DNA of 64,000 nt from a virus. The translations under genes and the position numbers were made by a program. Below the pieces are notes generated by a model. It was given only the letters and a program-made list of their open reading frames with translations. It did not search any database and was not told where the DNA came from. The stretch is taken from IMG/VR virus record IMGVR_UViG_3300031857_022279; one strand, given 5' to 3'. Positions 1 through 64,000 of this stretch are shown one piece after another. The number at the start of each line of letters is the position of its first letter. Positions within the stretch are counted from its first letter, which is position 1.

Positions 1-190
1 CTTCCTCTTCTTCCTCTTCAACATTCATACTTACTACTTCTTTAGGTTCTTCTTTTTCGATTTCTGTGTTTTCAACTTCTGTATTTTCAATCTCTTCTTC
101 TGGCGCGTCTAGAATTTCCTGTGATTCAATTTCATTTGCAAATGGTGTTAACTCTTCATTTACAAATTGATTATATTTTTTTAATTTCAT
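1..190 (-). CDS. Partial acidic protein (runs off the window start) with CTS-like N-terminus; probable head internal/scaffold protein
   Basis: Hand-translated from ATG at 190: MKLKKYNQFVNEELTPFANEIESQEILDAPEEEIE...EEEEE. Not in the ORF track because it is truncated. Confidence 0.75.
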   Translation of the reverse strand, partial: MKLKKYNQFVNEELTPFANEIESQEILDAPEEEIENTEVENTEIEKEEPKEVVSMNVEEEEEE

Positions 191-215
191 AGTTAAAAAT
201 AATTTTAAGTATATA

Positions 216-701
216 TTAATCTATAGATTTATATTTCTCTTCAATTTCTTGGATAATATAGTCTATAAATCCATCTAGTTCATATTCTAGACCATTACAA
301 AATTCAAATATATCATATCCATCTTTATTGAAGAAGTCCGGCGAAACAGTTCCGTTTTCAAACTTGACTATTTTACCCTCTAGTATTCCAACAACTTTCT
401 TACCATTTTCTAGCTCTAAATCTGGAACATAGAAAGTTCCAATAAAATGCTGCTCATCTCCATAATCTTCCCATTCTTTAAACTCAAACTTAAAATACCC
501 ATTATCATCTTCAAATATTTGTTCAGTTTCAATCTTCCCAATCTCATCATGAACCTGTTTTTCTGTATTAGTACTCCAAGATTGTAAAAACCTCTTTTCT
601 AAATCGGTTAGCGATCCTTCACCATATTTCAGTATTTTTGCCAAAATATCATTGAGTCTATCTTGCTCTGAATAGGATTCAAATCTAATTAAATGTTTCA
701 T
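216..701 (-). CDS. Hypothetical protein with CTS-like N-terminus and a DUF6576-like helical module
   Basis: ORF track; starts MKHLIRFES; contains RLNDILAKILKYGEGSLTDLEKRFL. Confidence 0.7.
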   Translation of the reverse strand: MKHLIRFESYSEQDRLNDILAKILKYGEGSLTDLEKRFLQSWSTNTEKQVHDEIGKIETEQIFEDDNGYFKFEFKEWEDYGDEQHFIGTFYVPDLELENGKKVVGILEGKIVKFENGTVSPDFFNKDGYDIFEFCNGLEYELDGFIDYIIQEIEEKYKSID

Positions 702-752
702 AATGTTATATATAAAACTTCTGAACCTGTATTTTACTATACTCTGAAAATA

Positions 753-1082
753 TTACCAGATTTGACTTTTAGAGAATTTATCTTTAATAATATCCACTAA
801 AATCACATTTTGTTCGCCTCTTGATTGATAAATAAGAACATAGTCATTTTCAATATTTTCTATTATTTTGTAGAAATCTCTTTCTCCTTTGTCTGAACAA
901 ATTTGATCTATCTTTAGATTACGTGAATACCTCAAATACTCCATTTTAATAGACTCGACTAGAACAACCATATAACCAGAGGTTCCGTCTTTTGGATGAT
1001 TTAAAATTGACTCTAGATCAAATCCTGACCAAAATTTTACCAAAGTATCAGAGACTTTAAATTGTTCCAAAAAAGTCATCAT
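753..1082 (-). CDS. Hypothetical protein
   Basis: ORF track; fits the gene packing. Confidence 0.6.
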   Translation of the reverse strand: MMTFLEQFKVSDTLVKFWSGFDLESILNHPKDGTSGYMVVLVESIKMEYLRYSRNLKIDQICSDKGERDFYKIIENIENDYVLIYQSRGEQNVILVDIIKDKFSKSQIW

Positions 1083-1293
1083 CCTCTAAAATATCACCTA
1101 GTTTTTCGTCTCTAATCTCTTTAACCATAAGATCATCTATTCTCTCTTTAAATTCTAGACTATTATTATATCTTTCAGTAAATTCGATAAAACTAGACTC
1201 AGACATTTTAAGAAGCCTTTTATGTGACTGAGATACCGATTTTAAATCAATCCAACTCTCATAAAATTTATACATCTTATGTTCTTTAAACAT
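1057..1293 (-). CDS. Small hypothetical protein (start may be ATG 1275, MYKFYES)
   Basis: ORF track; TAATATATAA motif just upstream. Confidence 0.6.
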   Translation of the reverse strand: MFKEHKMYKFYESWIDLKSVSQSHKRLLKMSESSFIEFTERYNNSLEFKERIDDLMVKEIRDEKLGDILEDDDFFGTI

Positions 1294-1309
1294 AAGTTAT
1301 ATATTAGAG

Positions 1310-2775
1310 TTACTTCATTCCGGAAAATATATCTAAAACCACACTAAGTCTTTTTGTAATCTCAGGAAGACCAAGTGGATCTATAATAGAATTAATTGGA
1401 GATAAAATTGACTTCATAAACTGCTCGTCATAATCAATTTCTGGTGCAAATTCTATAGGATAGGAACCCCTAATAAAAGCAAACATATCATTTGTCTTTT
1501 TATTCTTACAATAATAGTATTTGATCTTAGTTCCTGACTTAATGAATTCGTACTTTGATTGTAATAACTTATTCTGATTTAAAAGATAGTTATGATAAGC
1601 TGCAGATTTAACAGCAAAGTGGGCACCACTAACAAATTCCAATCTATCTTTATCTTCTAAAACTTTGGTTTCATAATTAGAACAAGATGACTGCATCGAA
1701 ATATCATCGATATCTGCAAGTTCAAATTCTTTTCTAAGATTTTTAACTAATTTTAGTAGGTCTTTGATATTAAAGTCATCTGGATGGGCAAAAAGATATT
1801 TTACAATTTCAACAATCTTTTCACGGGCAAATGCCGGTGTAGAAGAACGAACAAGCTCAACACCTTTAGGAAAGATATAAGTTAGTCTATCATAAGGAAT
1901 ACCATCTTCATATACAATATGCTGAATGTACTTCTTTTTTGCTATATTAATAATTGATTCTGATATCCTTTCTAACTCAAAATCTTCTCTGTTTTTTACT
2001 CCATAACTACCAGCATATTCATCAAGACATTTTTTGAAATAATCTCCATACCTAAGTGCGTCTATACCATGTATGAAATCTAATTCATTATCCCAATTCC
2101 ACTGTATTTCTATATCCTTAATTAAATCCTGAATATCTTTTGAATTAAATGACCGGTCTTTAACAAAATACCCATCGATAATAATTAATTCCGGATTAGT
2201 ATTAGTTATAAAATCTTTAAAATCATTTACGTTCTTAAAGTGACCAATACAATTACTATTAGTAATTTTAGATTCTTGTCTTTTTTCTAGAAATACAAAC
2301 CTCTGATTTAAAGAATTCATCTTTGACAGTGGAAGATTCCTCCATTCACAATGTTGAATTGCTGGTTCAAAAGATACAAATAATGAATCCGTATCTGCAT
2401 AGATTGATACTTCATCACCGTCTTTTTTGGATAAAGAAGTGACATTCTTCACTCCAAGTTTAGAATGTAGTTCAAAATCTAGATGCCATTGTTCATACCA
2501 ATACTTTTCATTTACAGCATTCATAGTTTTAGTCAAGTCTCTGCCTTGCGCTGTTATAGTACCGGCGACGTGTTGATTAAACAGTATGAAATATTGCGTA
2601 GCAAATGCTCCGTAACTTCCATTTAATATTAATTTTAAAGCATTTTCCCCTCTGTCAAAAAACAGAGGGGTTATCGAGCCAACTGAAGAGCGTTGTAATA
2701 ATCAGATTCTCTCTTCAGTTGGTTGGCTTTAATTTTTAGTGACTCGATTTTTTTTAATTTATCTTCTCTCGTCAT
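1310..2775 (-). CDS. gp43: Family B DNA polymerase, C-terminal half (fingers/palm/thumb), interrupted by a 38-nt coding gap at 2676-2639
   Basis: Motif C YADTDSLF, IAKKKY and KGVELVRSSTP are in ORF 1310..2536. That frame extends upstream without ATG/GTG/TTG through ALKLILNGSYGAF (motif B). The upstream ORF 2775..2671 ends YNALQLA-R-stop. Joining at the GCT/GCT pair restores QLALKLILNGSYG. Confidence 0.9.
2639..2679 (-). other. Candidate programmed translational bypass element (take-off GCT 2679-2677, CGA TAA, hairpin 2670-2647, landing GCT 2641-2639)
   Basis: Minus strand reads GCT CGA TAA CCCCTCTGT TTTTTG ACAGAGGGG AAAAT GCT TTA AAA. Confidence 0.7.
2671..2775 (-). CDS. 34-codon upstream ORF encoding the N-terminal segment of the polymerase subunit
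   Basis: Hand translation MTREDKLKKIESLKIKANQLKRESDYYNALQLAR*; below the ORF-track length cutoff. Confidence 0.85.
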   Translation of the reverse strand: MTREDKLKKIESLKIKANQLKRESDYYNALQLAR

Positions 2776-2860
2776 TTAATTTTTTATATTTTTTTTAAAT
2801 AATTTCCAAAGAAACTTATTGAAAAGTTATAGTGTTAAAAACAAGTTAGTTTAATAACTT

Positions 2861-3634
2861 TTAATCCTCCACACTAAAATCCTGTTCAAATGAAATCATA
2901 AGGTGACTCTCTTCGTCTTTCGTTAAAATAAAAGTTTCAAAAACGAAAAAGTGTACATGGTCACCACTATCATTGATAGAAGGTAGAAAAGTTTTGTTAA
3001 ACATTAGATGTCTATCAGTAACATCTACTTTGTCTACTTCAAATTCCCACGTTGATGTTTCAGAAAGAATAACCTTTTGACTATCTACGTTAAGATGAAC
3101 TACTTTACCGTCTGAGTTTATAGAGCAAAGTTTTTTAATATCTTGGAATTCACTACTTTCAACTTTAAAAGACCATTTAGACAATTTTGTATCGACTCTT
3201 TTAGATAAAACCGCTTTTGTTATATCTCTTATTTCTGAATTTTCACCACCTTGTATTGCAATTTTTAACTTACCATTTTTAATTTGTAAAAATCTTGCTA
3301 GAGATTGATCATCATCAGTTCTGTAATCAACAGTGACTGCAATTTTTTCAGATTTCTTTATAAATTGTAGATTCTTAACAAATTTCTTAGACCCTGAAAT
3401 TATTATATCAATAGTTTCATCAATATCCTCTTTAGTAGTTAAGTATTCGTTGGTATTAATGATGTAGCTTTTAAAGGCCAGTAGAATAGTTTCACCAACA
3501 ATAGAATACATTAAAATATTTTCTGAATCTATTTTTAACTTTAAGGTGTCACTTATTTTTGACAAATCTTCGAGCTTGTGAAGAAAATCTTCAAATTTAT
3601 CTCCGTTGATCGTGAAGTTAAGTTTCTTTGTCAT
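2861..3634 (-). CDS. Probable sliding clamp (gp45/PCNA-like)
   Basis: 257 aa with an alternating alpha/beta two-domain pattern; directly upstream of the polymerase gene on the same strand; no diagnostic motif confirmed. Confidence 0.5.
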   Translation of the reverse strand: MTKKLNFTINGDKFEDFLHKLEDLSKISDTLKLKIDSENILMYSIVGETILLAFKSYIINTNEYLTTKEDIDETIDIIISGSKKFVKNLQFIKKSEKIAVTVDYRTDDDQSLARFLQIKNGKLKIAIQGGENSEIRDITKAVLSKRVDTKLSKWSFKVESSEFQDIKKLCSINSDGKVVHLNVDSQKVILSETSTWEFEVDKVDVTDRHLMFNKTFLPSINDSGDHVHFFVFETFILTKDEESHLMISFEQDFSVED

Positions 3635-3686
3635 TTTAATTCTGATTTATAATATCTAATATATACAATAAATTTTGTTTTGTTTT

Positions 3687-4469
3687 ATGACCGATAATGA
3701 AATGACCGGCAAAAGAATTAAAGTTCAAAGTATGAATGATCCTTACGTTAACTTAAAAGAGGACGATTTAGGAACAGTTGTTGGAACTGATGAACTTGGA
3801 AATTTAATTGTAGATTGGGACAAAGGTATTACTTTAAAAATAACACCAGAGATTGATGAGTTTGAAATAGTTGAAGAGTCAAGAAAACTACATAAATTTT
3901 TTGAGTTCAAAGTAGAAGATAATATTAATGTTGATTTCATTTCTGCTAAAATGTACGAGTTAAGTGATTTAGTCTCTGAATATTCCGGAATCTCATTTGA
4001 GTATCACATACATTCTGAAAAAGAAAATTCAAATGAAATGGGTATTTTAGAAGTTTCATTGAGTTCAACTGAAACAGATATTAAAATATCTTGGATTTTA
4101 GACTTAGATAAACCTAATTTAAAAGTTGAAGAGTCTACTTCAGATACAACTGAAGAAGTTTATAGTTCACACCTTGAAAATATTGAAGAGGGATTAGACA
4201 TTATAGAGCATCATGTTCATAATATTTTTGAGATATCAGAGAGAAAAAAGGCACAAAGATATAAAGGTAGAAAAATTCCTGGAAAGTATCTCGCTGGTCC
4301 TCATCCAAGTAAGATGAAGAAGGAAATAGATAGATTCGTGGGAAAAAAAGAATACAAAAAAGATTGGGATGCCGACTACAAGTCTGGAAAAGGTGGTGAG
4401 GGAGAAAGAGTTAAGACTAAAAAATCTGCGGCTACAAAAGCTTACCAAAAAATGTTTGGTGATAAATAA
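3687..4469 (+). CDS. Hypothetical protein with an acidic core and a basic C-terminal phage head-type motif (KTKKSAATKAYQKMFG)
   Basis: ORF track 3675..4469; ATG 3687 preferred over TTG 3675. Confidence 0.65.
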   Translation: MTDNEMTGKRIKVQSMNDPYVNLKEDDLGTVVGTDELGNLIVDWDKGITLKITPEIDEFEIVEESRKLHKFFEFKVEDNINVDFISAKMYELSDLVSEYSGISFEYHIHSEKENSNEMGILEVSLSSTETDIKISWILDLDKPNLKVEESTSDTTEEVYSSHLENIEEGLDIIEHHVHNIFEISERKKAQRYKGRKIPGKYLAGPHPSKMKKEIDRFVGKKEYKKDWDADYKSGKGGEGERVKTKKSAATKAYQKMFGDK

Positions 4470-4480
4470 AATATAATAAT

Positions 4481-5041
4481 ATGGAAATTAAGAAATTTGG
4501 AAAACCTGAGAAACCTGTCATCGAAGACAAGGTTGAGAAAAATGGTTCAGTCGTAGTACCAAAAAAACTAAACGAACAAACAGTATCTCAATTGACTGAC
4601 AGACTAAAAGATGAGTACACTGCTCACTTCTATTACAGATCTGCGGCTAACTGGTGTCGTAATATGAATTACAAAAAAGCTGCTGCGTTTTTTGAAAACG
4701 AAGCGAATACTGAGTTAGAACATGCAACTGGATTACAAGAATATATGGATGACTTCAATGTTCAGCCTGAAATACCACAAACTGAGACTGATTTTAAATT
4801 CTCTACATTAGTTGATATTATCAACGGTGCATATGATATGGAATTGAATCTATTGAACGCATATAACAAAAGCTCTTCAGAATTATTCACTAGTGATTTA
4901 ACAACATTTGATTTTTTACAAAGTTATAGAACAGGTCAAAAAGAAGCTGTTATTGAGTATTCTGACTTACTAAATGCATTGGTGTTAGTAGATCACAATG
5001 ATAAATTCCAAGTTCTTTACTTTGAACAAACTTACTTTTAA
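4481..5041 (+). CDS. ftn: Ferritin (non-haem, FtnA-like)
   Basis: Aligns by eye to E. coli FtnA: DEYTAHFYY, AAAFF..EANTELEH, AYDME, TFDFLQSYRTGQKE. Confidence 0.85.
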   Translation: MEIKKFGKPEKPVIEDKVEKNGSVVVPKKLNEQTVSQLTDRLKDEYTAHFYYRSAANWCRNMNYKKAAAFFENEANTELEHATGLQEYMDDFNVQPEIPQTETDFKFSTLVDIINGAYDMELNLLNAYNKSSSELFTSDLTTFDFLQSYRTGQKEAVIEYSDLLNALVLVDHNDKFQVLYFEQTYF

Positions 5042-5044
5042 ACT

Positions 5045-5437
5045 ATGAAATACCTACTAAACTACGAAGATTTAATTGAAGATTTCTCTAAATATCTTGA
5101 AGAAGAAGATATGAACCTTAAAAATGATTTCAATGAGATAGTTGAAGAACTTGACGAGTACGATGAATTATATGACATATCTGAGAGTAACTCAGGTGTG
5201 ACTGCTTCTCTTAGAAAGAAGTCAAAAGCCTCTGGTATTCCTATGGGAATTTTGAGAAAAGTATTTGCTCGTGGAATGCAGGCATGGAATGCGGGACACA
5301 GACCAGGTGTTGCTCAACATCAATGGGCTTTTGGAAGAGTCAATAGTTTTATAACCGGAGCGGGTGGTGCTAGAAAATCAGATTCCGATTTGTGGTCAAA
5401 GGCTAAAGCCGCTAAAGCTAGAAAAAAGAAAAAATAA
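5045..5437 (+). CDS. Conserved viral protein (DUF5824-like)
   Basis: SGIPMGILRKVFARGMQAWNAGHRPGVAQHQWAFGRVNSF motif, recognised from T4-like phage and algal virus proteins. Confidence 0.6.
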   Translation: MKYLLNYEDLIEDFSKYLEEEDMNLKNDFNEIVEELDEYDELYDISESNSGVTASLRKKSKASGIPMGILRKVFARGMQAWNAGHRPGVAQHQWAFGRVNSFITGAGGARKSDSDLWSKAKAAKARKKKK

Positions 5438-5439
5438 AT

Positions 5440-5706
5440 ATGAAATACTTAAAAAGATTTAATGAAAATTTAGATAATAATTCTGATAAAATCCATATAC
5501 CTGAAGAGTATTCAGGAGTTAGAATGGAAATTGGAGAATTTGCTTCACCTAATGATATTATTGTTGCTTATAATACTACAGTTGAAGAAGGAACACCTCT
5601 TGTTAGTTATTCTGATGGTACATTCTATAATGAGGACGATATGGATATTCCAGTTGATGTTGTTCTTGACGAATTGAACTATGCAATTACAGGTGGTGAA
5701 GAATAA
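5440..5706 (+). CDS. Small acidic protein with CTS-like N-terminus
   Basis: MKYLKRFNENL... Confidence 0.65.
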   Translation: MKYLKRFNENLDNNSDKIHIPEEYSGVRMEIGEFASPNDIIVAYNTTVEEGTPLVSYSDGTFYNEDDMDIPVDVVLDELNYAITGGEE

Positions 5707-5725
5707 TTAAAATTTAAAAATATGT

Positions 5726-5749
5726 AAAAAGACCCCTACGGGTCTTTTT
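5726..5749. terminator. Bidirectional intrinsic terminator
   Basis: AAAAAGACCC-CTAC-GGGTCTTTTT between convergent genes. Confidence 0.85.
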
Positions 5750-6478
5750 TTATCCTAAAAGTTCATCTAATCTTTCGCCTCTAGAAGGTGTGATTTGAGA
5801 AGAAGATGCCAATTCTTGATTTCCGAATTCTATTACTTGTTGATTGAATGATATTATTTTAGATAATCTATAAAGTAATAATTCATCTTCAATTTTATAC
5901 CTCTTTTCTAAGCTTTCAAATTGATCAGTATTCCTTCGTAGGTAAAGAATAGAGTCTATGATATAGTCACTTTTATCCCAATCAAGAGAAACTATCTGAC
6001 CAGTCGAATACTTCATATTACAGATTTCGTTTCCTTCTTCATCAAACGCCCAGTAATTTGAAATTATTTCAATTACATCTTTTAGAGTTTGAACAAAGTG
6101 GATACATGGAAGCACCGGAACATAATTAAAGTTGTATTTATAATTAATGTAATCTATTTTTTTTATTTGATGAATATTTTTTTCTTGTAGTTGTTTAAGA
6201 GTTGAAATCTCTTTGCGAAGATTCATTTCTGACCTTTTACTACAATTTTGATTGCTGTGTTTTACAGTAAATCCCTCTTCTAGGAAATTATTAAGTAAAA
6301 TTTCAAATCTGGATTCGTGATTTTTAGCAATAGAAAAAGAGAATCTATAGTTGATTTTCAAGGAACTAGGATTATCAATATTGTATAATTGACCTGAAAC
6401 TAAAGAATTAGAATAGGAAGAGTCTTTTATTTTTTCTTCCCAAAAAAGAATCTCACTTTTAGATAGAAACCTGCTCAT
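5750..6478 (-). CDS. Hypothetical protein
   Basis: ORF track; overlaps the end of the aminotransferase gene. Confidence 0.65.
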   Translation of the reverse strand: MSRFLSKSEILFWEEKIKDSSYSNSLVSGQLYNIDNPSSLKINYRFSFSIAKNHESRFEILLNNFLEEGFTVKHSNQNCSKRSEMNLRKEISTLKQLQEKNIHQIKKIDYINYKYNFNYVPVLPCIHFVQTLKDVIEIISNYWAFDEEGNEICNMKYSTGQIVSLDWDKSDYIIDSILYLRRNTDQFESLEKRYKIEDELLLYRLSKIISFNQQVIEFGNQELASSSQITPSRGERLDELLG

Positions 6479-7571
6479 CGACTTTTATTTTATCAAAGTA
6501 ATTAACAAAAGTTTCGTGTGGTACCGCAACCGAAATTCTTGATAACTCTGGATTTACAGTTCTATTCAAAGAGAATTTGGTAAGAGGCACCGATGATATC
6601 TGATTGACGAGTAAGATGTCAAAGTCAATTTTTATAATTGCAAAGGGACCAGTTGGTGTTGATGGATATTCATCAAATAAAAATCCTCTCTCTTTTAAGT
6701 AACTAATATTCTTTTTAATACTGTCTTGAGTTTTTAATTTATAATTATCTAATGCCAATTTACCATCATCTGTTGTAAGTAGTCTAGTTATTATTTGCTG
6801 AGGTATTGTTGAAATGGAATTATACTTATATAAAGAACGAATCTTCATTGAGTTATACAATTCTTGATTTTTTGTTGCGATATATCCGACTCTGAGTCCT
6901 GATAAACCCATTGATTTAGAAAAAGATGAAATCACAATTACATTATCGTAAAATAATTCATGAATAGGATCATCAATATCATTGAAAAGAAAGTAATATG
7001 GTAGGTCTAAAATAACTGTAATATTTTTTTCTTTTGAATAGTCTAAGAATTTTTTTAAGTCATAGAAATATGGTGACCATCCAGTTGGATTTGACGGAAA
7101 ACATAACATAACTACTCCTGATGGTCCAAGTATCGGATCCAAAGCTTTGAAGTTGCCAATATTAAAATCATCAAACTCTTGAATATTTTTATTATGAATT
7201 TTAAGAATTTTATTCCAAGATCCCCAGTGATATTTCGGAACCCAGAAGTTTTCTTCTGAAAGTGAATTAATAACTAAATCAAGTGTTGCCATTCCACCGG
7301 GAACAGTCATTACCCAGTGATCTTTCAAGTGAAATTTATCTTTAATTGCTTCTACTAATTTAGTATCACCATCATTACCACCATATTGCTGAACAGATTT
7401 TTGATTATAGTCAAAGTCATTCATGAACGAATTTAAATCGATTAAATCTACATCCATTACTCCTCTGTGTAGTTTCAAGTAAGGTTTTCTAGTTTTCTTT
7501 TCTAGATTTTGACATCTTTCACCTATTTCAACAATTGACGAGTAAGTAACTGGGGAATGATTAATTTTCAT
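6459..7571 (-). CDS. PLP-dependent aminotransferase, class I/II
   Basis: PSNPTG, ILDLPYY and SFSKSMGLSGLRVGY (PLP lysine) motifs. Confidence 0.9.
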   Translation of the reverse strand: MKINHSPVTYSSIVEIGERCQNLEKKTRKPYLKLHRGVMDVDLIDLNSFMNDFDYNQKSVQQYGGNDGDTKLVEAIKDKFHLKDHWVMTVPGGMATLDLVINSLSEENFWVPKYHWGSWNKILKIHNKNIQEFDDFNIGNFKALDPILGPSGVVMLCFPSNPTGWSPYFYDLKKFLDYSKEKNITVILDLPYYFLFNDIDDPIHELFYDNVIVISSFSKSMGLSGLRVGYIATKNQELYNSMKIRSLYKYNSISTIPQQIITRLLTTDDGKLALDNYKLKTQDSIKKNISYLKERGFLFDEYPSTPTGPFAIIKIDFDILLVNQISSVPLTKFSLNRTVNPELSRISVAVPHETFVNYFDKIKVDEQVSI

Positions 7572-7885
7572 AATACTTCATTTAAAATTTTTCTGAATTC
7601 GTTTTCAATTTCACGAATTTTTCTTCTAGTAGACTTTATATCAAATTGCATTCGATAGAAGTTTACCTTATCTTCATCATCTTCATTGAGCAGAGATACT
7701 TTAAATTCAACATTTTTTTCTAACGACGTGATTTTATCTTTTAGAATCTCTTTAGTTAATTTAATGGGTCCTAATTCAGAATTTACTATAAATTCTCCTG
7801 ATTCATCGAACTCTACTTCACTATCTCTAGTAAGTACAGTTTTATCTAAAATAGTTAGATCTTGTGTAAGTTTATATTTAGCCAT
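7568..7885 (-). CDS. Hypothetical protein
   Basis: ORF track; 4-nt overlap with the downstream gene. Confidence 0.65.
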   Translation of the reverse strand: MAKYKLTQDLTILDKTVLTRDSEVEFDESGEFIVNSELGPIKLTKEILKDKITSLEKNVEFKVSLLNEDDEDKVNFYRMQFDIKSTRRKIREIENEFRKILNEVL

Positions 7886-7931
7886 AGGATTTAATATATA
7901 GAATGTAGTTGAAAATAACTTTAAAGTTTAA

Positions 7932-9221
7932 ATGATAAAAAAGTATAACGATTTTATTCTTGAATCTAAAATTCCAAGTCTTATACTTGAAGGTGAATTT
8001 TCTGGTTCAATTAATTTCATTGAAAGATTAAGAAAAATATCCAAGACTAGTAAAGTAGCTGGTGAACTTCATAGACTTTTTGGATTTGAATTAGAGGTGG
8101 ATAAAGATCTATCACAAAACTATATTGATGTGACTGATAAGGATGACACTGTTACTTTCATTTCCGACCAGAGAGTTTCGAGACTTCCACTAGATAGTTC
8201 ACCATATATGTCATCTAGTAGAAGTGAAATAAAAGTCGGAAGATTTGCAAGAGCTATTCTCACTGACCCTGAAATAAAAAAACAAATAGGGTTCACTGCG
8301 ACATTTACAGATAAGGATTTTGAAGATTTTGTAAACTTATATAAGGCTGGTAATACTCAAGTTAAAAACGAGTTTAAGCTAGTCAATAGTTCTAAAATTT
8401 CAAGATATTATTACGAAGATACTTACGCTTATCAAAAAGGCGATCTCGGTAACTCTTGTATGAAATATGAGAGTTGCCAAGACTATTTCGGAATATATGA
8501 AGAAAATAGTGATGTTTGTAGTCTTTTAGTTTATCTTGATTCTGCTGGTTATGTACTTGGAAGAGCACTTGTTTGGAGTGTTTCAAAATCCCCTTGTAGT
8601 GCTAAAAAATTTATGGACAGAATTTATACAGCAAGTGATAGTGATAGATATAAGTTTATAGAGTGGGCAAATGAAAATGATTGTATGTACAAGTACAAAA
8701 ATAGTTCTGACGAGACAGAAGGACTTTTTTTTAAATATAAAGGTGAAATTTTTCTTGGTGAGGTAGTTGTAAATTTGAAAAAAGTTAATTTTGATGAATA
8801 TCCATACGTAGATACTTTAAGATATCTAAACAAAAAAGACAAGACTCTTAGTAATGTCGGTTCAAAAAAAGTTAAAATTCTCAATGATACTGGAGGAGGA
8901 TGGGATCATTGTTGGCATTGTGATGAATCTGGAGTTGATGAAGGAGAATGTCAGGTATGTGATGGTGGTGGAACAGTCAATTGTAAAAAATGCGGAGGTA
9001 CTGGAACTCATGAGGATAAAAAGTGTAAAAAATGTGATGGTGAGGGATGGAGAGATTGTAAAGAATGTGACGGTAGTGGTAGTGTAAAGATACCTTGTCC
9101 TGAATGCGCTGGATCGTACAGATCATCTCTTGAATCTGGTAGTTTTCCTTCAGAGTTAAAAGATTTAGTTAAATCAGAACTAGAGAGAATGAAACTCGAA
9201 AACTCTTATCGACCTAAATAG
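7932..9221 (+). CDS. Protein with CTS-like N-terminus and C-terminal DnaJ-type CxxCxGxG zinc-finger repeats
   Basis: MIKKYNDFILES; CWHCDESG, CQVCDGGG, CKKCGGTG, CKKCDGEG, CKECDGSG, CPECAG. Confidence 0.75.
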   Translation: MIKKYNDFILESKIPSLILEGEFSGSINFIERLRKISKTSKVAGELHRLFGFELEVDKDLSQNYIDVTDKDDTVTFISDQRVSRLPLDSSPYMSSSRSEIKVGRFARAILTDPEIKKQIGFTATFTDKDFEDFVNLYKAGNTQVKNEFKLVNSSKISRYYYEDTYAYQKGDLGNSCMKYESCQDYFGIYEENSDVCSLLVYLDSAGYVLGRALVWSVSKSPCSAKKFMDRIYTASDSDRYKFIEWANENDCMYKYKNSSDETEGLFFKYKGEIFLGEVVVNLKKVNFDEYPYVDTLRYLNKKDKTLSNVGSKKVKILNDTGGGWDHCWHCDESGVDEGECQVCDGGGTVNCKKCGGTGTHEDKKCKKCDGEGWRDCKECDGSGSVKIPCPECAGSYRSSLESGSFPSELKDLVKSELERMKLENSYRPK

Positions 9222-9697
9222 TTGAAAAGTTCGATTATATTCTTAATTGTAAACTGTAGACTTTCTAGATTCTTATTTGTTTGTCTTAAAAACTCAATAT
9301 AATTTTCAATTAATTCAACATTCCTTTGTTCTTCAGAGACGTGAGCTTCTATTAGAAGAGTTTTCTCTCCCATATTTGTTTTGATTCCAAAAGAAGTAGC
9401 ATACCACACAAACTTATCTTGTTTGATTCTTTTAAGTTTTACATCTTGCTTGCTTCTTTTATCCAGGAATACAGATATTTGTTCATTTAAAGATTGTCTG
9501 TAAGTAAGACAAAGTGACTGTGTATCAAGAATTTGTTGCGAAGTTTTTGCAGTTATTTCAAACTTTAACACTTCGAATAGTGGTGTAATTAACTTGGACC
9601 ACTCTTCTCTTTTAGTATTAAAAAAGTCTTCAAGGCGATCATTAGTATCTTTGAGTCTAGAAATTTTATCTAATTCTTCTTGAGAATAAATGTTCAA
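9206..9697 (-). CDS. Probable UvsY-like recombination mediator
   Basis: All-helical 163 aa; C-terminal YIEFLRQTNKNLESLQFTIKNIIE resembles the UvsY C-terminus. Confidence 0.45.
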   Translation of the reverse strand: MNIYSQEELDKISRLKDTNDRLEDFFNTKREEWSKLITPLFEVLKFEITAKTSQQILDTQSLCLTYRQSLNEQISVFLDKRSKQDVKLKRIKQDKFVWYATSFGIKTNMGEKTLLIEAHVSEEQRNVELIENYIEFLRQTNKNLESLQFTIKNIIELFNYLGR

Positions 9698-9774
9698 CTG
9701 TTAAAAAATTATTTTTTATTTATAGTAGGAAAAAGACAAGGAGTTAGATATATAAGTTAAAATTTAATAATTTT

Positions 9775-10194
9775 ATGGTTACATCGAGTCAATGTCAGAA
9801 AAAATATGGAACACCTTCTAAAGATAATAGTTGTATGACACTTTGGGATGTTCCTTCAGCTTTAGAGATTGGAGTTATCCCAAAAAAAATCTATATGAAT
9901 AAAGATATGGTTGATCCCCTTAAAAAGGCTTTCGGTAATCTTATTAGTCGTGGATTTGTTGAAGAATTGAAAACTTGGGATGGTTGTTTTAACATAAGAA
10001 AGAAAAGAGGTGGTACGACCATGAGCCTACATTCCTGGGCCATTGCAGTAGATGTTAACGCTTTTGAGAATGGTTTTGGAAAAGAACCAAAATTGAGTTC
10101 GGGATTTGTAAAATGTTTTACCGATGCCGGTTTTGATTGGGGAGGTACTTGGAAAAAGAAAGATGGTATGCACTTTCAATTATCAAAAATCTAA
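9775..10194 (+). CDS. M15 family Zn peptidase (L-Ala-D-Glu peptidase type endolysin)
   Basis: R...SLHSWAIAVDVN and DGMHFQ motifs. Confidence 0.85.
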   Translation: MVTSSQCQKKYGTPSKDNSCMTLWDVPSALEIGVIPKKIYMNKDMVDPLKKAFGNLISRGFVEELKTWDGCFNIRKKRGGTTMSLHSWAIAVDVNAFENGFGKEPKLSSGFVKCFTDAGFDWGGTWKKKDGMHFQLSKI

Positions 10195-10195
10195 A

Positions 10196-11347
10196 TTACT
10201 TGAGAACATTGACAACTTCAGTGAAGTATTTACACACATCTTCATTTTTTCCATCATAGTCGAATACACTCAAAACGTATCTCATAGCATTCAATCTGCC
10301 TATCTTCTTATCATTTGAGTTTATTATTACCCAAGGAACTCTTGAAGTAGATGTCTTGTTAAACATCTGATTTTTATATTTAGTGATGATGTCCCACTTA
10401 TCAATTACCTTAGCGTCATTTGGAGAAAATTTCCAATATTTTAAAGGCGAAGTTTGTCTAAGTTGAAATCTTAGTTCTTGTTTTTCTCTTGTGATTGAAA
10501 ACCATAACTTTATTACTGTTACTCCACTTTTATAAAGCTTATCTTCCCAAGAATTAACACCTTCCATAAAATCCATATATTGCTCTTCTGTGCAATAACC
10601 CATAGCTGGTTCAACAACCGCTCTATTGTACCAAGATCTATCGAAAAAAACTATCTCACCAGGTTTTGGCAAATATTTTTCATATCTTCCAAACCAGTTT
10701 TGTCTTTCTTCGTCTGTTGGTACACCAAGAGCCACAACTCTGTAGTATTTTGGATTTAAATATTCAGTGAATCTTTTAATTGTAGAACCTTTTCCTGCTG
10801 AATCTCTGCCTTCAAACACTATAGCAACTCTCTCTCCACTTTTAACAATCCACTCTTGTAGTTTTAACAATTCAACTTGAATATCATACTTTTCTTCTTC
10901 ATATTTTCTTTTTGTTAATATTGAAGATTCTCCTTCTATTTTATCAAATTTATCTTCTTCACTCTCAACTGGCTGACCTTCTTCGAATCTATTATCTAGA
11001 CTGTAGTAGTAATCTCTAAACTCTTCTTTTACTTTCCTTTTAGTGTTTCTCTTTTTAAGATCTAAAATTTGTGATATTTTTCTTAAAAATGAATCTATGT
11101 TAAATTGATCAACAACATCTTTTCCTAATTCGGAATTTAATTGTGACAATATTTGAGAAATGTTTATATTATCAAATTTTTTATACTCAATTTTATTTGT
11201 CTTTATATTATATTCTATATTATCAAGAATAGAAGATCTATACTCATCAAGATTTTTCTTAACTTTATCAATTAGATTTGAAAACTCTTCTTTAGATAAT
11301 TTACCTATATTAAGTTCTTCGTTTATAAAATTTATGAATTTCAACAT
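10196..11347 (-). CDS. ppk2: Polyphosphate kinase 2 with an N-terminal extension of about 140 aa
   Basis: FEGRDSAGKGST (Walker A), FDRSWYNR (Walker B), LKYWKFSPND lid region. Confidence 0.93.
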   Translation of the reverse strand: MLKFINFINEELNIGKLSKEEFSNLIDKVKKNLDEYRSSILDNIEYNIKTNKIEYKKFDNINISQILSQLNSELGKDVVDQFNIDSFLRKISQILDLKKRNTKRKVKEEFRDYYYSLDNRFEEGQPVESEEDKFDKIEGESSILTKRKYEEEKYDIQVELLKLQEWIVKSGERVAIVFEGRDSAGKGSTIKRFTEYLNPKYYRVVALGVPTDEERQNWFGRYEKYLPKPGEIVFFDRSWYNRAVVEPAMGYCTEEQYMDFMEGVNSWEDKLYKSGVTVIKLWFSITREKQELRFQLRQTSPLKYWKFSPNDAKVIDKWDIITKYKNQMFNKTSTSRVPWVIINSNDKKIGRLNAMRYVLSVFDYDGKNEDVCKYFTEVVNVLK

Positions 11348-11376
11348 ATGCTATTTTATTTTAGACAATTTATATA

Positions 11377-12282
11377 TTAAATCTTCTTATCAAAAATATA
11401 CAAGTCATAAATAGCATTTCCTTTTACGGTTTTAATGCTTTTTAAAACTTGACCTGTTGTAGAGTCAAGGACTTTAAATACTCCTAAGTTAACTCCTTTA
11501 TCATCTAACACTTTGACAGTATTTCCAGGTTCACCTAACGCTCCTAAAATAGCCAAATATTTATTCCCATAAATACTTTTTAAGAAAGATATTCTTACAT
11601 TTTCAACATTCTTCAAATTGTTTACATAAGCATTATCAAGAGGGCTATTTAAATCCAATTTTGATGATGTGTCTTTTACTCTTATTGTAACAAACTTTCT
11701 CTCATCTTGACTAAGTGTAACTTCTTCTCTATTTTGAATGACGTTTTGTTTAACTAAATTTTGTTGGTTTCTTCTAATCGCATTAAAATCTGCTTTAACA
11801 ATTATCCCGCCTCTCATTCCTTTATCATTCATATTATACCCATTAGGTGGAAGTCTATAGAATGAACCAGTAAACGTCATAGATAAGATTCTATCACTTC
11901 TAAAAAGTCTCCAAATTTTATTTATATGTCTGTTTTTAGATACAGACCACCCATTAAGGTGCCACCCTCTTAAAAGTGGTTTACCTTTAGAAGAACGTCC
12001 GAGTACCATTGGATAAATAACACGTTCATGTCCTGCAAAATGCTTATCTTTCTCACCTTTGTAGTTTATCAAAAATATCATTCCATATTGAATGGCTTTA
12101 ATCATTAACTTTTCATCGTACTTTATTGGTTCATTAATTGGTACGTTTTGAAAGTCTTTAATATTTTTGAGTGAGAAACGAGGAATAAATTCCCTATCTT
12201 CTTTTAAATCATTATAGGATTCTTTTACAATAAATTCTACATTTTTAGTATTAAAGTAAGATTTTGATTGTGAAATATTCAT
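11377..12282 (-). CDS. Protein with a WYL-like domain
   Basis: INYKGE...ERVIYPMVLG...LLRGWHL...WRLFRSDRI pattern. Confidence 0.55.
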   Translation of the reverse strand: MNISQSKSYFNTKNVEFIVKESYNDLKEDREFIPRFSLKNIKDFQNVPINEPIKYDEKLMIKAIQYGMIFLINYKGEKDKHFAGHERVIYPMVLGRSSKGKPLLRGWHLNGWSVSKNRHINKIWRLFRSDRILSMTFTGSFYRLPPNGYNMNDKGMRGGIIVKADFNAIRRNQQNLVKQNVIQNREEVTLSQDERKFVTIRVKDTSSKLDLNSPLDNAYVNNLKNVENVRISFLKSIYGNKYLAILGALGEPGNTVKVLDDKGVNLGVFKVLDSTTGQVLKSIKTVKGNAIYDLYIFDKKI

Positions 12283-12297
12283 AGTCTATATATAAAA

Positions 12298-12330
12298 AAA
12301 CAAAACCCAACCTAAAGTTGGGTTTTGTTT
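12298..12330. terminator. Intrinsic terminator downstream of the M43 protease gene
   Basis: AAACAAAACCCAAC-CTAAA-GTTGGGTTTTGTTT. Confidence 0.8.
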
Positions 12331-12345
12331 CAATATGTTTTATTT

Positions 12346-14265
12346 TTATTCTTTTACAAACTTAATTGTTTTAAATGATTCTCTATCAAAAACAGAAAGG
12401 ATGTAGTATCCTTTTTCACAATTTTGTAAGTTCATTTCTACAAAATTTTTCCCAACTTTCGCTTGGAAATTAGTTTTCTGAACAATCCTGCCAGTAGCAT
12501 CAGTAATAGTAATGTCATAATATGATTCATTTTTTGATTCGAAGTTTACATTAAGAAGTTCTTTTGCTGGGTTTGGGAACACAGAAATTGATTCTAATTT
12601 TTCTCTATCGATTGATACTATTTCAGAAGTACTTTCCGACTCTCTGAATGTTGCTGAACTTGTCGATGCTAATAAATTATAGCAAAGTGTGGAGTTAAAA
12701 GCTCCTGCATACCCAAAAACGTATACCTTGTAAGTTCCTACTGGGCCATTATTATAAATGATTAGTTCTGAAGTTGTGCCACTGTTTAAGGAAGATCCGA
12801 CTTGAACATTTGAAGGGTTGTAAAGTCTTACATCATAATCAGCTGGTAAATTACTAAGATTTATTTTTACATTTCTATTTGTTGTCGTTGTGGTGAATTT
12901 GAAATAGTCTTTATCAGTGCTGGTTGAAATTCTTGCAGTAATTGTTGTATTTACTGGTATAGTTTTAGCAGTGTTTAGACTATTATTCGACTCATAAGTA
13001 TCTGTACAACTAGTTGACTGAGAAAGAGTTGTAAAACTCGATTGAGTTGAGTAATTACTTGTTGTAGTTCCACAAACTGACTGAACTTGGAAATTATAAG
13101 TTGTGTTAGTGGTGAGACCTGTCAGTGAAACTGAAGTTGAAGTCGTGTTCACAGTAGTCCAAGTACTAGATGTGGAAAGCTTCCACTGTAGATTATAAGA
13201 ACTTACTCCCGCAATAGATGACCAAGATATAGTCGCAGTATTAGTTGTTACGATTGATGAAGAAACTCCCGAAGGAACTGAACAGGTTGTTGTATTCGGA
13301 GCAGAACATCCAAGAGATGTCAAAAGAGAAGATCTTGCGCCTCCAGATGTAAAAAGAGCTTGACTTCTTACCGCCTGACCATTTGAGAACATATACATAC
13401 ATGCGTCATCTGTATAATCCATAAAATTCATTGTCATTTCAACAGGAGATCCAGTACAAGTTGAAAGATGTGGATATGTTGGACACCCATAATTTGCAGT
13501 ATTATGAGTTGGTGTATCAGACACTAAGTCACTTCCACAGTTAGCATCTCCCCATATGTGTCTGAGATTTAACCAGTGACCCACTTCGTGTGTTGCTGTT
13601 CTTCCAAGTCCAAATGCTCCTCCAGAAGGATTTGAAACACTACCAACACAAGATGAAGTAAGTACAACTCCATCAGTTGCAACAGTTCCACCTGGAAATT
13701 GAGCGTATCCTAAAACACCACCACTAAGATTACAAACCCAAATGTTTAAATAACTTGAACTAGGCCAAGCATCAAGACCTCCTTGAGCAAAATACTTAAC
13801 AGTATTATTAGTTGAAAAGGATGTTGCTGTTGTTTGTCTTCTTTGAATTCCTGTTGTTGGATTTCCATTCGGATCTCTTGTCGCGAGACAAAATTGTATA
13901 TCCATGTTTCCTGTTGGTTGAAAGACAGAAGGAGTACTAGAATTATCACTGTTTAATTTAGAAAAATCTAAATTTAATTGACTTAACTGTGAGTTTATTT
14001 TAGAGTCACTTATATTTTGTGAAGTAGTATTGTAAACTATGTGAAAAACTACTGGTATTGTTACAATTGCTCTTGATGAGCCATCATAGTTTCTAATAAA
14101 ATCATTTGTAAATTGTTCAATCTGTTCTTGATTGATTTGATAGTTTGGATCAATCAATAATTGACTCTGATGATATTCATCTTGACCACAAATCCGTTGT
14201 GAATATGATTCACTAAATAAAAATAGTGAAACACCTAATAATAGAAAATTAATAAACTTTTTCAT
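12346..14265 (-). CDS. Secreted M43 (ulilysin/pappalysin-like) zinc metalloprotease with FN3, PPC-like and T9SS C-terminal sorting domains
   Basis: Signal peptide MKKFINFLLLGVSLFLFSESYSQ (ATG 14265 preferred over 14313); HEVGHWLNLRHIWGD; Met-turn MNFMDY; FN3 YNFQVQSVC; C-terminal VFPNPAK...GYYIL...TIKFVKE. Confidence 0.9.
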   Translation of the reverse strand: MKKFINFLLLGVSLFLFSESYSQRICGQDEYHQSQLLIDPNYQINQEQIEQFTNDFIRNYDGSSRAIVTIPVVFHIVYNTTSQNISDSKINSQLSQLNLDFSKLNSDNSSTPSVFQPTGNMDIQFCLATRDPNGNPTTGIQRRQTTATSFSTNNTVKYFAQGGLDAWPSSSYLNIWVCNLSGGVLGYAQFPGGTVATDGVVLTSSCVGSVSNPSGGAFGLGRTATHEVGHWLNLRHIWGDANCGSDLVSDTPTHNTANYGCPTYPHLSTCTGSPVEMTMNFMDYTDDACMYMFSNGQAVRSQALFTSGGARSSLLTSLGCSAPNTTTCSVPSGVSSSIVTTNTATISWSSIAGVSSYNLQWKLSTSSTWTTVNTTSTSVSLTGLTTNTTYNFQVQSVCGTTTSNYSTQSSFTTLSQSTSCTDTYESNNSLNTAKTIPVNTTITARISTSTDKDYFKFTTTTTNRNVKINLSNLPADYDVRLYNPSNVQVGSSLNSGTTSELIIYNNGPVGTYKVYVFGYAGAFNSTLCYNLLASTSSATFRESESTSEIVSIDREKLESISVFPNPAKELLNVNFESKNESYYDITITDATGRIVQKTNFQAKVGKNFVEMNLQNCEKGYYILSVFDRESFKTIKFVKE

Positions 14266-14311
14266 CGAATTTTTTATTTTTATATATCTTTTTTTGACTC
14301 TTTTAAAAAAC

Positions 14312-14342
14312 AAAAAAGACCCAAATAAATTTGGGTCTTTTT
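14312..14342. terminator. Intrinsic terminator downstream of the lipoprotein gene
   Basis: AAAAAAGACCCAAA-TAAA-TTTGGGTCTTTTT. Confidence 0.8.
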
Positions 14343-14365
14343 CTTCTTCAATTTTTATTTGTGAA

Positions 14366-14533
14366 TTAGTACTGCAAACTATCTACTGATACTGTATCTA
14401 CTTGAGACTCAGTACACAAAGAGTCAGTTGATACTGAAGTAGAGTCTTGTGAAGTAGTACTAGATTCTGAAGTTCCGCCACCACATGAAACTAAGAAAAT
14501 TGAAGTAAAAGCGATTAAAAAATATTTATTCAT
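14366..14533 (-). CDS. Small lipoprotein (55 aa), missed by the ORF track
   Basis: Hand translation MNKYFLIAFTSIFLVSCGGGTSESSTTSQDSTSVSTDSLCTESQVDTVSVDSLQY*; lipobox LVSC; own terminator downstream. Confidence 0.8.
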   Translation of the reverse strand: MNKYFLIAFTSIFLVSCGGGTSESSTTSQDSTSVSTDSLCTESQVDTVSVDSLQY

Positions 14534-14612
14534 TTGTTTGATTTTAATTACTTATAGTATAGTTTTATAAAGACAGAAAGTTTTATGAGTTACAAAAAAT
14601 TATATATAGACT

Positions 14613-15305
14613 ATGATAAAAACAAGCGAAGATGCTAATAAATATTACCAACTAGTTAATCAATATATCGATGAGTATGTTGAAACCTGGAATATTAAAC
14701 CAACAAATTTAAAATCTTACCTACTTGGAAATAAATCTAATTTACTAAAATTTTTAGAAAGAAGAGGATTGTCCGAAGTATCAAATATTGAAACTGTATT
14801 GTCGGATGTTATTGATGATAGAGTCTCAATGTTTAAAGACTCTGTAATGACTTTTGAAAATTTTAAGTTCCTAGAATCAAATGAATTTCAAATACTTGAT
14901 TTAAGAACTAGTTTATTCAAAGGAGTGCAAAAAGCTTCTATAGATCATGAAAAGATATTAGCTGACTTTTTCGACGTATCTCTATCACAAATTGATGTTA
15001 TTAACAGTGATGAGCATACTTTTTCAATTGACAATGATAAAATTTATGTATTTTCTAACTCTGAAAAATTAATATTAGAAGAAAATATATTGATTCATAT
15101 TTATAATAAACTTAAAGATCAAAAATTAGTTATTAATATTGGAAATCAATTAATTGAAATTTCTTCTGATGTTTATTTAAAGACATATGAAGATTTCAAA
15201 ACAAAAATGACTATTAAAGACGAGTTATCAAACTATATCGCAGCATGTCTTGGTGGAGAATTCAAAGAAGACAATGCAGGAAATTTGATAATCAATATCA
15301 TGTAA
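14613..15305 (+). CDS. Hypothetical protein
   Basis: ORF track; TTATATATAGACT upstream. Confidence 0.7.
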   Translation: MIKTSEDANKYYQLVNQYIDEYVETWNIKPTNLKSYLLGNKSNLLKFLERRGLSEVSNIETVLSDVIDDRVSMFKDSVMTFENFKFLESNEFQILDLRTSLFKGVQKASIDHEKILADFFDVSLSQIDVINSDEHTFSIDNDKIYVFSNSEKLILEENILIHIYNKLKDQKLVINIGNQLIEISSDVYLKTYEDFKTKMTIKDELSNYIAACLGGEFKEDNAGNLIINIM

Positions 15306-15338
15306 CATCATGATTCACTAAACTAATATTTCTCGCCT

Positions 15339-15605
15339 ATGAAATACCTTGAATGTTGGAGTGAATGGAATCCTAAACATTTGTTAATGTCTAAAGAATA
15401 TGTGGATTCTAATTTAGGACAATTGTTTCGTATGTTCCCTCAAGATTCTGAATTGTCTGATGAGGCTAAGTATGATTTTCTTGTCAAATTTTTCTCTGAA
15501 GATCCTGATAGAATAAACACTTATAGTGTTTATAGTGTGGGTAAACCTAATCAAATGAGTGTACCTTCTCTTATGAATATTGGAGGTGTTGTGAAATACC
15601 ACTGA
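15339..15605 (+). CDS. Small hypothetical protein
   Basis: ORF track; MKYLECWSE start. Confidence 0.6.
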   Translation: MKYLECWSEWNPKHLLMSKEYVDSNLGQLFRMFPQDSELSDEAKYDFLVKFFSEDPDRINTYSVYSVGKPNQMSVPSLMNIGGVVKYH

Positions 15606-15648
15606 TGATATTATCGAGAATCTCGATAAATAAAAAATAAATTGAACT

Positions 15649-15951
15649 ATGGACGTTTTCTCATTTTTTAACACCGTACTTGCACTTTCTGCTGCAGTTA
15701 TTGTTCTTAACGAATATGTTTCACGTTTCACTAAGGCTGATGGCCGTTGGTCTAGACTTCAATCTTGGGTAGTTGCTATTTTACTTGGTATCTTTGGTAC
15801 TTGGTTGAATTTAGGCATCTTCGCAGATATGGAATGGAAAGGTGGAATGCTTGTTGGTGTTATTTGTGGTCTAGTGGCTAATGGTATCTTTGATATCGAA
15901 ATGGTTAAGAGACTTCTTGAGACTCTCAGAGTTAGATCTTTGAAAGCTTAA
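15649..15951 (+). CDS. Small membrane protein, holin-like
   Basis: Three hydrophobic segments, GLVANGIFD motif and a basic C-terminus. Confidence 0.55.
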   Translation: MDVFSFFNTVLALSAAVIVLNEYVSRFTKADGRWSRLQSWVVAILLGIFGTWLNLGIFADMEWKGGMLVGVICGLVANGIFDIEMVKRLLETLRVRSLKA

Positions 15952-15969
15952 TTTTATTTTATTAATAAA

Positions 15970-15995
15970 AAAACCCAGTCAATTGACTGGGTTTT
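15970..15995. terminator. Bidirectional intrinsic terminator
   Basis: AAAACCCAGTC-AATT-GACTGGGTTTT between convergent genes. Confidence 0.85.
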
Positions 15996-16010
15996 CTTTT
16001 GAGTTAATTT

Positions 16011-17234
16011 TTAGTTGAAGAAATCTCCTGCGTCGAAAGATTCACTGTCCGGTATTTCTTCGTCAGATTCGACTATTTGGTTGAATTGTTTTTCAACCTG
16101 CTCAATCTCTTCTAGAGATTTGAATCTGAAGTAGTCATTTACTATTGGTGCCATTTTTTCTAACACTTCTTGAGTGAAGATTTCGGGTGTGAATAACTGT
16201 TTAGTAGTAACAGATTTGTCTAGATGATTTATGTACCATCTATTACCGCCTGGTATGAATGTCATTTCTCCCGTTTTCTTGTCGACTTCCATCTTTCCTT
16301 GTGCTATTCCAATTTGTTCGAAATACTCGGCTCTACAGAATGCATCTAGACCAGTATATGGGTTCATTCCGTTTGCAAAAGAGATATCAAATCTAATTTT
16401 TTTCGGTTTAGCTAGTCGGTTTTTTTGTGTTTTGAAGAGAACCGTAATGCCTGATCCACCTAAGTCCATATCATCTTCTTCTCCTGTTTTCAATTTGGAT
16501 TTAGTCATAAATCCGATTACTGATGCTGAATATAGAAGTGATAAACCGCCTTTCATGACAGCTTGTGGAAAAAGGTCCATAGTCAAGTAAGTATGGTTAC
16601 ATACGATCATTGGTATATCTAGATAACCAAGGTCATTATTAATAGATCTAAACATAGAACCGATTGCTTTGGCTTTAGTCATGTCTTGTTTTATATCACC
16701 TTTCAAAAGATCAGCTTTCTCTTTATTGGATGCCATTTGACCTAATGAGTCTAATACTATCATTAATTTTGGCAACTCGAATCCAGCAAGTTTCTGTTCT
16801 TTTAATTCATCTATTAGTTGAGTTAGTGTAATGTTTATGTCTTCAACTTTATTAGATCTGACTAGTCTGAAATTTTCTAAGTCATTACTTACACCGAATT
16901 TGGGAAGATCTTCTAAGTCTACCGCCTGTTCTGTGTCGATGTAAATGACAGAATATCCTGCTTTCTGAGCGTTTTTAGCACAAGAGTATGCTAAGAATGA
17001 CTTTCCAGCTCCTGACTCTCCCGCGAATACACTAATTCTGTTTGTTGCTACACCTCCATTTAATAGTCGTCCAGACATTGCTGCGTCTACTATATAAACA
17101 CCTGTCGATATAAATTTCTTTTCTTTTATTTCTTTCTCAACTTGGATTGGAACTGTCTTCGAAATGTTATCTAAAATAGAACCAATCTTAGAGAACTCAA
17201 ACTTCTTGACTTCTTTTGCTTGTTGTTTTGCCAT
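16011..17234 (-). CDS. uvsX: UvsX/RecA-like recombinase
   Basis: GESGAGKS Walker A, YIDTE, IVLDSLG, VCNHTY, GGLSLLYSAS. Confidence 0.9.
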   Translation of the reverse strand: MAKQQAKEVKKFEFSKIGSILDNISKTVPIQVEKEIKEKKFISTGVYIVDAAMSGRLLNGGVATNRISVFAGESGAGKSFLAYSCAKNAQKAGYSVIYIDTEQAVDLEDLPKFGVSNDLENFRLVRSNKVEDINITLTQLIDELKEQKLAGFELPKLMIVLDSLGQMASNKEKADLLKGDIKQDMTKAKAIGSMFRSINNDLGYLDIPMIVCNHTYLTMDLFPQAVMKGGLSLLYSASVIGFMTKSKLKTGEEDDMDLGGSGITVLFKTQKNRLAKPKKIRFDISFANGMNPYTGLDAFCRAEYFEQIGIAQGKMEVDKKTGEMTFIPGGNRWYINHLDKSVTTKQLFTPEIFTQEVLEKMAPIVNDYFRFKSLEEIEQVEKQFNQIVESDEEIPDSESFDAGDFFN

Positions 17235-17248
17235 GATTAAAATATTTT

Positions 17249-17542
17249 TTATTTATACTTTATATCAGTGGACTCACTCAAAGTTACTAGAACTTTGTTT
17301 AAATTTTCTAAATTAAATTCTTGTAGTGGACTGCCTCCTTTTTTAAGGTAGTCGTTATAGAGATTTAAGTATTCATCATAGGTAACCATTACTCCAAAGA
17401 TATCTGAGTAAAGAACATCTACTAACCCAACCTTTTTCATAGGAGAATTATCCTGTTCTGGATAGTTTGGACCCATATGTTTTCCAACTAGTTCTGTTCC
17501 AGAAATAGCTTCAACAAATTTATTATATCTTTTAATTTTCAC
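17249..17542 (-). CDS. Small protein with CTS-like N-terminus
   Basis: GTG start, MKIKRYNKFVEA. Confidence 0.65.
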   Translation of the reverse strand: MKIKRYNKFVEAISGTELVGKHMGPNYPEQDNSPMKKVGLVDVLYSDIFGVMVTYDEYLNLYNDYLKKGGSPLQEFNLENLNKVLVTLSESTDIKYK

Positions 17543-17544
17543 TT

Positions 17545-18000
17545 TTATACTTTTAACTTTTCATAGAACTCATCAGATGATTCTAGAGAGTATATATCTT
17601 TTTTTAAGTTATAAATTATATTGTATAGAAAATTGTCTTTCATTTTAAAAGTAGATCCGTCTTTTAGATTTATAATTGAAACTTCATCTTCATCTAGGTT
17701 TTCTATTTTAACTATTTGCAGTCCTAATTTTCCATCTCTGTCTTTGAGATCACATATAATTTTCTTTTTGGAGTCTATGAGAGAGTTGATTTTTTCTACT
17801 GTCGTTAATCTAGACAGCATTGCAAAGCTTTTTAAATCATCGTCATTAATATCTTTATAAGTTTCAAGAAAACTCTTCTCTTTGCCATTTAGCCGCACTC
17901 TTTTAGTTATCTTATCTAGAATAAGATTTAACTCCATTTCTTTTAAACTTTCTGGAATTCTAAAATTTTGTAAAATTTTCTTGAATTTCATATCAGGCAT
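17545..18000 (-). CDS. Hypothetical protein with a DUF6576-like module
   Basis: ELNLILDKITKRVRLNGKEKSFL. Confidence 0.6.
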   Translation of the reverse strand: MPDMKFKKILQNFRIPESLKEMELNLILDKITKRVRLNGKEKSFLETYKDINDDDLKSFAMLSRLTTVEKINSLIDSKKKIICDLKDRDGKLGLQIVKIENLDEDEVSIINLKDGSTFKMKDNFLYNIIYNLKKDIYSLESSDEFYEKLKV

Positions 18001-18079
18001 AGTTTTCAGTGGTTTTCATACTTATATATTAAGAAATAAACATATTATTTATATATACTCTGTAAATTAAAGTTATTTA

Positions 18080-21000
18080 ATGGATAGAGAGTTAATTGAA
18101 GGTTTAAGTAATTTATCTGCTTCTCTTGATAGAATTTATGAGGCATTAACCAGATCTGGTGATCCTAAATCTGCTACAGCTGCTGCCTTAAAAATGGGAA
18201 ATTTTGAGGAACAGATCAAGCAAATTACTATGAGTATAGTTCAGATAAAAGAAGATACTCAGAAAATCTTAAATCAGCAAGATACTATTCTTAAAATGTT
18301 GAGAGAAGGTAAAGATACACCTAATGAAACCAAAATTAAAAAAATCCCTTCTGAACCAACAACTCCTAAAATCGGAAGACAGAAATTAGAAGAGAATCAA
18401 GAAAATGTAAGAGATACTAAGAGTAAAGACACTACAGACACTTCATTTTCTAAGTTAAAAAAGTTTTTTACGGAGTTAACAACTACTAAAATTGCGAAAG
18501 AAAGACAAGAGAACACTAAAGACTCTTCGATTTCTAAATCGGAAAATATTCAATCCGAATTAACAACTACTAAAATTGCAAAGGAAAGACAAGAGGACAA
18601 CAAAGATTCTTCAATCTCTAAATCAGAAAAGATTCAATCCGAATTAACAACTACCAAAATTGCAAAAGAAAGACAAGAGGATACAAAGGTTCTAAAACTA
18701 GAAAAACAAAGTTCGTCCGAAGGTTTTTTAACTAGATTACATACTATATTAAAAAGAGAAAAAGAAGAATCAATAGAAGAAAGGAAGAGTAAGGCAGTGA
18801 CATCTGATCTAACCACTATGAAGATGTCTAAAGATATAGAAAAAGATAAAAGAACAGAATTCAAAGAAACTCCTGTTAAAACTAAAGGAGAGGTTAGTTT
18901 TTGGAATCGACTTTTTCCTAATAAATCAATTAATGAGAAGGTTAAAATTCTTTCTGACTATTTTACTAAAGGTATTATATCGAAAGATGATAAAAAGGTA
19001 AAGAAAACAGACACTGAACTTACGACAGTCAAGATACAAATTGAGAAACAATACGGTGGTAGGACGACCAAAGAAGATAAAACTGTTAAGGCATTTAGTA
19101 AAGAACCAACAACTGTGAAGGTTTCTAGGGATAGAAAAGAAGATAGTAAAGATTCAAAAGACTCAAAAATAAAAAAAGTCTCAGAAGAACCGACTACAAC
19201 AAAAGTAGCAAAAGAGAAAAGAGATGAAAGAAGAGAATCCAAAGAAGAGAAATCAAAAGGTGGCATGTTTGGAAGCATGGACACTAAGAAAATCAAAGAT
19301 GGAGTTTCTGCAATTTTACTTATCGCAGTTGGAATTGTAGCAATTGGTCTTGCTCTTAAACTAGTTGGTAAAGTAGATTTTGTGTCAGTAATGGCAATAG
19401 CACTTGCACTTCCATTAATCGCTATAGCATTTGCTAAAATAGCTTCAGTTTTCTCAGGTAAAGAGGTAACTGATGAGAGAGGTAGAAAGTCTAGAAGCGC
19501 AGCAATCGATATTAAACAACTACCCGCTATCATTTTAGGGTTAGTTGGGTTTTCTGCAGCTATCACCGCATCGTCATATATCTTGAGTAAAGTAAAACCA
19601 ATTGGATTAGCACAAGCCGTGACCGCAATTTTGATAGGTGGAGTTTTTTCCGCACTTTCATTTGGTCTACATAGACTTGTTGGAGCTTTTGGTAAGATGA
19701 GTTTATTAGGAGGTGTAAAAGCCGTTTTATTTATGCCAGTAGTTCTGGTTGCGGTATCAACTGCAATTGCACTATCTTCTTATGTACTTAGCGCTGTCAA
19801 ACCAATTGGTATTTTTCAGGCAGTCACTGCTATTTTGATTGCTGGTGTATTTTCAGTTCTAGGATATGGAATTGGAAAATTAATAAGAGCATTTAGAGGT
19901 ATAGATCCAGTAACTGCATTTATGGCCGCTAAAATGATGCCTATTGTATTACTTGCAGTAACTGCGACTATTGCTGCCGCCTCTTACCTACTTTCAGCGG
20001 TGAAACCAATAGGATTCTTTCAAGCACTGACCGCAATATTAATTGCTGGTGTATTCACAGTATTATCTTTTGGTATAGGTAAAATAATAGGTTCTTTTAG
20101 AAGAATAGATCCAGCGACAGCTCTTGCTGCTACGGCCATGATGCCTTTGATATTTATAGCTCTTTCATTCTCAATCATGATGTCTTCATATTTCTTAGGG
20201 AATGTTAAAGTAATTGGGCTATTTCAAGCACTTACTGCTATTGCAATATCTATAGTTTTTGTAGCACTTTCTTTTGGTCTTGCTAAGATTTTACCGGCAT
20301 TTAGACGGTTATCACCAGCTGACATAACAAAAGCAGCAATAGGAATGCCTATTATATTCACCGCACTTTCACTAGCAATAATGGTTTCTTCATACTTTAT
20401 TTCGGGTGTTAAGCCAATAGGATTTGCTCAGTTTTTAACAGCACTTGGAATTTCTATTTTATTTGTAGGGTTTGCATTTGCAACTAAATTTATAGTCAAA
20501 GGTCTTAAAGGAGTAACCACTGCTCAAGTAGTTAACGCCATGAAAATGCTACTAATAGTCGCAACTACAGTAGCGATTGCTAGTTTCATAGTTTCTGTTG
20601 CTCCTTCTGTACCATTTATGAAGACGTTACAATTCGGTCTTCTAGGAATAGGACTTGGAGCTACAACAGTTGTGATGGCCATTGCAATCAAGACAATTAA
20701 AAAAATTGGATTAGGATTAAAAGATATTTTGACTGGTGGTCTGATGATTTTAGCAATAGCAACAACTATCGCACTTTCTTCTGTGATTCTTAATATGGGT
20801 ACTTATGAAAAGTATCCAAGTTGGAAATGGGCACTTGGAGTAGGAGCATCTCTTGTTGGATTTGGACTAGCGGCTGTAGTTTTGGGTTCTATTGCATCTT
20901 CTGGAATTGGAGCTCTTGCAATTCTTGCAGGACTCGCTTCAATTCTTGCAATAGCTGGTACTATTGTATTGACAGATAAAATAATTTCAGCAGGTACTTA

Positions 21001-24000
21001 TCAAAAGTATCCAGGTGCAAAATGGATTCTTGGAGTCGGAGCTACTATGGTAGGATTCGGTCTCGCTGCAGTTACATTAGGCGGTATAATAGTCGGCACA
21101 CTTGGATTAGGAGGTCTCGCTATTGCTGCTGGACTAGTCGCAGTTATCGGTATTGCTGAAACGATTGTTAAAGTAGATAAGATTATTGCCAAGGGTAATT
21201 ATACGAAATCTCCTGGTGTGAGATGGATTCTCGGAGTTGGATCCTCGATGGTTGGATTCGGACTTGCCGCGGTAACACTAGGTGGAATAATAGTCGGTAC
21301 TTTAGGTTTAGGAGGATTGGCCATCAAAGCTGGACTTTCTGCAGTTGAATCAATTGCAAAAACTATAGTGAAGACTGACAAAATATTAAGTGCTGGTCAA
21401 TATACAAAGTACCCAGGTGCTGCTTGGGCTTTAACAGTTGGTTCAATTATTACAGCGTTTTCTACAGCAGTATTATTATTGGGTGCTGTTAGTTCAGGAG
21501 GAGGTCTCTTGCAAAAGTTGAGTCTTGGATTAGTAAAAAACCCATTAGAGTCAGGAATACAAGCAATAAAGAAAATAGCTCAAGCTATAGTAGATGTAGA
21601 TAAAAAGTTAGCTGAAGGTAGTTATACTAAAGGTCCGAATCCTACTTGGGCAAAAGGCATTTCCGCATCACTCTCTGCATTTTCACCAATTTACAGAATG
21701 TTATTAGCTGAAAAACTTATGAGTTTCATAGGTGGTGTCTCCGCTAAAGACTTTGCGCAAGCTATAAAAGTAATTTCTGGTGGAATAGTAGATTCCGCAA
21801 AACTCTTTGAAAGCGCAAAAGTTGCCTTTAAAAATGGACCACCAGTTACTTGGTCAAAAGGTGTAAGTGCTTCACTCGGTGCGTTCTCATCAATATACTC
21901 ACTACTCGTAAAAGATAAAATTATGAGTATTTTTGGATCAGGAATCTCACCGAAAGATTTTTCTCAAGCTATTAAGACAATTTCTGGTGGAATAGTAGAT
22001 GCCGCAAAATTATTTGGAAATGCTGCTGTAGCGTTTAAGAACGGGCCACCAGTTGAGTGGGCTAAGGGTATCAGTAAAGCACTTGGTGCTTTTTCATCTA
22101 TCTATTCACTTCTAGTTAAGGATAGAATAATGAGTATATTTGGTTCTGGTGTATCACCTAAAGACTTCTCGCAAGCGATTAAGACAATTTCTGGTGGTAT
22201 AGTAGATTCTGCAAAGTTATTTGACAAGGCGTCTGTTGCATTCAAGAATGGTCCACCAGTTGAATGGGCAAATGGAGTTAGTAAATCTTTAGGAGCATTC
22301 TCATCTATATACAAATTACTAGCAAGTAATTCTGGTTGGTGGAAAAGTGGTGTCGATCCAAAAATGTATGCACAAGCTATAGTTACAATTACGAATGGAA
22401 TTGTGACTGCGGCAAAGGCTTTCGGGTCGGCGTCAGTAGCATTTAAAAATGGTCCACCTGTTGAGTGGGCTGATGGGGTTGGTAAGTCACTCTCAGCGTT
22501 TCAGCCTATTTATGAACTATTATTAAAAAATTCTGGTTGGTGGAAGAGTGGTATAGATCCTAAAATGTATTCTCAAGCAATTGTGACTATAACTAGTGGT
22601 ATAGTCACTGCTGCAAAGGCATTTGGTTCCGCATCGGTGGCGTTTAAAAATGGTCCACCGGTTGAATGGGCCGATGGAGTTGGTAAGTCACTAGCTGCCT
22701 TTCAACCTATATATGAGTTATTACTTAAAAATACTGGATGGTGGAAAAGTAATATAGATCCAAAGAAATATGCACAAGCTATAGTCACTATAACTGGTGG
22801 TATAATCACCGCGGCTAAATCATTTAGTCAGGCTTCTGTTGCATTTAAAAATGGACCACCAGTCCAGTGGGCCGAAGGTGTTGGTAAGGCTCTTTCAGCA
22901 TTTCAACCGGTATATGAATTACTGGTTAGAAATTCAAGTTGGTGGAAAAGTTCAATAGATCCTAAGAAATACGCTGAAGCGATAGTAACGATTACTGGTG
23001 GAATTGTAACTGCTGGTAAAGCATTCGGAGCAGCGGCTGTTGCATTTAAAAATGGTCCACCAGTTCAGTGGGCTGAAGGTGTCGGTAAAGCACTTTCAGC
23101 GTTTCAACCAGTCTATGAGATGTTGGTAAGAAATGCTAGTTGGTGGAAAAGTTCAATAGATCCTAAGAAATATTCAGAGGCTATACGAACGATTAGTAGA
23201 GGAATTACTGATGCCGCAATAGTGCTGTCTACCGCATCTGTTGCATATAAATTTTATCCAACAGAACAGTGGGCTTCTGGTGTAAGTAGAGCACTTACTG
23301 CATTTCAACCAATTTATAAGATTTTACAGAAAGATTCTGGATGGCTCAGAAGTGGTATTTCTCCAAAGATGTATGCCGATGCTATAAAGACAATTACAAC
23401 TGGTATTCGAGACTCAGCGATGATTTTAGCACAAGCTTCGATTGCCTATAGAATGTTTCCAACAGTACAGTGGGCAAACGGTGTAAGTAGAGCTCTTAGT
23501 GTGTTCCAACCAATTTATAAAATTTTAGAAAAAGATTCTGGATGGTTGAGGTCTAATATATCACCAGAAAAGTACGCTAAAGCAATCAAAACAATAACTA
23601 CTGGTATTCGAGACTCAGCGATGATCTTGGCTTCAGCTTCTATTGCTTATAGAATGTTCCCAACAGTTCAGTGGGCAAACGGTGTGAGTAGAGCTCTTAG
23701 TACTTTTCAACCAATATATAAGATTCTACAAAAAGATTCGGGTTGGTTCAGAAGTAACATATCTCCAGAGAAATATGCAACAGCTATAAAAACTATTACA
23801 ACTGGAATAAGAGACTCGGCTGTGATTTTAGCCTCAGCTTCTCTTGCTTATAGAATGTTCCCAACAACACAGTGGGCAGACGGAGTTAGTAAGGCTTTAA
23901 GTACCTTTCATCCAATATACAAGATATTACAAAAAGATTCAGGTTGGTTTAGAAGTAATATATCACCTGATAAGTATGCCGCGGCTATTCGTACTATTAG

Positions 24001-26959
24001 TCAAGGTATAGTTGATTCTGCTTTAATATTAGCAAAAGCAAAGTCCGCTTATAAGTCTTTCCCAACCACAGAATGGGCAGATGGTGTTAGTAGAGCACTT
24101 TCAGCTTTTCAACCTATTTATACGATACTACAAAAAGATTCAGGATGGTTTAAAAGTGGAGTTTCAGTTGGTAAGTATAGTGAAGCTATAAAAACACTTA
24201 GTATGGGAATCGTAGATTCTGCGAACATACTTAGTAAGGGTTTGTATAAAATTTATCCAACAGTAAACTGGGTTATGGGAATATCAGGAGCTTTTGCAAT
24301 GATACCAGCACTGATTAAGAAAGTAAACAACATTGATTTCAAGGGACTTTCTAAAATTTGGATGATAAGTGATAGTATTTACAAACTCTCGATTGCATTC
24401 AAGGACGCTAAGTTTACAAGTTTTCCGAGTAAAAAATGGACAAGTGCTATTTCATCATCTTTTACTATGATGATTAATCTTCTAAAGAGTATTGATAAAA
24501 GTATATCTATCACTTCACTACTTAGTGGTATTTTGAAGTCTAAATCCTTAGTTAATTACATTCTAGATTTGGATAAGAAATTTAGCCTCGGTAAATTTAA
24601 CAAGTTTCCAAACTCAAATTGGGTTAAAGGGTCTACAAAGTCTATTAGTGAATTTGCGAAGTTACTCAGTGAACTTAATAAGTTGGTCTCTTTAGTAGGA
24701 TTAAAGACTGGTCAATTCAAAATTTCGAGTATTCTGAAGTCTGTTTTGGATGTTGATAATCAGATATCTAGAGGTAAATTTAACAGAGTAATAAGTCAGA
24801 AATGGTCAAGTTCATTGAGAGTTTCAATACTAGAATTTTCAAACTTGTTTAAAAATGTAGATAAATTGATATCAATAATTGACTTAAAACTTGGTCAAAC
24901 TAAAGTTACTAGTATCATTAAATCTATTCTACAAATCGACCTACAAATTTCTAAAGGCAAATTTAATAAATTTATTGATAATAAGTGGATCAAAGGCACA
25001 AAATCTTCAATTATAGAGTTCGGTGGATTATTCAAAACTATAGACAAATTAGTTTCAATAATTTCCTTAAAAATCGGCCAGACAAAGGTTACAAGTATCA
25101 TCAAGTCAATACTTCAAATCGATTCACAAGTTTCAAAGGGTAAATTTAATAAATTTATTGATAATAAGTGGATTAAAGGCACAAAACAGTCTGTTCTAGA
25201 GTTCGGAAAATTGTTTATTGATGTTAATAAGAATTTCTCTGTGACTTCTTTATTACTTGGTTTTAATAAAGTCAAAATGATTTTTGATAATATTATATGG
25301 ATTGATAATAAAATATCTAGAGCTAAATTTGAGAAATCACCACCAACAAAATGGCTTACAAATACTAGAGATTCAATAGTTTATTACGGTAAATTGGCGA
25401 TTGATTCTAATAAAATGTTCGGCACAGTGCCTCTAATAGCAGGTATCAAAAAGATTAAAACACTAGTAGATACAATTTTGTGGGTCGATAAGACTCTATC
25501 AAAGGGTAAATATAATAGAGTTCCAAGTTTAAAATGGCTAAACGAATCTAAAAATGCAATTTTTACATATGGTAAGATAGCAATCGATTCAAATAAGATC
25601 TTCCCTCTGATTTCACTTATAGCTGGTATTAAGAAGGTTAAAATGATATCAGAGGCTATACTATGGGTTGATAAAACACTATCTAAGGGAAGTTACACTA
25701 AAGTGCCAACGCAGAATTGGTTGACACGTTCAAAAAGCACGATTTTTCAATACGGGAATCTAGCTATAGAATCAAATAAAAGGTTTGGAACAATTGGATT
25801 ATTCTTAGGTCTGAAAAAAGTTAGAAATATTGCAGACACTTTAAAATATGTTTCGCTTGTAATTAGCGGTGGTAATTATACTAAGTTTCCAAGCTTAGAA
25901 TGGTCCAAGTCAGTTCCTGCGGCAATATCTGGCTTTATGAATCTACCGTTTAAGGGAATGTTTGGTCAATTTTTTGAAAGTATTTTCGGGGCTTCAGAAG
26001 ATAGTAAGAAATCACAATTAGGAAAAATTGTAGATTTGATGTTATATGTTGATAAGAGATTTCAATCGGGTAACTGGAAAAAGTTCCCAACTGTTGAGTG
26101 GGTTAAAGGTACAATTTTAGCTCTTCAGAAATTTAAAGATATAGTTTCTTTACTTAGTTTTGGTTCACTAAATACTAAGATAATGACTGCATTCGGTGGT
26201 AAGAATCCACTTGTAAGCGCAGTTTCTAACATTGAAAAACTGGCACAGTCTTTTGATAAACTAGGAAATTCTATGAAGAATTTCAGTCAATCAATAAAAA
26301 CTCTAGATACAGAAAAACTCGCAGCGATTAAGAGTCTTTCTTCAAATGTTATTTTAATGTCATTGATGAATCCAGAGCAATTTGACGCGATGTTATCTAA
26401 GTTAGAAGAAAGATCTGGAGTTTTTGCTGACCTTATGAAGGATGTGCAAGACAAGAAAGGTACTTCTGCTAAAACTACTGGTGCCCCTGGTACAGGTCAG
26501 AAAGTTGCAGGTGGTGGCGCAATGACTGATTTCAAGATGGTACCATCATCTACGGGAGCTAGAATGTCTGGTAAATCAGATGATGCTAAAATGCTTGAGA
26601 AACTCGATGCTATGACAAGTCTACTCGCTGATATATCTAGTGTTGTTGGTAGTAAAGGAGCTTTGAAAACATACCTTGGAAGTCTTAAAGAAGATGTTGA
26701 TATAGGTGATGGTGGGTTCTCACTTTTTAGTAGATCTGATAAAAGAACCAAAAACATATTGAAAAAAGTTGGTGTATCACCAGATGGTATAAATATCTAC
26801 TTATTCTCATATAAGTTTGATCCTACAGTAGTTTACCAAGGTGTAATTGCACAAGAGTTGCTTGGCACGAGATTTGAAAACTCAGTTGTACTTGATAAGT
26901 CTGGGTATTACGCAGTTGACTACTCAAAACTAGATGTTCAGTTTAAAAGAACAAATTGA
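18080..26959 (+). CDS. Tape-measure-like protein with a C-terminal peptidase S74-type intramolecular chaperone domain
   Basis: 2959 aa; Ala/Gly/Ile-rich amphipathic repeats; C-terminal SDKRTK...IYLFSYK...YQGVIAQEL...YYAVDYSKL. Confidence 0.7.
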   Translation: MDRELIEGLSNLSASLDRIYEALTRSGDPKSATAAALKMGNFEEQIKQITMSIVQIKEDTQKILNQQDTILKMLREGKDTPNETKIKKIPSEPTTPKIGRQKLEENQENVRDTKSKDTTDTSFSKLKKFFTELTTTKIAKERQENTKDSSISKSENIQSELTTTKIAKERQEDNKDSSISKSEKIQSELTTTKIAKERQEDTKVLKLEKQSSSEGFLTRLHTILKREKEESIEERKSKAVTSDLTTMKMSKDIEKDKRTEFKETPVKTKGEVSFWNRLFPNKSINEKVKILSDYFTKGIISKDDKKVKKTDTELTTVKIQIEKQYGGRTTKEDKTVKAFSKEPTTVKVSRDRKEDSKDSKDSKIKKVSEEPTTTKVAKEKRDERRESKEEKSKGGMFGSMDTKKIKDGVSAILLIAVGIVAIGLALKLVGKVDFVSVMAIALALPLIAIAFAKIASVFSGKEVTDERGRKSRSAAIDIKQLPAIILGLVGFSAAITASSYILSKVKPIGLAQAVTAILIGGVFSALSFGLHRLVGAFGKMSLLGGVKAVLFMPVVLVAVSTAIALSSYVLSAVKPIGIFQAVTAILIAGVFSVLGYGIGKLIRAFRGIDPVTAFMAAKMMPIVLLAVTATIAAASYLLSAVKPIGFFQALTAILIAGVFTVLSFGIGKIIGSFRRIDPATALAATAMMPLIFIALSFSIMMSSYFLGNVKVIGLFQALTAIAISIVFVALSFGLAKILPAFRRLSPADITKAAIGMPIIFTALSLAIMVSSYFISGVKPIGFAQFLTALGISILFVGFAFATKFIVKGLKGVTTAQVVNAMKMLLIVATTVAIASFIVSVAPSVPFMKTLQFGLLGIGLGATTVVMAIAIKTIKKIGLGLKDILTGGLMILAIATTIALSSVILNMGTYEKYPSWKWALGVGASLVGFGLAAVVLGSIASSGIGALAILAGLASILAIAGTIVLTDKIISAGTYQKYPGAKWILGVGATMVGFGLAAVTLGGIIVGTLGLGGLAIAAGLVAVIGIAETIVKVDKIIAKGNYTKSPGVRWILGVGSSMVGFGLAAVTLGGIIVGTLGLGGLAIKAGLSAVESIAKTIVKTDKILSAGQYTKYPGAAWALTVGSIITAFSTAVLLLGAVSSGGGLLQKLSLGLVKNPLESGIQAIKKIAQAIVDVDKKLAEGSYTKGPNPTWAKGISASLSAFSPIYRMLLAEKLMSFIGGVSAKDFAQAIKVISGGIVDSAKLFESAKVAFKNGPPVTWSKGVSASLGAFSSIYSLLVKDKIMSIFGSGISPKDFSQAIKTISGGIVDAAKLFGNAAVAFKNGPPVEWAKGISKALGAFSSIYSLLVKDRIMSIFGSGVSPKDFSQAIKTISGGIVDSAKLFDKASVAFKNGPPVEWANGVSKSLGAFSSIYKLLASNSGWWKSGVDPKMYAQAIVTITNGIVTAAKAFGSASVAFKNGPPVEWADGVGKSLSAFQPIYELLLKNSGWWKSGIDPKMYSQAIVTITSGIVTAAKAFGSASVAFKNGPPVEWADGVGKSLAAFQPIYELLLKNTGWWKSNIDPKKYAQAIVTITGGIITAAKSFSQASVAFKNGPPVQWAEGVGKALSAFQPVYELLVRNSSWWKSSIDPKKYAEAIVTITGGIVTAGKAFGAAAVAFKNGPPVQWAEGVGKALSAFQPVYEMLVRNASWWKSSIDPKKYSEAIRTISRGITDAAIVLSTASVAYKFYPTEQWASGVSRALTAFQPIYKILQKDSGWLRSGISPKMYADAIKTITTGIRDSAMILAQASIAYRMFPTVQWANGVSRALSVFQPIYKILEKDSGWLRSNISPEKYAKAIKTITTGIRDSAMILASASIAYRMFPTVQWANGVSRALSTFQPIYKILQKDSGWFRSNISPEKYATAIKTITTGIRDSAVILASASLAYRMFPTTQWADGVSKALSTFHPIYKILQKDSGWFRSNISPDKYAAAIRTISQGIVDSALILAKAKSAYKSFPTTEWADGVSRALSAFQPIYTILQKDSGWFKSGVSVGKYSEAIKTLSMGIVDSANILSKGLYKIYPTVNWVMGISGAFAMIPALIKKVNNIDFKGLSKIWMISDSIYKLSIAFKDAKFTSFPSKKWTSAISSSFTMMINLLKSIDKSISITSLLSGILKSKSLVNYILDLDKKFSLGKFNKFPNSNWVKGSTKSISEFAKLLSELNKLVSLVGLKTGQFKISSILKSVLDVDNQISRGKFNRVISQKWSSSLRVSILEFSNLFKNVDKLISIIDLKLGQTKVTSIIKSILQIDLQISKGKFNKFIDNKWIKGTKSSIIEFGGLFKTIDKLVSIISLKIGQTKVTSIIKSILQIDSQVSKGKFNKFIDNKWIKGTKQSVLEFGKLFIDVNKNFSVTSLLLGFNKVKMIFDNIIWIDNKISRAKFEKSPPTKWLTNTRDSIVYYGKLAIDSNKMFGTVPLIAGIKKIKTLVDTILWVDKTLSKGKYNRVPSLKWLNESKNAIFTYGKIAIDSNKIFPLISLIAGIKKVKMISEAILWVDKTLSKGSYTKVPTQNWLTRSKSTIFQYGNLAIESNKRFGTIGLFLGLKKVRNIADTLKYVSLVISGGNYTKFPSLEWSKSVPAAISGFMNLPFKGMFGQFFESIFGASEDSKKSQLGKIVDLMLYVDKRFQSGNWKKFPTVEWVKGTILALQKFKDIVSLLSFGSLNTKIMTAFGGKNPLVSAVSNIEKLAQSFDKLGNSMKNFSQSIKTLDTEKLAAIKSLSSNVILMSLMNPEQFDAMLSKLEERSGVFADLMKDVQDKKGTSAKTTGAPGTGQKVAGGGAMTDFKMVPSSTGARMSGKSDDAKMLEKLDAMTSLLADISSVVGSKGALKTYLGSLKEDVDIGDGGFSLFSRSDKRTKNILKKVGVSPDGINIYLFSYKFDPTVVYQGVIAQELLGTRFENSVVLDKSGYYAVDYSKLDVQFKRTN
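18473..18682 (+). repeat. Three in-frame 84-bp (28-aa) tandem repeats ELTTTKIAKERQE...
   Basis: Units start at 18473, 18557 and 18641. Confidence 0.9.
19595..20450 (+). repeat. Five 204-bp (68-aa) hydrophobic repeats anchored by KPIG..QA.TAI
   Basis: Anchors at 19595, 19799, 20003, 20207 and 20411. Confidence 0.8.
20800..26105 (+). repeat. Array of about 29 repeats of 61-69 aa anchored by a P..W motif (core AFKNGPPVEW, 201-bp period)
   Basis: Exact 201-bp spacing at 22439, 22640, 22841 and 23042; diverged copies on both sides. Confidence 0.85.
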
Positions 26960-27408
26960 TTAAATTTAATATAATTGCCATGAATATCTTTCAAAAAATT
27001 AAATTGTTTCGAGAGTATAAAAAAGTCATAAGAAATAATGAAGTCACTCTAGAACAAGACTACAATATTAGAATAGACAGAGCATCAAGACTTTATACCG
27101 TTCTTAATATTCCTCAAGAATTATATGGAGAGCCATATAATCTTAGAACTTCAGACATTGATACAATTTCACAAACATATATTAAAGAATATGTGTCAAG
27201 AGTATCTTCTTATCTTAATTCTGTAGGTTTAAACGAGTTGTATGACTTTTATGAAAATGTAAAAAAGGTTGATAAATACTCATACCTTATAGTTCTTGGA
27301 TTTAAACCACTAAACTCGGTTAAATATTATAATGTGGTCTATTTTAGACTGTTACCAATTTTAATTACATCTTCGATTATTACCTTATTATATTTCATTT
27401 TCCGATAA
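26956..27408 (+). CDS. Hypothetical protein with a C-terminal transmembrane segment
   Basis: ORF track; hydrophobic C-terminus. Confidence 0.65.
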   Translation: MIKFNIIAMNIFQKIKLFREYKKVIRNNEVTLEQDYNIRIDRASRLYTVLNIPQELYGEPYNLRTSDIDTISQTYIKEYVSRVSSYLNSVGLNELYDFYENVKKVDKYSYLIVLGFKPLNSVKYYNVVYFRLLPILITSSIITLLYFIFR

Positions 27409-27452
27409 ACAAAGATCATAATATTTATTATAAATAAAAAAAATATTTATTT

Positions 27453-27878
27453 ATGGGTAAATTTTACGATGTATCACAAGATACTCAAGATACATTTTAC
27501 GAAGTTTTCAATAAAAAAACCTTCCCACTCGCTGTTAAGTTTCAGTTCTTAGGTTCTGAATCACAGAAAAATCTAATTAAAATATCTAAACTTCCTGACC
27601 AATATGGATTTCTTTTAGAAAAAGAACTTCTAGTATTAATCAATGAAGATTTGATGTCTGTATTTGATGATGAGTCAATTACAATCCTTATTGAACAGGA
27701 AATCGATAAGATTTCTATAGATACACAGTCTGGTAAAATTAAAATGATTAAGCCAGATTTAACAACATTTTCATCACTTATCTCAAAGTATGGGGTTGAT
27801 AAAGTAGCAAAGGCAAATCAAGTCGAAGATCTATATCACCAACAATTAAAAGATGGAAAAGAAGAATTTATTGCATAA
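27453..27878 (+). CDS. Hypothetical protein
   Basis: ORF track. Confidence 0.7.
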   Translation: MGKFYDVSQDTQDTFYEVFNKKTFPLAVKFQFLGSESQKNLIKISKLPDQYGFLLEKELLVLINEDLMSVFDDESITILIEQEIDKISIDTQSGKIKMIKPDLTTFSSLISKYGVDKVAKANQVEDLYHQQLKDGKEEFIA

Positions 27879-27881
27879 AAC

Positions 27882-28118
27882 ATGGAAAATCTACAAACAG
27901 TATACTACACAGCTCTTAAAAAGAGATACGAGTCTCAAATAGCGGAAGCAGAGGCTAATCTTACTCTTTACTTTAGTTCTAAAAATCTAGCTGCTATCGG
28001 TGAGCACTCTGACCTACTTACAGAACATGATAGGTGGATAGAACAATTGGCAAATGCTAAAGACAAGTTGGAGACACTAGAGAATTTTATCTCTACTGGT
28101 CTAACTATAAATGGATAA
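27882..28118 (+). CDS. Small conserved T4-like phage coiled-coil protein
   Basis: ALKKRYESQIAEAEANL...AIGEHSDL pattern. Confidence 0.6.
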   Translation: MENLQTVYYTALKKRYESQIAEAEANLTLYFSSKNLAAIGEHSDLLTEHDRWIEQLANAKDKLETLENFISTGLTING

Positions 28119-28137
28119 AAAAATAAAATAAGAAAAT

Positions 28138-28785
28138 ATGTCACAAACAAAATTAGAAGTTAACACGGTTAAACCAGACTTGTTTTTCACTAAAAAGGAA
28201 AACACCTTCAGAATCTTAGATACAGATACTGAATTTACATTGGATTCTTCAATTACCACCCTAGAAGAGTATATCAAAAACACCAATGGATTTGGTAAGA
28301 GTGAAGAACAAAAAGATATGGATTACGCTCACGCTCAATATCTATGGAAAGAGTATCAAACAGAGTTGAAAAATTGCAAACTAAATTTTCATCTCGATCA
28401 AAGTCAATATTCTCTTTTGACCGACCTTTTGATAAAGAAGCTTGAATATGATACAAATACTGTTTTCATTGCAATCGAATTAGTAGATTTACTCGGATCA
28501 ATTAAAGGTACTAAATTTCAAGGAGAAGAAGTAAAGTCTTTTAAAGTCACCGCTACAGAAATTACTTATATCTATCACCTTATTCAGAATTATAAAGTTA
28601 AGGGTCTATCAAAAGAAGCATTCACTTTTGCTGAAATTCTTAGACGGATTGGCGAAATTTCTAAAGTAGTTAGTTTCTATGATGCGAGAGCAAAGAACTT
28701 TACTGAAGAAATCGCTAAATGGGCTCTTAGTTTAGATGCAGATTCGGCGAGTCTAATTTATGAAGTGCCAGGAAAAACAGAATAG
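28138..28785 (+). CDS. Hypothetical protein
   Basis: ORF track. Confidence 0.7.
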   Translation: MSQTKLEVNTVKPDLFFTKKENTFRILDTDTEFTLDSSITTLEEYIKNTNGFGKSEEQKDMDYAHAQYLWKEYQTELKNCKLNFHLDQSQYSLLTDLLIKKLEYDTNTVFIAIELVDLLGSIKGTKFQGEEVKSFKVTATEITYIYHLIQNYKVKGLSKEAFTFAEILRRIGEISKVVSFYDARAKNFTEEIAKWALSLDADSASLIYEVPGKTE

Positions 28786-28811
28786 TATTAATTCTATTTT
28801 GACCATTAGAA

Positions 28812-29015
28812 TCACAAATTTCGATTTTTTAAAAATTCTTTAAAATTCAAAATTTGTGATTCTTTTATTTTATTAGGTAGCTTCTTAAAAGAGACATCTT
28901 TAGTCCACTCTTCATCAAAAACCCATTTCATATTTTTTGGCGCCTTCTTTTTAGATCCCCATTTTCTTCTCATTGCCCAAATAAATTTGAATTGTTGTTT
29001 TGACCTTGATGGCAT
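28812..29015 (-). CDS. Small basic protein (MPSRSKQQ type)
   Basis: ORF track; fits the gene packing. Confidence 0.6.
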   Translation of the reverse strand: MPSRSKQQFKFIWAMRRKWGSKKKAPKNMKWVFDEEWTKDVSFKKLPNKIKESQILNFKEFLKNRNL

Positions 29016-29020
29016 TATTT

Positions 29021-30112
29021 TTACTTATTTTCTAAGAATTTATAAAGCTTCTTTAAATATATATTCCTGTCATATTCAAAATTTGTCATAAGATGAACCA
29101 CGTAAGTAAAATAGAGAAGCTTATCTATTAGGTTAGTTTTATCCATCTCACCTCCTGGGTATCTAAATTCAATATAGTTAAATCTTTTTAGAGGTATTAA
29201 ATTAACCCCATAGTTTTTATAACCTTTTTCATTTAGAATTCGGATAAGTCTATCATTTAATATATTTTCTATATCGGAAATTTTTTCATCTTGCATTAAC
29301 TTTTTACATTCTTCAATTAGATTCTTTTCTTTAGTTAGTTCGGATATTAAAGAACCGCAAAATTTAGAATTTTTTCTCCATTCCATGTTTTTAAATACAA
29401 ATGGGTCATCACCTGTATCATTTAAAAACAAAAGTCCTTTTATTATATTGTAATTGGTTGATTCCTTGAGTCCAATATTAATATGTATTCCAGTATTTTC
29501 TGTAAATTTCCAATATTTTTGAATACTATATGAATCATAGAAATCTTGAATGAATCCGATTAAGTCATCAATTGAGTTGAAATATGTTAGATTTGAAAGT
29601 TCAATTCCTCTATTTAAAGTATTATCTAGTTCAAACTTTAATACACTTTTGTATTTTTTATAAAAATCTTTGAAATTACTTCTGAATTGATTCTCTAAAT
29701 AATTAAAATCATCAGAGTAGAAATAAGATAAAACTTGTGGCTTTATTAATTGAACTATTAATTTATTTTCGCCTTCATAAGATTCCTCTTCTAATATTTC
29801 ATCTACTAAATATTCATAATCTTCCCATTCGTATTTTATCTCGTTTAGTATTGTCTCTATAAATTCTTGGATTTTCTCGGTAATAGTAAATTCATCTATT
29901 CTAAGAAGATGTTTTATGACTGAATTTTTTATCTTCAAGACAATCTCATTAACATATTTTTCACTATAATCAATATCACCATCTGTTAAGTCTTCTGTCT
30001 CTAACTCAATTTCTATTGATGATGTGAAAAGATCTGATATTTCTTTTTTTCTAAATAAGTTCAGTTTACCACTTTTTACTTCATTTATAAAATCCGTGTA
30101 TTTGAAAATCAT
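29021..30112 (-). CDS. Putative amidoligase (Amidoligase_2 / COOH-NH2 ligase) with CTS-like N-terminus
   Basis: IEIELE, GIELS, TGIHINIG, NYGVN, IEFRYPGG motifs; starts MIFKYTDFINE. Confidence 0.7.
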   Translation of the reverse strand: MIFKYTDFINEVKSGKLNLFRKKEISDLFTSSIEIELETEDLTDGDIDYSEKYVNEIVLKIKNSVIKHLLRIDEFTITEKIQEFIETILNEIKYEWEDYEYLVDEILEEESYEGENKLIVQLIKPQVLSYFYSDDFNYLENQFRSNFKDFYKKYKSVLKFELDNTLNRGIELSNLTYFNSIDDLIGFIQDFYDSYSIQKYWKFTENTGIHINIGLKESTNYNIIKGLLFLNDTGDDPFVFKNMEWRKNSKFCGSLISELTKEKNLIEECKKLMQDEKISDIENILNDRLIRILNEKGYKNYGVNLIPLKRFNYIEFRYPGGEMDKTNLIDKLLYFTYVVHLMTNFEYDRNIYLKKLYKFLENK

Positions 30113-30145
30113 ATAATATTTATTATTTTACAAAAGCCATATAAT

Positions 30146-30175
30146 AAAAAAACGAGACTAGTGCCTCGTTTTTTT
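30146..30175. terminator. Intrinsic terminator
   Basis: A7-CGAGAC-TAGT-GCCTCG-T7; forms a G.U-containing stem on the minus strand. Confidence 0.7.
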
Positions 30176-30193
30176 AATAAAATATTATTCTTA

Positions 30194-30730
30194 TTAAGAA
30201 GGTAGTTCCTCAGTACCTTCTTCTTTAGATTCTTCTTCCTTTTCTTCAGTACTTTCTTCCTTTTCTTCCTCTTTTACTTCTTCGAAGTCATCGGAATTTT
30301 CTTCTGCCGGTGTTTCTGTTTCAACTTCAGTCTCAACTTTAACCTCAGGCTCAGCTTCAGCAACCGGCTCTTCTGTTGTTTCAGTAGATTCAACTGGTTC
30401 TTCCGTTGTTTCAGTTTCAGTTGGTGTAGCAGGTTGAGAGTCATCTTTTCCACCCATAAGAGCTTCAGCTGGAATTTTATCAACATTCAAGAAGTTCAAG
30501 TTTATGTACTTAACAATCTCTTCTGCAATATCAACATCTCCAAAAAACTGACGTAGATTTTTACCAGCTGTATCTTTGACTTTCTTTACATAAGAATTTA
30601 TTAAAGATTGTGGTATATCTACAAACGTTCTTACTTTATAGATATCATTTACTTGTAAAACAGATTCTTTTATAATTTCAGATTTTTTTCTATCTGTAGT
30701 GTATTTTTCAAATTTTCTTAGATGTTTCAT
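30194..30730 (-). CDS. Acidic head/scaffold-like protein with CTS-like N-terminus
   Basis: MKHLRKFE...IIKES; Glu/Thr-rich disordered tail. Confidence 0.65.
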   Translation of the reverse strand: MKHLRKFEKYTTDRKKSEIIKESVLQVNDIYKVRTFVDIPQSLINSYVKKVKDTAGKNLRQFFGDVDIAEEIVKYINLNFLNVDKIPAEALMGGKDDSQPATPTETETTEEPVESTETTEEPVAEAEPEVKVETEVETETPAEENSDDFEEVKEEEKEESTEEKEEESKEEGTEELPS

Positions 30731-30772
30731 CCTTTTGATTAATTTTTTATATACTATATATTAGTTTTTTAA

Positions 30773-31270
30773 TTAGCTTTTTATTAAGAATATTGCAGTC
30801 ACTATAACTACCGCGGTATTAAGACCAACACTCACAAATTTGCCTAATTTTTGTCTAAATACTTCTTTTTTCAACTCCTTAATCTCTTCATCTTTTATTT
30901 TAATTATATCATCACAGAGATCTCCTCCGCCTTGGCATCTCTCTAAAGCCATTTTCAGATCTTTGATCTCATCATCTTTAGCCTTTCCCTGTGACTCTAG
31001 ATCTTTAACCTTGACTTCAAACAAAGCAATTTTTTCACCAAGAGCATTTATTACTTTCACATAATTAGCATCAATATTATCACAATCAATTTGAAGCTGC
31101 TTAAATAATCCAAGAAGTTCTAAGTCATTGTCAAGTTTTTGAGCTTGTTCGATAGAAATAACAATTCCAATTGTGTCACCATTTTCTACTAGGTAGTAAG
31201 GCGTATCCTTTGATTGAGAAAATGATATTGTGCTCATAAGAGTTAGTAATAAAATTAGTAAGTGTTTCAT
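30773..31270 (-). CDS. Signal-peptide coiled-coil protein with C-terminal TM segment (spanin-like)
   Basis: N-terminal signal, coiled coil, hydrophobic C-terminus; overlaps its partner gene by 4 nt. Confidence 0.45.
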   Translation of the reverse strand: MKHLLILLLTLMSTISFSQSKDTPYYLVENGDTIGIVISIEQAQKLDNDLELLGLFKQLQIDCDNIDANYVKVINALGEKIALFEVKVKDLESQGKAKDDEIKDLKMALERCQGGGDLCDDIIKIKDEEIKELKKEVFRQKLGKFVSVGLNTAVVIVTAIFLIKS

Positions 31271-31689
31271 TTTTTCGTTGTTTTTTCTTTTAGAGACTCA
31301 ATTAATAAATCTCCCTCTCTTTTAATCGGGTTTTTTGTAAGATTTTCTATTTTCTTTTCAGTCTCTTTCTTTTTGTCCTTTTGTACCTGTAGATCCCCTC
31401 TTAGTATCTGAATCTGTATGTCTTTTAAAGCAATAACTTTATTTATAGAATCTATTTTAAACTGATATTTAGCTGCTTCGATTGAATCTTGTTTAGCTTC
31501 AAGTTTATAAAATTCAACCTCTTGTTTAAGTTGTTCTCTTTTTTCTTCTAATTCCTCCGATCTTTGTTCTAAGTTTTTTATAAGTCTTTTGTGACCAGAA
31601 GAATCATAAAAATAAAAGAAAAGTAGAAATATAGCAATACCAGAAACTACAAGAATTAGCCAAGTTTTTGGATCAAAATTTATTTTCAT
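31267..31689 (-). CDS. N-terminally anchored coiled-coil membrane protein (i-spanin-like)
   Basis: N-terminal TM segment then a long coiled coil. Confidence 0.45.
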   Translation of the reverse strand: MKINFDPKTWLILVVSGIAIFLLFFYFYDSSGHKRLIKNLEQRSEELEEKREQLKQEVEFYKLEAKQDSIEAAKYQFKIDSINKVIALKDIQIQILRGDLQVQKDKKKETEKKIENLTKNPIKREGDLLIESLKEKTTKK

Positions 31690-31753
31690 TTCTTTTTATT
31701 TATATTTGTATTTGTATATAATATATATCTAAAATTAAAACCTTTTAATTTCT

Positions 31754-32236
31754 GTGAAAAACCTTTCGATTTTCGATTTTGATAATACTCTTTGTTTCAC
31801 ACCTGAATCAAAAGAAGGTATGGAAATTTATAAAAATAAGACCGGTCAAGAGTGGCCTTATCCAGGTTGGTGGGGTAGAAAAGAATCACTTGATACTGAT
31901 ATTTTTGATATTCCTCTTAATAAAGTTGTTTATGATAAATATCTATCTTCTAAAGGAGATTATTTAGTACTTGCAACTGGTAGACTCTCAAAATTAACAA
32001 GTGAAGTATCATCTATACTAGAAAAATATGAACTAAAATTTGATGAAGTTCATTTAAATCCAGGAATGGATACTTACAAGTTCAAAACGGATTTATTTGA
32101 AAAAGTAATTTACAAAATTAGACCAGATAAGGTGGTCATTTATGATGACCGAGATACTCACCTTATCCGATTCAAAGAGTGGTCTGAAAAGCAACCTTGT
32201 TCTATAGAAATCATAGATGTTAAAAAATTAAAATAA
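31754..32236 (+). CDS. HAD-superfamily phosphatase (Swiss Army Knife RNA-repair-like HAD)
   Basis: FDFDNTL, LATGR and IYDDR motifs. Confidence 0.75.
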   Translation: MKNLSIFDFDNTLCFTPESKEGMEIYKNKTGQEWPYPGWWGRKESLDTDIFDIPLNKVVYDKYLSSKGDYLVLATGRLSKLTSEVSSILEKYELKFDEVHLNPGMDTYKFKTDLFEKVIYKIRPDKVVIYDDRDTHLIRFKEWSEKQPCSIEIIDVKKLK

Positions 32237-32323
32237 AAAGAGTCTAACAAAAGAGACGATTTACTTGAAAATTATCAAATAAATTAATCTTAAAAAATAA
32301 AATAGATTTTTAATATATAATTT

Positions 32324-33196
32324 ATGAAATATCTTAAACATTTCAATGAAGAGCTAAAACCTGAAACCTATATAACGGCTGGTAACAGTCTCAAATATTA
32401 TGGAAAACATACAAAAGGCAATAAGCTAGTTGATTATGGATATGAGAAAGGCCACGGTTTTTATAATGCACACATACAATATGTCGGATTATCTCCAGTT
32501 TATACTGGTAAAATTACAAATCCAATTTGTAAATTCTATTATGGAACGCCACAATGGGATGGTCCACAATCCGGTAATTCAAAATTAGTCCACACTAATT
32601 TATCAGAAGAACAATTAGTTAGCGATTGGAAAAATGGAAATGGGCCTCTATCATTTACATTAGAATTTAGATTCACCCCATCAGAAGAATTAAAATCGGA
32701 TTTAAAAAAATTAAATGATGATGATAGGCTTAAATCCTCAATTAATCATTCGAATAGTTTTCACTTATTTACAATGAACGTAAGCTTGAGTGATTGGAAT
32801 GAAGGATTAAAATACTATAATTATATAGAAGATGATGATGAATTTATTGAACCAGGAGATCCAAACTATGTAGACTTAATAGATTTATATCAAAATACAA
32901 AGTCATTATCAATAAGATTAAGTAGATTAATGGATAAAGGCATTTATGGTATATTCGCTGATAGACAATCTGCACTTAAATTTAAAAGAAATTTACCTAG
33001 CCTAATAAATCCACACAAAGAAAAGATAATGAATTTATTATCTATTATAGGTGGTGGTGCTGAAGAATTGGAAGATATTTTTGAATCTTTCGATATAATT
33101 AGAATTAACTCTTTATATCAGAGTGAGGATATAAAAGGCGTTAACTTACACAATACTTGGTATAAAGGATTTCTTTATATCAGAGTGAGGATATAA
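32324..33196 (+). CDS. Hypothetical protein with CTS-like N-terminus; C-terminus altered by a tandem duplication
   Basis: MKYLKHFNEE. Confidence 0.7.
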   Translation: MKYLKHFNEELKPETYITAGNSLKYYGKHTKGNKLVDYGYEKGHGFYNAHIQYVGLSPVYTGKITNPICKFYYGTPQWDGPQSGNSKLVHTNLSEEQLVSDWKNGNGPLSFTLEFRFTPSEELKSDLKKLNDDDRLKSSINHSNSFHLFTMNVSLSDWNEGLKYYNYIEDDDEFIEPGDPNYVDLIDLYQNTKSLSIRLSRLMDKGIYGIFADRQSALKFKRNLPSLINPHKEKIMNLLSIIGGGAEELEDIFESFDIIRINSLYQSEDIKGVNLHNTWYKGFLYIRVRI

Positions 33197-33233
33197 AAGG
33201 CGTTAACTTACACAATACTTGGTATAAAGGATT
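33110..33233. repeat. Exact 62-bp tandem duplication
   Basis: TCTTTATATCAGAGTGAGG...TATAAAGGATT at 33110-33171 and 33172-33233. Confidence 0.95.
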
Positions 33234-33364
33234 CATATAATATCAACAAACTTATCAAAATCATTAATTATTTTCAGGAATTAATTTGAGGTTAAAAAAT
33301 TAAAATAAATTTTTAAACTTATAAAATTTTAAATATATAAAACACCTAAAATCAATAAAAAAAT

Positions 33365-33646
33365 ATGAGCACAATTACTGAAAAGAAAACAAAATCCAAA
33401 GCTGATGAAATTCTTTCTAGACCGTGGAAATTGATACTTTCAAACGATGATTATAATACGTTTGATTGGGTAATCACTTGTTTGATGAAAGTTTGTGGAC
33501 ACGAATATGAGCAAGCTTCTCAATGTGCGCACATCGTACACTTCAATGGAGAGTGTGATGTTAAATACGGAGATCTCGAGACAATTTCTACAATGAAAGA
33601 TAAATTAGTTAATGCTGGTTTGAAAGCCTTGATCGAGGCTAATTAG
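33365..33646 (+). CDS. clpS: ClpS N-degron adaptor
   Basis: LILSNDDYNTFDWV...AHIVHFNG motifs. Confidence 0.9.
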   Translation: MSTITEKKTKSKADEILSRPWKLILSNDDYNTFDWVITCLMKVCGHEYEQASQCAHIVHFNGECDVKYGDLETISTMKDKLVNAGLKALIEAN

Positions 33647-34434
33647 TCTTTTTGATTTCTAAGATAATTTTTAATATTTTCTAGATCATCTTTAGTCAGA
33701 TTATCAATCGTATGCTTTATACTAAATTTCAACTCTTCTTCTTTTAACTTGTCTTCTATTTTAGCTTCTTGTCTCTCTGATTCCGTTAAAGGAGAAACTG
33801 ATTTTATTAGTTTTCTAATTTCTTTAACACTCGGAGTATTAAAGTCTCCAGATTTTGGAATTTCTCTAACAACTGGAATTTCTGATTTAAATTCAGAAAT
33901 CTCTTCCTCAGAAAAGTTTTTGACAATAGATAGAATTCTCCAGTCAAGCTTTTCTTTATTTTCTCTGATAAAGTCTATAGAAAGATCATTCGCACTAATT
34001 AGATTCCAAAGTTTGAATTTTTCTATAATACTTTTATAGATTGAAATGTTAGATATTTTATCAGAAGAGCTTAAGTATAGAATCATTCTCTCCCAATTAA
34101 TCCATTCTTCATACTCTTTTATAAAATCTTCCGATAGATTTGAGTATGTCAACATGTTTAAGTCAGATATATCTTCTAAAGTAAAGTACTCCAAGGTTAT
34201 GCCAGATTTAATAAAGTCCTCAGAAAGAGATAACATAGTAATTACTATTTCTTTATCTATGCCTTCAAAATCTTCACTTTCTGGTCCCCATTTTAAAAGA
34301 AATGATTCTGGTATTTCATATTCTCTAAGTACCTCTATCGCTCCTTCTTCTTTAATTTTTTCGAGTAGTTGAAATTCAGTTAGCTCTACTTCAGAGTTTG
34401 AAACTTCTTTATTTACAATTTTAACTTTTTTCAT
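33643..34434 (-). CDS. Hypothetical protein with short Trp-containing repeats (INWE, LDWR)
   Basis: ORF track. Confidence 0.6.
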   Translation of the reverse strand: MKKVKIVNKEVSNSEVELTEFQLLEKIKEEGAIEVLREYEIPESFLLKWGPESEDFEGIDKEIVITMLSLSEDFIKSGITLEYFTLEDISDLNMLTYSNLSEDFIKEYEEWINWERMILYLSSSDKISNISIYKSIIEKFKLWNLISANDLSIDFIRENKEKLDWRILSIVKNFSEEEISEFKSEIPVVREIPKSGDFNTPSVKEIRKLIKSVSPLTESERQEAKIEDKLKEEELKFSIKHTIDNLTKDDLENIKNYLRNQKD

Positions 34435-34443
34435 TTTTAAAAT

Positions 34444-36663
34444 TTATTTTTTGAAAGGATTATCCCATTTTCCAAGAGAAATATCATTTTTATATCTATT
34501 ATTAAATTTAGATTTTCTTCTTATATCTAAAAGCTGTTTATAGTCAACGCCTTCTATAAATTCATTGTTATTTAATATTTGATCTATAAACAATCTTAGT
34601 TGACTATCACTAAGACTATCAATGTAATCTTCTATTATTTGTCTAAACTCATTTTTTTGAAAAATGGCACACATGTCAATTATTGTCATAACAGTGTCAT
34701 CATGAGATGATCCATCTGCCGCGTACTTCACATTACCAGCACTTGTTGTATGTTTGATGAAAGTAGTTATTTCTTGAATATTGATTTCATTTGTAATTAT
34801 TATAGATTTGTCTTCCATTTTATCTTGATACTCTTTAACAAGTAAATTTTTATTTTCACCGACTTTTAATCCTATTTTTTCTTCAATCGCATCAGCTCTA
34901 TGTTTAAATCTGAAAAATATTGAAGAACCATAGTTATTTCGTCCATCAAATACATTTGGTAAATGAGCTAAGAGTTCATTTCCATAGGTATTGATTTCTA
35001 AAACTATTTTAACGTTTTCTGGATTGAAGTATTCAAATGCAATCAAATAAAGAAGTTCGGATAGCTGTTGAACGGAAATTAAATTACTTCTAAAAATTCC
35101 AATCTGTTCAAGTCTTCCGAAATCGACAATAGATTTGTATTTATGCTTTTGTTGTTCAATCAATTCACTTGGCTTTATACCAACTTTAAAAATATTCACT
35201 ACTGTGCTGTCTTGACCTAGACCTTCTGCCACATCCACTGAAATAATAATTTTATAATTTTTTCTTTGGATTGGTATGTAAATATCTTCATCTTGACACC
35301 ATTTTAAATCTTGATAAGAAAATTTCAACTTTCCTTCAAACTCATCAATATTTTCCCACTCATAAAGTTTTTTACCTCTTGTCATCTCATCAATCAAGGT
35401 CTCACTTAATAAGCTTCTTGATGAGTTTATGAACCTAAGATCATATTCTTGATTAAAAGCTTCTTCACCACCTATATCTTTAATAGTTTCCTTTTTCCAA
35501 GTTGTGATGTCTGAAAATTCGAGTAGCCTAATTTCGTTAAATGATTCCGCAAGTAAGTCTTCCTCTGAACAATCACTGTTGTTCAAGGTCGTTATTACCC
35601 ATTTTTTTAATTCATCATTATATTTTAAACTATGTTCGTTCTTTGGGTATTGTTGTTTTAAGTAATTTAGTAACTCCTCTTTATCAATATCTAATTCTTT
35701 AACTTTCTTGGGATTAAGTCTTATATAAGTAGAAAATCTTTTTGGCACTTGCCACCAATAAACCCTTTTAGCCATATATGATGATTTTTCCCCTTCTGGC
35801 TTTTCGGCCTCGGTTAATAATTTGTGAAATAGATTAAAACCATTAGGAGTAGATGTTATAATAATTTTAGAATTTTCTATGTTTGACACAGTTGGAAAAA
35901 CAGATTTATAAAACTTATCAGCTATATTATCTGGTAAGTAAGCAAACTCATCTAGATATAAAAAGTCAGCAGTTTGACCAATAGAGGATGTTTTTGTAGT
36001 CGCGAAGCCTTTGATCCTACTTTTATTTTCAAAAACCATAAATTTTTGATTCCAGTTAATTATTCCTTGTTGTAAGAAAAAGGGTAGTCTTTGATAAATT
36101 TCTCTTATTTTATCCAAAACTTCAACAGCTGTATCCAATTTATTAGCAGTCACAAGAACATTCTTGTTATTATTAAAAAGAACATAATGTAGCATCATTA
36201 TTGAAGAACAAATCGTATTATGAGATAGAATTCCGTTTGTATAAAGTCTGTGATTACGATGATCAACAGTTGCATCAAACATAGATGTTTTGAATTTTAT
36301 CTTTTGCACACTTATTACCTTTTCTTCTCCAGTTTGAGTTTGTAGAATATCACCAACTTTTAGCTCTTTTACGAATATTTCCTTGAAATTACTACCAAAA
36401 ACTATATGATTGTCTGCACTCTCTAAATGAAAATTACTCGTTTTAACTACCCAATGAGTGTATGGTTGTGTGAGATGTATTTTTGATACGGGTTCGTATC
36501 CAGTATCACTTAAAACCTTCAAGTTACTTGTGTTTAGAGAATTAATAATCTTTTTTGATATATCATCCTCATTTAGACTTGTACCTCTATACTCAATTTT
36601 TTCTATAAATTGAATCAATGAATAAAGTAATTTGATTGTTACTGATTTAAAAAATTTAAACAT
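34444..36663 (-). CDS. terL: Terminase large subunit, C-terminal part, preceded by a 149-aa C-intein
   Basis: ADNH block B, TNGILSHN|T splice junction at 36217/36216, LYLDEFA Walker B, IIITSTPNG, FNQEY, ISVDVAEG, HDD. Confidence 0.92.
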   Translation of the reverse strand: MFKFFKSVTIKLLYSLIQFIEKIEYRGTSLNEDDISKKIINSLNTSNLKVLSDTGYEPVSKIHLTQPYTHWVVKTSNFHLESADNHIVFGSNFKEIFVKELKVGDILQTQTGEEKVISVQKIKFKTSMFDATVDHRNHRLYTNGILSHNTICSSIMMLHYVLFNNNKNVLVTANKLDTAVEVLDKIREIYQRLPFFLQQGIINWNQKFMVFENKSRIKGFATTKTSSIGQTADFLYLDEFAYLPDNIADKFYKSVFPTVSNIENSKIIITSTPNGFNLFHKLLTEAEKPEGEKSSYMAKRVYWWQVPKRFSTYIRLNPKKVKELDIDKEELLNYLKQQYPKNEHSLKYNDELKKWVITTLNNSDCSEEDLLAESFNEIRLLEFSDITTWKKETIKDIGGEEAFNQEYDLRFINSSRSLLSETLIDEMTRGKKLYEWENIDEFEGKLKFSYQDLKWCQDEDIYIPIQRKNYKIIISVDVAEGLGQDSTVVNIFKVGIKPSELIEQQKHKYKSIVDFGRLEQIGIFRSNLISVQQLSELLYLIAFEYFNPENVKIVLEINTYGNELLAHLPNVFDGRNNYGSSIFFRFKHRADAIEEKIGLKVGENKNLLVKEYQDKMEDKSIIITNEINIQEITTFIKHTTSAGNVKYAADGSSHDDTVMTIIDMCAIFQKNEFRQIIEDYIDSLSDSQLRLFIDQILNNNEFIEGVDYKQLLDIRRKSKFNNRYKNDISLGKWDNPFKK

Positions 36664-36740
36664 GATTTTTTTTATATTTTTTCATTATTATCTCAAATAA
36701 ATCATTTATCTTCCTATCAAGTTGGGAAACGTTTTAAATA

Positions 36741-37241
36741 TTATTTATCGAGAAGGTATATAAGGTCGTAAATTTTTATTTTTATTTTTTCTAAAATTGT
36801 TAATTTTCTTTGTCTCGATAATATATAGTAATATAATTTTCCAAATCTTATCTCTAATAACTCATCATTTAATCCAACAAAAACCTTCGTATTAAAGGAA
36901 AAACACTTACCAATCTGACGACTTGCCATAAGTATATTAAATCTATTATTAAAGAAGTTATCTAGTATTTCTTTTTGATAATCTCTTAGAGGTATTATAA
37001 TTGGTTGACCTTCTTCTCCTTTGATGTAACAATATGTTGACGCGAAGTAGTGAATGTCGAGTGCACACCTAATATACTCTTCTTGCTCTTCAGGTGACAT
37101 TTTGAAAACAAGTCCTGATGTTCTAAGACCCACTACCTTTTCAAAAAATGGATTTTCTAATCTACTGAGTACAAATCCATTATTTATTCGCTCAGTAGCA
37201 TCTTCAATCATTTTTGAATCCCAAATAATTTGCCTAGACAT
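36741..37241 (-). CDS. terL: Terminase large subunit, N-terminal part, followed by a 54-aa N-intein
   Basis: LRDYQKE Q-motif and ASRQIGK|CFSFNT junction (Cys codon 36905-36903). Confidence 0.92.
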   Translation of the reverse strand: MSRQIIWDSKMIEDATERINNGFVLSRLENPFFEKVVGLRTSGLVFKMSPEEQEEYIRCALDIHYFASTYCYIKGEEGQPIIIPLRDYQKEILDNFFNNRFNILMASRQIGKCFSFNTKVFVGLNDELLEIRFGKLYYYILSRQRKLTILEKIKIKIYDLIYLLDK

Positions 37242-37303
37242 AAAATTTTAAAAATTTTGAAAAAAATCCACAAAGGATTATTTTATGTATATATACTAAT
37301 ACT

Positions 37304-37918
37304 ATGGGTACTATGTCTAAATCAGAAAAAGAGCATAATCGTATTAACGATGAGTTTGATATGATACAAGAAGAGAATAGAGATTTTGATATTTCTAGTC
37401 ACTTGGCCAAAGTTGACGACTTACCAGATTTAGGTCAAATCGAATTATATGACTATGACTCAGATCTTACAGTCGTTGCTCAAAAAGGATTAGAAGTGAT
37501 TGAATCACTTGTAGATTTATACCTTAGTGAGTTTGGTGATTTAAAAAACCATCCATATATCAGAAATAAAGTAAAAGAAGATGCGATGGTTTACGCTGAG
37601 ACATTATTTTTATCTAAAATGACTAGAAAAAACTTTTTAACGCAGTTAAGACAGATTGATAATGGTGACAATTCTGCTAGAATGCATGAAGTAATAAACC
37701 AAACGATCAGAGAAGTTCGAGAGAATTCTAAATTTTCATCTTCTCAAAGGACCGAGTTAGAGCAATATTACAAGACATTTAGAGAGGATTTAAGTGAAGT
37801 CGCTTCTACTATGAAGAAAGATGGTGGTTCTAATTCTGGTGGAGACGATGGAACAATAGTTGATAGTAAGAAATTAAATGACTTAATTTCCGAGGCTATG
37901 AAGAAGAAAAAGAGTTAA
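37304..37918 (+). CDS. Probable terminase small subunit
   Basis: Divergent from terL; SARMHEVINQ resembles the T4 gp16 SPRHMEVF motif; helical. Confidence 0.5.
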   Translation: MGTMSKSEKEHNRINDEFDMIQEENRDFDISSHLAKVDDLPDLGQIELYDYDSDLTVVAQKGLEVIESLVDLYLSEFGDLKNHPYIRNKVKEDAMVYAETLFLSKMTRKNFLTQLRQIDNGDNSARMHEVINQTIREVRENSKFSSSQRTELEQYYKTFREDLSEVASTMKKDGGSNSGGDDGTIVDSKKLNDLISEAMKKKKS

Positions 37919-38760
37919 ATCCTATTAAAGTTTTCAAAGCTTCTAACTATGTTAGAGTACTCTAATTGAACTTGAAACTCATTGAATCTATTTGCATTGT
38001 TGTGTGTACATTCCTTAATGACTAAAAAGTTGTCATCATTTTTGAGTTTATCTTTAACAATTAGTTTTACATCATTTTGGGTTTTGATTAATAAACTTTC
38101 AAGTAGCTTATTAAGATCTTTAGTCATAGAAATGGATTTTGGATTATCATCGTAGAAAGTAATCTGATTATAATTATCAATTGTTTCAGAAGTTAGAATA
38201 TCTCCATCTGTTTTAAGACCAATCAAGTGTTGCAAAATTAATCTCGATTTTATATAAGCTAAATTGTCATCATTTTTATTAAAAAAAGTTTCTGATATAA
38301 AGTAATATTTTTTAACTAATAGTCCTTTTTCTTTTAATTTTTCTTCTAAGTTTTCTATTTGTTTTGTAAAGTATTCTTTTTTATTCTTTGAGCATATTAT
38401 ATAAATATCATCATTTGTATTAATGACATTATTAAAAAGTGAAAGTTCTAATTTGAATTCAAGATGTTCAGCCACTGATGGGTTAAGAAATTCTTGAAGA
38501 GATATTCCTAAATTTGAAATATCAACTTTGTGTTTCTTTGATTTCACTTTTAGTGTGTTCATGAATTCGTTAGATAACCAAAATGTTTTTCCATTAAAAT
38601 TTAGTTTATTACCTTGTGATTTATAAATCCCAGATTTAAATAAATTAAAATCAGAAGTTTCAAGTTTTAAGATAGGTATATTTGGATTGTTTTTATCAAC
38701 AATCCAGGGTTTTGAGTCTATTTTTAGAATTACATCTAAGTCAATAAAATGAGCATTCAT
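37915..38760 (-). CDS. HAD-fold-like hypothetical protein
   Basis: FIDLD near the N-terminus and TFYDD near the C-terminus. Confidence 0.5.
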   Translation of the reverse strand: MNAHFIDLDVILKIDSKPWIVDKNNPNIPILKLETSDFNLFKSGIYKSQGNKLNFNGKTFWLSNEFMNTLKVKSKKHKVDISNLGISLQEFLNPSVAEHLEFKLELSLFNNVINTNDDIYIICSKNKKEYFTKQIENLEEKLKEKGLLVKKYYFISETFFNKNDDNLAYIKSRLILQHLIGLKTDGDILTSETIDNYNQITFYDDNPKSISMTKDLNKLLESLLIKTQNDVKLIVKDKLKNDDNFLVIKECTHNNANRFNEFQVQLEYSNIVRSFENFNRI

Positions 38761-38774
38761 AACATCTTATATAT

Positions 38775-38802
38775 AAAAAACCCACTCTATAAAAGAGTGG
38801 GT
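38775..38802 (-). terminator. Intrinsic terminator
   Basis: AAAAAACCCACTCT-ATAAA-AGAGTGGGT; U-tract on the minus strand. Confidence 0.8.
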
Positions 38803-38828
38803 CTTAATTTTTAGTTAATTTTTATTTT

Positions 38829-39284
38829 TTAAATGAATCCCTTTTCTAATGAAAATTCAAACAAGGTTGGTAAGTTGAGATATTTTGAAAATAAGTCTCT
38901 AACCTGACCTGTTGTCTTTGATTTTTTCAATATTGCAATAATTTTTAAACCAAATTCTTCTTGAAAGTCTAAGCAGCAGTCAATCCAATTCACTTTATAG
39001 TTATTTGAGAATCTCCATTCTTTATCTCCGCCTGATAGCCAATAAAGACACTTTTCAGGTGATATATTATAGAGATTTACATCTTTTAATTCAATTTCCC
39101 AAAATTTGCTATTTTTATTCTTACTTTTCATTAAAATTGCGATTGCTTCTGCTATGTCGTTTGTAACTAGATTTCCTATTTCGAAATAGTAATTGTCTCC
39201 TTCTTTGTCGACTTTTACTTGATTATCTGACCAATAGTCAAAGCTTCTCATAGTATCTACTTTTTTAAACTTTCTCATAAACAT
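38829..39284 (-). CDS. Hypothetical protein
   Basis: ORF track. Confidence 0.65.
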   Translation of the reverse strand: MFMRKFKKVDTMRSFDYWSDNQVKVDKEGDNYYFEIGNLVTNDIAEAIAILMKSKNKNSKFWEIELKDVNLYNISPEKCLYWLSGGDKEWRFSNNYKVNWIDCCLDFQEEFGLKIIAILKKSKTTGQVRDLFSKYLNLPTLFEFSLEKGFI

Positions 39285-39298
39285 ACTTATTTTTTATA

Positions 39299-39586
39299 TC
39301 AACTTTGATTAATTCCCGAATTCCAATTTCCTTTAAAATTACCTCCTTCAAATATTCCGTTTTCCCAATTCCCGTAAAAATTACCATTTTTAAATACTCC
39401 GAATTTCCATTCTCCAGAATAAAAGTTCCCAGAATGCCAAATAATTGTGTTTTTCTTTATTTCGATTTTAGCGTCTTCAATTTCTGAGTCTACTAACCAG
39501 TAAAATTTTTGACTTATAAGTAAATCCTCTATTTTCGATTGACTTTTTATTGACTTGTTGTCAATCAACAATTCTGCGTATCTCAT
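39299..39586 (-). CDS. Hypothetical protein with 5-residue G-x-(W/F) repeats
   Basis: WHSGN FYSGE WKFGV FKNGN FYGN WENGI FEGGN FKGNW. Confidence 0.7.
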   Translation of the reverse strand: MRYAELLIDNKSIKSQSKIEDLLISQKFYWLVDSEIEDAKIEIKKNTIIWHSGNFYSGEWKFGVFKNGNFYGNWENGIFEGGNFKGNWNSGINQS

Positions 39587-39670
39587 AACTATGAGTTATA
39601 TATTCATGTAATTTTACCACTTAATATTCTAATCTTATTTTTTTCAAAATTTAGATTATTAAAAATTAAA

Positions 39671-39707
39671 AAAGTCCAAAATCTTTATCTGGTAAAGATT
39701 TTGGACT
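39671..39707 (-). terminator. Long-stem intrinsic terminator
   Basis: AGTCCAAAATCTTTA-TCTGG-TAAAGATTTTGGACT; U-rich tract on the minus strand. Confidence 0.75.
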
Positions 39708-39731
39708 GTTAAGGATTCTTTAATTAATATT

Positions 39732-40118
39732 TTATTTCAATCCATCAAGAAATTTACGTTCATTAGTGGATAGTGATTCCATTCCAGATTTAGAAATTTT
39801 ATCAAGAATTACATCAAGTCGGTCACGTTTTTGTTCACCATCCTGATAGTTAGTGTGTTTAGATTTGATCGTTAAGCTTGGTAGAGTTTTTAAGTTCGAT
39901 ATAAACTCATCATTGAAAATTATATCTTTTTTAACACTGTGGTGAACAAGACCAATGATCTTATGAGTTTCTGAATCTATAAATACTTTAGTATAACCAT
40001 CTTCTGAGAGTTTGAATAGATATTCTGCATCAATATTTATCAAATCATTATCGATACAGAGTTGATGATATTCTTCAAATTCTGAATATCGAGTAAGATG
40101 TATTGCTTGTACTTTCAT
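39732..40118 (-). CDS. Hypothetical protein with a C-terminal DUF6576-like module
   Basis: RLDVILDKISKSGMESLSTNERKFLD. Confidence 0.7.
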   Translation of the reverse strand: MKVQAIHLTRYSEFEEYHQLCIDNDLINIDAEYLFKLSEDGYTKVFIDSETHKIIGLVHHSVKKDIIFNDEFISNLKTLPSLTIKSKHTNYQDGEQKRDRLDVILDKISKSGMESLSTNERKFLDGLK

Positions 40119-40268
40119 ATTCTATTATTATTTAGTAAATATAAGATAAAATTAATGATTTACAAAATTTTATTTAGAATTTTTCTCCTTGTTTACTTTA
40201 AATATAATATAAAACTTAAATTATCAAATCTGATTTTTTATATATACGAAAAACCCAAAGTCATTTTT

Positions 40269-43200
40269 ATGAGAAAAATACTCACTCGTGAATCATATTT
40301 AAGAGAACTAAATACTAACTTATATTCAAAATATACTGGAATAGAACCTATTAATGAGGAAGCTCCTTTTGCGAGTGATATTCCTTGGGGAGATTCACTT
40401 ATCGGTAGATTGATAAATTCGATATCTCGTAAGTCAAGAATAGCTTTCAACAAAACAAGGATAAGTGGACTTGTAAGAGGGTTGAAATCCATTTTTGATG
40501 AAATCATGGAAATGGGTAAAATTGAAATTGTCGGTGACGCAACTGATTTAATTAATTTTATCCGAATCTCGGATTTATTGAAATTACTAAGTGAGCAAGT
40601 TCGAGACGAGGAAGATGTTTCGGTTTTAATCGATACAACTAATCAATTAATTGATACTGTTAAGCGATATGAGTCTGAAAATAAAGATAAAATGTTGAAT
40701 GCGTTAGAGGAGTTTTTAGAATATCTAAAGGGACTTAAATCCGGTAAAATTTCAGATGATTCAGATGATTCAGATGATTCAGAAAAGGATTCTATTGAGG
40801 ACCCAACTCAAATATTCTATAAAAATTCAAGAATTCTTCTACAGTCTATAGTGGATTTATCAAGACTTATAAAACAAAATGTTGTTAGAATAAGTGGCGG
40901 TAGTGAAGAATATGAAAATAAGATAATTTCAAAAAGATCTACTCTTAAAGTTGGTAGTGAATATCTTTATATCAATAGTAAGGGTGAGAAATTTAGATGT
41001 AAATTATTAAGCCTAGATAATAAGATAGAAAGAGCTGATGATAAGAAATGGCTCACAACGGATGATAAAAAAGGCACTAAACTCAATAAAGATCAGGCTT
41101 GTGTTGTATATAAGAAGAAACTAGATGATTATGGTGATAATTTCAAAAGCGAAGTTGTTGAAATCTTAAAACTTTACAGCTTAGATGGCAAAGAGCCACA
41201 AAAAGTTGAAAAACCTGGTACTGATGTTTCTACATTCTTTAACGTTGAAAAATTTAAAAATCTAGAAAAAACTTATCAAACTTCAAAGAATCCATCACAA
41301 CTTAAAGAACTCATTAAAATGTGTCAATCCGGTGTTAAGATTTTTACATCTAAAAAAGACGCGGTAAATATAAAATTCTATACAGATAAGTTGAATTCTT
41401 ACTCACTAATTTTAGCAAGACAACAGGCAAAAGGTCTTAATATTTCTACAACTGTGCAGAAAAAAATTACAAAACCAGGAGGTGGATTTACTTATAAAGA
41501 CACTGGAGTTCAAAAGACTCTTAAACAACTTCAAGATGATATTTCTTCATTTTCTAAGAAGACCTATTCCATAGAGATTCCTGTAAAGGTATATGCATCA
41601 TTTGAGTTTGAAACTATTGAACATGAGTTGATGAATGAGGCAGAGGCTAATCTTGGTAAACAAGAGGTGTTGGCTCAAAATGCTTGGAAAAAGGTTGTAA
41701 AGGCACATAATGATTCTAAAATAGAGACTTATGTGAAATCGATAGAAGATTTACTTGCAGTAACAGTTAAAGATGGTAAAGATACTTTAAAGTCAGCGAA
41801 GAAAGATATAAATTCGCTAGGCAAACAAGTAATTTTAAACAAATCAACAGTTGGTACACCAATCTCATTTGAGAGTCTTATAAAAGAGGGAGTAAATATA
41901 AATGACTTATCTAAGTCAATCTCACTTTTTGCCAGAGTAATACTTGCATTTAAAGAAGATATGTCACTTGTTGGTAGTTATGGTTCGGTAATAAAGCCGA
42001 TGAAGTCATTTATAAACTCTTTTGATGTTTTGACTAAGACATTACCAAAACTGACAAATGAGTCTGTTTTAGGATTTTCTAGATTTTCTAAACTAAATGA
42101 AAAAAATGAGTTTTCTCCACAAATTAAAGAGAAATTTGATGAGATATTCACAAATGATATTAAGGAGATGTTTACTGTTAAAGATAGAGCAGAGTTAGAA
42201 AATCGAGTAAAGGAAGTTCAAGAAGGTGAATTGGTAATATCAACATCTGATCCAATTATAGAAATTGTAAGATTGTTTAATAGAGCTTGGAGAATACATA
42301 CACCTGGTGTTATCCCATCTGGAAGAACAGGTGGAAAAGTTTCAAACTCGGTTTTTAGAGAGTATGAAAACTTAGGAGGAGGCGGTGGTACACCGGATTC
42401 ACCAGGTTCAGGTCCATATAGAAACATTGAATTATATGAACAATGGTTTGAAGCTGTTCAAGACATTTTAAGTGATACTAAGTATAGACCAGTTTTTAGT
42501 GAAAATACTACTTTTATATTTAGAAATGAAGAAACTGGTCAATCTGGTGATCCAGTAAGAAAGCCAGGTAAAATACTTCTCTCATTTATTAATAGACTTT
42601 TAAGTGATACAAAAATGTATACAGGTGGTTCAATGAATAAATTTATAGAAGAGTATTTTGATTTAAAGAGTGAGAACACACCTCCACTTACTGAACCAGG
42701 TTTTTCAAAAGATATAGAGTTGAATGCTAAAACTACAGAGGAAATTGTTGTAGACGATGTAAAGTTTGCAAAAATTGATTCTGTTACTGCTTTTAGTAAG
42801 TATGCGGGAGATTTGGCTAAATTATTTATCGATACAACAAAAGACTCTGAAACTGATGAACCAATGAATCAGAAATATAAAAACTTATGTTTCAAGGTAA
42901 AGGTTAAAATAGGAGATAAAGAAAAAACACTCTTTTGGAACTATAAAGGACTTGCTATGGGATATCCAATTTTCTTGTTTTCGAGTGGTAATCTACCATA
43001 TAATCTAACAAAGGTTGGTGGTGATATCAAAAAAACAGAACTACCAAAAGATGTTAAATTATCTAGTCTTTTAAAAACAGGAGCTACTTTAAAGGTAGGT
43101 AATACTACGAAAGTAAGATATGCAGATATAGATGAGCCCTCTAGAGCTTCATTAAATGATGGTATCAATGACAGTAGAGTTGATATGGTAATAAATTCTA

Positions 43201-43340
43201 TAGAAATTTTGGTTAATAAAAAGGATAATACTCCGTATTTGAAGTTCGAAGATAATTATACACCTGGTAAAATAGGTACAGAAATTAATAATAACTACAC
43301 AAAGTCTAGTGTTGCTAAAAACATGGTAATAGAAAAATGA
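40269..43340 (+). CDS. Large hypothetical protein, probably virion-associated (start ATG 40269, MRKILTRESY)
   Basis: ORF track 40098..43340; the first 57 codons look like AT-rich intergenic sequence containing the TATATA motif. Confidence 0.7.
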   Translation: MRKILTRESYLRELNTNLYSKYTGIEPINEEAPFASDIPWGDSLIGRLINSISRKSRIAFNKTRISGLVRGLKSIFDEIMEMGKIEIVGDATDLINFIRISDLLKLLSEQVRDEEDVSVLIDTTNQLIDTVKRYESENKDKMLNALEEFLEYLKGLKSGKISDDSDDSDDSEKDSIEDPTQIFYKNSRILLQSIVDLSRLIKQNVVRISGGSEEYENKIISKRSTLKVGSEYLYINSKGEKFRCKLLSLDNKIERADDKKWLTTDDKKGTKLNKDQACVVYKKKLDDYGDNFKSEVVEILKLYSLDGKEPQKVEKPGTDVSTFFNVEKFKNLEKTYQTSKNPSQLKELIKMCQSGVKIFTSKKDAVNIKFYTDKLNSYSLILARQQAKGLNISTTVQKKITKPGGGFTYKDTGVQKTLKQLQDDISSFSKKTYSIEIPVKVYASFEFETIEHELMNEAEANLGKQEVLAQNAWKKVVKAHNDSKIETYVKSIEDLLAVTVKDGKDTLKSAKKDINSLGKQVILNKSTVGTPISFESLIKEGVNINDLSKSISLFARVILAFKEDMSLVGSYGSVIKPMKSFINSFDVLTKTLPKLTNESVLGFSRFSKLNEKNEFSPQIKEKFDEIFTNDIKEMFTVKDRAELENRVKEVQEGELVISTSDPIIEIVRLFNRAWRIHTPGVIPSGRTGGKVSNSVFREYENLGGGGGTPDSPGSGPYRNIELYEQWFEAVQDILSDTKYRPVFSENTTFIFRNEETGQSGDPVRKPGKILLSFINRLLSDTKMYTGGSMNKFIEEYFDLKSENTPPLTEPGFSKDIELNAKTTEEIVVDDVKFAKIDSVTAFSKYAGDLAKLFIDTTKDSETDEPMNQKYKNLCFKVKVKIGDKEKTLFWNYKGLAMGYPIFLFSSGNLPYNLTKVGGDIKKTELPKDVKLSSLLKTGATLKVGNTTKVRYADIDEPSRASLNDGINDSRVDMVINSIEILVNKKDNTPYLKFEDNYTPGKIGTEINNNYTKSSVAKNMVIEK
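40752..40783 (+). repeat. In-frame 9-bp microsatellite (TCAGATGAT)x3.5 encoding SDDSDDSDDS
   Basis: Read directly from the sequence. Confidence 0.85.
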
Positions 43341-43807
43341 AGAATTTAATGACATTTGAGAGTTTTTTTGGTCTTTTCGGAAAAAAGGATAAAAAGTCAG
43401 AAGACAAAACAAAAGAAGTAAAAAAAAGACAACCATTTGTTATGCCATTTTTTTCAAAAGAAGATGATTTACTTGCCAAAAAAGTGTACAATTCACTCAA
43501 GTCCGCAATTGAAACAGGTGATAAAAAAGTCGGAGCTATTGGTAAATATGCCGACTATAAAAGAACTATTACCTTTGAATCAAATGGTAATAAATATAAT
43601 ATTGCTATTCAAAAATCTTCATCAAAAAGAAGAGATACCACAAAACTTTTCATAGGATTAACAAAACCGGAATATTATACTCTTGTTATAAATAACAGAC
43701 ATTATAATGTTTCTGAAGGTATTTGTAAGGATATCTGGAATTTATTAGATAAAGATTACTCAAAAAACTGGAAAAATAAGTCAGATATAGAGAAGGATTT
43801 TGAATAA
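43337..43807 (+). CDS. Hypothetical protein with CTS-like N-terminus
   Basis: MKNLMTFESF. Confidence 0.7.
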   Translation: MKNLMTFESFFGLFGKKDKKSEDKTKEVKKRQPFVMPFFSKEDDLLAKKVYNSLKSAIETGDKKVGAIGKYADYKRTITFESNGNKYNIAIQKSSSKRRDTTKLFIGLTKPEYYTLVINNRHYNVSEGICKDIWNLLDKDYSKNWKNKSDIEKDFE

Positions 43808-43836
43808 ATTTCAATTTTAGGTTAATATATAAGTGT

Positions 43837-44460
43837 ATGAAATACTTAAAACAGTTTAAACTTTTCTTAGAAGCTGATGAGTTAGTTGGAACAGATGATA
43901 TTAATTCTGTAGAAGATGACAAGTCATTAGATGTTAGTACAGAAAAGGCCCAAAAAGATTCATTAGCAGAGGTTCAAAGGAAATTAAAAGAGTTTCAAGC
44001 TAAGAAACAATCTATGGAGAATATTTTTAACGATCCTAAAATTGAAAAGGACGCTGACCTTGAAAAAGAATTACTTTCTTCAGTTTATAATAGTAAAAAA
44101 GAAACTAGACAAAGAAACAAATATCTTAGAGATTTTGAGTCGGTTTTAAGGCAGGAGCGTAGAAAAAAGAAACTACAGATGGCTATTTCTACTGATGAAG
44201 ATAGAATAAAAAAAACTAATGATGAGATTAATCGATTAAACGATGATATTAAGATGGATATAACACCAGACAGAGAGTCTCAGATAAAGAGTAGCTTGGA
44301 TAGAAATAGAAAGAAATTAGTAGAATTGAAAGATAATATTCAAAAAAATAAATCCATATTAAACCGAGATGTCCTTAATTGGCAAAAGAAGAGAGAGGAC
44401 TTTAAGAGAGATATGAAAGATGAGGAAGATAGAATAAAAAAACTTTCAAGTAAAATATAA
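43837..44460 (+). CDS. Coiled-coil protein with CTS-like N-terminus
   Basis: MKYLKQFKLFLEA; long heptad pattern. Confidence 0.7.
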   Translation: MKYLKQFKLFLEADELVGTDDINSVEDDKSLDVSTEKAQKDSLAEVQRKLKEFQAKKQSMENIFNDPKIEKDADLEKELLSSVYNSKKETRQRNKYLRDFESVLRQERRKKKLQMAISTDEDRIKKTNDEINRLNDDIKMDITPDRESQIKSSLDRNRKKLVELKDNIQKNKSILNRDVLNWQKKREDFKRDMKDEEDRIKKLSSKI

Positions 44461-44486
44461 AAATAGAAAAAAATTGGTTTTTTCTT

Positions 44487-44497
44487 TTAATATATAA
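44487..44497 (+). promoter_or_regulatory. Candidate late promoter TTAATATATAA upstream of the tail sheath gene
   Basis: Same 11-mer at 32310 (+), 43822 (+), 11370 (-), 18022 (-) and 55086 (-), each shortly upstream of a start codon. Confidence 0.55.
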
Positions 44498-44526
44498 AAC
44501 ATAAAATAAAAAATAATTAAAAAAAT

Positions 44527-47500
44527 ATGGCAATTCAAATCGGTAAATACAAAAGACCCGGTATCTTCATCGAAGAAATTGACAAGACCATTGTAACCAG
44601 TCCTCCAGTAGACACTGTGTTTTCAAATCTTGTTGTTGGTTTCTCTAGAAAAGGACCAGTTAACTCAGCTATTCTACTGAATAACTTGAGTGATCTCGAA
44701 AATACTTTCGGGTCTATTGACAGAGGATTAGAAAGAAGAGGTTCATTCTTTCATAGAACAATTACTAAAATGTTAGAAGCTGGACCAATTTATGGTATGA
44801 ATTTGTTGGTGACTGACGATACACTCGACACAGTTGAGTATCAGTCTTTATCTGCAACAACTTTTAAAAACAACGATATCGAAAGAATCGATTCTTACAG
44901 AAAGTTTTTCGATACTACTGGTTTCTGGAAAAGAGATCCAGAGGCTTTTGTTGACTTAACAAGATCAAATCCTGGTTATGCTGGAAGAGTACTTAACCTA
45001 ACAAACTTGGGTGATAAGTATATGACAGTATTTGTAATCAAGTCTAAAGTGAGTGGATTCGACAGATCTATGCTTGAGTGGTATGGTTCAAAAGAAAAAT
45101 TACCACCATACGTATATCCAACTGATTTGGCATCTGACTATTTAGTAGATGTTGTTGCAGTGGGTGGTGACTGGTCTAACTACTCAGAATTGTCTGTTGA
45201 TCCAAGATGGACTCTATACTTCGCTGAAGATGGATTGAAGAAAAATCAATTAAGTGCTTTTGCAAATGATAGAAACGTAACACTATTAGGTTACTACGAA
45301 GGTGTATCTTTGATTCCATATTTTAGAGATTTAAATGGTAGAAACATATTTATAGAATCTGTAATTAATAAAGATACTGACAAAACCGGCTTATTCTGTG
45401 CATTTAATAACGAAATTTTCGAAACCGACTACCCAACAGGTCTAGTTGACTTGATAGGTAATTCATTAGTTGGTGATAACTTACTCAGTAATCCACCAAG
45501 TTCAGAAGCAACTTACTATCAATCATTAGATGCTAATGATGGTCTTGCGGATGGAGAACTTTCTATTAAATTCTTGTCATATGAGGAACAAATTACAGAA
45601 ACAATCGCTATTACTAATAAAGTACTCGACAGACCTGGTAACGTATTTGGTCTTTTCGGAACTAACTCGACTTTGTTATCTAACGCTGGTGCTCGTTCGG
45701 CACAAGGCGGATTCACTCACTCGTTGAATGACTCTGGAGTTGTTAGAGGTGGTGTTGTTAGTGGTCCAAATGATGATACAAATTTAAATTACATTAAGTG
45801 GCCAAATAGAACTTACTGGTTCTCTGAGGGATATGTTAATGATTTATTTAGAAGTGGTGATCTTATCACAACATCTTCGAGTGTTACGGCTAACTATACA
45901 GTTGACTCTATATCAGATAATGGTTATGCTGTAATTGGTGGGTCATTGGTTTCAATACCTTCTGGTACACAATCTTTAGAGTTATTGTATACAGATTATC
46001 CACAATTACCAACAACTTCAGGTACACAATCTTACAATATTGCATATGTACTTGATACAAATGGTAATGTTCAAGTTAAGAAGTCTACAGTTCCAAATAC
46101 TAAGGTTACTGTATCAGCTAACGATGTAGTTCTTAGCTGGGGTACAGTTAGCTTATACGGAGGTAGATTCTCCGGAGGAGCGTCTGCGACTGCTAGTATC
46201 ACCGACGTTACAGTTGATGCTACAACTGGTGGTGGTGGTTTGGCATACATTCCACTTCAATTTGGAGTTGATTATACTCTCAGTACAACATCTACATTGA
46301 CTGAAGTTTTAGCAGAAGGTGATATTCTTATTACATTCTTGAATACTAATTCGACTCCAGATGTTAAAAACTATGAGCAATATAGAAAGTTCAAGATGTT
46401 TAATACACTCTTAACTTATATTAATACTTCTAATACGTTCAAAGGACTTGTTTTACTTGATCCAAGAACTACGACTACCAAAAAGCCTTTGAGTGAAGTT
46501 TCATTCAGAAGTTTCCAAACTGGAACAACTGTAAATAAATCTTTTGTTATGTCAACTGGTTTGACAAGTGCTGAGATTGCTGAATTAGTAACTTACGGCG
46601 AATTAGTATTCTACAAAATCGACGATGAATTCTTGATTGACTACATTGGTCTTGAGACTAAAAATACTATACCAGTGTTAGATGGTTCTACTGCTTCTAT
46701 TGGTGTTGTTGGTAAGTATTCATCTTACTATACTCAATATGATCAAGGAAATATCAGTACTGGTGATGTATTCTTCCAAAATGAACTTTGGGAAGGAGTA
46801 GAAGTTCAGTTCATCGAAGGAGCTGGAATAACAGCATCTTTAGATGGATATAACTACTTAATGTTCAAAGTTACAGAAGGTGGTACATACACTACACAAA
46901 ACAAATCTTATCTTGCTAACTTTGACACAGGATTAGCTGGCGATCAGTTCACTGATCCAGTTTATGGATATCAATTCCTTGTAGGTGGAACATTAAACAA
47001 AGGTGTGTTTACTGCGAAATGGGACGCTGGATTAGCAATCGAAAATGGACTTACATTACCTGCTGACGCAACTGGCGCACTTGGTGGTAGAGCTTACTTG
47101 ATTGGTTCTTACAGCAATGGATTACAAGAAGGTATCAACACCGCATCTTATAGCTACTTTGCATATGAAGTGAAAGAAGTTGTAACAGATGAGATGGTAA
47201 ATGTTGATAAAGTATATGGTTACAACACTGAGTTTAGCGGGTCACCTATTTACTTAGTAAATTCAACAGATGACAGTGGTAACTTGACAGTAGAATTTAA
47301 ACAATCCGATTTGTCAACTGATTCAATCTTGAGTTCAGAGAACGCTACAGTTGGAAGCGCTTTAGCAACAAACGGAACACTGTTTATCAAATCTGAGAAA
47401 GGTAATTATAAGCAAACTTTGGAACTTGAATATCCATCTGGTTGGACACCTATTCCAAACAAAGTTCTTGTTAAGAGAAGCAGATACGGCGAAGTTAAAG

Positions 47501-48756
47501 TTGGTGATTTCCTTGAAGCCGAATTTGATGAGACAATTTTAAGAGCTGATGAAATGCCGAAGAAGCTTACTAGAATATTAACTAAGAAACTTTGGCCAAA
47601 TGATACAACTTATATTGAGTTGTCAACAGATTCAGCAATTAAAGTTAGAGATATCAATGGTGATAAGCAGACTAACAGATTTACTAAAATCGATGACTAT
47701 GTTACAACATATAAGGGTATCATATTGAAAGGATTCAGAATTAGAGAGGCTTCTCTACCTGATGGAACTGATACTAGATTGAATGAAATCTTAGCTGTTG
47801 TTAATAAAGGAACTACTCTATTCAAAGCTTTGACAAATAAAGAAGCATTCGACTTTAGATATTTGGTTGATTCATTTGGATTAGGATTATCAGCAGATTC
47901 AAAACAACAATTAGTTGATATTTGTGGTGATCGTTTAGATGCTTTTGGTATCATAAACATGCCATCTTTGAAGCAATTCAAAAACTCTTCAAACCCATCG
48001 TTTAAGGACGATTCTGGAAATGTACAACTTGAATATGTGGCTCTTGGTGCAAACCCTGAAGCAAATCCAAGTTTCTTGTACTCATTTGGTAAGGGAGTTG
48101 GTGTAACTACAGTAGGATATTTCTTACCATACGTTACAATCGATGATAATGGTAGAAACATAGATGTACCACCAGCACCATTTGTTGGATTGACCTTTAT
48201 GAGAAAGCACAAGAGCACTACAACAAGTGTAACTCCTTGGACTATCGCTGCGGGTGTTAATAACGGTAGAATAAATGGAATACTTGACCTAGAACAAATC
48301 TTCACTCCATCTGATTTGGAATATTTGAACCAAGCTCAGATGAACCCTCTTACATTTAAGAGAAACAGAGGATTTATAATTGAGACTGAAAATACAGCTC
48401 AAGTTCTTGTTAAGTCAGCTCTTTCATTAATACACGTTAGAGAAGTATTGATTGAACTCGAAAGAGAACTTTCAAGAATGTTGTTAGACTTCCAATGGAC
48501 AGTCAACTCACCTGAGACTAGATCTCAAATCAAGTTGGCGGCTGACGTAATTTGTGAAAAGTATGTTGCTCAAAATGGTTTATTCAACTACTTCAACAAG
48601 ATTGACGAGGAAAATAACACTCTTGAAATCATAGAGAACTCTATCGGTGTTCTTGATACATATGTAGAACCTATTAAGGGTATGGGTATTATCGTTAATA
48701 ATATCACTATCTTGAGAACAGGAGCTATATCAGCAGGTGGATTTATAAATTCATAA
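44527..48756 (+). CDS. gp18: Contractile tail sheath protein
   Basis: N-terminal RPGIFIEEID, GFSRKGP; C-terminal AGVNNGRI, NPLTF, LIHVREVLI, DEENNT, YVEPIKG. Confidence 0.92.
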   Translation: MAIQIGKYKRPGIFIEEIDKTIVTSPPVDTVFSNLVVGFSRKGPVNSAILLNNLSDLENTFGSIDRGLERRGSFFHRTITKMLEAGPIYGMNLLVTDDTLDTVEYQSLSATTFKNNDIERIDSYRKFFDTTGFWKRDPEAFVDLTRSNPGYAGRVLNLTNLGDKYMTVFVIKSKVSGFDRSMLEWYGSKEKLPPYVYPTDLASDYLVDVVAVGGDWSNYSELSVDPRWTLYFAEDGLKKNQLSAFANDRNVTLLGYYEGVSLIPYFRDLNGRNIFIESVINKDTDKTGLFCAFNNEIFETDYPTGLVDLIGNSLVGDNLLSNPPSSEATYYQSLDANDGLADGELSIKFLSYEEQITETIAITNKVLDRPGNVFGLFGTNSTLLSNAGARSAQGGFTHSLNDSGVVRGGVVSGPNDDTNLNYIKWPNRTYWFSEGYVNDLFRSGDLITTSSSVTANYTVDSISDNGYAVIGGSLVSIPSGTQSLELLYTDYPQLPTTSGTQSYNIAYVLDTNGNVQVKKSTVPNTKVTVSANDVVLSWGTVSLYGGRFSGGASATASITDVTVDATTGGGGLAYIPLQFGVDYTLSTTSTLTEVLAEGDILITFLNTNSTPDVKNYEQYRKFKMFNTLLTYINTSNTFKGLVLLDPRTTTTKKPLSEVSFRSFQTGTTVNKSFVMSTGLTSAEIAELVTYGELVFYKIDDEFLIDYIGLETKNTIPVLDGSTASIGVVGKYSSYYTQYDQGNISTGDVFFQNELWEGVEVQFIEGAGITASLDGYNYLMFKVTEGGTYTTQNKSYLANFDTGLAGDQFTDPVYGYQFLVGGTLNKGVFTAKWDAGLAIENGLTLPADATGALGGRAYLIGSYSNGLQEGINTASYSYFAYEVKEVVTDEMVNVDKVYGYNTEFSGSPIYLVNSTDDSGNLTVEFKQSDLSTDSILSSENATVGSALATNGTLFIKSEKGNYKQTLELEYPSGWTPIPNKVLVKRSRYGEVKVGDFLEAEFDETILRADEMPKKLTRILTKKLWPNDTTYIELSTDSAIKVRDINGDKQTNRFTKIDDYVTTYKGIILKGFRIREASLPDGTDTRLNEILAVVNKGTTLFKALTNKEAFDFRYLVDSFGLGLSADSKQQLVDICGDRLDAFGIINMPSLKQFKNSSNPSFKDDSGNVQLEYVALGANPEANPSFLYSFGKGVGVTTVGYFLPYVTIDDNGRNIDVPPAPFVGLTFMRKHKSTTTSVTPWTIAAGVNNGRINGILDLEQIFTPSDLEYLNQAQMNPLTFKRNRGFIIETENTAQVLVKSALSLIHVREVLIELERELSRMLLDFQWTVNSPETRSQIKLAADVICEKYVAQNGLFNYFNKIDEENNTLEIIENSIGVLDTYVEPIKGMGIIVNNITILRTGAISAGGFINS

Positions 48757-48774
48757 TTCTGAATAAACATAATT

Positions 48775-48802
48775 AAAACCCAGATAGGAATATCTGGGTT
48801 TT
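48775..48802 (+). terminator. Intrinsic terminator after the sheath gene
   Basis: AAAACCCAGATA-GGAA-TATCTGGGTTTT. Confidence 0.85.
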
Positions 48803-48847
48803 TTATTTAAACAAAATAGGTGTATTTAATATATATGTTAAACTTAT

Positions 48848-50542
48848 ATGTTTATGAATTTAGATATTTTTAGAAACCCGGATCCATCGGGAAAACTGTA
48901 CAAAGAATCTTTTTTATATAAAAATTTTCCAGAAGAATATAATTTTATTGTTTCATATTGTGATATCAATAAAATAGTAGATATTAGTTTTAAGGAAAAA
49001 GTTTATCTCGTTTTAAATGAATTGAAGTCAATACCAGCTTGTAAAAATTCAAATTGTAATAATAGAGTTAAATTTAAAAATTCAACGATTGGGTACTTGA
49101 AATATTGCTCGAAGAAGTGTGTTTCGGACGACCCAAATATAAAGAAGATCAAAGAAGAGAAATCAATATCTAAATGGGGTACAAAATCTCCTGCTCAGTC
49201 ACAAGAGATAAAAGATAAAATCATAAAAACTAATCAAGAGAAATATGGTCATAATTCACCTATGAATTTAAAATCAATTCAAGATAAATCAATGCAAACT
49301 TTAATCAAAAATTGGGGAGTTGAAAATCCAAGTAATTCTAGTGAGTTATTGCAAAAAAGAATTGAATCTTTTAAATCAAGTTCATTTAAAGATACTTTTA
49401 AATTAACATCATTAAAGAGATATGGAGTTGAACATCCATGGAGAAATAAAGAGATTCACTCAAAAACGATTTCTCATTTCTATGATGATTATGTTGTTAG
49501 AATAAATAGTAAAATAAACACTAATGAGTTTGTTTTTTTAGGTTTTGAAAAATCGATATCTACACATCTACTATTTAAATGTTGTAAGTGTGATCGGAAT
49601 TTTAAAATATTAACATACCAATTCTATTATAGAATTAATTCTGGTCTTAGTATTTGTACTAACTGCTTTCCTATTTCTGAAAATTCTTCAATATCACAGA
49701 TCGAGGTTTATAATTTTATCAAAGAAAATTACGCCGGTGAGATACTAGTTGATGATAGATCTTCGATAAAACCTTACGAGATAGATATATTTCTTCCATC
49801 ACTAAACATTGGATTCGAATTCAATGGATTATGGTGGCACTCATCTAAATATAAAAATGAGAACTATCACTTGGTTAAAAGAGAGGTTGCAAGTTCTAAT
49901 AATATAAAACTTTTAACTATATGGGAAGATGATTGGACTATCAAACGAGAGATTTGCAAATCATTTATTCTTAATAAGCTTAATAAATCAACAAAAATTC
50001 CAGCAAGAAAATGTGAGATTATAGAAATAGATTATAGTTCCTCAAAGGCCTTTTTAAACGAAAATCACTTTCAAGGTGATTGTAAATCTTCTATTAGAAT
50101 TGGTTTATTTTATCAAGGAATTTTGGTATCTCTAATGACATTTTCAAAATTAAGACTACCATTAGGAGGTAGACACAGAGAAGGAGTCTATGAATTAACT
50201 AGATTTTGTAATAAAATTTTTACTACTGTTGTTGGTGGTTCTTCTAGGTTGTTAAGTTACTTTTTAAAAAAGTATGATCCATTGTCTATTGAAACCTATT
50301 CTGATAATATGATTTCAGACGGTAATATGTATGATAAATTAGGATTTTCATATCAACACACATCATCACCGAGTTATTGGTATGTAATTGATCAAAAAAG
50401 AGAAAATCGTTTTAATTGGAGAAAATCAAGATTGAAAAAAATTGGTGGTGATATGGATAAGACCGAGCAACAAATTATGGAGGAATGGGGATTTTATAGA
50501 GTTTATAATGCTGGTAATAAAAAATGGATATTGACAAAATAA
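48848..50542 (+). mobile_element. Free-standing Hef-like homing endonuclease gene
   Basis: Zn motif CKNSNC...YCSKKC, KYG/KWG-x-x-P repeats, CCKC...CTNC, EIDIFLP...GFEFNGLWWHS nuclease motif, C-terminal ELTRFC/YSD domain. Confidence 0.7.
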
Positions 50543-50568
50543 AAAATCCCAGAATATTCTGGGATTTT
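50543..50568. terminator. Bidirectional intrinsic terminator
   Basis: AAAATCCCAGAA-TA-TTCTGGGATTTT between convergent genes. Confidence 0.8.
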
Positions 50569-50570
50569 AT

Positions 50571-50822
50571 TTATGGTTTGAATCCACTACCTAGATTATT
50601 CATACCACTCATTATCTGATTAGGATTGAAGTTTGGCATTCCTTTTTGTTGTGAATCTTCATCTTGCTTTCTTTGCTTTTCTTCTTCTTCATTTAATTCA
50701 TTGACAATTTGTATATTTTCTTCTAACATCCAGAATGGCCAATTATCAATTGAAAATTCGTTAACATGAAAGTGCTTTTGAAGAAGAAGTTTATTTTTCA
50801 ATAAAGGCCTCAAAGGCATCAT
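50571..50822 (-). CDS. gp51-like baseplate hub/tail assembly small protein
   Basis: LLQKHFHVNEFSIDNWPFWMLEE resembles the gp51 LMQHHKYSL.EIENM.PWER pattern; overlaps the 3' end of the gp26-like gene. Confidence 0.55.
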   Translation of the reverse strand: MMPLRPLLKNKLLLQKHFHVNEFSIDNWPFWMLEENIQIVNELNEEEEKQRKQDEDSQQKGMPNFNPNQIMSGMNNLGSGFKP

Positions 50823-51732
50823 GAACAACGAAAATACCTGACGCTCCGTTGGGAAATTGCATTTCAGCACGGACCTCCTCTCCGTTGATATTCTTAACTA
50901 GTTCTTTGATACCAAAAGTCATTTTACCAACTGCTGCGTTTAAGAATTGGAAGGAGATATCATCCATTTCTTCGAAGTCTTTTAACTTAGCCTTTATACC
51001 TTCGTAAGTTATTGAATTTCTACCTTCAAGCATGAAAGGTATAATTTTAAGAAATGCGAGATTGGGAGTTCTATTCTCATTATTTTCTTTGATAATATAG
51101 TCAGTGAAGGCTTTTTGTATACCAATGTTTGGAGGAGTTAATTCGAACTCTTTTCCATTAATCGTTTTGAAAACATAACAGTTTTTAGATTTATTAAAAA
51201 ACTTCTCAAGTTTTTCATCGATTTCATGGAATTTAAAGTTATCTCTTATAAGATCGATTTGAGCATCACCTGCGCCGTGTGGTACTGTTACCGCAAGAGT
51301 GTTACCTTTTTGAAAAGTTAATTCTCTAATAGTAAAAACAAGATAAAGTCTGTCTTGATCTTTAACATCTAAGTAGCTACCAATATTTCCGTTTGAATAT
51401 TTAACTCTAACACATGATTGTAGCATATCATTCATTTTTTCAACGATATCATAGAAGTTATTATCATCTACCATTGAATATGATTGAATTTCCTTTACCA
51501 TAGCTGGTCTTATCATTAAGGATGTTCCTGCTGGGTAGAATTTGCCACAAGGTAAATCTTTGATGTCAAAATGAAAGTACTGAAGGTCAGAAACTTTAGT
51601 ATTATCAACATTTTGAACAACAATTTGTTCAGCCATGTTTTTAGCTGGATTAAAGTCAGTGGATTTCTTTTCTCTTTCTTCAAGATGTTTTTTCAAAAAA
51701 TCTTCTTCTGACATTTCTTTATTAGTTGACAT
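50791..51732 (-). CDS. gp26-like baseplate hub assembly protein
   Basis: LPCGKFY...IRPAMVKE; position next to the tail tube gene. Confidence 0.6.
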   Translation of the reverse strand: MSTNKEMSEEDFLKKHLEEREKKSTDFNPAKNMAEQIVVQNVDNTKVSDLQYFHFDIKDLPCGKFYPAGTSLMIRPAMVKEIQSYSMVDDNNFYDIVEKMNDMLQSCVRVKYSNGNIGSYLDVKDQDRLYLVFTIRELTFQKGNTLAVTVPHGAGDAQIDLIRDNFKFHEIDEKLEKFFNKSKNCYVFKTINGKEFELTPPNIGIQKAFTDYIIKENNENRTPNLAFLKIIPFMLEGRNSITYEGIKAKLKDFEEMDDISFQFLNAAVGKMTFGIKELVKNINGEEVRAEMQFPNGASGIFVVHDAFEAFIEK

Positions 51733-51942
51733 TTGATTTTATTATTTTTTAGGTATATATACTTATATTATGTTTCTCTGGGTTTGTTTTTTTCAAAAAA
51801 AACATAATTTATATCCAAAAATCGGAAAAAAGTCACTTTTTTATATCAATATATAATCATGTAATTAGATAGAGGTAATTATAGATAAAATATATAATTC
51901 ATAGTTGCCAAAGCGATTAAACAAAAAATAAAAAAATTAATT

Positions 51943-52569
51943 ATGCCGCTTCCACATTTTACCCAGTTACAAGTAGCTGGAGCTCCTGGTGGTCCGGGTA
52001 CCAACCCACAAGAACCAGTATATTTAAACTTGTTCGAGGTTACATTCGTGTTACCTACGATTCTTCAAGCTCAAGGTAGAGACCCAATTTTGTTTCTACA
52101 ACAAGCTTTATCAATTGATTTGAATACAACCAACAAAACTCTTGGTGTTTCTAACCAAAGATGGAAGTACTCAACTCGTGCGTTCATCAATGCTGGTCCA
52201 AGTGAAACACACATCGAAGACCTAGCAGTTTCTTTTAACGTTAACGTAAACAATAACGGTTCTATGGAAACTTGGGCTGCACTTAGAGCTTGGTACGATT
52301 TGGCTTGGAATTCACAAAACGGTTATTTGCATTATAAGGCAGATACTGTTGGTACACTTATCGTTAACCAACACGATAAAAAAGGATTGGTACTTAGAAG
52401 AGTAACTTTCCAAAACTGTCAATTAAAGGCGGTATCATCACCTTCACTTACTTATGAAGGACAAGGTATCTTAGCAAACGTAACCGCAAACTTTGTTTGT
52501 GACTACTGGGTTGATGAATATATCGATGGTACATTTACAATTGCACCTCCATTTGTTGCTGGATATTAA
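51943..52569 (+). CDS. gp19: Tail tube protein
   Basis: YLNLFEV, WAALRAWYDL, YKAD...LIVNQHDKKG, VTFQNC, ANFVCDYW. Confidence 0.8.
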   Translation: MPLPHFTQLQVAGAPGGPGTNPQEPVYLNLFEVTFVLPTILQAQGRDPILFLQQALSIDLNTTNKTLGVSNQRWKYSTRAFINAGPSETHIEDLAVSFNVNVNNNGSMETWAALRAWYDLAWNSQNGYLHYKADTVGTLIVNQHDKKGLVLRRVTFQNCQLKAVSSPSLTYEGQGILANVTANFVCDYWVDEYIDGTFTIAPPFVAGY

Positions 52570-52591
52570 TAAAATTTCAGAAATATTTAAT

Positions 52592-52620
52592 AAAAAACCG
52601 ATACTTTGTGTCGGTTTTTT
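52592..52620 (+). terminator. Intrinsic terminator after the tube gene
   Basis: AAAAAACCGATAC-TTT-GTGTCGGTTTTTT. Confidence 0.85.
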
Positions 52621-52672
52621 TATTGAACATAACTAAGAATTCTTCATATAAAATTAAAATATAATATTTTAG

Positions 52673-53779
52673 ATGAAGGTATTTATAACAACTGATTGGC
52701 ATTTCGGAGTTTATCTAAACAATTTAGATAAATGGTTAAATATGATGGAAGACTATTTCTATAATTTTTTTATTCCATATCTAAAAGAAAATGCTAAAGA
52801 GGGAGATATACTCGTTCATTGTGGCGATCTATATGATAACCGTACATCTATTCCAATTATTGCTTCTTATAAGGCTGAGAAAATATTAACTGAGATTTCT
52901 AAAATATTACCAGTACATTTAATTGTTGGAAATCATGATCTTTGGAATAAAGGCACTAATGATGTCAATTCAGTTAGACTATTTAATTTTGTTGACAATA
53001 TTACAGTCTATACCGAGACTACCAGTGTAGAAGTTTTTGGAAGTAAATTAGTCTTAATGCCGTGGGTTGAAAAAAGATTAGATATGATAAAAGAGATTCA
53101 ATCTAATTCAGGAGATTATTTGTTCTGTCATAGTGATTTAAATGGGTGTAGAATGCATTTAAACTCTGTTGCACATAGAAACGCAGATAAGATAGATGTA
53201 GATGAATTTAATAGATTTAAACACGTATTCTCGGGACACATCCACATCAGACAAACTCATAAAAACTTCACATTTATAGGGTCACCCTATCAAATGGACC
53301 GAAACGATATGGGAGATCAAAAAGGAATTACAGTACTTGATTTAGTTAGTGGAGAAGTACATTTTGAACCTAACACCTATTCTCCCGTCTTTAAAAAAGT
53401 GCAAGTTGTTACTGAAGATGATATTGATGCAATTGACTCTCTTAAAAATTCAAAGGACTATATAGACCTAGTTATATCTAATAACTTACTCATTAGTAAT
53501 AGAAAAATTAGAAGAAAGTTAGAAACTCTTTTAGAGGTAGGCAATTTCTCATCTGTTGAATACTTAGATGATATTGTAAAAGGTGAAAAAGAAAAGAAAG
53601 ATAAAGAACTTACAGAAGAAGAACTTAAAATATCAATTCAGTTAGAATACGAGGATTTTATAAAAAGTTATATTGAAAATCAAAAGTATGACAATGAGAA
53701 CTTTAAAAGTGGTATAATTTCTGAGTTTTCTGAAGTTATAAAAATATACAATGAGAACTATAAAGTTAAAAACGACTAA
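52673..53779 (+). CDS. gp47: Mre11/SbcD-like recombination nuclease
   Basis: TDWHFG, CGDLYD, VGNHD, FCHSD and SGHIH metallophosphoesterase motifs. Confidence 0.9.
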   Translation: MKVFITTDWHFGVYLNNLDKWLNMMEDYFYNFFIPYLKENAKEGDILVHCGDLYDNRTSIPIIASYKAEKILTEISKILPVHLIVGNHDLWNKGTNDVNSVRLFNFVDNITVYTETTSVEVFGSKLVLMPWVEKRLDMIKEIQSNSGDYLFCHSDLNGCRMHLNSVAHRNADKIDVDEFNRFKHVFSGHIHIRQTHKNFTFIGSPYQMDRNDMGDQKGITVLDLVSGEVHFEPNTYSPVFKKVQVVTEDDIDAIDSLKNSKDYIDLVISNNLLISNRKIRRKLETLLEVGNFSSVEYLDDIVKGEKEKKDKELTEEELKISIQLEYEDFIKSYIENQKYDNENFKSGIISEFSEVIKIYNENYKVKND

Positions 53780-54051
53780 TCTAACTTTTGTAGTCTAATC
53801 ATCAAATCACCAGTACCCTTTATTAATCTGTGATAAACTCCTTTAGGTATAAATATTTCACCTTCTATATTAATTGGTAATTTATCATCTAGTTGAAATT
53901 TCCAATCAGTTTTCTCAATAGATTCAATTATTCTATCTTCAAAATCACGATGCCAGTATAAATCTCCAGAATCAACATCTTGATAGAATGTTCTGATATA
54001 ATTATTATCAGATATTTTTTGTTCTTTGAATGGTAACATCATATTTTCCAA
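53776..54051 (-). CDS. Small cupin-fold protein
   Basis: LYWHRDFEDR...IFIPKGVYHRLIKG. Confidence 0.7.
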   Translation of the reverse strand: MENMMLPFKEQKISDNNYIRTFYQDVDSGDLYWHRDFEDRIIESIEKTDWKFQLDDKLPINIEGEIFIPKGVYHRLIKGTGDLMIRLQKLD

Positions 54052-54455
54052 AAGTGTATGTGAATTTCTCCTAGGTATTCTGAAATATCTGTATTATATA
54101 AAGATATTAACTCATCTAAATCTAAGTCAATTATTCTAACTCCTCTATCAATCGTTGTGTGATACTTCCAACCCAGGTTGGTCATGTAACCAATACACTC
54201 TTTCACTATATTGACAATTTCCTCAATATGATTTTTGTTTGTAGACACACTGACATTAACATAGTCTTTAAATCCACTTTCTACCCTTGTGTTCCTAAAC
54301 CAATCCTCGTGAGGTTCATCTAAAAATTTACTCCTTTCTATTATAGAGTAATTAATTTGAATATCTTTAAGATCAATTAATATAAATTCTAAATCTTCCT
54401 TTACTTCATCGGAATCTGAATTTTCGAATAATTTATATTTAGTAATATATTTCAT
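54039..54455 (-). CDS. Hypothetical protein with CTS-like N-terminus
   Basis: MKYITKYKLFENS. Confidence 0.7.
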   Translation of the reverse strand: MKYITKYKLFENSDSDEVKEDLEFILIDLKDIQINYSIIERSKFLDEPHEDWFRNTRVESGFKDYVNVSVSTNKNHIEEIVNIVKECIGYMTNLGWKYHTTIDRGVRIIDLDLDELISLYNTDISEYLGEIHIHFWKI

Positions 54456-54485
54456 ATTATGAATATTATATGTATCTCTAAATTT

Positions 54486-55064
54486 CTACCAGTAACCAGG
54501 ATATGTCTTACCTCCCCAAAGATGTCCATATCTATTAGCTCTACATGCCCAGTAACCTGGTTTAGTTTTATCTTTTTTCAAATGACATTGATGACGAGCT
54601 GCAAATGATTTTCTGGCCTTTGGATCAGATACTTTTGCTGTTAATCCACCTGAAACATCGCCGAAATGAACTACTTTAACATTTCCAGTTTTTGGATTTT
54701 TAACATATACTTTATACTTCTTTGGACCTGAGCTCCTTGTTGGATGGTTCAATTCGACCTCTCTTCCTTTATATTCAGCCTCATTAACCTCTTCTAAAAC
54801 TTCTAGAGGTAAATCTAATGGTACTAACTCGCCTTCAAACATTTCAAATCTACCAATATCTGAACTTTCGAAGAGCTCTTTGTCATGACCTGATAACTCA
54901 ATTAGACCACCATCGAATAACTCTCTGGATTCTTTCAATAATTTAAAATACGAGTCTGATCCGTATCTGAATATATTTTCAGTAATAGACATATTATTGT
55001 CAATATGATACTGAAGATGTTCGGAAACTAGAGCCTCATTGTTGTATTTTCTTAAATATTTCAT
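54486..55064 (-). CDS. Conserved phage protein (DUF6321-like) with CTS-like N-terminus
   Basis: AEYKGREVELN...KKYKVYVKNPKTGNVKVVHFGD...RKSFAARHQC...PGYWAC. Confidence 0.65.
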   Translation of the reverse strand: MKYLRKYNNEALVSEHLQYHIDNNMSITENIFRYGSDSYFKLLKESRELFDGGLIELSGHDKELFESSDIGRFEMFEGELVPLDLPLEVLEEVNEAEYKGREVELNHPTRSSGPKKYKVYVKNPKTGNVKVVHFGDVSGGLTAKVSDPKARKSFAARHQCHLKKDKTKPGYWACRANRYGHLWGGKTYPGYW

Positions 55065-55152
55065 CGAAATATATTCTAATTTATTTTATATATTAAACTT
55101 CGGTCAAGAAAAGGACTTTTTATATATATTAAAAATAGATTCGAATCAGTAA

Positions 55153-58100
55153 ATGCAGAGTTTAGTTTTCTTTGATAAAGAAGGAAATCCACTTAATTTT
55201 TATTATAACCAATCAGTTGGAAGATATGAAGGTGATATTTTATTTCCTGAAAACTCTGATGATACTTTTAAGACACAAGCCCTTTATCTCTTTGAAAAAA
55301 TTGATGCCTTTGAGTATGAAAATGTAGATTATCTTACACTCAAGAAATTTCAGCTTTTTAATGAGTATGGATTTCACTTCTATCCGGGAGTTGCGAGTCA
55401 ATCGGTTACTAAAATAGAGCCTGTCAATCAAGAGTCTGCTTACTATTCAAAATGGATTTACTCAAAGAACATAGAATCAAAGTATAAGAAGGGAACCTTT
55501 GTTAAATTCAACAGTCCAATTTTTGAATTTACAAATCCAAATAGGATATATGCAGTTGTTGGGTCAAAAAAAGATGCAATTTGTGTACTGTCACTTTTAG
55601 ACAATAACACATTCGAAACAAATTATGGTGGACTTTATGGATTGACTTCAAGTTACGATAATATTTACGTAGAGGGGGTTGATATAATAGGTATCTATAA
55701 TTATATAACTCCTGATCTAAGAGATACTTTGTCATTATGGAACGAACCATCATTTTATGATAGATTATATCAGTATAGAAGGTTAAACTTAGTCAATACA
55801 GAGAAAAATGATAACTATAGAAGAACTAAAAAATATGACGATGTTGAAGTTGTAACTATAGAAAATCCGAATATCTTGGATATAGTACACTTTGAATACA
55901 ACTGCTCTTCAATTCCAGAAAATACTACTCTCTGGATGGAAGTTATTACAAGAACTGACCTTCCGAGAGTCTACAAAGCTGGACTTTCATTTTCAACATC
56001 GGGTAGTGTTTTAAACTTTGATAACCCAGTTCCGAGAATATTAAAACCGGGTGTGGAATTTAAAGTTCCCAATTCAAGTTTGAATTTAGACTTCTATAAA
56101 GTAACTTCTATACCTATTTTCACAGGAAATAATACTCTAACTTATTATGCTACAGGAAGTCAAGTAATTTGGGATAATAGAATATATCAGTGTATTCAAG
56201 CATACACTTGGTCTGGTGCTACTTACTCAGTTCAACCAACTGGAACCACAACTTCTGAATTATATTGGGGCAATGCTACTTATTTACCTATAGAACCTTC
56301 TTCTTCGTCCGGTGCGATTGTGAATGAATCATTAGTCGGAGGTGAGATTTATTTGACAACTGATCATTTATATTTCAGTCAATCTTTTACTCAGTCAGTT
56401 GAGGTAACACTTGCATCAACTGTTGAAAAGTTTAATCAAGAACTGAAAATACTTGATATTGATTTATATTACAAAGACTATGCACTTAGAGCAGATTTAA
56501 TTTATCCAACTAACTATGCAGTAGTAAATTTCTACCATACAGAAATTGGTCCTACTTATAGTGTGGGTGGTCTAAAATCTGTTTACGAAAGATGTATTCA
56601 AGTAGAAGAGAGACTTACAAAAGAATTTAATTATAATTATTCAGAAAATTGGAACTATAATATAGTTTTCACAGACATAGATGAGTTTGGAATTATTATA
56701 AAAATTAATAAGATGGTCTACGGAGAGAGAATTGATTGGATATATTCTTCAGGCCTAGTAGACATGGAAAGAACCATCGATAGTACCTTGAGAAATTGGT
56801 TAACTAGACATTTTTTAAGTTTAAACACTTTAGGTATACTTCCTAGTTTGACTACTGTAGGATATGCGTCAGTTTATTATAACACTATAACTTTACAAAC
56901 TGACTTTCCTAACGTTCCGATTGAATTCTCAGTTCAAGTTGGTACAACTGCCGATTATTACATAGAACATAGCATAGTGACATTTTTTGATTTAGGTAAA
57001 AATTTATCAATCAAGATAAACGGAAGGACTTATGAAGAACTTGTTGTTTATAGTGGTAGTACACCTGATATTGCTCAGACTCTTGAAAATTGGGTTGAAA
57101 ACTGGTCTGAAACCGTTAATGATTTTGGAATCTATGTTTCTAACGCTGCCAGTTCATTAAAGTTTAATGTAAAAAAACAAAGTCAACGAGTTAGTTTAGA
57201 TATAAATGTTGGAAAGTCTTCACTTCCTGGAATACAGAATTATAGAATAATTGAGAGGGCAACTGGTAATTTAGGTGCATTAATTACATCAAATGAAATA
57301 TTACTTGGAACAGCTAGTGGCGAATCACTAGAAGAAGTTGGTTTTGCTACTGGTCAGGTTATTGGAATTAATAAGACGTTTTACCCACTACAAAATATAG
57401 AATATAACTCTTTATATTTGAATCCAGATACTATAAATTTAAGCTACGAAGGTCCTTTCTGGGGATTGACCGATTCTCTTTGTTCATCGGCACCATTTAC
57501 GACTGTAGCATTTACAATCGGATGGGGTCAAACTGGTTGCCCACCATCTTTCTCACCAAGTTTACTTAGAGGTATGTATGATGAACAGGCTTACAACACA
57601 TCATTCAGTATAGAGTATATCTTCTCAAATACATATAACTCTAATACTTTTGAAGGTGTGGCAAATATGGTTGATATATCATATGTAGAACCAGCTAATT
57701 GTATTTATGTACTTGGTGACTCTTTAAGAGTTTTTGATTCTACTCTTGCAAATGTTATTTCTGATATTGATATATCTGGTTTAACAGCAAGTAGAGAACT
57801 ATGTTATAACAATGTTTCAAGTTACATTTATGCTCTGAGTGAAAATGCTCTTTATAAAATTGATCCATTTATTCATCAGGTGGTCGCTTCTTTCTCTTTT
57901 GCTTCGACGGCGTATTCTATACAACTTAACAAAAAGAACGGGGATATTTATGTATCATTTAATGCGGCTTCACAGCTTTATGTTTATGATATTAATGACT
58001 CATTAACAGTTATTACTACTCCTTTCGCTACTTTAGGCATGGTCTTTAATGACTTTGAAGAAGATATGTATGTTAATACAAATGCTGTTGGTTTACTTAG

Positions 58101-61100
58101 AATAGATGGTACAACTAGGACAATTTCTAATCAGTACTTCATATATGGTAATGATAATCCAATTGCCTATGATCCAGAAAACGAAGCAGTCTATACTTTT
58201 TATGAAGGCACTAATTTATATAAAGTCGATAATAATACCGCAACAAGTATACCGCTAATTTCCACCGGAACATTCAACAGTTTACTTTTTAATAATTTGA
58301 CTAGTACGATTAATTCATCGTCGAATTTAGGTTATAATTCACTTTTACTTAGTGACGCTACAATTGAATTCAGTGTATCACCTTCTGATTATGGATACCA
58401 GGCCTTAAATCAATATGATGGTGATATTTATATAGGTGGAACTTCACAAATACTTACGATAGATGCTACAAATGGTCAAACTAAAAATGTTCAATCATAT
58501 CCTGGTGGTGCTGTCACAAAATTAATTTATAATCCGGATAGAAGAAGTATTTGGTCAATTCAGCCTGATACAAATCTTGTAATTGAGATTCAAGTTGTTT
58601 TGAGTTCATACTTTGAACTTGAGACAACAGTTGCTACGCCATCTAACGATACATTTTACGGAACACTTAGTCCTGATTACAAAGACCGTGATTATTTATG
58701 GTTGAGCGTTAGAGAATACATAAGAAGACCAAGAGAAAACTTTAATGACGAACCTATTGTTAGTTTATATTGGAGATGGTTTTCTGACAACGTTCCCGAA
58801 TTCTTTCTCTATGATTTCTCAGGAACTCAGTTACCAACGACTGGTGTTCTTGCATATACTGGTGAAAAACCTTTACCAAATCCTGTTTTAAATAAATCAG
58901 CTAATAGAGATATTAAGAAAATTAGTGACCCTTCTGTTCAGCAGACAATTTTCGACTCAATAGAACACGATCTGGAATATGTTGATGATAATGAAGATAT
59001 AAGTGTTGTACCAGAACCTATTCAACTTTTTATTGGATATAATTCTAAAAACGAGGGAGGTCTAAGAAGTATTTTACAACTGTATAAAAGAGAAGATATT
59101 GACTTTACCATAACTACTACAAATTCAAATTATGATATAATCACTATCGAGACAATCGTTGATCGAATAAGTGGAGATGTTTATGGTAAAATATCACTTG
59201 ATACCAACTCAACCTCATTTTTTACTTCGAACTCCTCAGGAGTCACAAGAGGATTCAAAAGGGGACAACATTTGGCGATATTTATTAAAGATGTCACTAA
59301 TAGTAAACGTCAATATGTTTCTATTAACAGTGGTTATTTAGTAAAGATTAGAGAAGTTTATACAAGAGAATTGATAGTCGACTTCTTTAAATCAGTTGAT
59401 AGATTTCAGACTGAAAAAACAGTGATTAGTAACTACCCAAAAACGGGAAATACAACCTACCTATCAGTAAGATTCAAAGTTTGGGACAGAGAAATTGGTA
59501 GATTCAATATATTGGGTCAAACCGAAATAGAGGATGTTAGGTATCACACTGAATTGAATAATGTTGGTAAATTAGTATCATCTGACGATGTTTATATTTT
59601 CAAAGAATATGATATAAAAGAAGAGGGAATTGATTGGAATTATTTGAATGCTAAAAGAAAAGAAATGCTTTTGGTAAAACACTTAATTTACCCTTACATC
59701 GGAGCCTATAAATCAATTATAAATGCAATAAATTACTTTGGATATAATGATTTAGAACTTTACGAATATTATAGAAATATAGATGATGAGTCTGAAAATT
59801 TTGGTAAACTTTTCAAAGTTGAAATACCTGATATCTTTGATAATACTGTTGAGGGGTGGAAAGACAATGATTTTATTAAGCATACTTTTCCAAATCCTAA
59901 ATTTGAAGATACAAATTTATTTAATTTAACTTTCAGAATTACTGATAAAGAGGGTAATAATGTTCTTTACTATACCTTGGAAGAAGTTCAGAAAAAATTA
60001 CAAGGATTGAAATATTGGCTTCAGAAGAATATAATACCAATTACACATAAAATACTTGATATAACTGGAAGAGCTGATTTTGTCGGTGGCACAACCTTAG
60101 TACATTTGACTAGAGACGCTCAAATTTTCAGAATAAATGAGAATTACACACCAATTCTATTTGATCTAAACGAGGCTTATTTGCTACCAGTAAATAGTGG
60201 ATCAACTGTATATAATTGTGTTTTAGACTTTTACATAAATGAGCAAGTATCGAAGACTCTTCTTCCTCAATATTTTACAATTGATATTAAGACGTATGAA
60301 ATCTATAGAGAGTGGTATGCATTTAGAACCTATCAAATCGGTGAAAGAGTTGTTTATTATGATAAGTTATATGAGTCGGTCGTAAGTAACAATAGAACTA
60401 ATAATCCAAGAAAATTCGAAAACGCTGAAGTTTGGCAAGTTAATACTGCATACAAATTGACCGATGTTGTTTCTTACGATAGACTAATTTACATTTGGAC
60501 TGGACAAGCTGGTGCTACATTTTCAACTATATCTCCAGTTTTAGACGAGGGAGTTGGTAGTAACTGGTTAAATATTACTGAATGGAAGTTAATTGATCTA
60601 GTTCCAGTTGAAAAGATAACAGAATATAGGGATTTAAGTGGTGTTAACGGATTAAGAAATTTGATGCCGTTTAACTTTACAGTAGATTCTAATATCACAC
60701 CTTATTTAGTAATTGAAGTAACCTCTGATAATGGTTATGGACTTACTTATAGAGACAGAAAGAATTTTGAGATAAAGGGTATACTGGATATTCAAGAAAT
60801 AGAAGCATTTGCAAACTTGACAACAAAGCAATATAGAGATGCTACTACACCAGTAGTTTACGCAGATATTTCAACAGTACCAGATTTATCGATGTCTGCT
60901 GGAGCATTTGCTGTTGTTTCGTCAGACTTGTCTGGTAATCCAACAAATCGACCTTACTCTGATCTTTCTGGAAATGTTGTTTATCCAAGTATACAACACG
61001 AGTTCCCTTATACGATCACTAACAATTCATCATTTACTGTAAATCAGTTCAAAATTGAATTTAGTGGTGATTTTGCATTCTTGAATAATCCTTATGTTGT

Positions 61101-61797
61101 GAGTACTCAGGGAAGTGCATATGTAACAGGACTTGATATGTATTGGAATGGTTCACTCGCTCCAGCACAGTCTGTCACTGTGAGAGTAAGAGCTAATGTT
61201 ACTAGCGGTGGTAAAGCATACTGGGTAGATAATCCGAATACTGCAAATAACCAGTCATATGTTCCAGTTGAAGATCCATCTTTTGCATATAATGTAGTTT
61301 CGAAATTGGCATCAGGAACGAATTACGGTGTAACATTCTCAACTTCTGCGAATCTAACAGTAAGTTATCGAATACTTTATTACAGGCAAGTTGCAATTGG
61401 GGCACTGGTAAATCCTACCGATCCTATACCTGGACAGTTCCAAATATTTACATTCTCACAACAGGGAATTAATATAATTGGTCTTTCTGACTCAGTAATA
61501 TATGGTACTAATTATGCTACCGTAGCTGATGGATTTAATAATGTTCTAGGAGACTTCGGATACGCTTACTATCAATCAAGAACATCAGGTGCGAACTTTA
61601 GACCTACATTCTTAGTAGCCACTTGGTATACACCATCTCTTTTTAATTCTAGTGTCTACTATACTGGTCCCACACCAACCTTAGCAGGATTTAGTGTTGG
61701 TAATCCTAATTTTAACGCTGATTTTGCATCTACACTACAGTTTGGTACAAATTCTACATCTGGTGGATGGACTATTGCTAACTATTACTATCCATAA
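55153..61797 (+). CDS. Very large baseplate wedge-like structural protein with beta-propeller and CBM5/12-like modules
   Basis: 2214 aa; YIGAYKSIINAINYFGY wedge-like motif; propeller-like repeats; YYATGSQVIWDNRIYQC and YQIGERVVYYDKLYES motifs; adjacent to gp25. Confidence 0.6.
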   Translation: MQSLVFFDKEGNPLNFYYNQSVGRYEGDILFPENSDDTFKTQALYLFEKIDAFEYENVDYLTLKKFQLFNEYGFHFYPGVASQSVTKIEPVNQESAYYSKWIYSKNIESKYKKGTFVKFNSPIFEFTNPNRIYAVVGSKKDAICVLSLLDNNTFETNYGGLYGLTSSYDNIYVEGVDIIGIYNYITPDLRDTLSLWNEPSFYDRLYQYRRLNLVNTEKNDNYRRTKKYDDVEVVTIENPNILDIVHFEYNCSSIPENTTLWMEVITRTDLPRVYKAGLSFSTSGSVLNFDNPVPRILKPGVEFKVPNSSLNLDFYKVTSIPIFTGNNTLTYYATGSQVIWDNRIYQCIQAYTWSGATYSVQPTGTTTSELYWGNATYLPIEPSSSSGAIVNESLVGGEIYLTTDHLYFSQSFTQSVEVTLASTVEKFNQELKILDIDLYYKDYALRADLIYPTNYAVVNFYHTEIGPTYSVGGLKSVYERCIQVEERLTKEFNYNYSENWNYNIVFTDIDEFGIIIKINKMVYGERIDWIYSSGLVDMERTIDSTLRNWLTRHFLSLNTLGILPSLTTVGYASVYYNTITLQTDFPNVPIEFSVQVGTTADYYIEHSIVTFFDLGKNLSIKINGRTYEELVVYSGSTPDIAQTLENWVENWSETVNDFGIYVSNAASSLKFNVKKQSQRVSLDINVGKSSLPGIQNYRIIERATGNLGALITSNEILLGTASGESLEEVGFATGQVIGINKTFYPLQNIEYNSLYLNPDTINLSYEGPFWGLTDSLCSSAPFTTVAFTIGWGQTGCPPSFSPSLLRGMYDEQAYNTSFSIEYIFSNTYNSNTFEGVANMVDISYVEPANCIYVLGDSLRVFDSTLANVISDIDISGLTASRELCYNNVSSYIYALSENALYKIDPFIHQVVASFSFASTAYSIQLNKKNGDIYVSFNAASQLYVYDINDSLTVITTPFATLGMVFNDFEEDMYVNTNAVGLLRIDGTTRTISNQYFIYGNDNPIAYDPENEAVYTFYEGTNLYKVDNNTATSIPLISTGTFNSLLFNNLTSTINSSSNLGYNSLLLSDATIEFSVSPSDYGYQALNQYDGDIYIGGTSQILTIDATNGQTKNVQSYPGGAVTKLIYNPDRRSIWSIQPDTNLVIEIQVVLSSYFELETTVATPSNDTFYGTLSPDYKDRDYLWLSVREYIRRPRENFNDEPIVSLYWRWFSDNVPEFFLYDFSGTQLPTTGVLAYTGEKPLPNPVLNKSANRDIKKISDPSVQQTIFDSIEHDLEYVDDNEDISVVPEPIQLFIGYNSKNEGGLRSILQLYKREDIDFTITTTNSNYDIITIETIVDRISGDVYGKISLDTNSTSFFTSNSSGVTRGFKRGQHLAIFIKDVTNSKRQYVSINSGYLVKIREVYTRELIVDFFKSVDRFQTEKTVISNYPKTGNTTYLSVRFKVWDREIGRFNILGQTEIEDVRYHTELNNVGKLVSSDDVYIFKEYDIKEEGIDWNYLNAKRKEMLLVKHLIYPYIGAYKSIINAINYFGYNDLELYEYYRNIDDESENFGKLFKVEIPDIFDNTVEGWKDNDFIKHTFPNPKFEDTNLFNLTFRITDKEGNNVLYYTLEEVQKKLQGLKYWLQKNIIPITHKILDITGRADFVGGTTLVHLTRDAQIFRINENYTPILFDLNEAYLLPVNSGSTVYNCVLDFYINEQVSKTLLPQYFTIDIKTYEIYREWYAFRTYQIGERVVYYDKLYESVVSNNRTNNPRKFENAEVWQVNTAYKLTDVVSYDRLIYIWTGQAGATFSTISPVLDEGVGSNWLNITEWKLIDLVPVEKITEYRDLSGVNGLRNLMPFNFTVDSNITPYLVIEVTSDNGYGLTYRDRKNFEIKGILDIQEIEAFANLTTKQYRDATTPVVYADISTVPDLSMSAGAFAVVSSDLSGNPTNRPYSDLSGNVVYPSIQHEFPYTITNNSSFTVNQFKIEFSGDFAFLNNPYVVSTQGSAYVTGLDMYWNGSLAPAQSVTVRVRANVTSGGKAYWVDNPNTANNQSYVPVEDPSFAYNVVSKLASGTNYGVTFSTSANLTVSYRILYYRQVAIGALVNPTDPIPGQFQIFTFSQQGINIIGLSDSVIYGTNYATVADGFNNVLGDFGYAYYQSRTSGANFRPTFLVATWYTPSLFNSSVYYTGPTPTLAGFSVGNPNFNADFASTLQFGTNSTSGGWTIANYYYP

Positions 61798-61803
61798 TAT
61801 GGA

Positions 61804-62181
61804 TTATACAATAAATGCAGAGACTTCTAATTCAGAAATTTTGAAATCAATTTGCATAACTTCTTGCCATCTTTCTGGGTCCTCGAATATTTTTACTTCA
61901 AGTCCGTAATTTGTCAGATCTAATTCTGGTATGTATTTTTTGATTTGTTTTTGAATTGTAGACTTAACTCCTTGTGAAGAAATTTTGGTTTGATGAAGTA
62001 ATAGTATTAAGTCACATCCAAAGTCGGGATCGCCCAAAAGTTCACCCTTATTTGTAAAGATTATCATTTCATATTTTTGAACAATAACCCTTAGTGCATC
62101 ATCCTCAATAATTTTATTAAGTTGAAATTTAGGGTGACCTGGATATCCAATATAATGGTCTTTAAAGTCTAATTCAGCCAT
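61804..62181 (-). CDS. gp25: gp25-like baseplate wedge protein
   Basis: IIFTNKGELLGDPDFGCDL...YIPE. Confidence 0.85.
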   Translation of the reverse strand: MAELDFKDHYIGYPGHPKFQLNKIIEDDALRVIVQKYEMIIFTNKGELLGDPDFGCDLILLLHQTKISSQGVKSTIQKQIKKYIPELDLTNYGLEVKIFEDPERWQEVMQIDFKISELEVSAFIV

Positions 62182-62201
62182 AGACTATATATTTTTATAA
62201 T

Positions 62202-63173
62202 CTATTTGCCTATTAGTATTTTTCTAAACTTACCTAAGACTGTCATTCCTAGAATAATTGGATCTGTATTTGTCTCTAACTTTGAAGTATTTTCTGAAAT
62301 TATATAAGTAAGATCAAATAGTTTATCAATATTTTCTCTCTTTTCAGATATAGACCAATCAATAAAATTTTTTCCTAGAAGTTTAAATAAAATATCAATT
62401 TTATCTTGACCAAAATTTGACATCAAAAAGTGATAAATCTTTTCAAAGTCTGCAGATTCATCATATAAAAAATTATATAGGTCTAATTTTAATTTATTAG
62501 AAATATTTGATGTTTCGAGACTAAGATTTCCGGTATCTTTTAGATTTTGAAGTTCTACAAACATTCCTCTGAAGTCGGGAAATTTTTTATTTATCAGAGT
62601 AACAAGATCATCTTTAGATATAGAGAATTCTTCTTCCTTAGAAATCTGGTTTGTAATTCTTTTGTAAATTTCTTGCTTTAAAAATTTCTCTTCAGTGTGA
62701 TCTTTACAGTCAAAATCAATTATTGTAAATCTAGATTTAATCCCATCAGAAATTTTATTCAAATGATTTGTAGTTAGAATAAATCTAACATTTTTGTGAT
62801 ATTGTTCAATGAAGGCTTTAAGCGCATCTTGATATTGAGAAGAAACCCTTTCAAACTCATCTAGAAAGATATACTTGATGGGGTCATCTGTTTCTAACAT
62901 TGGTTGAGTTTTACAGAATTTCTCAACATCACTTCTCAGAGTTTCAATTGATGTATAAAGTGAGCTATTAATCTCAAGAAAAGCTTTATCCTTTGTATAC
63001 TTTCCTATTAATATCCTAGCTAAAGAAGTTTTCCCAGTTCCGTAATGTCCCGAAAATATATAATTTTTTGTTATACCATTTTCGAAATGTTGTCTAATTC
63101 TTGGGAGTAAAATTATGTCTTCTAGTGTTTTTGGCCTGTATTTTTCCCAAAGAAGTAGATTTTTTAACGACAT
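62202..63173 (-). CDS. gp44: Clamp loader ATPase subunit (gp44/RFC-like)
   Basis: LWEKYRP, GHYGTGKTS, INSS, LDEFE, SRF, FPDFR. Confidence 0.92.
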   Translation of the reverse strand: MSLKNLLLWEKYRPKTLEDIILLPRIRQHFENGITKNYIFSGHYGTGKTSLARILIGKYTKDKAFLEINSSLYTSIETLRSDVEKFCKTQPMLETDDPIKYIFLDEFERVSSQYQDALKAFIEQYHKNVRFILTTNHLNKISDGIKSRFTIIDFDCKDHTEEKFLKQEIYKRITNQISKEEEFSISKDDLVTLINKKFPDFRGMFVELQNLKDTGNLSLETSNISNKLKLDLYNFLYDESADFEKIYHFLMSNFGQDKIDILFKLLGKNFIDWSISEKRENIDKLFDLTYIISENTSKLETNTDPIILGMTVLGKFRKILIGK

Positions 63174-63208
63174 TGTATAGAGATTAAAATGTTTTTATAT
63201 ATACTAAC

Positions 63209-64000
63209 ATGATAGGTCAAAAGTTTAATTTTGATGAAGTATTCTTCAGAGATTTGACAGTCTGTGTACTCGATACATTAGAGGGTAGATTAAATTGGAT
63301 AAACAGATTTACAAGTGGTGATATTTCGGTACAAGTTCCGATTTATTATTCACTGAGTGGAGATGAGAGATTTCTACTTGATTCTTTTCAAGATGACATA
63401 GTTTCAGAGAATCGATACGTAGAGTTGAATACTGATATTATACCAAGAGGTCATTTAACACTCAATAACTTTAATATAAGATCCGATGAATTTAGAAATC
63501 CAAATGTTTGGTTAAGAGCAGTAGTTGAAGATAATGTTGAGGTAAAAAAATTATTGAAGCAAGTAAGAGCTATTCCAATAACAGTAAACTATGATTTAGC
63601 AATCTATTTAAAAAATGAAATTGATGTTTTCAAGTGTTCGCAAGAAATTATGAATACTCTCTGGCTTTATAGATTCATATATTTTGAACATAATTATATG
63701 AATATTGATGCTGTGATGACTGTTCCCGATTCGAATAATGTTGAAATACAACGTGAGAAAAATCTAAAAAGTGACAATACTATAAAACTCTCTTTAAGTT
63801 TAGAAGTTCAGACATATTATCCAGCATTTACATCAAGAAAAGATTGTAAAATTGAAACTACAGCGGCCCTTATTAAGGGTAGTAATATTATAAAAGTTGG
63901 ACCGGTTTTCACAAAAACTTGTTATGGATTCAAACCAGTTACCGTTTCTATCGGTGATATTAAAGTGGGTCAACAATTTAATTCTATACCGAATTTTATA
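63209..64000 (+). CDS. gp15: Tail sheath stabiliser/completion protein (gp15-like), partial
   Basis: Hand translation MIGQKFNFDEVFFRDLTVCVLDTL...VPIYYS...IPRG...AIPITVNYDL...LSLEVQTYYP; open to the window end. Confidence 0.75.
   Translation, partial: MIGQKFNFDEVFFRDLTVCVLDTLEGRLNWINRFTSGDISVQVPIYYSLSGDERFLLDSFQDDIVSENRYVELNTDIIPRGHLTLNNFNIRSDEFRNPNVWLRAVVEDNVEVKKLLKQVRAIPITVNYDLAIYLKNEIDVFKCSQEIMNTLWLYRFIYFEHNYMNIDAVMTVPDSNNVEIQREKNLKSDNTIKLSLSLEVQTYYPAFTSRKDCKIETTAALIKGSNIIKVGPVFTKTCYGFKPVTVSIGDIKVGQQFNSIPNFI

Follow-up and report, generated by a model that had tools for sequence, protein, structure and literature searches.

A candidate programmed ribosomal bypass in motif B of a split megaphage DNA polymerase

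The gene for the C-terminal subunit of the essential PolB DNA polymerase of a giant freshwater phage, virus record IMGVR_UViG_3300031857_022279, is interrupted inside motif B, its most strongly conserved part, by a gap of 38 nt (2676-2639), and comparison with related loci makes it probable, at roughly 0.8, that ribosomes cross this gap by programmed bypassing. Homing of a nuclease would have produced the arrangement, on the model of T4 gene 60/mobA but using other signals. The window, that is, the whole stretch of DNA that was analysed, comprises 64,000 nt. Re-reading of the sequence confirmed all coordinates of a preliminary description, which had reported the leader, the following CGA TAA, the hairpin, the AAAAT spacer, the second GCT, and the 38-nt gap. 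Its central proposal, that a hop from GCT to GCT restores motif B, has good support from comparison, with matched codon pairs at six sites. The 5' stem-loop, the link to a nuclease, and the division of PolB into two genes were absent from that description. The features of the locus are listed below.

2776..2860, no strand: intergenic stretch; site of a divergently transcribed homing endonuclease gene in relatives, empty here
2677..2775, minus strand: first coding segment (33 codons), which encodes the N-terminal fingers helix of the C-terminal PolB subunit as far as the motif B Ala
2679..2722, minus strand: 5' stem-loop of 12 bp inside the coding sequence, its 3' end at the first base of the take-off codon
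2677..2679, minus strand: putative take-off codon GCT (Ala33), assigned from sequence and comparison
2671..2676, minus strand: A-site codon CGA (2676-2674) and stop codon TAA (2673-2671)
2647..2670, minus strand: gap hairpin of 10 pairs, with a C-run in the 5' arm and a G-run in the 3' arm
2642..2646, minus strand: A-rich spacer AAAAT between hairpin and landing codon
2639..2641, minus strand: putative landing codon GCT
1310..2638, minus strand: resumed frame of 442 codons with the motif B Lys, Asn, and Tyr-Gly, motif C, KKKY, and thumb

The leader starts at ATG 2775 and ends at GCT 2679-2677. The resumed frame opens with TTA AAA, ends with a stop codon at 1312-1310, and matches Pfam PF00136 (E 2.6e-16) and positions 515-839 of the PHROG 262 profile. 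As had been described, no ATG, GTG, or TTG precedes motif B in the downstream frame; the earliest is TTG 2536, which lies past the motif. The joined product would have 475 aa, and most uninterrupted homologues have 470-481 aa. In uninterrupted relatives the leader continues directly into motif B, and an alignment through these homologues places it on the fingers helix of Sulfolobus PolB (1s5j). The leader, 70% identical in alignment to the start of an uninterrupted relative (L061), is the true N-terminus of the subunit. The downstream frame compared with the same relative gives dN 0.073 and dS 1.66, and dN/dS values of ~0.03-0.08 indicate purifying selection. The C-terminal half of PolB occurs in one copy in each of two 98%-complete insert-bearing genomes, in a search for a second polB that covered the genomes of relatives. 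The AlphaFold model of one uninterrupted homologue was poor (pLDDT 43) and was not used as evidence.

Sequence comparison identifies the gene as the C-terminal subunit of a two-gene PolB. It begins in a fingers helix, and a distant gene encodes the other subunit, of ~510 aa, with the exonuclease and motif A. The two genes lie ~100 kb apart in related genomes, and the break falls between two fingers helices (window 1310-2775; L152:394-1932). Past motif C, at window ~2200-1950 (subunit residues 130-215), there are ~85-90 extra residues, which vary among relatives and are absent in some (L050, L053-L056). Eight relatives (L039, L041, L042, L043, L047, L048, L049, L057) carry further insertions near motif C, beside the motif B gap; the motif C insertions in relatives are intein-like extensions, some of them split by a 370-aa ORF (cluster c29). 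The gene upstream of the polymerase in the window (2861-3634, 257 aa) is conserved in that place in most relatives and has no Pfam or PHROG match; at a guess, it might encode a sliding clamp.

The closest complete genomes are LR745206 and LR756502, of 634 and 642 kb, at 69% identity. Both have been placed in the Mahaphage clade, with Bacteroidetes as predicted hosts (PMC7162821). At window 12346-14313 an M43 peptidase is encoded that carries fibronectin III and a T9SS C-terminal sorting domain. None of the 54 window ORFs has a Shine-Dalgarno (SD) sequence; ORF starts throughout the window (1-64000) are rich in A, which stands at -3 in 28 of 54. The protein with a T9SS C-terminal domain and the SD-less genes agree with the predicted Bacteroidota host.

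An identical insert was found in 9 of 10 other assemblies with the same neighbouring gene (ENA, JGI, NCBI, Logan). Consequently, an assembly or indel error, which the preliminary description had named among its possible refutations, is ruled out at assembly level. The exact insert had no match in IMG/VR. In one assembly (L170:960-1000) a 41-nt deletion in an A-rich stretch removes the leader ATG, which is probably an assembly slip. Among 134 informative related loci, motif B is contiguous in 60 and interrupted in 74, and the latter reduce to 51 distinct inserts of 36-48 nt. Their lengths cover all three frames (18/16/17). The inserts occupy six different motif B residues spread over ten codons, namely Ala (6, including that of the window), Leu (18), Val (4), Gly (2), Ser (1), and Tyr (20). 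All follow a shared plan: a take-off codon, 5-6 nt, a stem with a C-run and a G-run, 4-10 A-rich nt, and a landing triplet. The distance from take-off codon to stem is 5-6 nt in 43 of 51 inserts, and the spacer between stem and landing triplet has a mode of 6 nt. The longest inserts (L018, L037, L082, L140) have a stem extended back to the take-off codon and keep 7-8 nt from stem to landing triplet. At one locus (L067:3100-3204) the polymerase gene contains a 41-nt gap at Leu and, nine codons away, a 37-nt gap at Tyr with its landing on TAA, so that two successive hops would be needed to make the protein. The element occurs once per genome. No copies were found elsewhere in the window or in five related genomes, where the weak matches were intergenic terminator-like hairpins.

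The gap hairpin of the window comprises 9 Watson-Crick pairs, one U-G pair, and a 4-nt loop (z -4.7 against shuffles). Across the 51 inserts, 89.6% of cells are paired, with two-sided changes at 7 of 10 pairs. This pairing exceeds all controls: 0 of 500 shuffles reach the observed value, and slid controls also fall below it. There are 37 distinct 5' arms and the pair types are diverse, though relatedness inflates the shuffle and slid controls; the related loci are not independent and P values overstate. A transcription terminator was rejected because no U-tract follows the stem on either strand, and an Rfam search with the insert returned only a chance miRNA match. The second structure, the 5' stem-loop at 2722-2679 (-17.9 kcal/mol, z -4.8), has counterparts in all 24 inserts of the Ala and Leu classes, at -14.8 to -28.4 kcal/mol. 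The same region in 47 uninterrupted alleles reaches -1.5 to -12.7 kcal/mol, without overlap. In the Ala and Leu classes this stem-loop is made of synonymous and near-neutral changes, shows two-sided pair changes, and ends within 0-4 nt of the last base of the take-off codon; in the Tyr class it is weak or absent. A 3' stem-loop of the kind associated with forward slippage was not found in the window copy (z 0.38) and is at most weak in relatives. At the level of sequence, the comparison shows that the insert is real, that it is mobile and has structure, and that a duplicated codon frames it.

An argument for bypassing comes from the codons at the two ends of the gap. The pairs by class are GCT to GCT or GCA, CTT or CTC to CTA, GTT to GTA or GTT, GGT to GGT, TCT to TCA, and TAT to TAC. 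Outside the Tyr class, take-off and landing codons match at position 1 in 30 of 31 inserts, at position 2 in 31 of 31, and at position 3 in only 7 of 31, while the flanking bases match in only 4 and 3 of 31. A match restricted to positions 1 and 2 reads as a signature of tRNA re-pairing, following wobble logic rather than microhomology. Both copies of the Leu codon are CTN in 18 of 18 inserts, with CTA as the landing codon in all 18, and uninterrupted alleles have TTA or TTG at this Leu in 21 of 47. If only one copy were coding, TTA or TTG would be expected among the Leu inserts; the exclusive use of CTN argues against this. The trend from NNU to NNA and from UAU to UAC suggests the exchange of a wobble pair for a Watson-Crick pair. 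Premature two-base matches are absent from 225 spacer positions of the non-Tyr inserts, compared with 15 occurrences of the dinucleotides of other classes in 900 positions, which is suggestive only.

The Tyr class fits less closely. Its landing triplet matches TAY at three bases in 3 inserts, at two in 13 (often TAA), and at one in 4. No more than 6 of 20 have it as the best-matching triplet of the spacer. It still outscores neighbouring offsets (1.95 versus ~1.0). Landing in this class would therefore have to be set by more than the anticodon, for instance by position relative to the hairpin, unless hopping is inefficient or a different mechanism is at work. P-site re-pairing latitude has been reported for gene 60 and for byps (10.1101/2022.08.31.505936).

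In the proposed mechanism, the ribosome would translate 33 codons up to GCT, at which point the gap hairpin would sit at the mRNA entry channel, the base of the stem lying at ~+9/+10 when the first P-site base is +1. The hairpin would stall the ribosome and probably block the A site, while the 5' stem-loop would refold behind it. Peptidyl-tRNA-Ala would then unpair, the folded hairpin would be passed as a unit without scanning, and the tRNA would re-pair with the GCT that follows the stem after 5 nt. Decoding would restart at TTA, and the resulting subunit would have 475 aa and an unbroken motif B. A ribosome failing to take off would release a 34-aa peptide at the TAA one codon on. The hairpin may both trigger take-off and be crossed folded, with the stop disposing of failures. 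Crossing in the folded state is suggested because the arms of the Gly-class hairpins hold GGG triplets on which a scanning ribosome would land. Ribosomes have been found to stall on hairpins 11-12 nt from the P-site codon, and such hairpins to dock in the A site (10.1101/2020.02.05.936120); the stem here is 1-3 nt nearer than in those experiments.

Several signals suggested earlier are not well supported. This holds for CGA as an avoided-codon trigger, as relatives mostly have a common codon (TTT, GTT, GCT) after take-off and only 2 of 51 inserts have CGA there; CGA makes up 5% of Arg codons in the window. The Lys/Arg-rich leader, once considered a nascent-peptide signal, is a property of the family rather than of insert alleles, since the K+R content of uninterrupted homologues equals or exceeds that of interrupted ones (8.2 versus 7.2 per 30 aa). 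The hairpin does not correspond to a take-off stem of the gene 60 type, because it starts 6 nt past the take-off codon and excludes it. The proposed SD role of GAGGGG is doubtful: the sequence forms the 3' arm of the hairpin, whose pairs covary, and the window ORFs are SD-less. The G-run nevertheless ends 5-9 nt before the landing triplet in most inserts, while being a stem arm, and this spacing leaves room for an SD function on landing, which it may have. Bacteroidota ribosomes sequester the anti-SD, and those of Bacteroidia largely ignore SD sequences, even in prfB frameshifting (PMC7797042, PMC10798248). A regulatory switch is likewise unsupported, as 60 loci lack the insert and the insert tracks a homing endonuclease; regulation is unnecessary for explaining its distribution. 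Phage tRNAs in two insert-bearing genomes gave no link to bypassing. The stop lies at the second codon after take-off in 35 of 51 inserts and directly adjacent in 6, and in 10 there is no stop close by. A take-off from the codon that precedes the stop was rejected: it would add or replace a motif B residue, and that codon has no landing-side partner.

The distribution of the insert points to homing as its origin. A divergent upstream nuclease gene is present at 36 of 53 insert loci versus 2 of 45 contiguous loci. It encodes either a DUF7487 protein whose C-terminus is HNH-like (PHROG homing endonuclease; PHROG 3339-12131) or a GIY-YIG protein. On the polymerase tree, built by a quick method, the insert classes lie scattered (39 changes), and insert position follows the nuclease tree, built with FastTree (12 changes versus 18.9 when shuffled), in which Tyr/Gly/Ser form one clade and Ala/Leu/Val another. 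The nearest relative of the window on the polymerase tree is 97% identical distally and has no insert, and an Ala-class locus (L009) and a Tyr-class locus (L020) have identical distal proteins. At a further locus (L168:2278-2515) the upstream gene of the window (772/774 nt) stands beside a different leader and a Tyr-class insert, a case of cassette or allele exchange in one phage background, within one population. The free-standing upstream nuclease, DUF7487/HNH-like and sometimes GIY-YIG, would target the motif B DNA of insert-free phages. The insert would destroy this target and be co-converted with the nuclease, as for T4 mobA/gene 60, and in the window phage the nuclease would have been lost while the gap persists. 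The insert, taken as a marker, co-occurs and co-travels with the predicted nuclease, which is absent from the window copy; an origin by nuclease homing is inferred from this analysis. A 564-aa homing endonuclease (PHROG 3339, E 5e-114) of the same broad family as the polymerase-linked nucleases is encoded beside the tail sheath gene at 48848-50542.

Four other explanations compete with bypassing. A -1 frameshift near GCT is very unlikely. It would read through this gap, where the resumed frame is open, with the hairpin at the distance of a frameshift stimulator, and add 13 residues to the motif B helix; there is no slippery site, the extra residues would separate the motif B Gln and Lys, and gap lengths fall in all frames. 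For the family as a whole, neither a single frameshift nor re-initiation suffices, because an in-gap stop closes the resumed frame in 39 of 51 inserts, in 22 of them within the last four codons, and 36 of 51 have no usable start. Termination with re-initiation, giving a three-piece polymerase, or a dead pseudogene, is the least probable explanation of all. It draws on the calling of the 34-aa ORF as a separate gene, on ATA and CTG codons in the resumed frame, and on the fact that PolB is already split once. Six break points inside one catalytic helix, a stop directly before the landing triplet or as that triplet in many alleles, strong purifying selection, and the single copy speak against it.

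The remaining two would remove the gap from the nucleic acid itself. A mini-intron, in which a protein endonuclease and ligase, or else a trans-acting ribozyme, would excise the hairpin from the mRNA, is unlikely on balance. It would account for the conserved hairpin at a fixed 5-6 nt from the 5' junction and for the U that ends this junction in most alleles, and it suits the Tyr class by needing no matched landing codon. On the other hand, 36-48 nt is too small for a group I or II core, there is no Rfam match, gaps lack a terminal G, a 3' distance varying over 4-10 nt would make a ruler-like cut imprecise, and the duplicated triplet differs from one amino acid to the next and is not constant at its wobble base. 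A search of four related phage genomes for two enzymes, the tRNA-splicing endonuclease and RtcB, found neither. Hallmarks of group I, group II, and BHB introns, namely a ribozyme core, a terminal G, or this splicing endonuclease, were not found. A jump by RNA polymerase, or replication slippage producing minority genomes without the hairpin that supply the polymerase, has only a slight chance of being correct. A GC-rich hairpin between short direct repeats (GCT here) would favour such a skip, but the homology is just 2-3 nt and in codon register, and for 9 of 20 Tyr inserts any join within the shared bases would give a stop or a wrong residue. Assemblies show the insert form only, though contigs drop rare variants.

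Programmed bypassing in the polymerase can be compared with established natural cases, which comprise T4 gene 60 with its cassette, the yeast mitochondrial byps, and a Streptomyces phage candidate (10.1101/2022.08.31.505936, PMC5009743, PMC10732093). As in gene 60, a non-coding gap separates two frames whose joining is needed for an essential protein, take-off and landing codons can be read by the same tRNA (GCT/GCT here, only partly in the Tyr class), a 5' stem-loop lies upstream of take-off in the Ala and Leu classes, and the insert with its nuclease mirrors the nuclease-linked gene 60/mobA cassette (10.1101/2022.08.31.505936). The differences are considerable. No stop or rare codon regularly occupies the A site directly (here CGA, then TAA), the stop being mostly one codon away; the hairpin starts 5-6 nt after the take-off codon; six take-off residues spread over ten codons replace two adjacent ones (10.1101/2022.08.31.505936); one gene has two gaps; landing triplets may match at one or two bases; and the phages are SD-less, with a probable Bacteroidota host. 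The linked nuclease is a DUF7487 protein encoded upstream and divergently, without MobA homology. mobA cassettes sit in topoisomerase genes, whereas these inserts sit in PolB, and the paper describing the cassettes does not mention polymerase (10.1101/2022.08.31.505936). The byps of Magnusiomyces capitatus resemble the inserts in being 27-55 nt hairpin-type elements with several take-off codons and tolerated two-of-three landing (PMC5009743, 10.1101/2022.08.31.505936); they differ in their unused, avoided A-site codon and many sites per genome, whereas the PolB inserts occur at one site per genome, on a bacterial ribosome, tied to a nuclease. The Streptomyces phage Hau3 terminase is likewise a phage gene joined by bypassing with a 5' stem-loop, but with a much shorter gap, a rare UUA codon as trigger, and a proposed regulatory role (PMC10732093). 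In Prevotella loescheii plaA, a 29-nt hop was reported for a Bacteroidota ribosome (PMC5009743); that case, likened here by description and not by sequence, concerns a chromosomal adhesin gene and has been little followed up. No account of bypassing in a polymerase gene was found in a literature search outside subscription papers. The insert would therefore work like the gene 60 bypass while standing outside the mobA cassette family in host gene, nuclease, stem position, and trigger, and it is most likely a separate, more flexible counterpart.

A stronger proposal, held tentatively and at somewhat less than even odds, is that the insert represents a portable bypass signal. A lone hairpin at a fixed distance would cause take-off from almost any codon without an A-site stop, the folded hairpin would be jumped, and landing would depend mainly on position, so that one- or two-base matches, including stop triplets, would work and two hops could occur within nine codons of one essential gene, on a ribosome that is probably of Bacteroidota type.

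The practical consequence is that gene callers truncate PolB in about half of these megaphages and lose motif B. If bypassing is confirmed, the family would constitute a second independent bypass family, in which 51 natural variants offer ready-made mutagenesis. These variants can serve the questions of how take-off is triggered without a stop, whether the hairpin is crossed folded, and how landing succeeds with a poor codon match. The finding also suggests that bypassing may be a general route by which selfish nucleases mark essential motifs, beside introns and inteins.

Follow-up and report, generated by a model that had tools for sequence, protein, structure and literature searches.

To our knowledge, gene 60 of phage T4 has been for decades almost the only model of long-range ribosome bypassing, and the 5' stem-loop of this bypass was reportedly studied by Samatova and colleagues in 2014. 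Bonocora and colleagues are said to have described, in 2011, the T4 cassette that unites the MobA homing endonuclease with the gene 60 bypass, and Lang and colleagues, in 2014, the mitochondrial bypass elements ('byps') of Magnusiomyces capitatus.

We have analysed a 64-kb stretch of DNA of a giant freshwater phage (64,000 nucleotides, hereafter the window), in which the gene encoding the C-terminal half of a DNA polymerase is interrupted in a way that recalls gene 60. In both, the coding sequence is broken by a gap with a stop codon and a hairpin, flanked by matched take-off and landing codons, and a further hairpin lies upstream of the take-off codon, where it is impossible with the ribosome in place and would form on mRNA exit. 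The two differ, however, in several respects. The 3' arm of the polymerase stem abuts or overlaps the take-off codon, whereas the gene 60 stem lies 9 nt upstream of it (Wills, Parsawar and Atkins, 10.1101/2024.12.09.627546); the stop codon is immediately adjacent to the take-off codon in gene 60 (10.1101/2024.12.09.627546), whereas a CGA codon stands between them in the window. Unlike that of gene 60, the polymerase stem, of 8–15 bp with a loop of at least 20 nt, is conserved with covariation, and host gene, phage group and sequence are all different. Homologues of gene 60 are reported not to conserve the 5' stem-loop (10.1101/2022.08.31.505936), so that the analogy with gene 60 rests on a feature of debated importance; exit-side pairing by this stem-loop has been proposed as the initiating driver of the bypass (10.1101/2024.12.09.627546).

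The closest system overall is the MobA/gene 60 cassette of T4 (Manning and Atkins, 10.1101/2022.08.31.505936). In both systems, an HNH-type nuclease gene sits beside a split essential gene, the downstream part of which has a short leader and an untranslatable gap; the cassette is distributed patchily over the tree of the host gene, and some lineages, the window among them, have the gap with no nuclease gene beside it ('hit and run'). The target is nevertheless motif B of a family B DNA polymerase here and a topoisomerase there, with at least four sites within 27 nt here; the gap hairpin starts 4–6 nt after the take-off codon in most alleles here, whereas it contains the take-off codon there; and the nuclease is here divergent, of the DUF7487 / phrog_3339 type. 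We treat the polymerase cassette, set apart by its host gene and its nuclease family, as a probable analogue, not a member, of the T4 gene 60/MobA element.

Two other systems share features with this locus. Like the byps, the polymerase inserts are short, G+C-rich hairpins placed in A+T-rich coding sequence between matching take-off and landing codons, and apparently have to be jumped; unlike the byps, which occur in many genes of one genome, a single such hairpin is found in the 64-kb window, and the element is associated with one gene and with a homing endonuclease. A stable hairpin about 5–6 nt after the P-site codon, with its base at the mRNA entrance, is also known from the stimulatory hairpins of -1 frameshifting, but the polymerase locus has no slippery heptamer and its insert lengths fall in every class modulo 3. 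A full-text literature search found no papers on bypassing in huge-phage polymerases.

A stem directly precedes the insert. This stem exists, covaries, and is specific for inserts at the site used in the window (site 1, below); the other insertion sites have equivalent stems, and stem and insert are inherited together. On the strength of these sequence comparisons, we consider it probable that the stem is a selected mRNA structure of a mobile, gene 60-like bypass cassette, which would refold behind the sliding ribosome.

The split polymerase gene and its stem

The downstream frame of the locus encodes the C-terminal half of a family B DNA polymerase of the T4 type (PF00136; phrog_262 positions 509-839), the motif B of which (KxxxNSxYG), aligning with residues 557-609 of PDB 1S5J, is split by the insert. 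In two huge phages from GenBank (634 and 642 kb), the same gene is one 474-codon frame reading ...YYNALQLALKLVLNGSYG, and this sequence in a single frame is the state of the uninterrupted homologues. As the huge-phage homologues run through in one frame, the window has a 38-nt insert and a duplicated Ala codon. The insert contains a stop codon and a hairpin, and the 12-bp stem directly precedes it. The elements, all on the minus strand, are as follows, in the order of transcription:

2677-2775, minus strand: leader of the polymerase C-terminal-half gene, from ATG 2775-2773 to the take-off GCT 2679-2677; 33 codons, ending ...YYNALQLA
2728-2734, minus strand: possible 5' strand of a closing helix, TTAAAGC, pairing with GCTTTAA 2641-2635 (landing codon plus 4 nt)
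2711-2722, minus strand: 5' arm of the stem, CCAACTGAAGAG; codons Q-L-K-R
2691-2710, minus strand: loop of the stem, 20 nt, from sequence and fold
2679-2690, minus strand: 3' arm of the stem, CTCTTCAGTTGG; codons A-L-Q-L and the first base of the take-off GCT
2671-2676, minus strand: spacer CGA TAA, 6 nt; a rare Arg codon (5% of Arg codons), then the stop
2647-2670, minus strand: gap hairpin CCCCTCTGT / ACAGAGGGG, 10 bp in the fold; the sole G+C-rich hairpin of its type in the window
2639-2641, minus strand: landing codon GCT, the same triplet as at take-off; TTA follows and resumes ...LKLILNGSYG
1310-2638, minus strand: resumed polymerase frame, from motif B onward, including the DTDS motif and the thumb; stop at 1312-1310

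From ATG 2775, the leader encodes the 33-codon peptide MTREDKLKKIESLKIKANQLKRESDYYNALQLA up to GCT 2679-2677, followed by CGA and by TAA 2673-2671. Past the landing GCT 2641-2639, which five bases separate from the gap hairpin, the resumed frame reads LKLILNGSYGAF..., in a different frame from the leader, and ends at the stop at 1310. The leader peptide is basic and conserved, to an equal degree in uninterrupted alleles, and the comparison gives no nascent-peptide signal. The N-terminal half of the polymerase was found neither among the large reading frames scanned in the window nor directly upstream in the three relatives checked, and there are no tRNA genes in the 64-kb window. Upstream of the leader lies a 257-codon gene (2861-3634, minus strand) without Pfam or PHROG match, homologues of which are located upstream of the polymerase in interrupted and intact relatives alike.

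Several simple ways of joining the two frames have been considered and rejected. Read-through, an alternative genetic code and a fixed or single frameshift are ruled out by insert lengths in all classes modulo 3 and by the stops in the gaps. Re-initiation is ruled out in the window, as no ATG, GTG or TTG is present in the downstream frame ahead of motif B, the first start-type codon in this frame being TTG 2536; a recurrent ATG ahead of the landing codon is out of frame in the alleles inspected.

The initial annotation had reported a perfect 12-bp stem with a 20-nt loop at the end of the leader, and both its coordinates and its sequences are exact: on the minus strand, CCAACTGAAGAG pairs perfectly with CTCTTCAGTTGG over 12 bp inside the coding leader, and the take-off GCT codon begins with the final G of the 3' arm. 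An alternative register noted at the same time, AGCCAAC (2728-2722) with GTTGGCT (2683-2677), is present in the window but was not seen in the other alleles inspected; it is due to a CAAC repeat peculiar to the lineage of the window. Folding of 2775-2630 (minus strand), which had been suggested as a check, yields both the 12-bp stem, as the central helix of the minimum-energy fold, and the gap hairpin, with an RNAfold energy of -44.3 kcal/mol vs -21.6 +/- 3.3 for shuffled sequences (z = -6.9; 0 of 200 shuffles as good).

The stem is exceptional in its own genomic context. Seven distinct perfect hairpins of at least 12 bp, with loops of 3–40 nt, are found in the 64-kb window; this one alone lies within a coding region and has the highest G+C content (6/12), the remaining six being intergenic or at gene ends, and terminator-like. 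When the amino acids of the leader are fixed and the codon usage of the window is applied, a stem of at least 12 bp arises in about 6 per 10,000 synonymous resamplings. Rare codons are used in the stem (CTG, 2% of Leu; GCC, 7% of Ala; TTG, 14% of Leu). Finally, an independent contig from an estuary sample covers 2564-3100 free of gaps, with 2 substitutions, none of them reported in 2635-2734. Insert and stem are therefore real DNA and no assembly artefact.

Stems and covariation among related loci

The comparison is based on 142 related loci, with 60 viral and 80 metagenomic loci fetched; 136 loci have both anchors, and among these 56 are uninterrupted and 80 carry inserts of 36–49 nt. The hairpin inserts occupy four sites within 27 nt:

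Site 1 (the window's site): after QLA or QLAL
Site 2: after LKLV
Site 3: after LNG or LNGS
Site 4: after LNGSY

The nearest protein relatives of the window, L063 and L064 (88–89% identical), are uninterrupted and without the stem; L070 and L083 have the same insert site and the exact stem arms of the window. The window's allele recurs in several independent samples. One estuary sample (run X8; loose ends at 2611 and 2641) contains the window's allele together with a close strain carrying a site-4 insert and an uninterrupted strain; in the site-4 strain, the hairpin is read from a 30-letter loose end, then followed by ...TAA before GGA.

The leader is free of indels, and pairing was scored in a fixed codon register, with S-E-L-K (AGC GAG YTG AAR) opposite L-Q-L-A (CTY CAR CTY GCT). 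In every one of the 26 distinct site-1 alleles, a stem runs up to the take-off codon, a count that overstates independence because the site-1 leaders probably share one origin. It keeps the same codon register in 25 of them (8–15 contiguous bp), the remaining allele having a 7-bp helix shifted by 4 nt, and the median helix of the 26 alleles is 11 contiguous bp. Whether uninterrupted homologues keep the stem, the point on which the initial annotation had made its reading depend, is answered in the negative: all 44 distinct uninterrupted alleles are without it (0/44), with at most 6 contiguous bp and a median of 2.

The arm pairs of site-1 alleles differ from one allele to another (AGCGAGTTGCAA/TTGCAACTCGCT, AGCAGTTTGAA/TTCAAACTGCT, GAGCAAGCT/AGCTTGCTC, and CCAACTGAAGAG/CTCTTCAGTTGG in the window), and covariation among homologues, also proposed as a check, gives a strong signal on the 26 alleles. 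In their alignment, 85% of cells are paired vs 32–38% when the partner is slid, changes on both sides (compensatory) are found in 7 of 13 base pairs, and 0 of 500 shuffles are as high as the observed covariation, on all five measures used. The same structure imposed on 31 non-site-1 alleles only gives background pairing (36%). Seven contrasts between close relatives agree (L004/L003, L026/L001 with L029, L011-13/L014, L051/L050, L046/L036, L057/L055, and the window/L063-64). When read for strand bias, the site-1 stem alignment contains 14 G-U cells vs about 6 A-C mismatches, counts that do not clearly favour either strand.

These results bear on the possibility of a pseudogene in decay, with a stem that arose by chance from its coding sequence, as might be suspected from the broken frame and from a downstream part in which no start codon precedes motif B (first TTG at 2536). 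The compensatory covariation of the stem, its probability of about 6e-4 given the protein sequence, the same allele in several independent samples, and about 430 codons of downstream frame that dozens of diverged interrupted alleles keep open make this extremely improbable.

Stems are not restricted to site 1. Full-length folds show that, in site-3 and site-4 alleles, the leader codons I-E-S-L-K (GAGTCATTAA and variants) pair with the codons L-N-G-S, and that these stems finish one base short of their own take-off codon; compensating variants are found here as well (AACTCCCTTAAG/CTTAACGGGAGTT and GAACTATTAAGG/CCTTAATGGTTC). In site-2 alleles, a GCTTCAGAGCT-like sequence pairs with the codons just ahead of the GTT take-off codon. 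A register-free score, namely the length of the longest helix that upstream sequence can form with the 15 nt preceding the take-off codon, was compared with that of uninterrupted alleles, with p-values that ignore the relatedness of alleles: the median is 11 vs 5 at site 1 (p = 2e-12), 8.5 vs 6 at site 2 (p = 0.04), 13 vs 7 at site 3 (p = 0.002) and 9 vs 7 at site 4 (p = 0.002). Fixed-window folding energies barely separate site-4 from intact alleles (-7.2 vs -5.0 kcal/mol); fixed windows are weak for site 4 because its stems span about 75 nt, and long-range analysis is needed. In most alleles with a continuous helix at sites 3 and 4, a wobble (T opposite G) occupies one conserved position, so that these helices are continuous only as sense-strand RNA.

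Five alleles (L020, L039, L104, L136 and L142), representing only about two lineages, have no upstream stem above background and carry gap hairpins of 18–19 bp (-31 to -35 kcal/mol) that include the take-off codon, as does the hairpin of gene 60. This points to strong-hairpin and stem alleles being two alternative architectures of the same element. The trade-off is confined to these five extreme alleles, as stem length and gap-hairpin energy show no overall rank correlation (Spearman 0.13, p = 0.33).

In nine loci (L041, L043-L045, L049, L051 and L059-L061), the polymerase frame stops after about 183–192 further codons, with a common tail (...FRNG.K.E.KP.E...). This early end suggests a further split of the gene, perhaps intein-like or due to a second mobile element.

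Putative take-off and landing, and the fold around the gap

Removal of the insert restores ...ALQLALKLVLNGSYGAFA, the motif B peptide, in every interrupted allele. The insert lengths of 36–49 nt nevertheless represent all three classes modulo 3; the near-identical alleles L041 and L043 differ by one base within the gap, and a +1 T gap variant is present at depth 2 in run X20 (labelled RNA-Seq, probably DNA). A look-up of sequencing runs lists no RNA source for this stretch. After the take-off codon, a stop follows a single sense codon in most alleles, as it does in the window with CGA and TAA, and a few have no nearby stop. The gap hairpin, made of a C-run and a G-run, has 9–12 bp and an energy of -17 to -24 kcal/mol in most alleles, and of -26 to -35 kcal/mol in a few. 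The spacer between take-off codon and hairpin measures 4–6 nt in 36 of 57 folded gaps, the base of the hairpin extending up to the take-off codon in the rest, and the distance from hairpin to landing codon ranges from 0 to 13 nt across folded alleles.

The take-off codon and the landing codon encode the same amino acid in 25 of 26 site-1 alleles, the exception being L070 (GCT to TCT), and in all site-2 and site-3 alleles, an ambiguous GGT pair being resolved. The codon pairs at sites 1–3 are CTT/CTA (18 alleles), GCT/GCT or GCT/GCA, GTT/GTA, TCT/TCA and GGT/GGT. At site 4, the take-off codon is Tyr (TAT or TAC; L009, L019-L022, L031, L038, L055, L066, L067, L073, L076, L079, L086-L088 and L141), and the triplet before the resumed GGA is TAA, TAG, AAC, AAA, GAC, CAA or AGC; a TAC landing triplet is present in only four site-4 alleles, the others being mostly near-cognate. 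Either landing at site 4 seems to need merely partial re-pairing, or something else sets it. This near-cognate landing is unpredicted by a simple re-pairing model and counts against the bypass reading.

The fold of the window brings in a third helix. Pairing of the possible closing strand (2734-2728) with the landing region would complete a three-way junction, and the take-off and landing codons come to lie where three helices meet, both in the fold of the window and in those of about half of the site-1 alleles. In relatives, the third helix is made by leader sequence and by the 5 nt before the landing codon with its first two bases, and compensating pairs are again observed (AGTCATT/AATGACT, AGTCTTT/AAAGACT, AGTCTCTAA/TTAGAGACT and AGTCTTTG/CAAAGACT; example loci L026, L041, L053, L056, L116 and L132). 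Pairing within an allele exceeds pairing across alleles (permutation p = 0.0015), the helix reaching at least 6 bp in only about half of the site-1 alleles.

A junction of this kind could also mark the cuts of a tiny intron-like element, formed by stem, gap hairpin and closing helix, the insert then being removed from the RNA before translation. Such a removal would account for the position of take-off and landing codons at the three-helix junction in these folds, and would have no need of the cognate landing codon that site-4 alleles often lack. The distance of 0 to 13 nt between hairpin and landing codon in the folds speaks, however, against a ruler-type enzyme, and the pairs that are synonymous and not identical (CTT/CTA in 18 alleles, GTT/GTA, TCT/TCA, GCT/GCA) point to selection for tRNA identity. 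Furthermore, no Rfam family comes near its threshold, a scan of 2400-3000 (E <= 1) giving weak chance matches only, the best at 20.5 bits vs a gathering score of 90. Inserts of 36–49 nt are also too small for known self-splicing introns, and we know of none that is not far larger. Removal at the RNA level is thus distinctly unlikely.

The mobile cassette and proposed refolding behind the ribosome

The bypass cassette that we favour appears to be mobile. An HNH homing endonuclease gene is found within 1.5 kb upstream in 29 of 44 interrupted alleles vs 0 of 32 intact ones. This gene, of 290–390 codons, is divergent and directly upstream of the interrupted polymerase gene; its product matches DUF7487 and the PHROG homing-endonuclease families phrog_3339 and phrog_12131, with an HNH-like C-terminus, and no solved structure related to it by sequence was found. 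The window has the insert and the stem, and no adjacent nuclease gene.

The window also encodes, not beside the polymerase gene, a 564-codon homing endonuclease (48848-50542, plus strand; phrog_3339 at 5e-114, HNH family phrog_559). This protein and the nuclease of the cassettes in relatives have repeated DNA-binding modules of the KYGV type in common (27–28% identity over about 100 residues).

The insert state is scattered over the polymerase tree, site-1 status needing at least 8 changes on well-supported branches. The leader of the window is 82–86% identical to those of the site-1 alleles L070 and L083 vs 68–69% to those of its closest body relatives, L063 and L064. Over the first 300 body nucleotides, identity is 60–74% to site-1 relatives vs 78–79% to L063 and L064. 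As leader and body identities run opposite ways, leader sequence tracks the insert type and not the gene body. In runs X15 and X16, close strains have 245 nt (2615-2861; leader and insert) replaced by 201 other nt.

The initial annotation had taken the stem as a second, independent element supporting a functional bypass rather than a random insertion. The support is borne out by covariation and site specificity, but the independence is lost, since stem and insert are inherited together as one cassette. The stem is most likely part of a mobile cassette composed of a homing-endonuclease gene (lost in the window), a re-coded leader and a hairpin insert.

This co-inheritance also raises the question of whether the stem, although selected and linked to the cassette, could have a role other than in bypassing, in transcript stability, ribosome spacing, DNA-level homing or protection from the endonuclease. 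Linkage alone explains the co-occurrence of stem and insert, which form one inherited tract beside a homing endonuclease gene, and the gene 60 homologues do not conserve their 5' stem-loop (10.1101/2022.08.31.505936). We nevertheless hold such a role to be unlikely. In each of four site classes the 3' arm reaches as far as the take-off codon, in a register that differs between the classes, which fits a role tied to take-off. As to a function at the DNA level, the site-3 and site-4 helices are continuous only as sense RNA in most alleles with a continuous helix, and loops of 20–75 nt make DNA cruciforms unlikely.

If the stem belongs to a bypass cassette, full polymerase would be made only when ribosomes hop from the take-off to the landing GCT: ribosomes carrying peptidyl-tRNA(Ala) would leave GCT 2679-2677, pass 35 nt and re-pair at GCT 2641-2639. 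When the P site is occupied by the take-off GCT, the 3' arm (-11 to +1, counted from the first take-off base) would lie within the ribosomal mRNA channel, with the stem melted, the 5' arm (32–43 nt upstream) would already be outside the ribosome, and the gap hairpin, starting at +10, would stand at the mRNA entrance. Because the 3' arm would lie in the channel at take-off, the stem could form only during mRNA exit; the earlier claim that it closes fully only once the ribosome has left the take-off GCT follows from this geometry. As the mRNA slides out, the 3' arm might zip onto the 5' arm, which would bias movement forward and block backward slippage. That a 5' stem-loop promotes forward sliding, as had been put forward along with this claim, goes no further here than an analogy with T4 gene 60, the stem itself being real and site-specific.

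We lean slightly towards a wider proposal, also built on sequence comparison. The polymerase inserts would form a second natural family of long-range (36–49 nt) bypasses, independent of T4 gene 60, in which a refolding stem is required and re-created for each site, and in which the closing helix would give a three-way junction with take-off and landing codons side by side. Nature has provided dozens of variants with a covarying upstream stem that tracks the take-off codon across four sites and is absent in the five strong-hairpin alleles. Whether refolding drives bypassing is directly testable, because the stem sequences have already been varied by nature. If the proposal is true, these variants would be the first comparative evidence for mRNA refolding on the exit side as a driver of ribosome sliding. 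More generally, an essential polymerase motif of very large phages can be interrupted by selfish nuclease cassettes while function is apparently preserved, and such genes are easily mis-annotated as pseudogenes or split genes when genes are called in metagenomic phage genomes.

Finally, one locus (L072, about 1870-2010) carries two inserts, at site 1 and at site 4 (78 nt in total), which are ten codons apart, together with the site-1 stem; a single polymerase would then require two hops.
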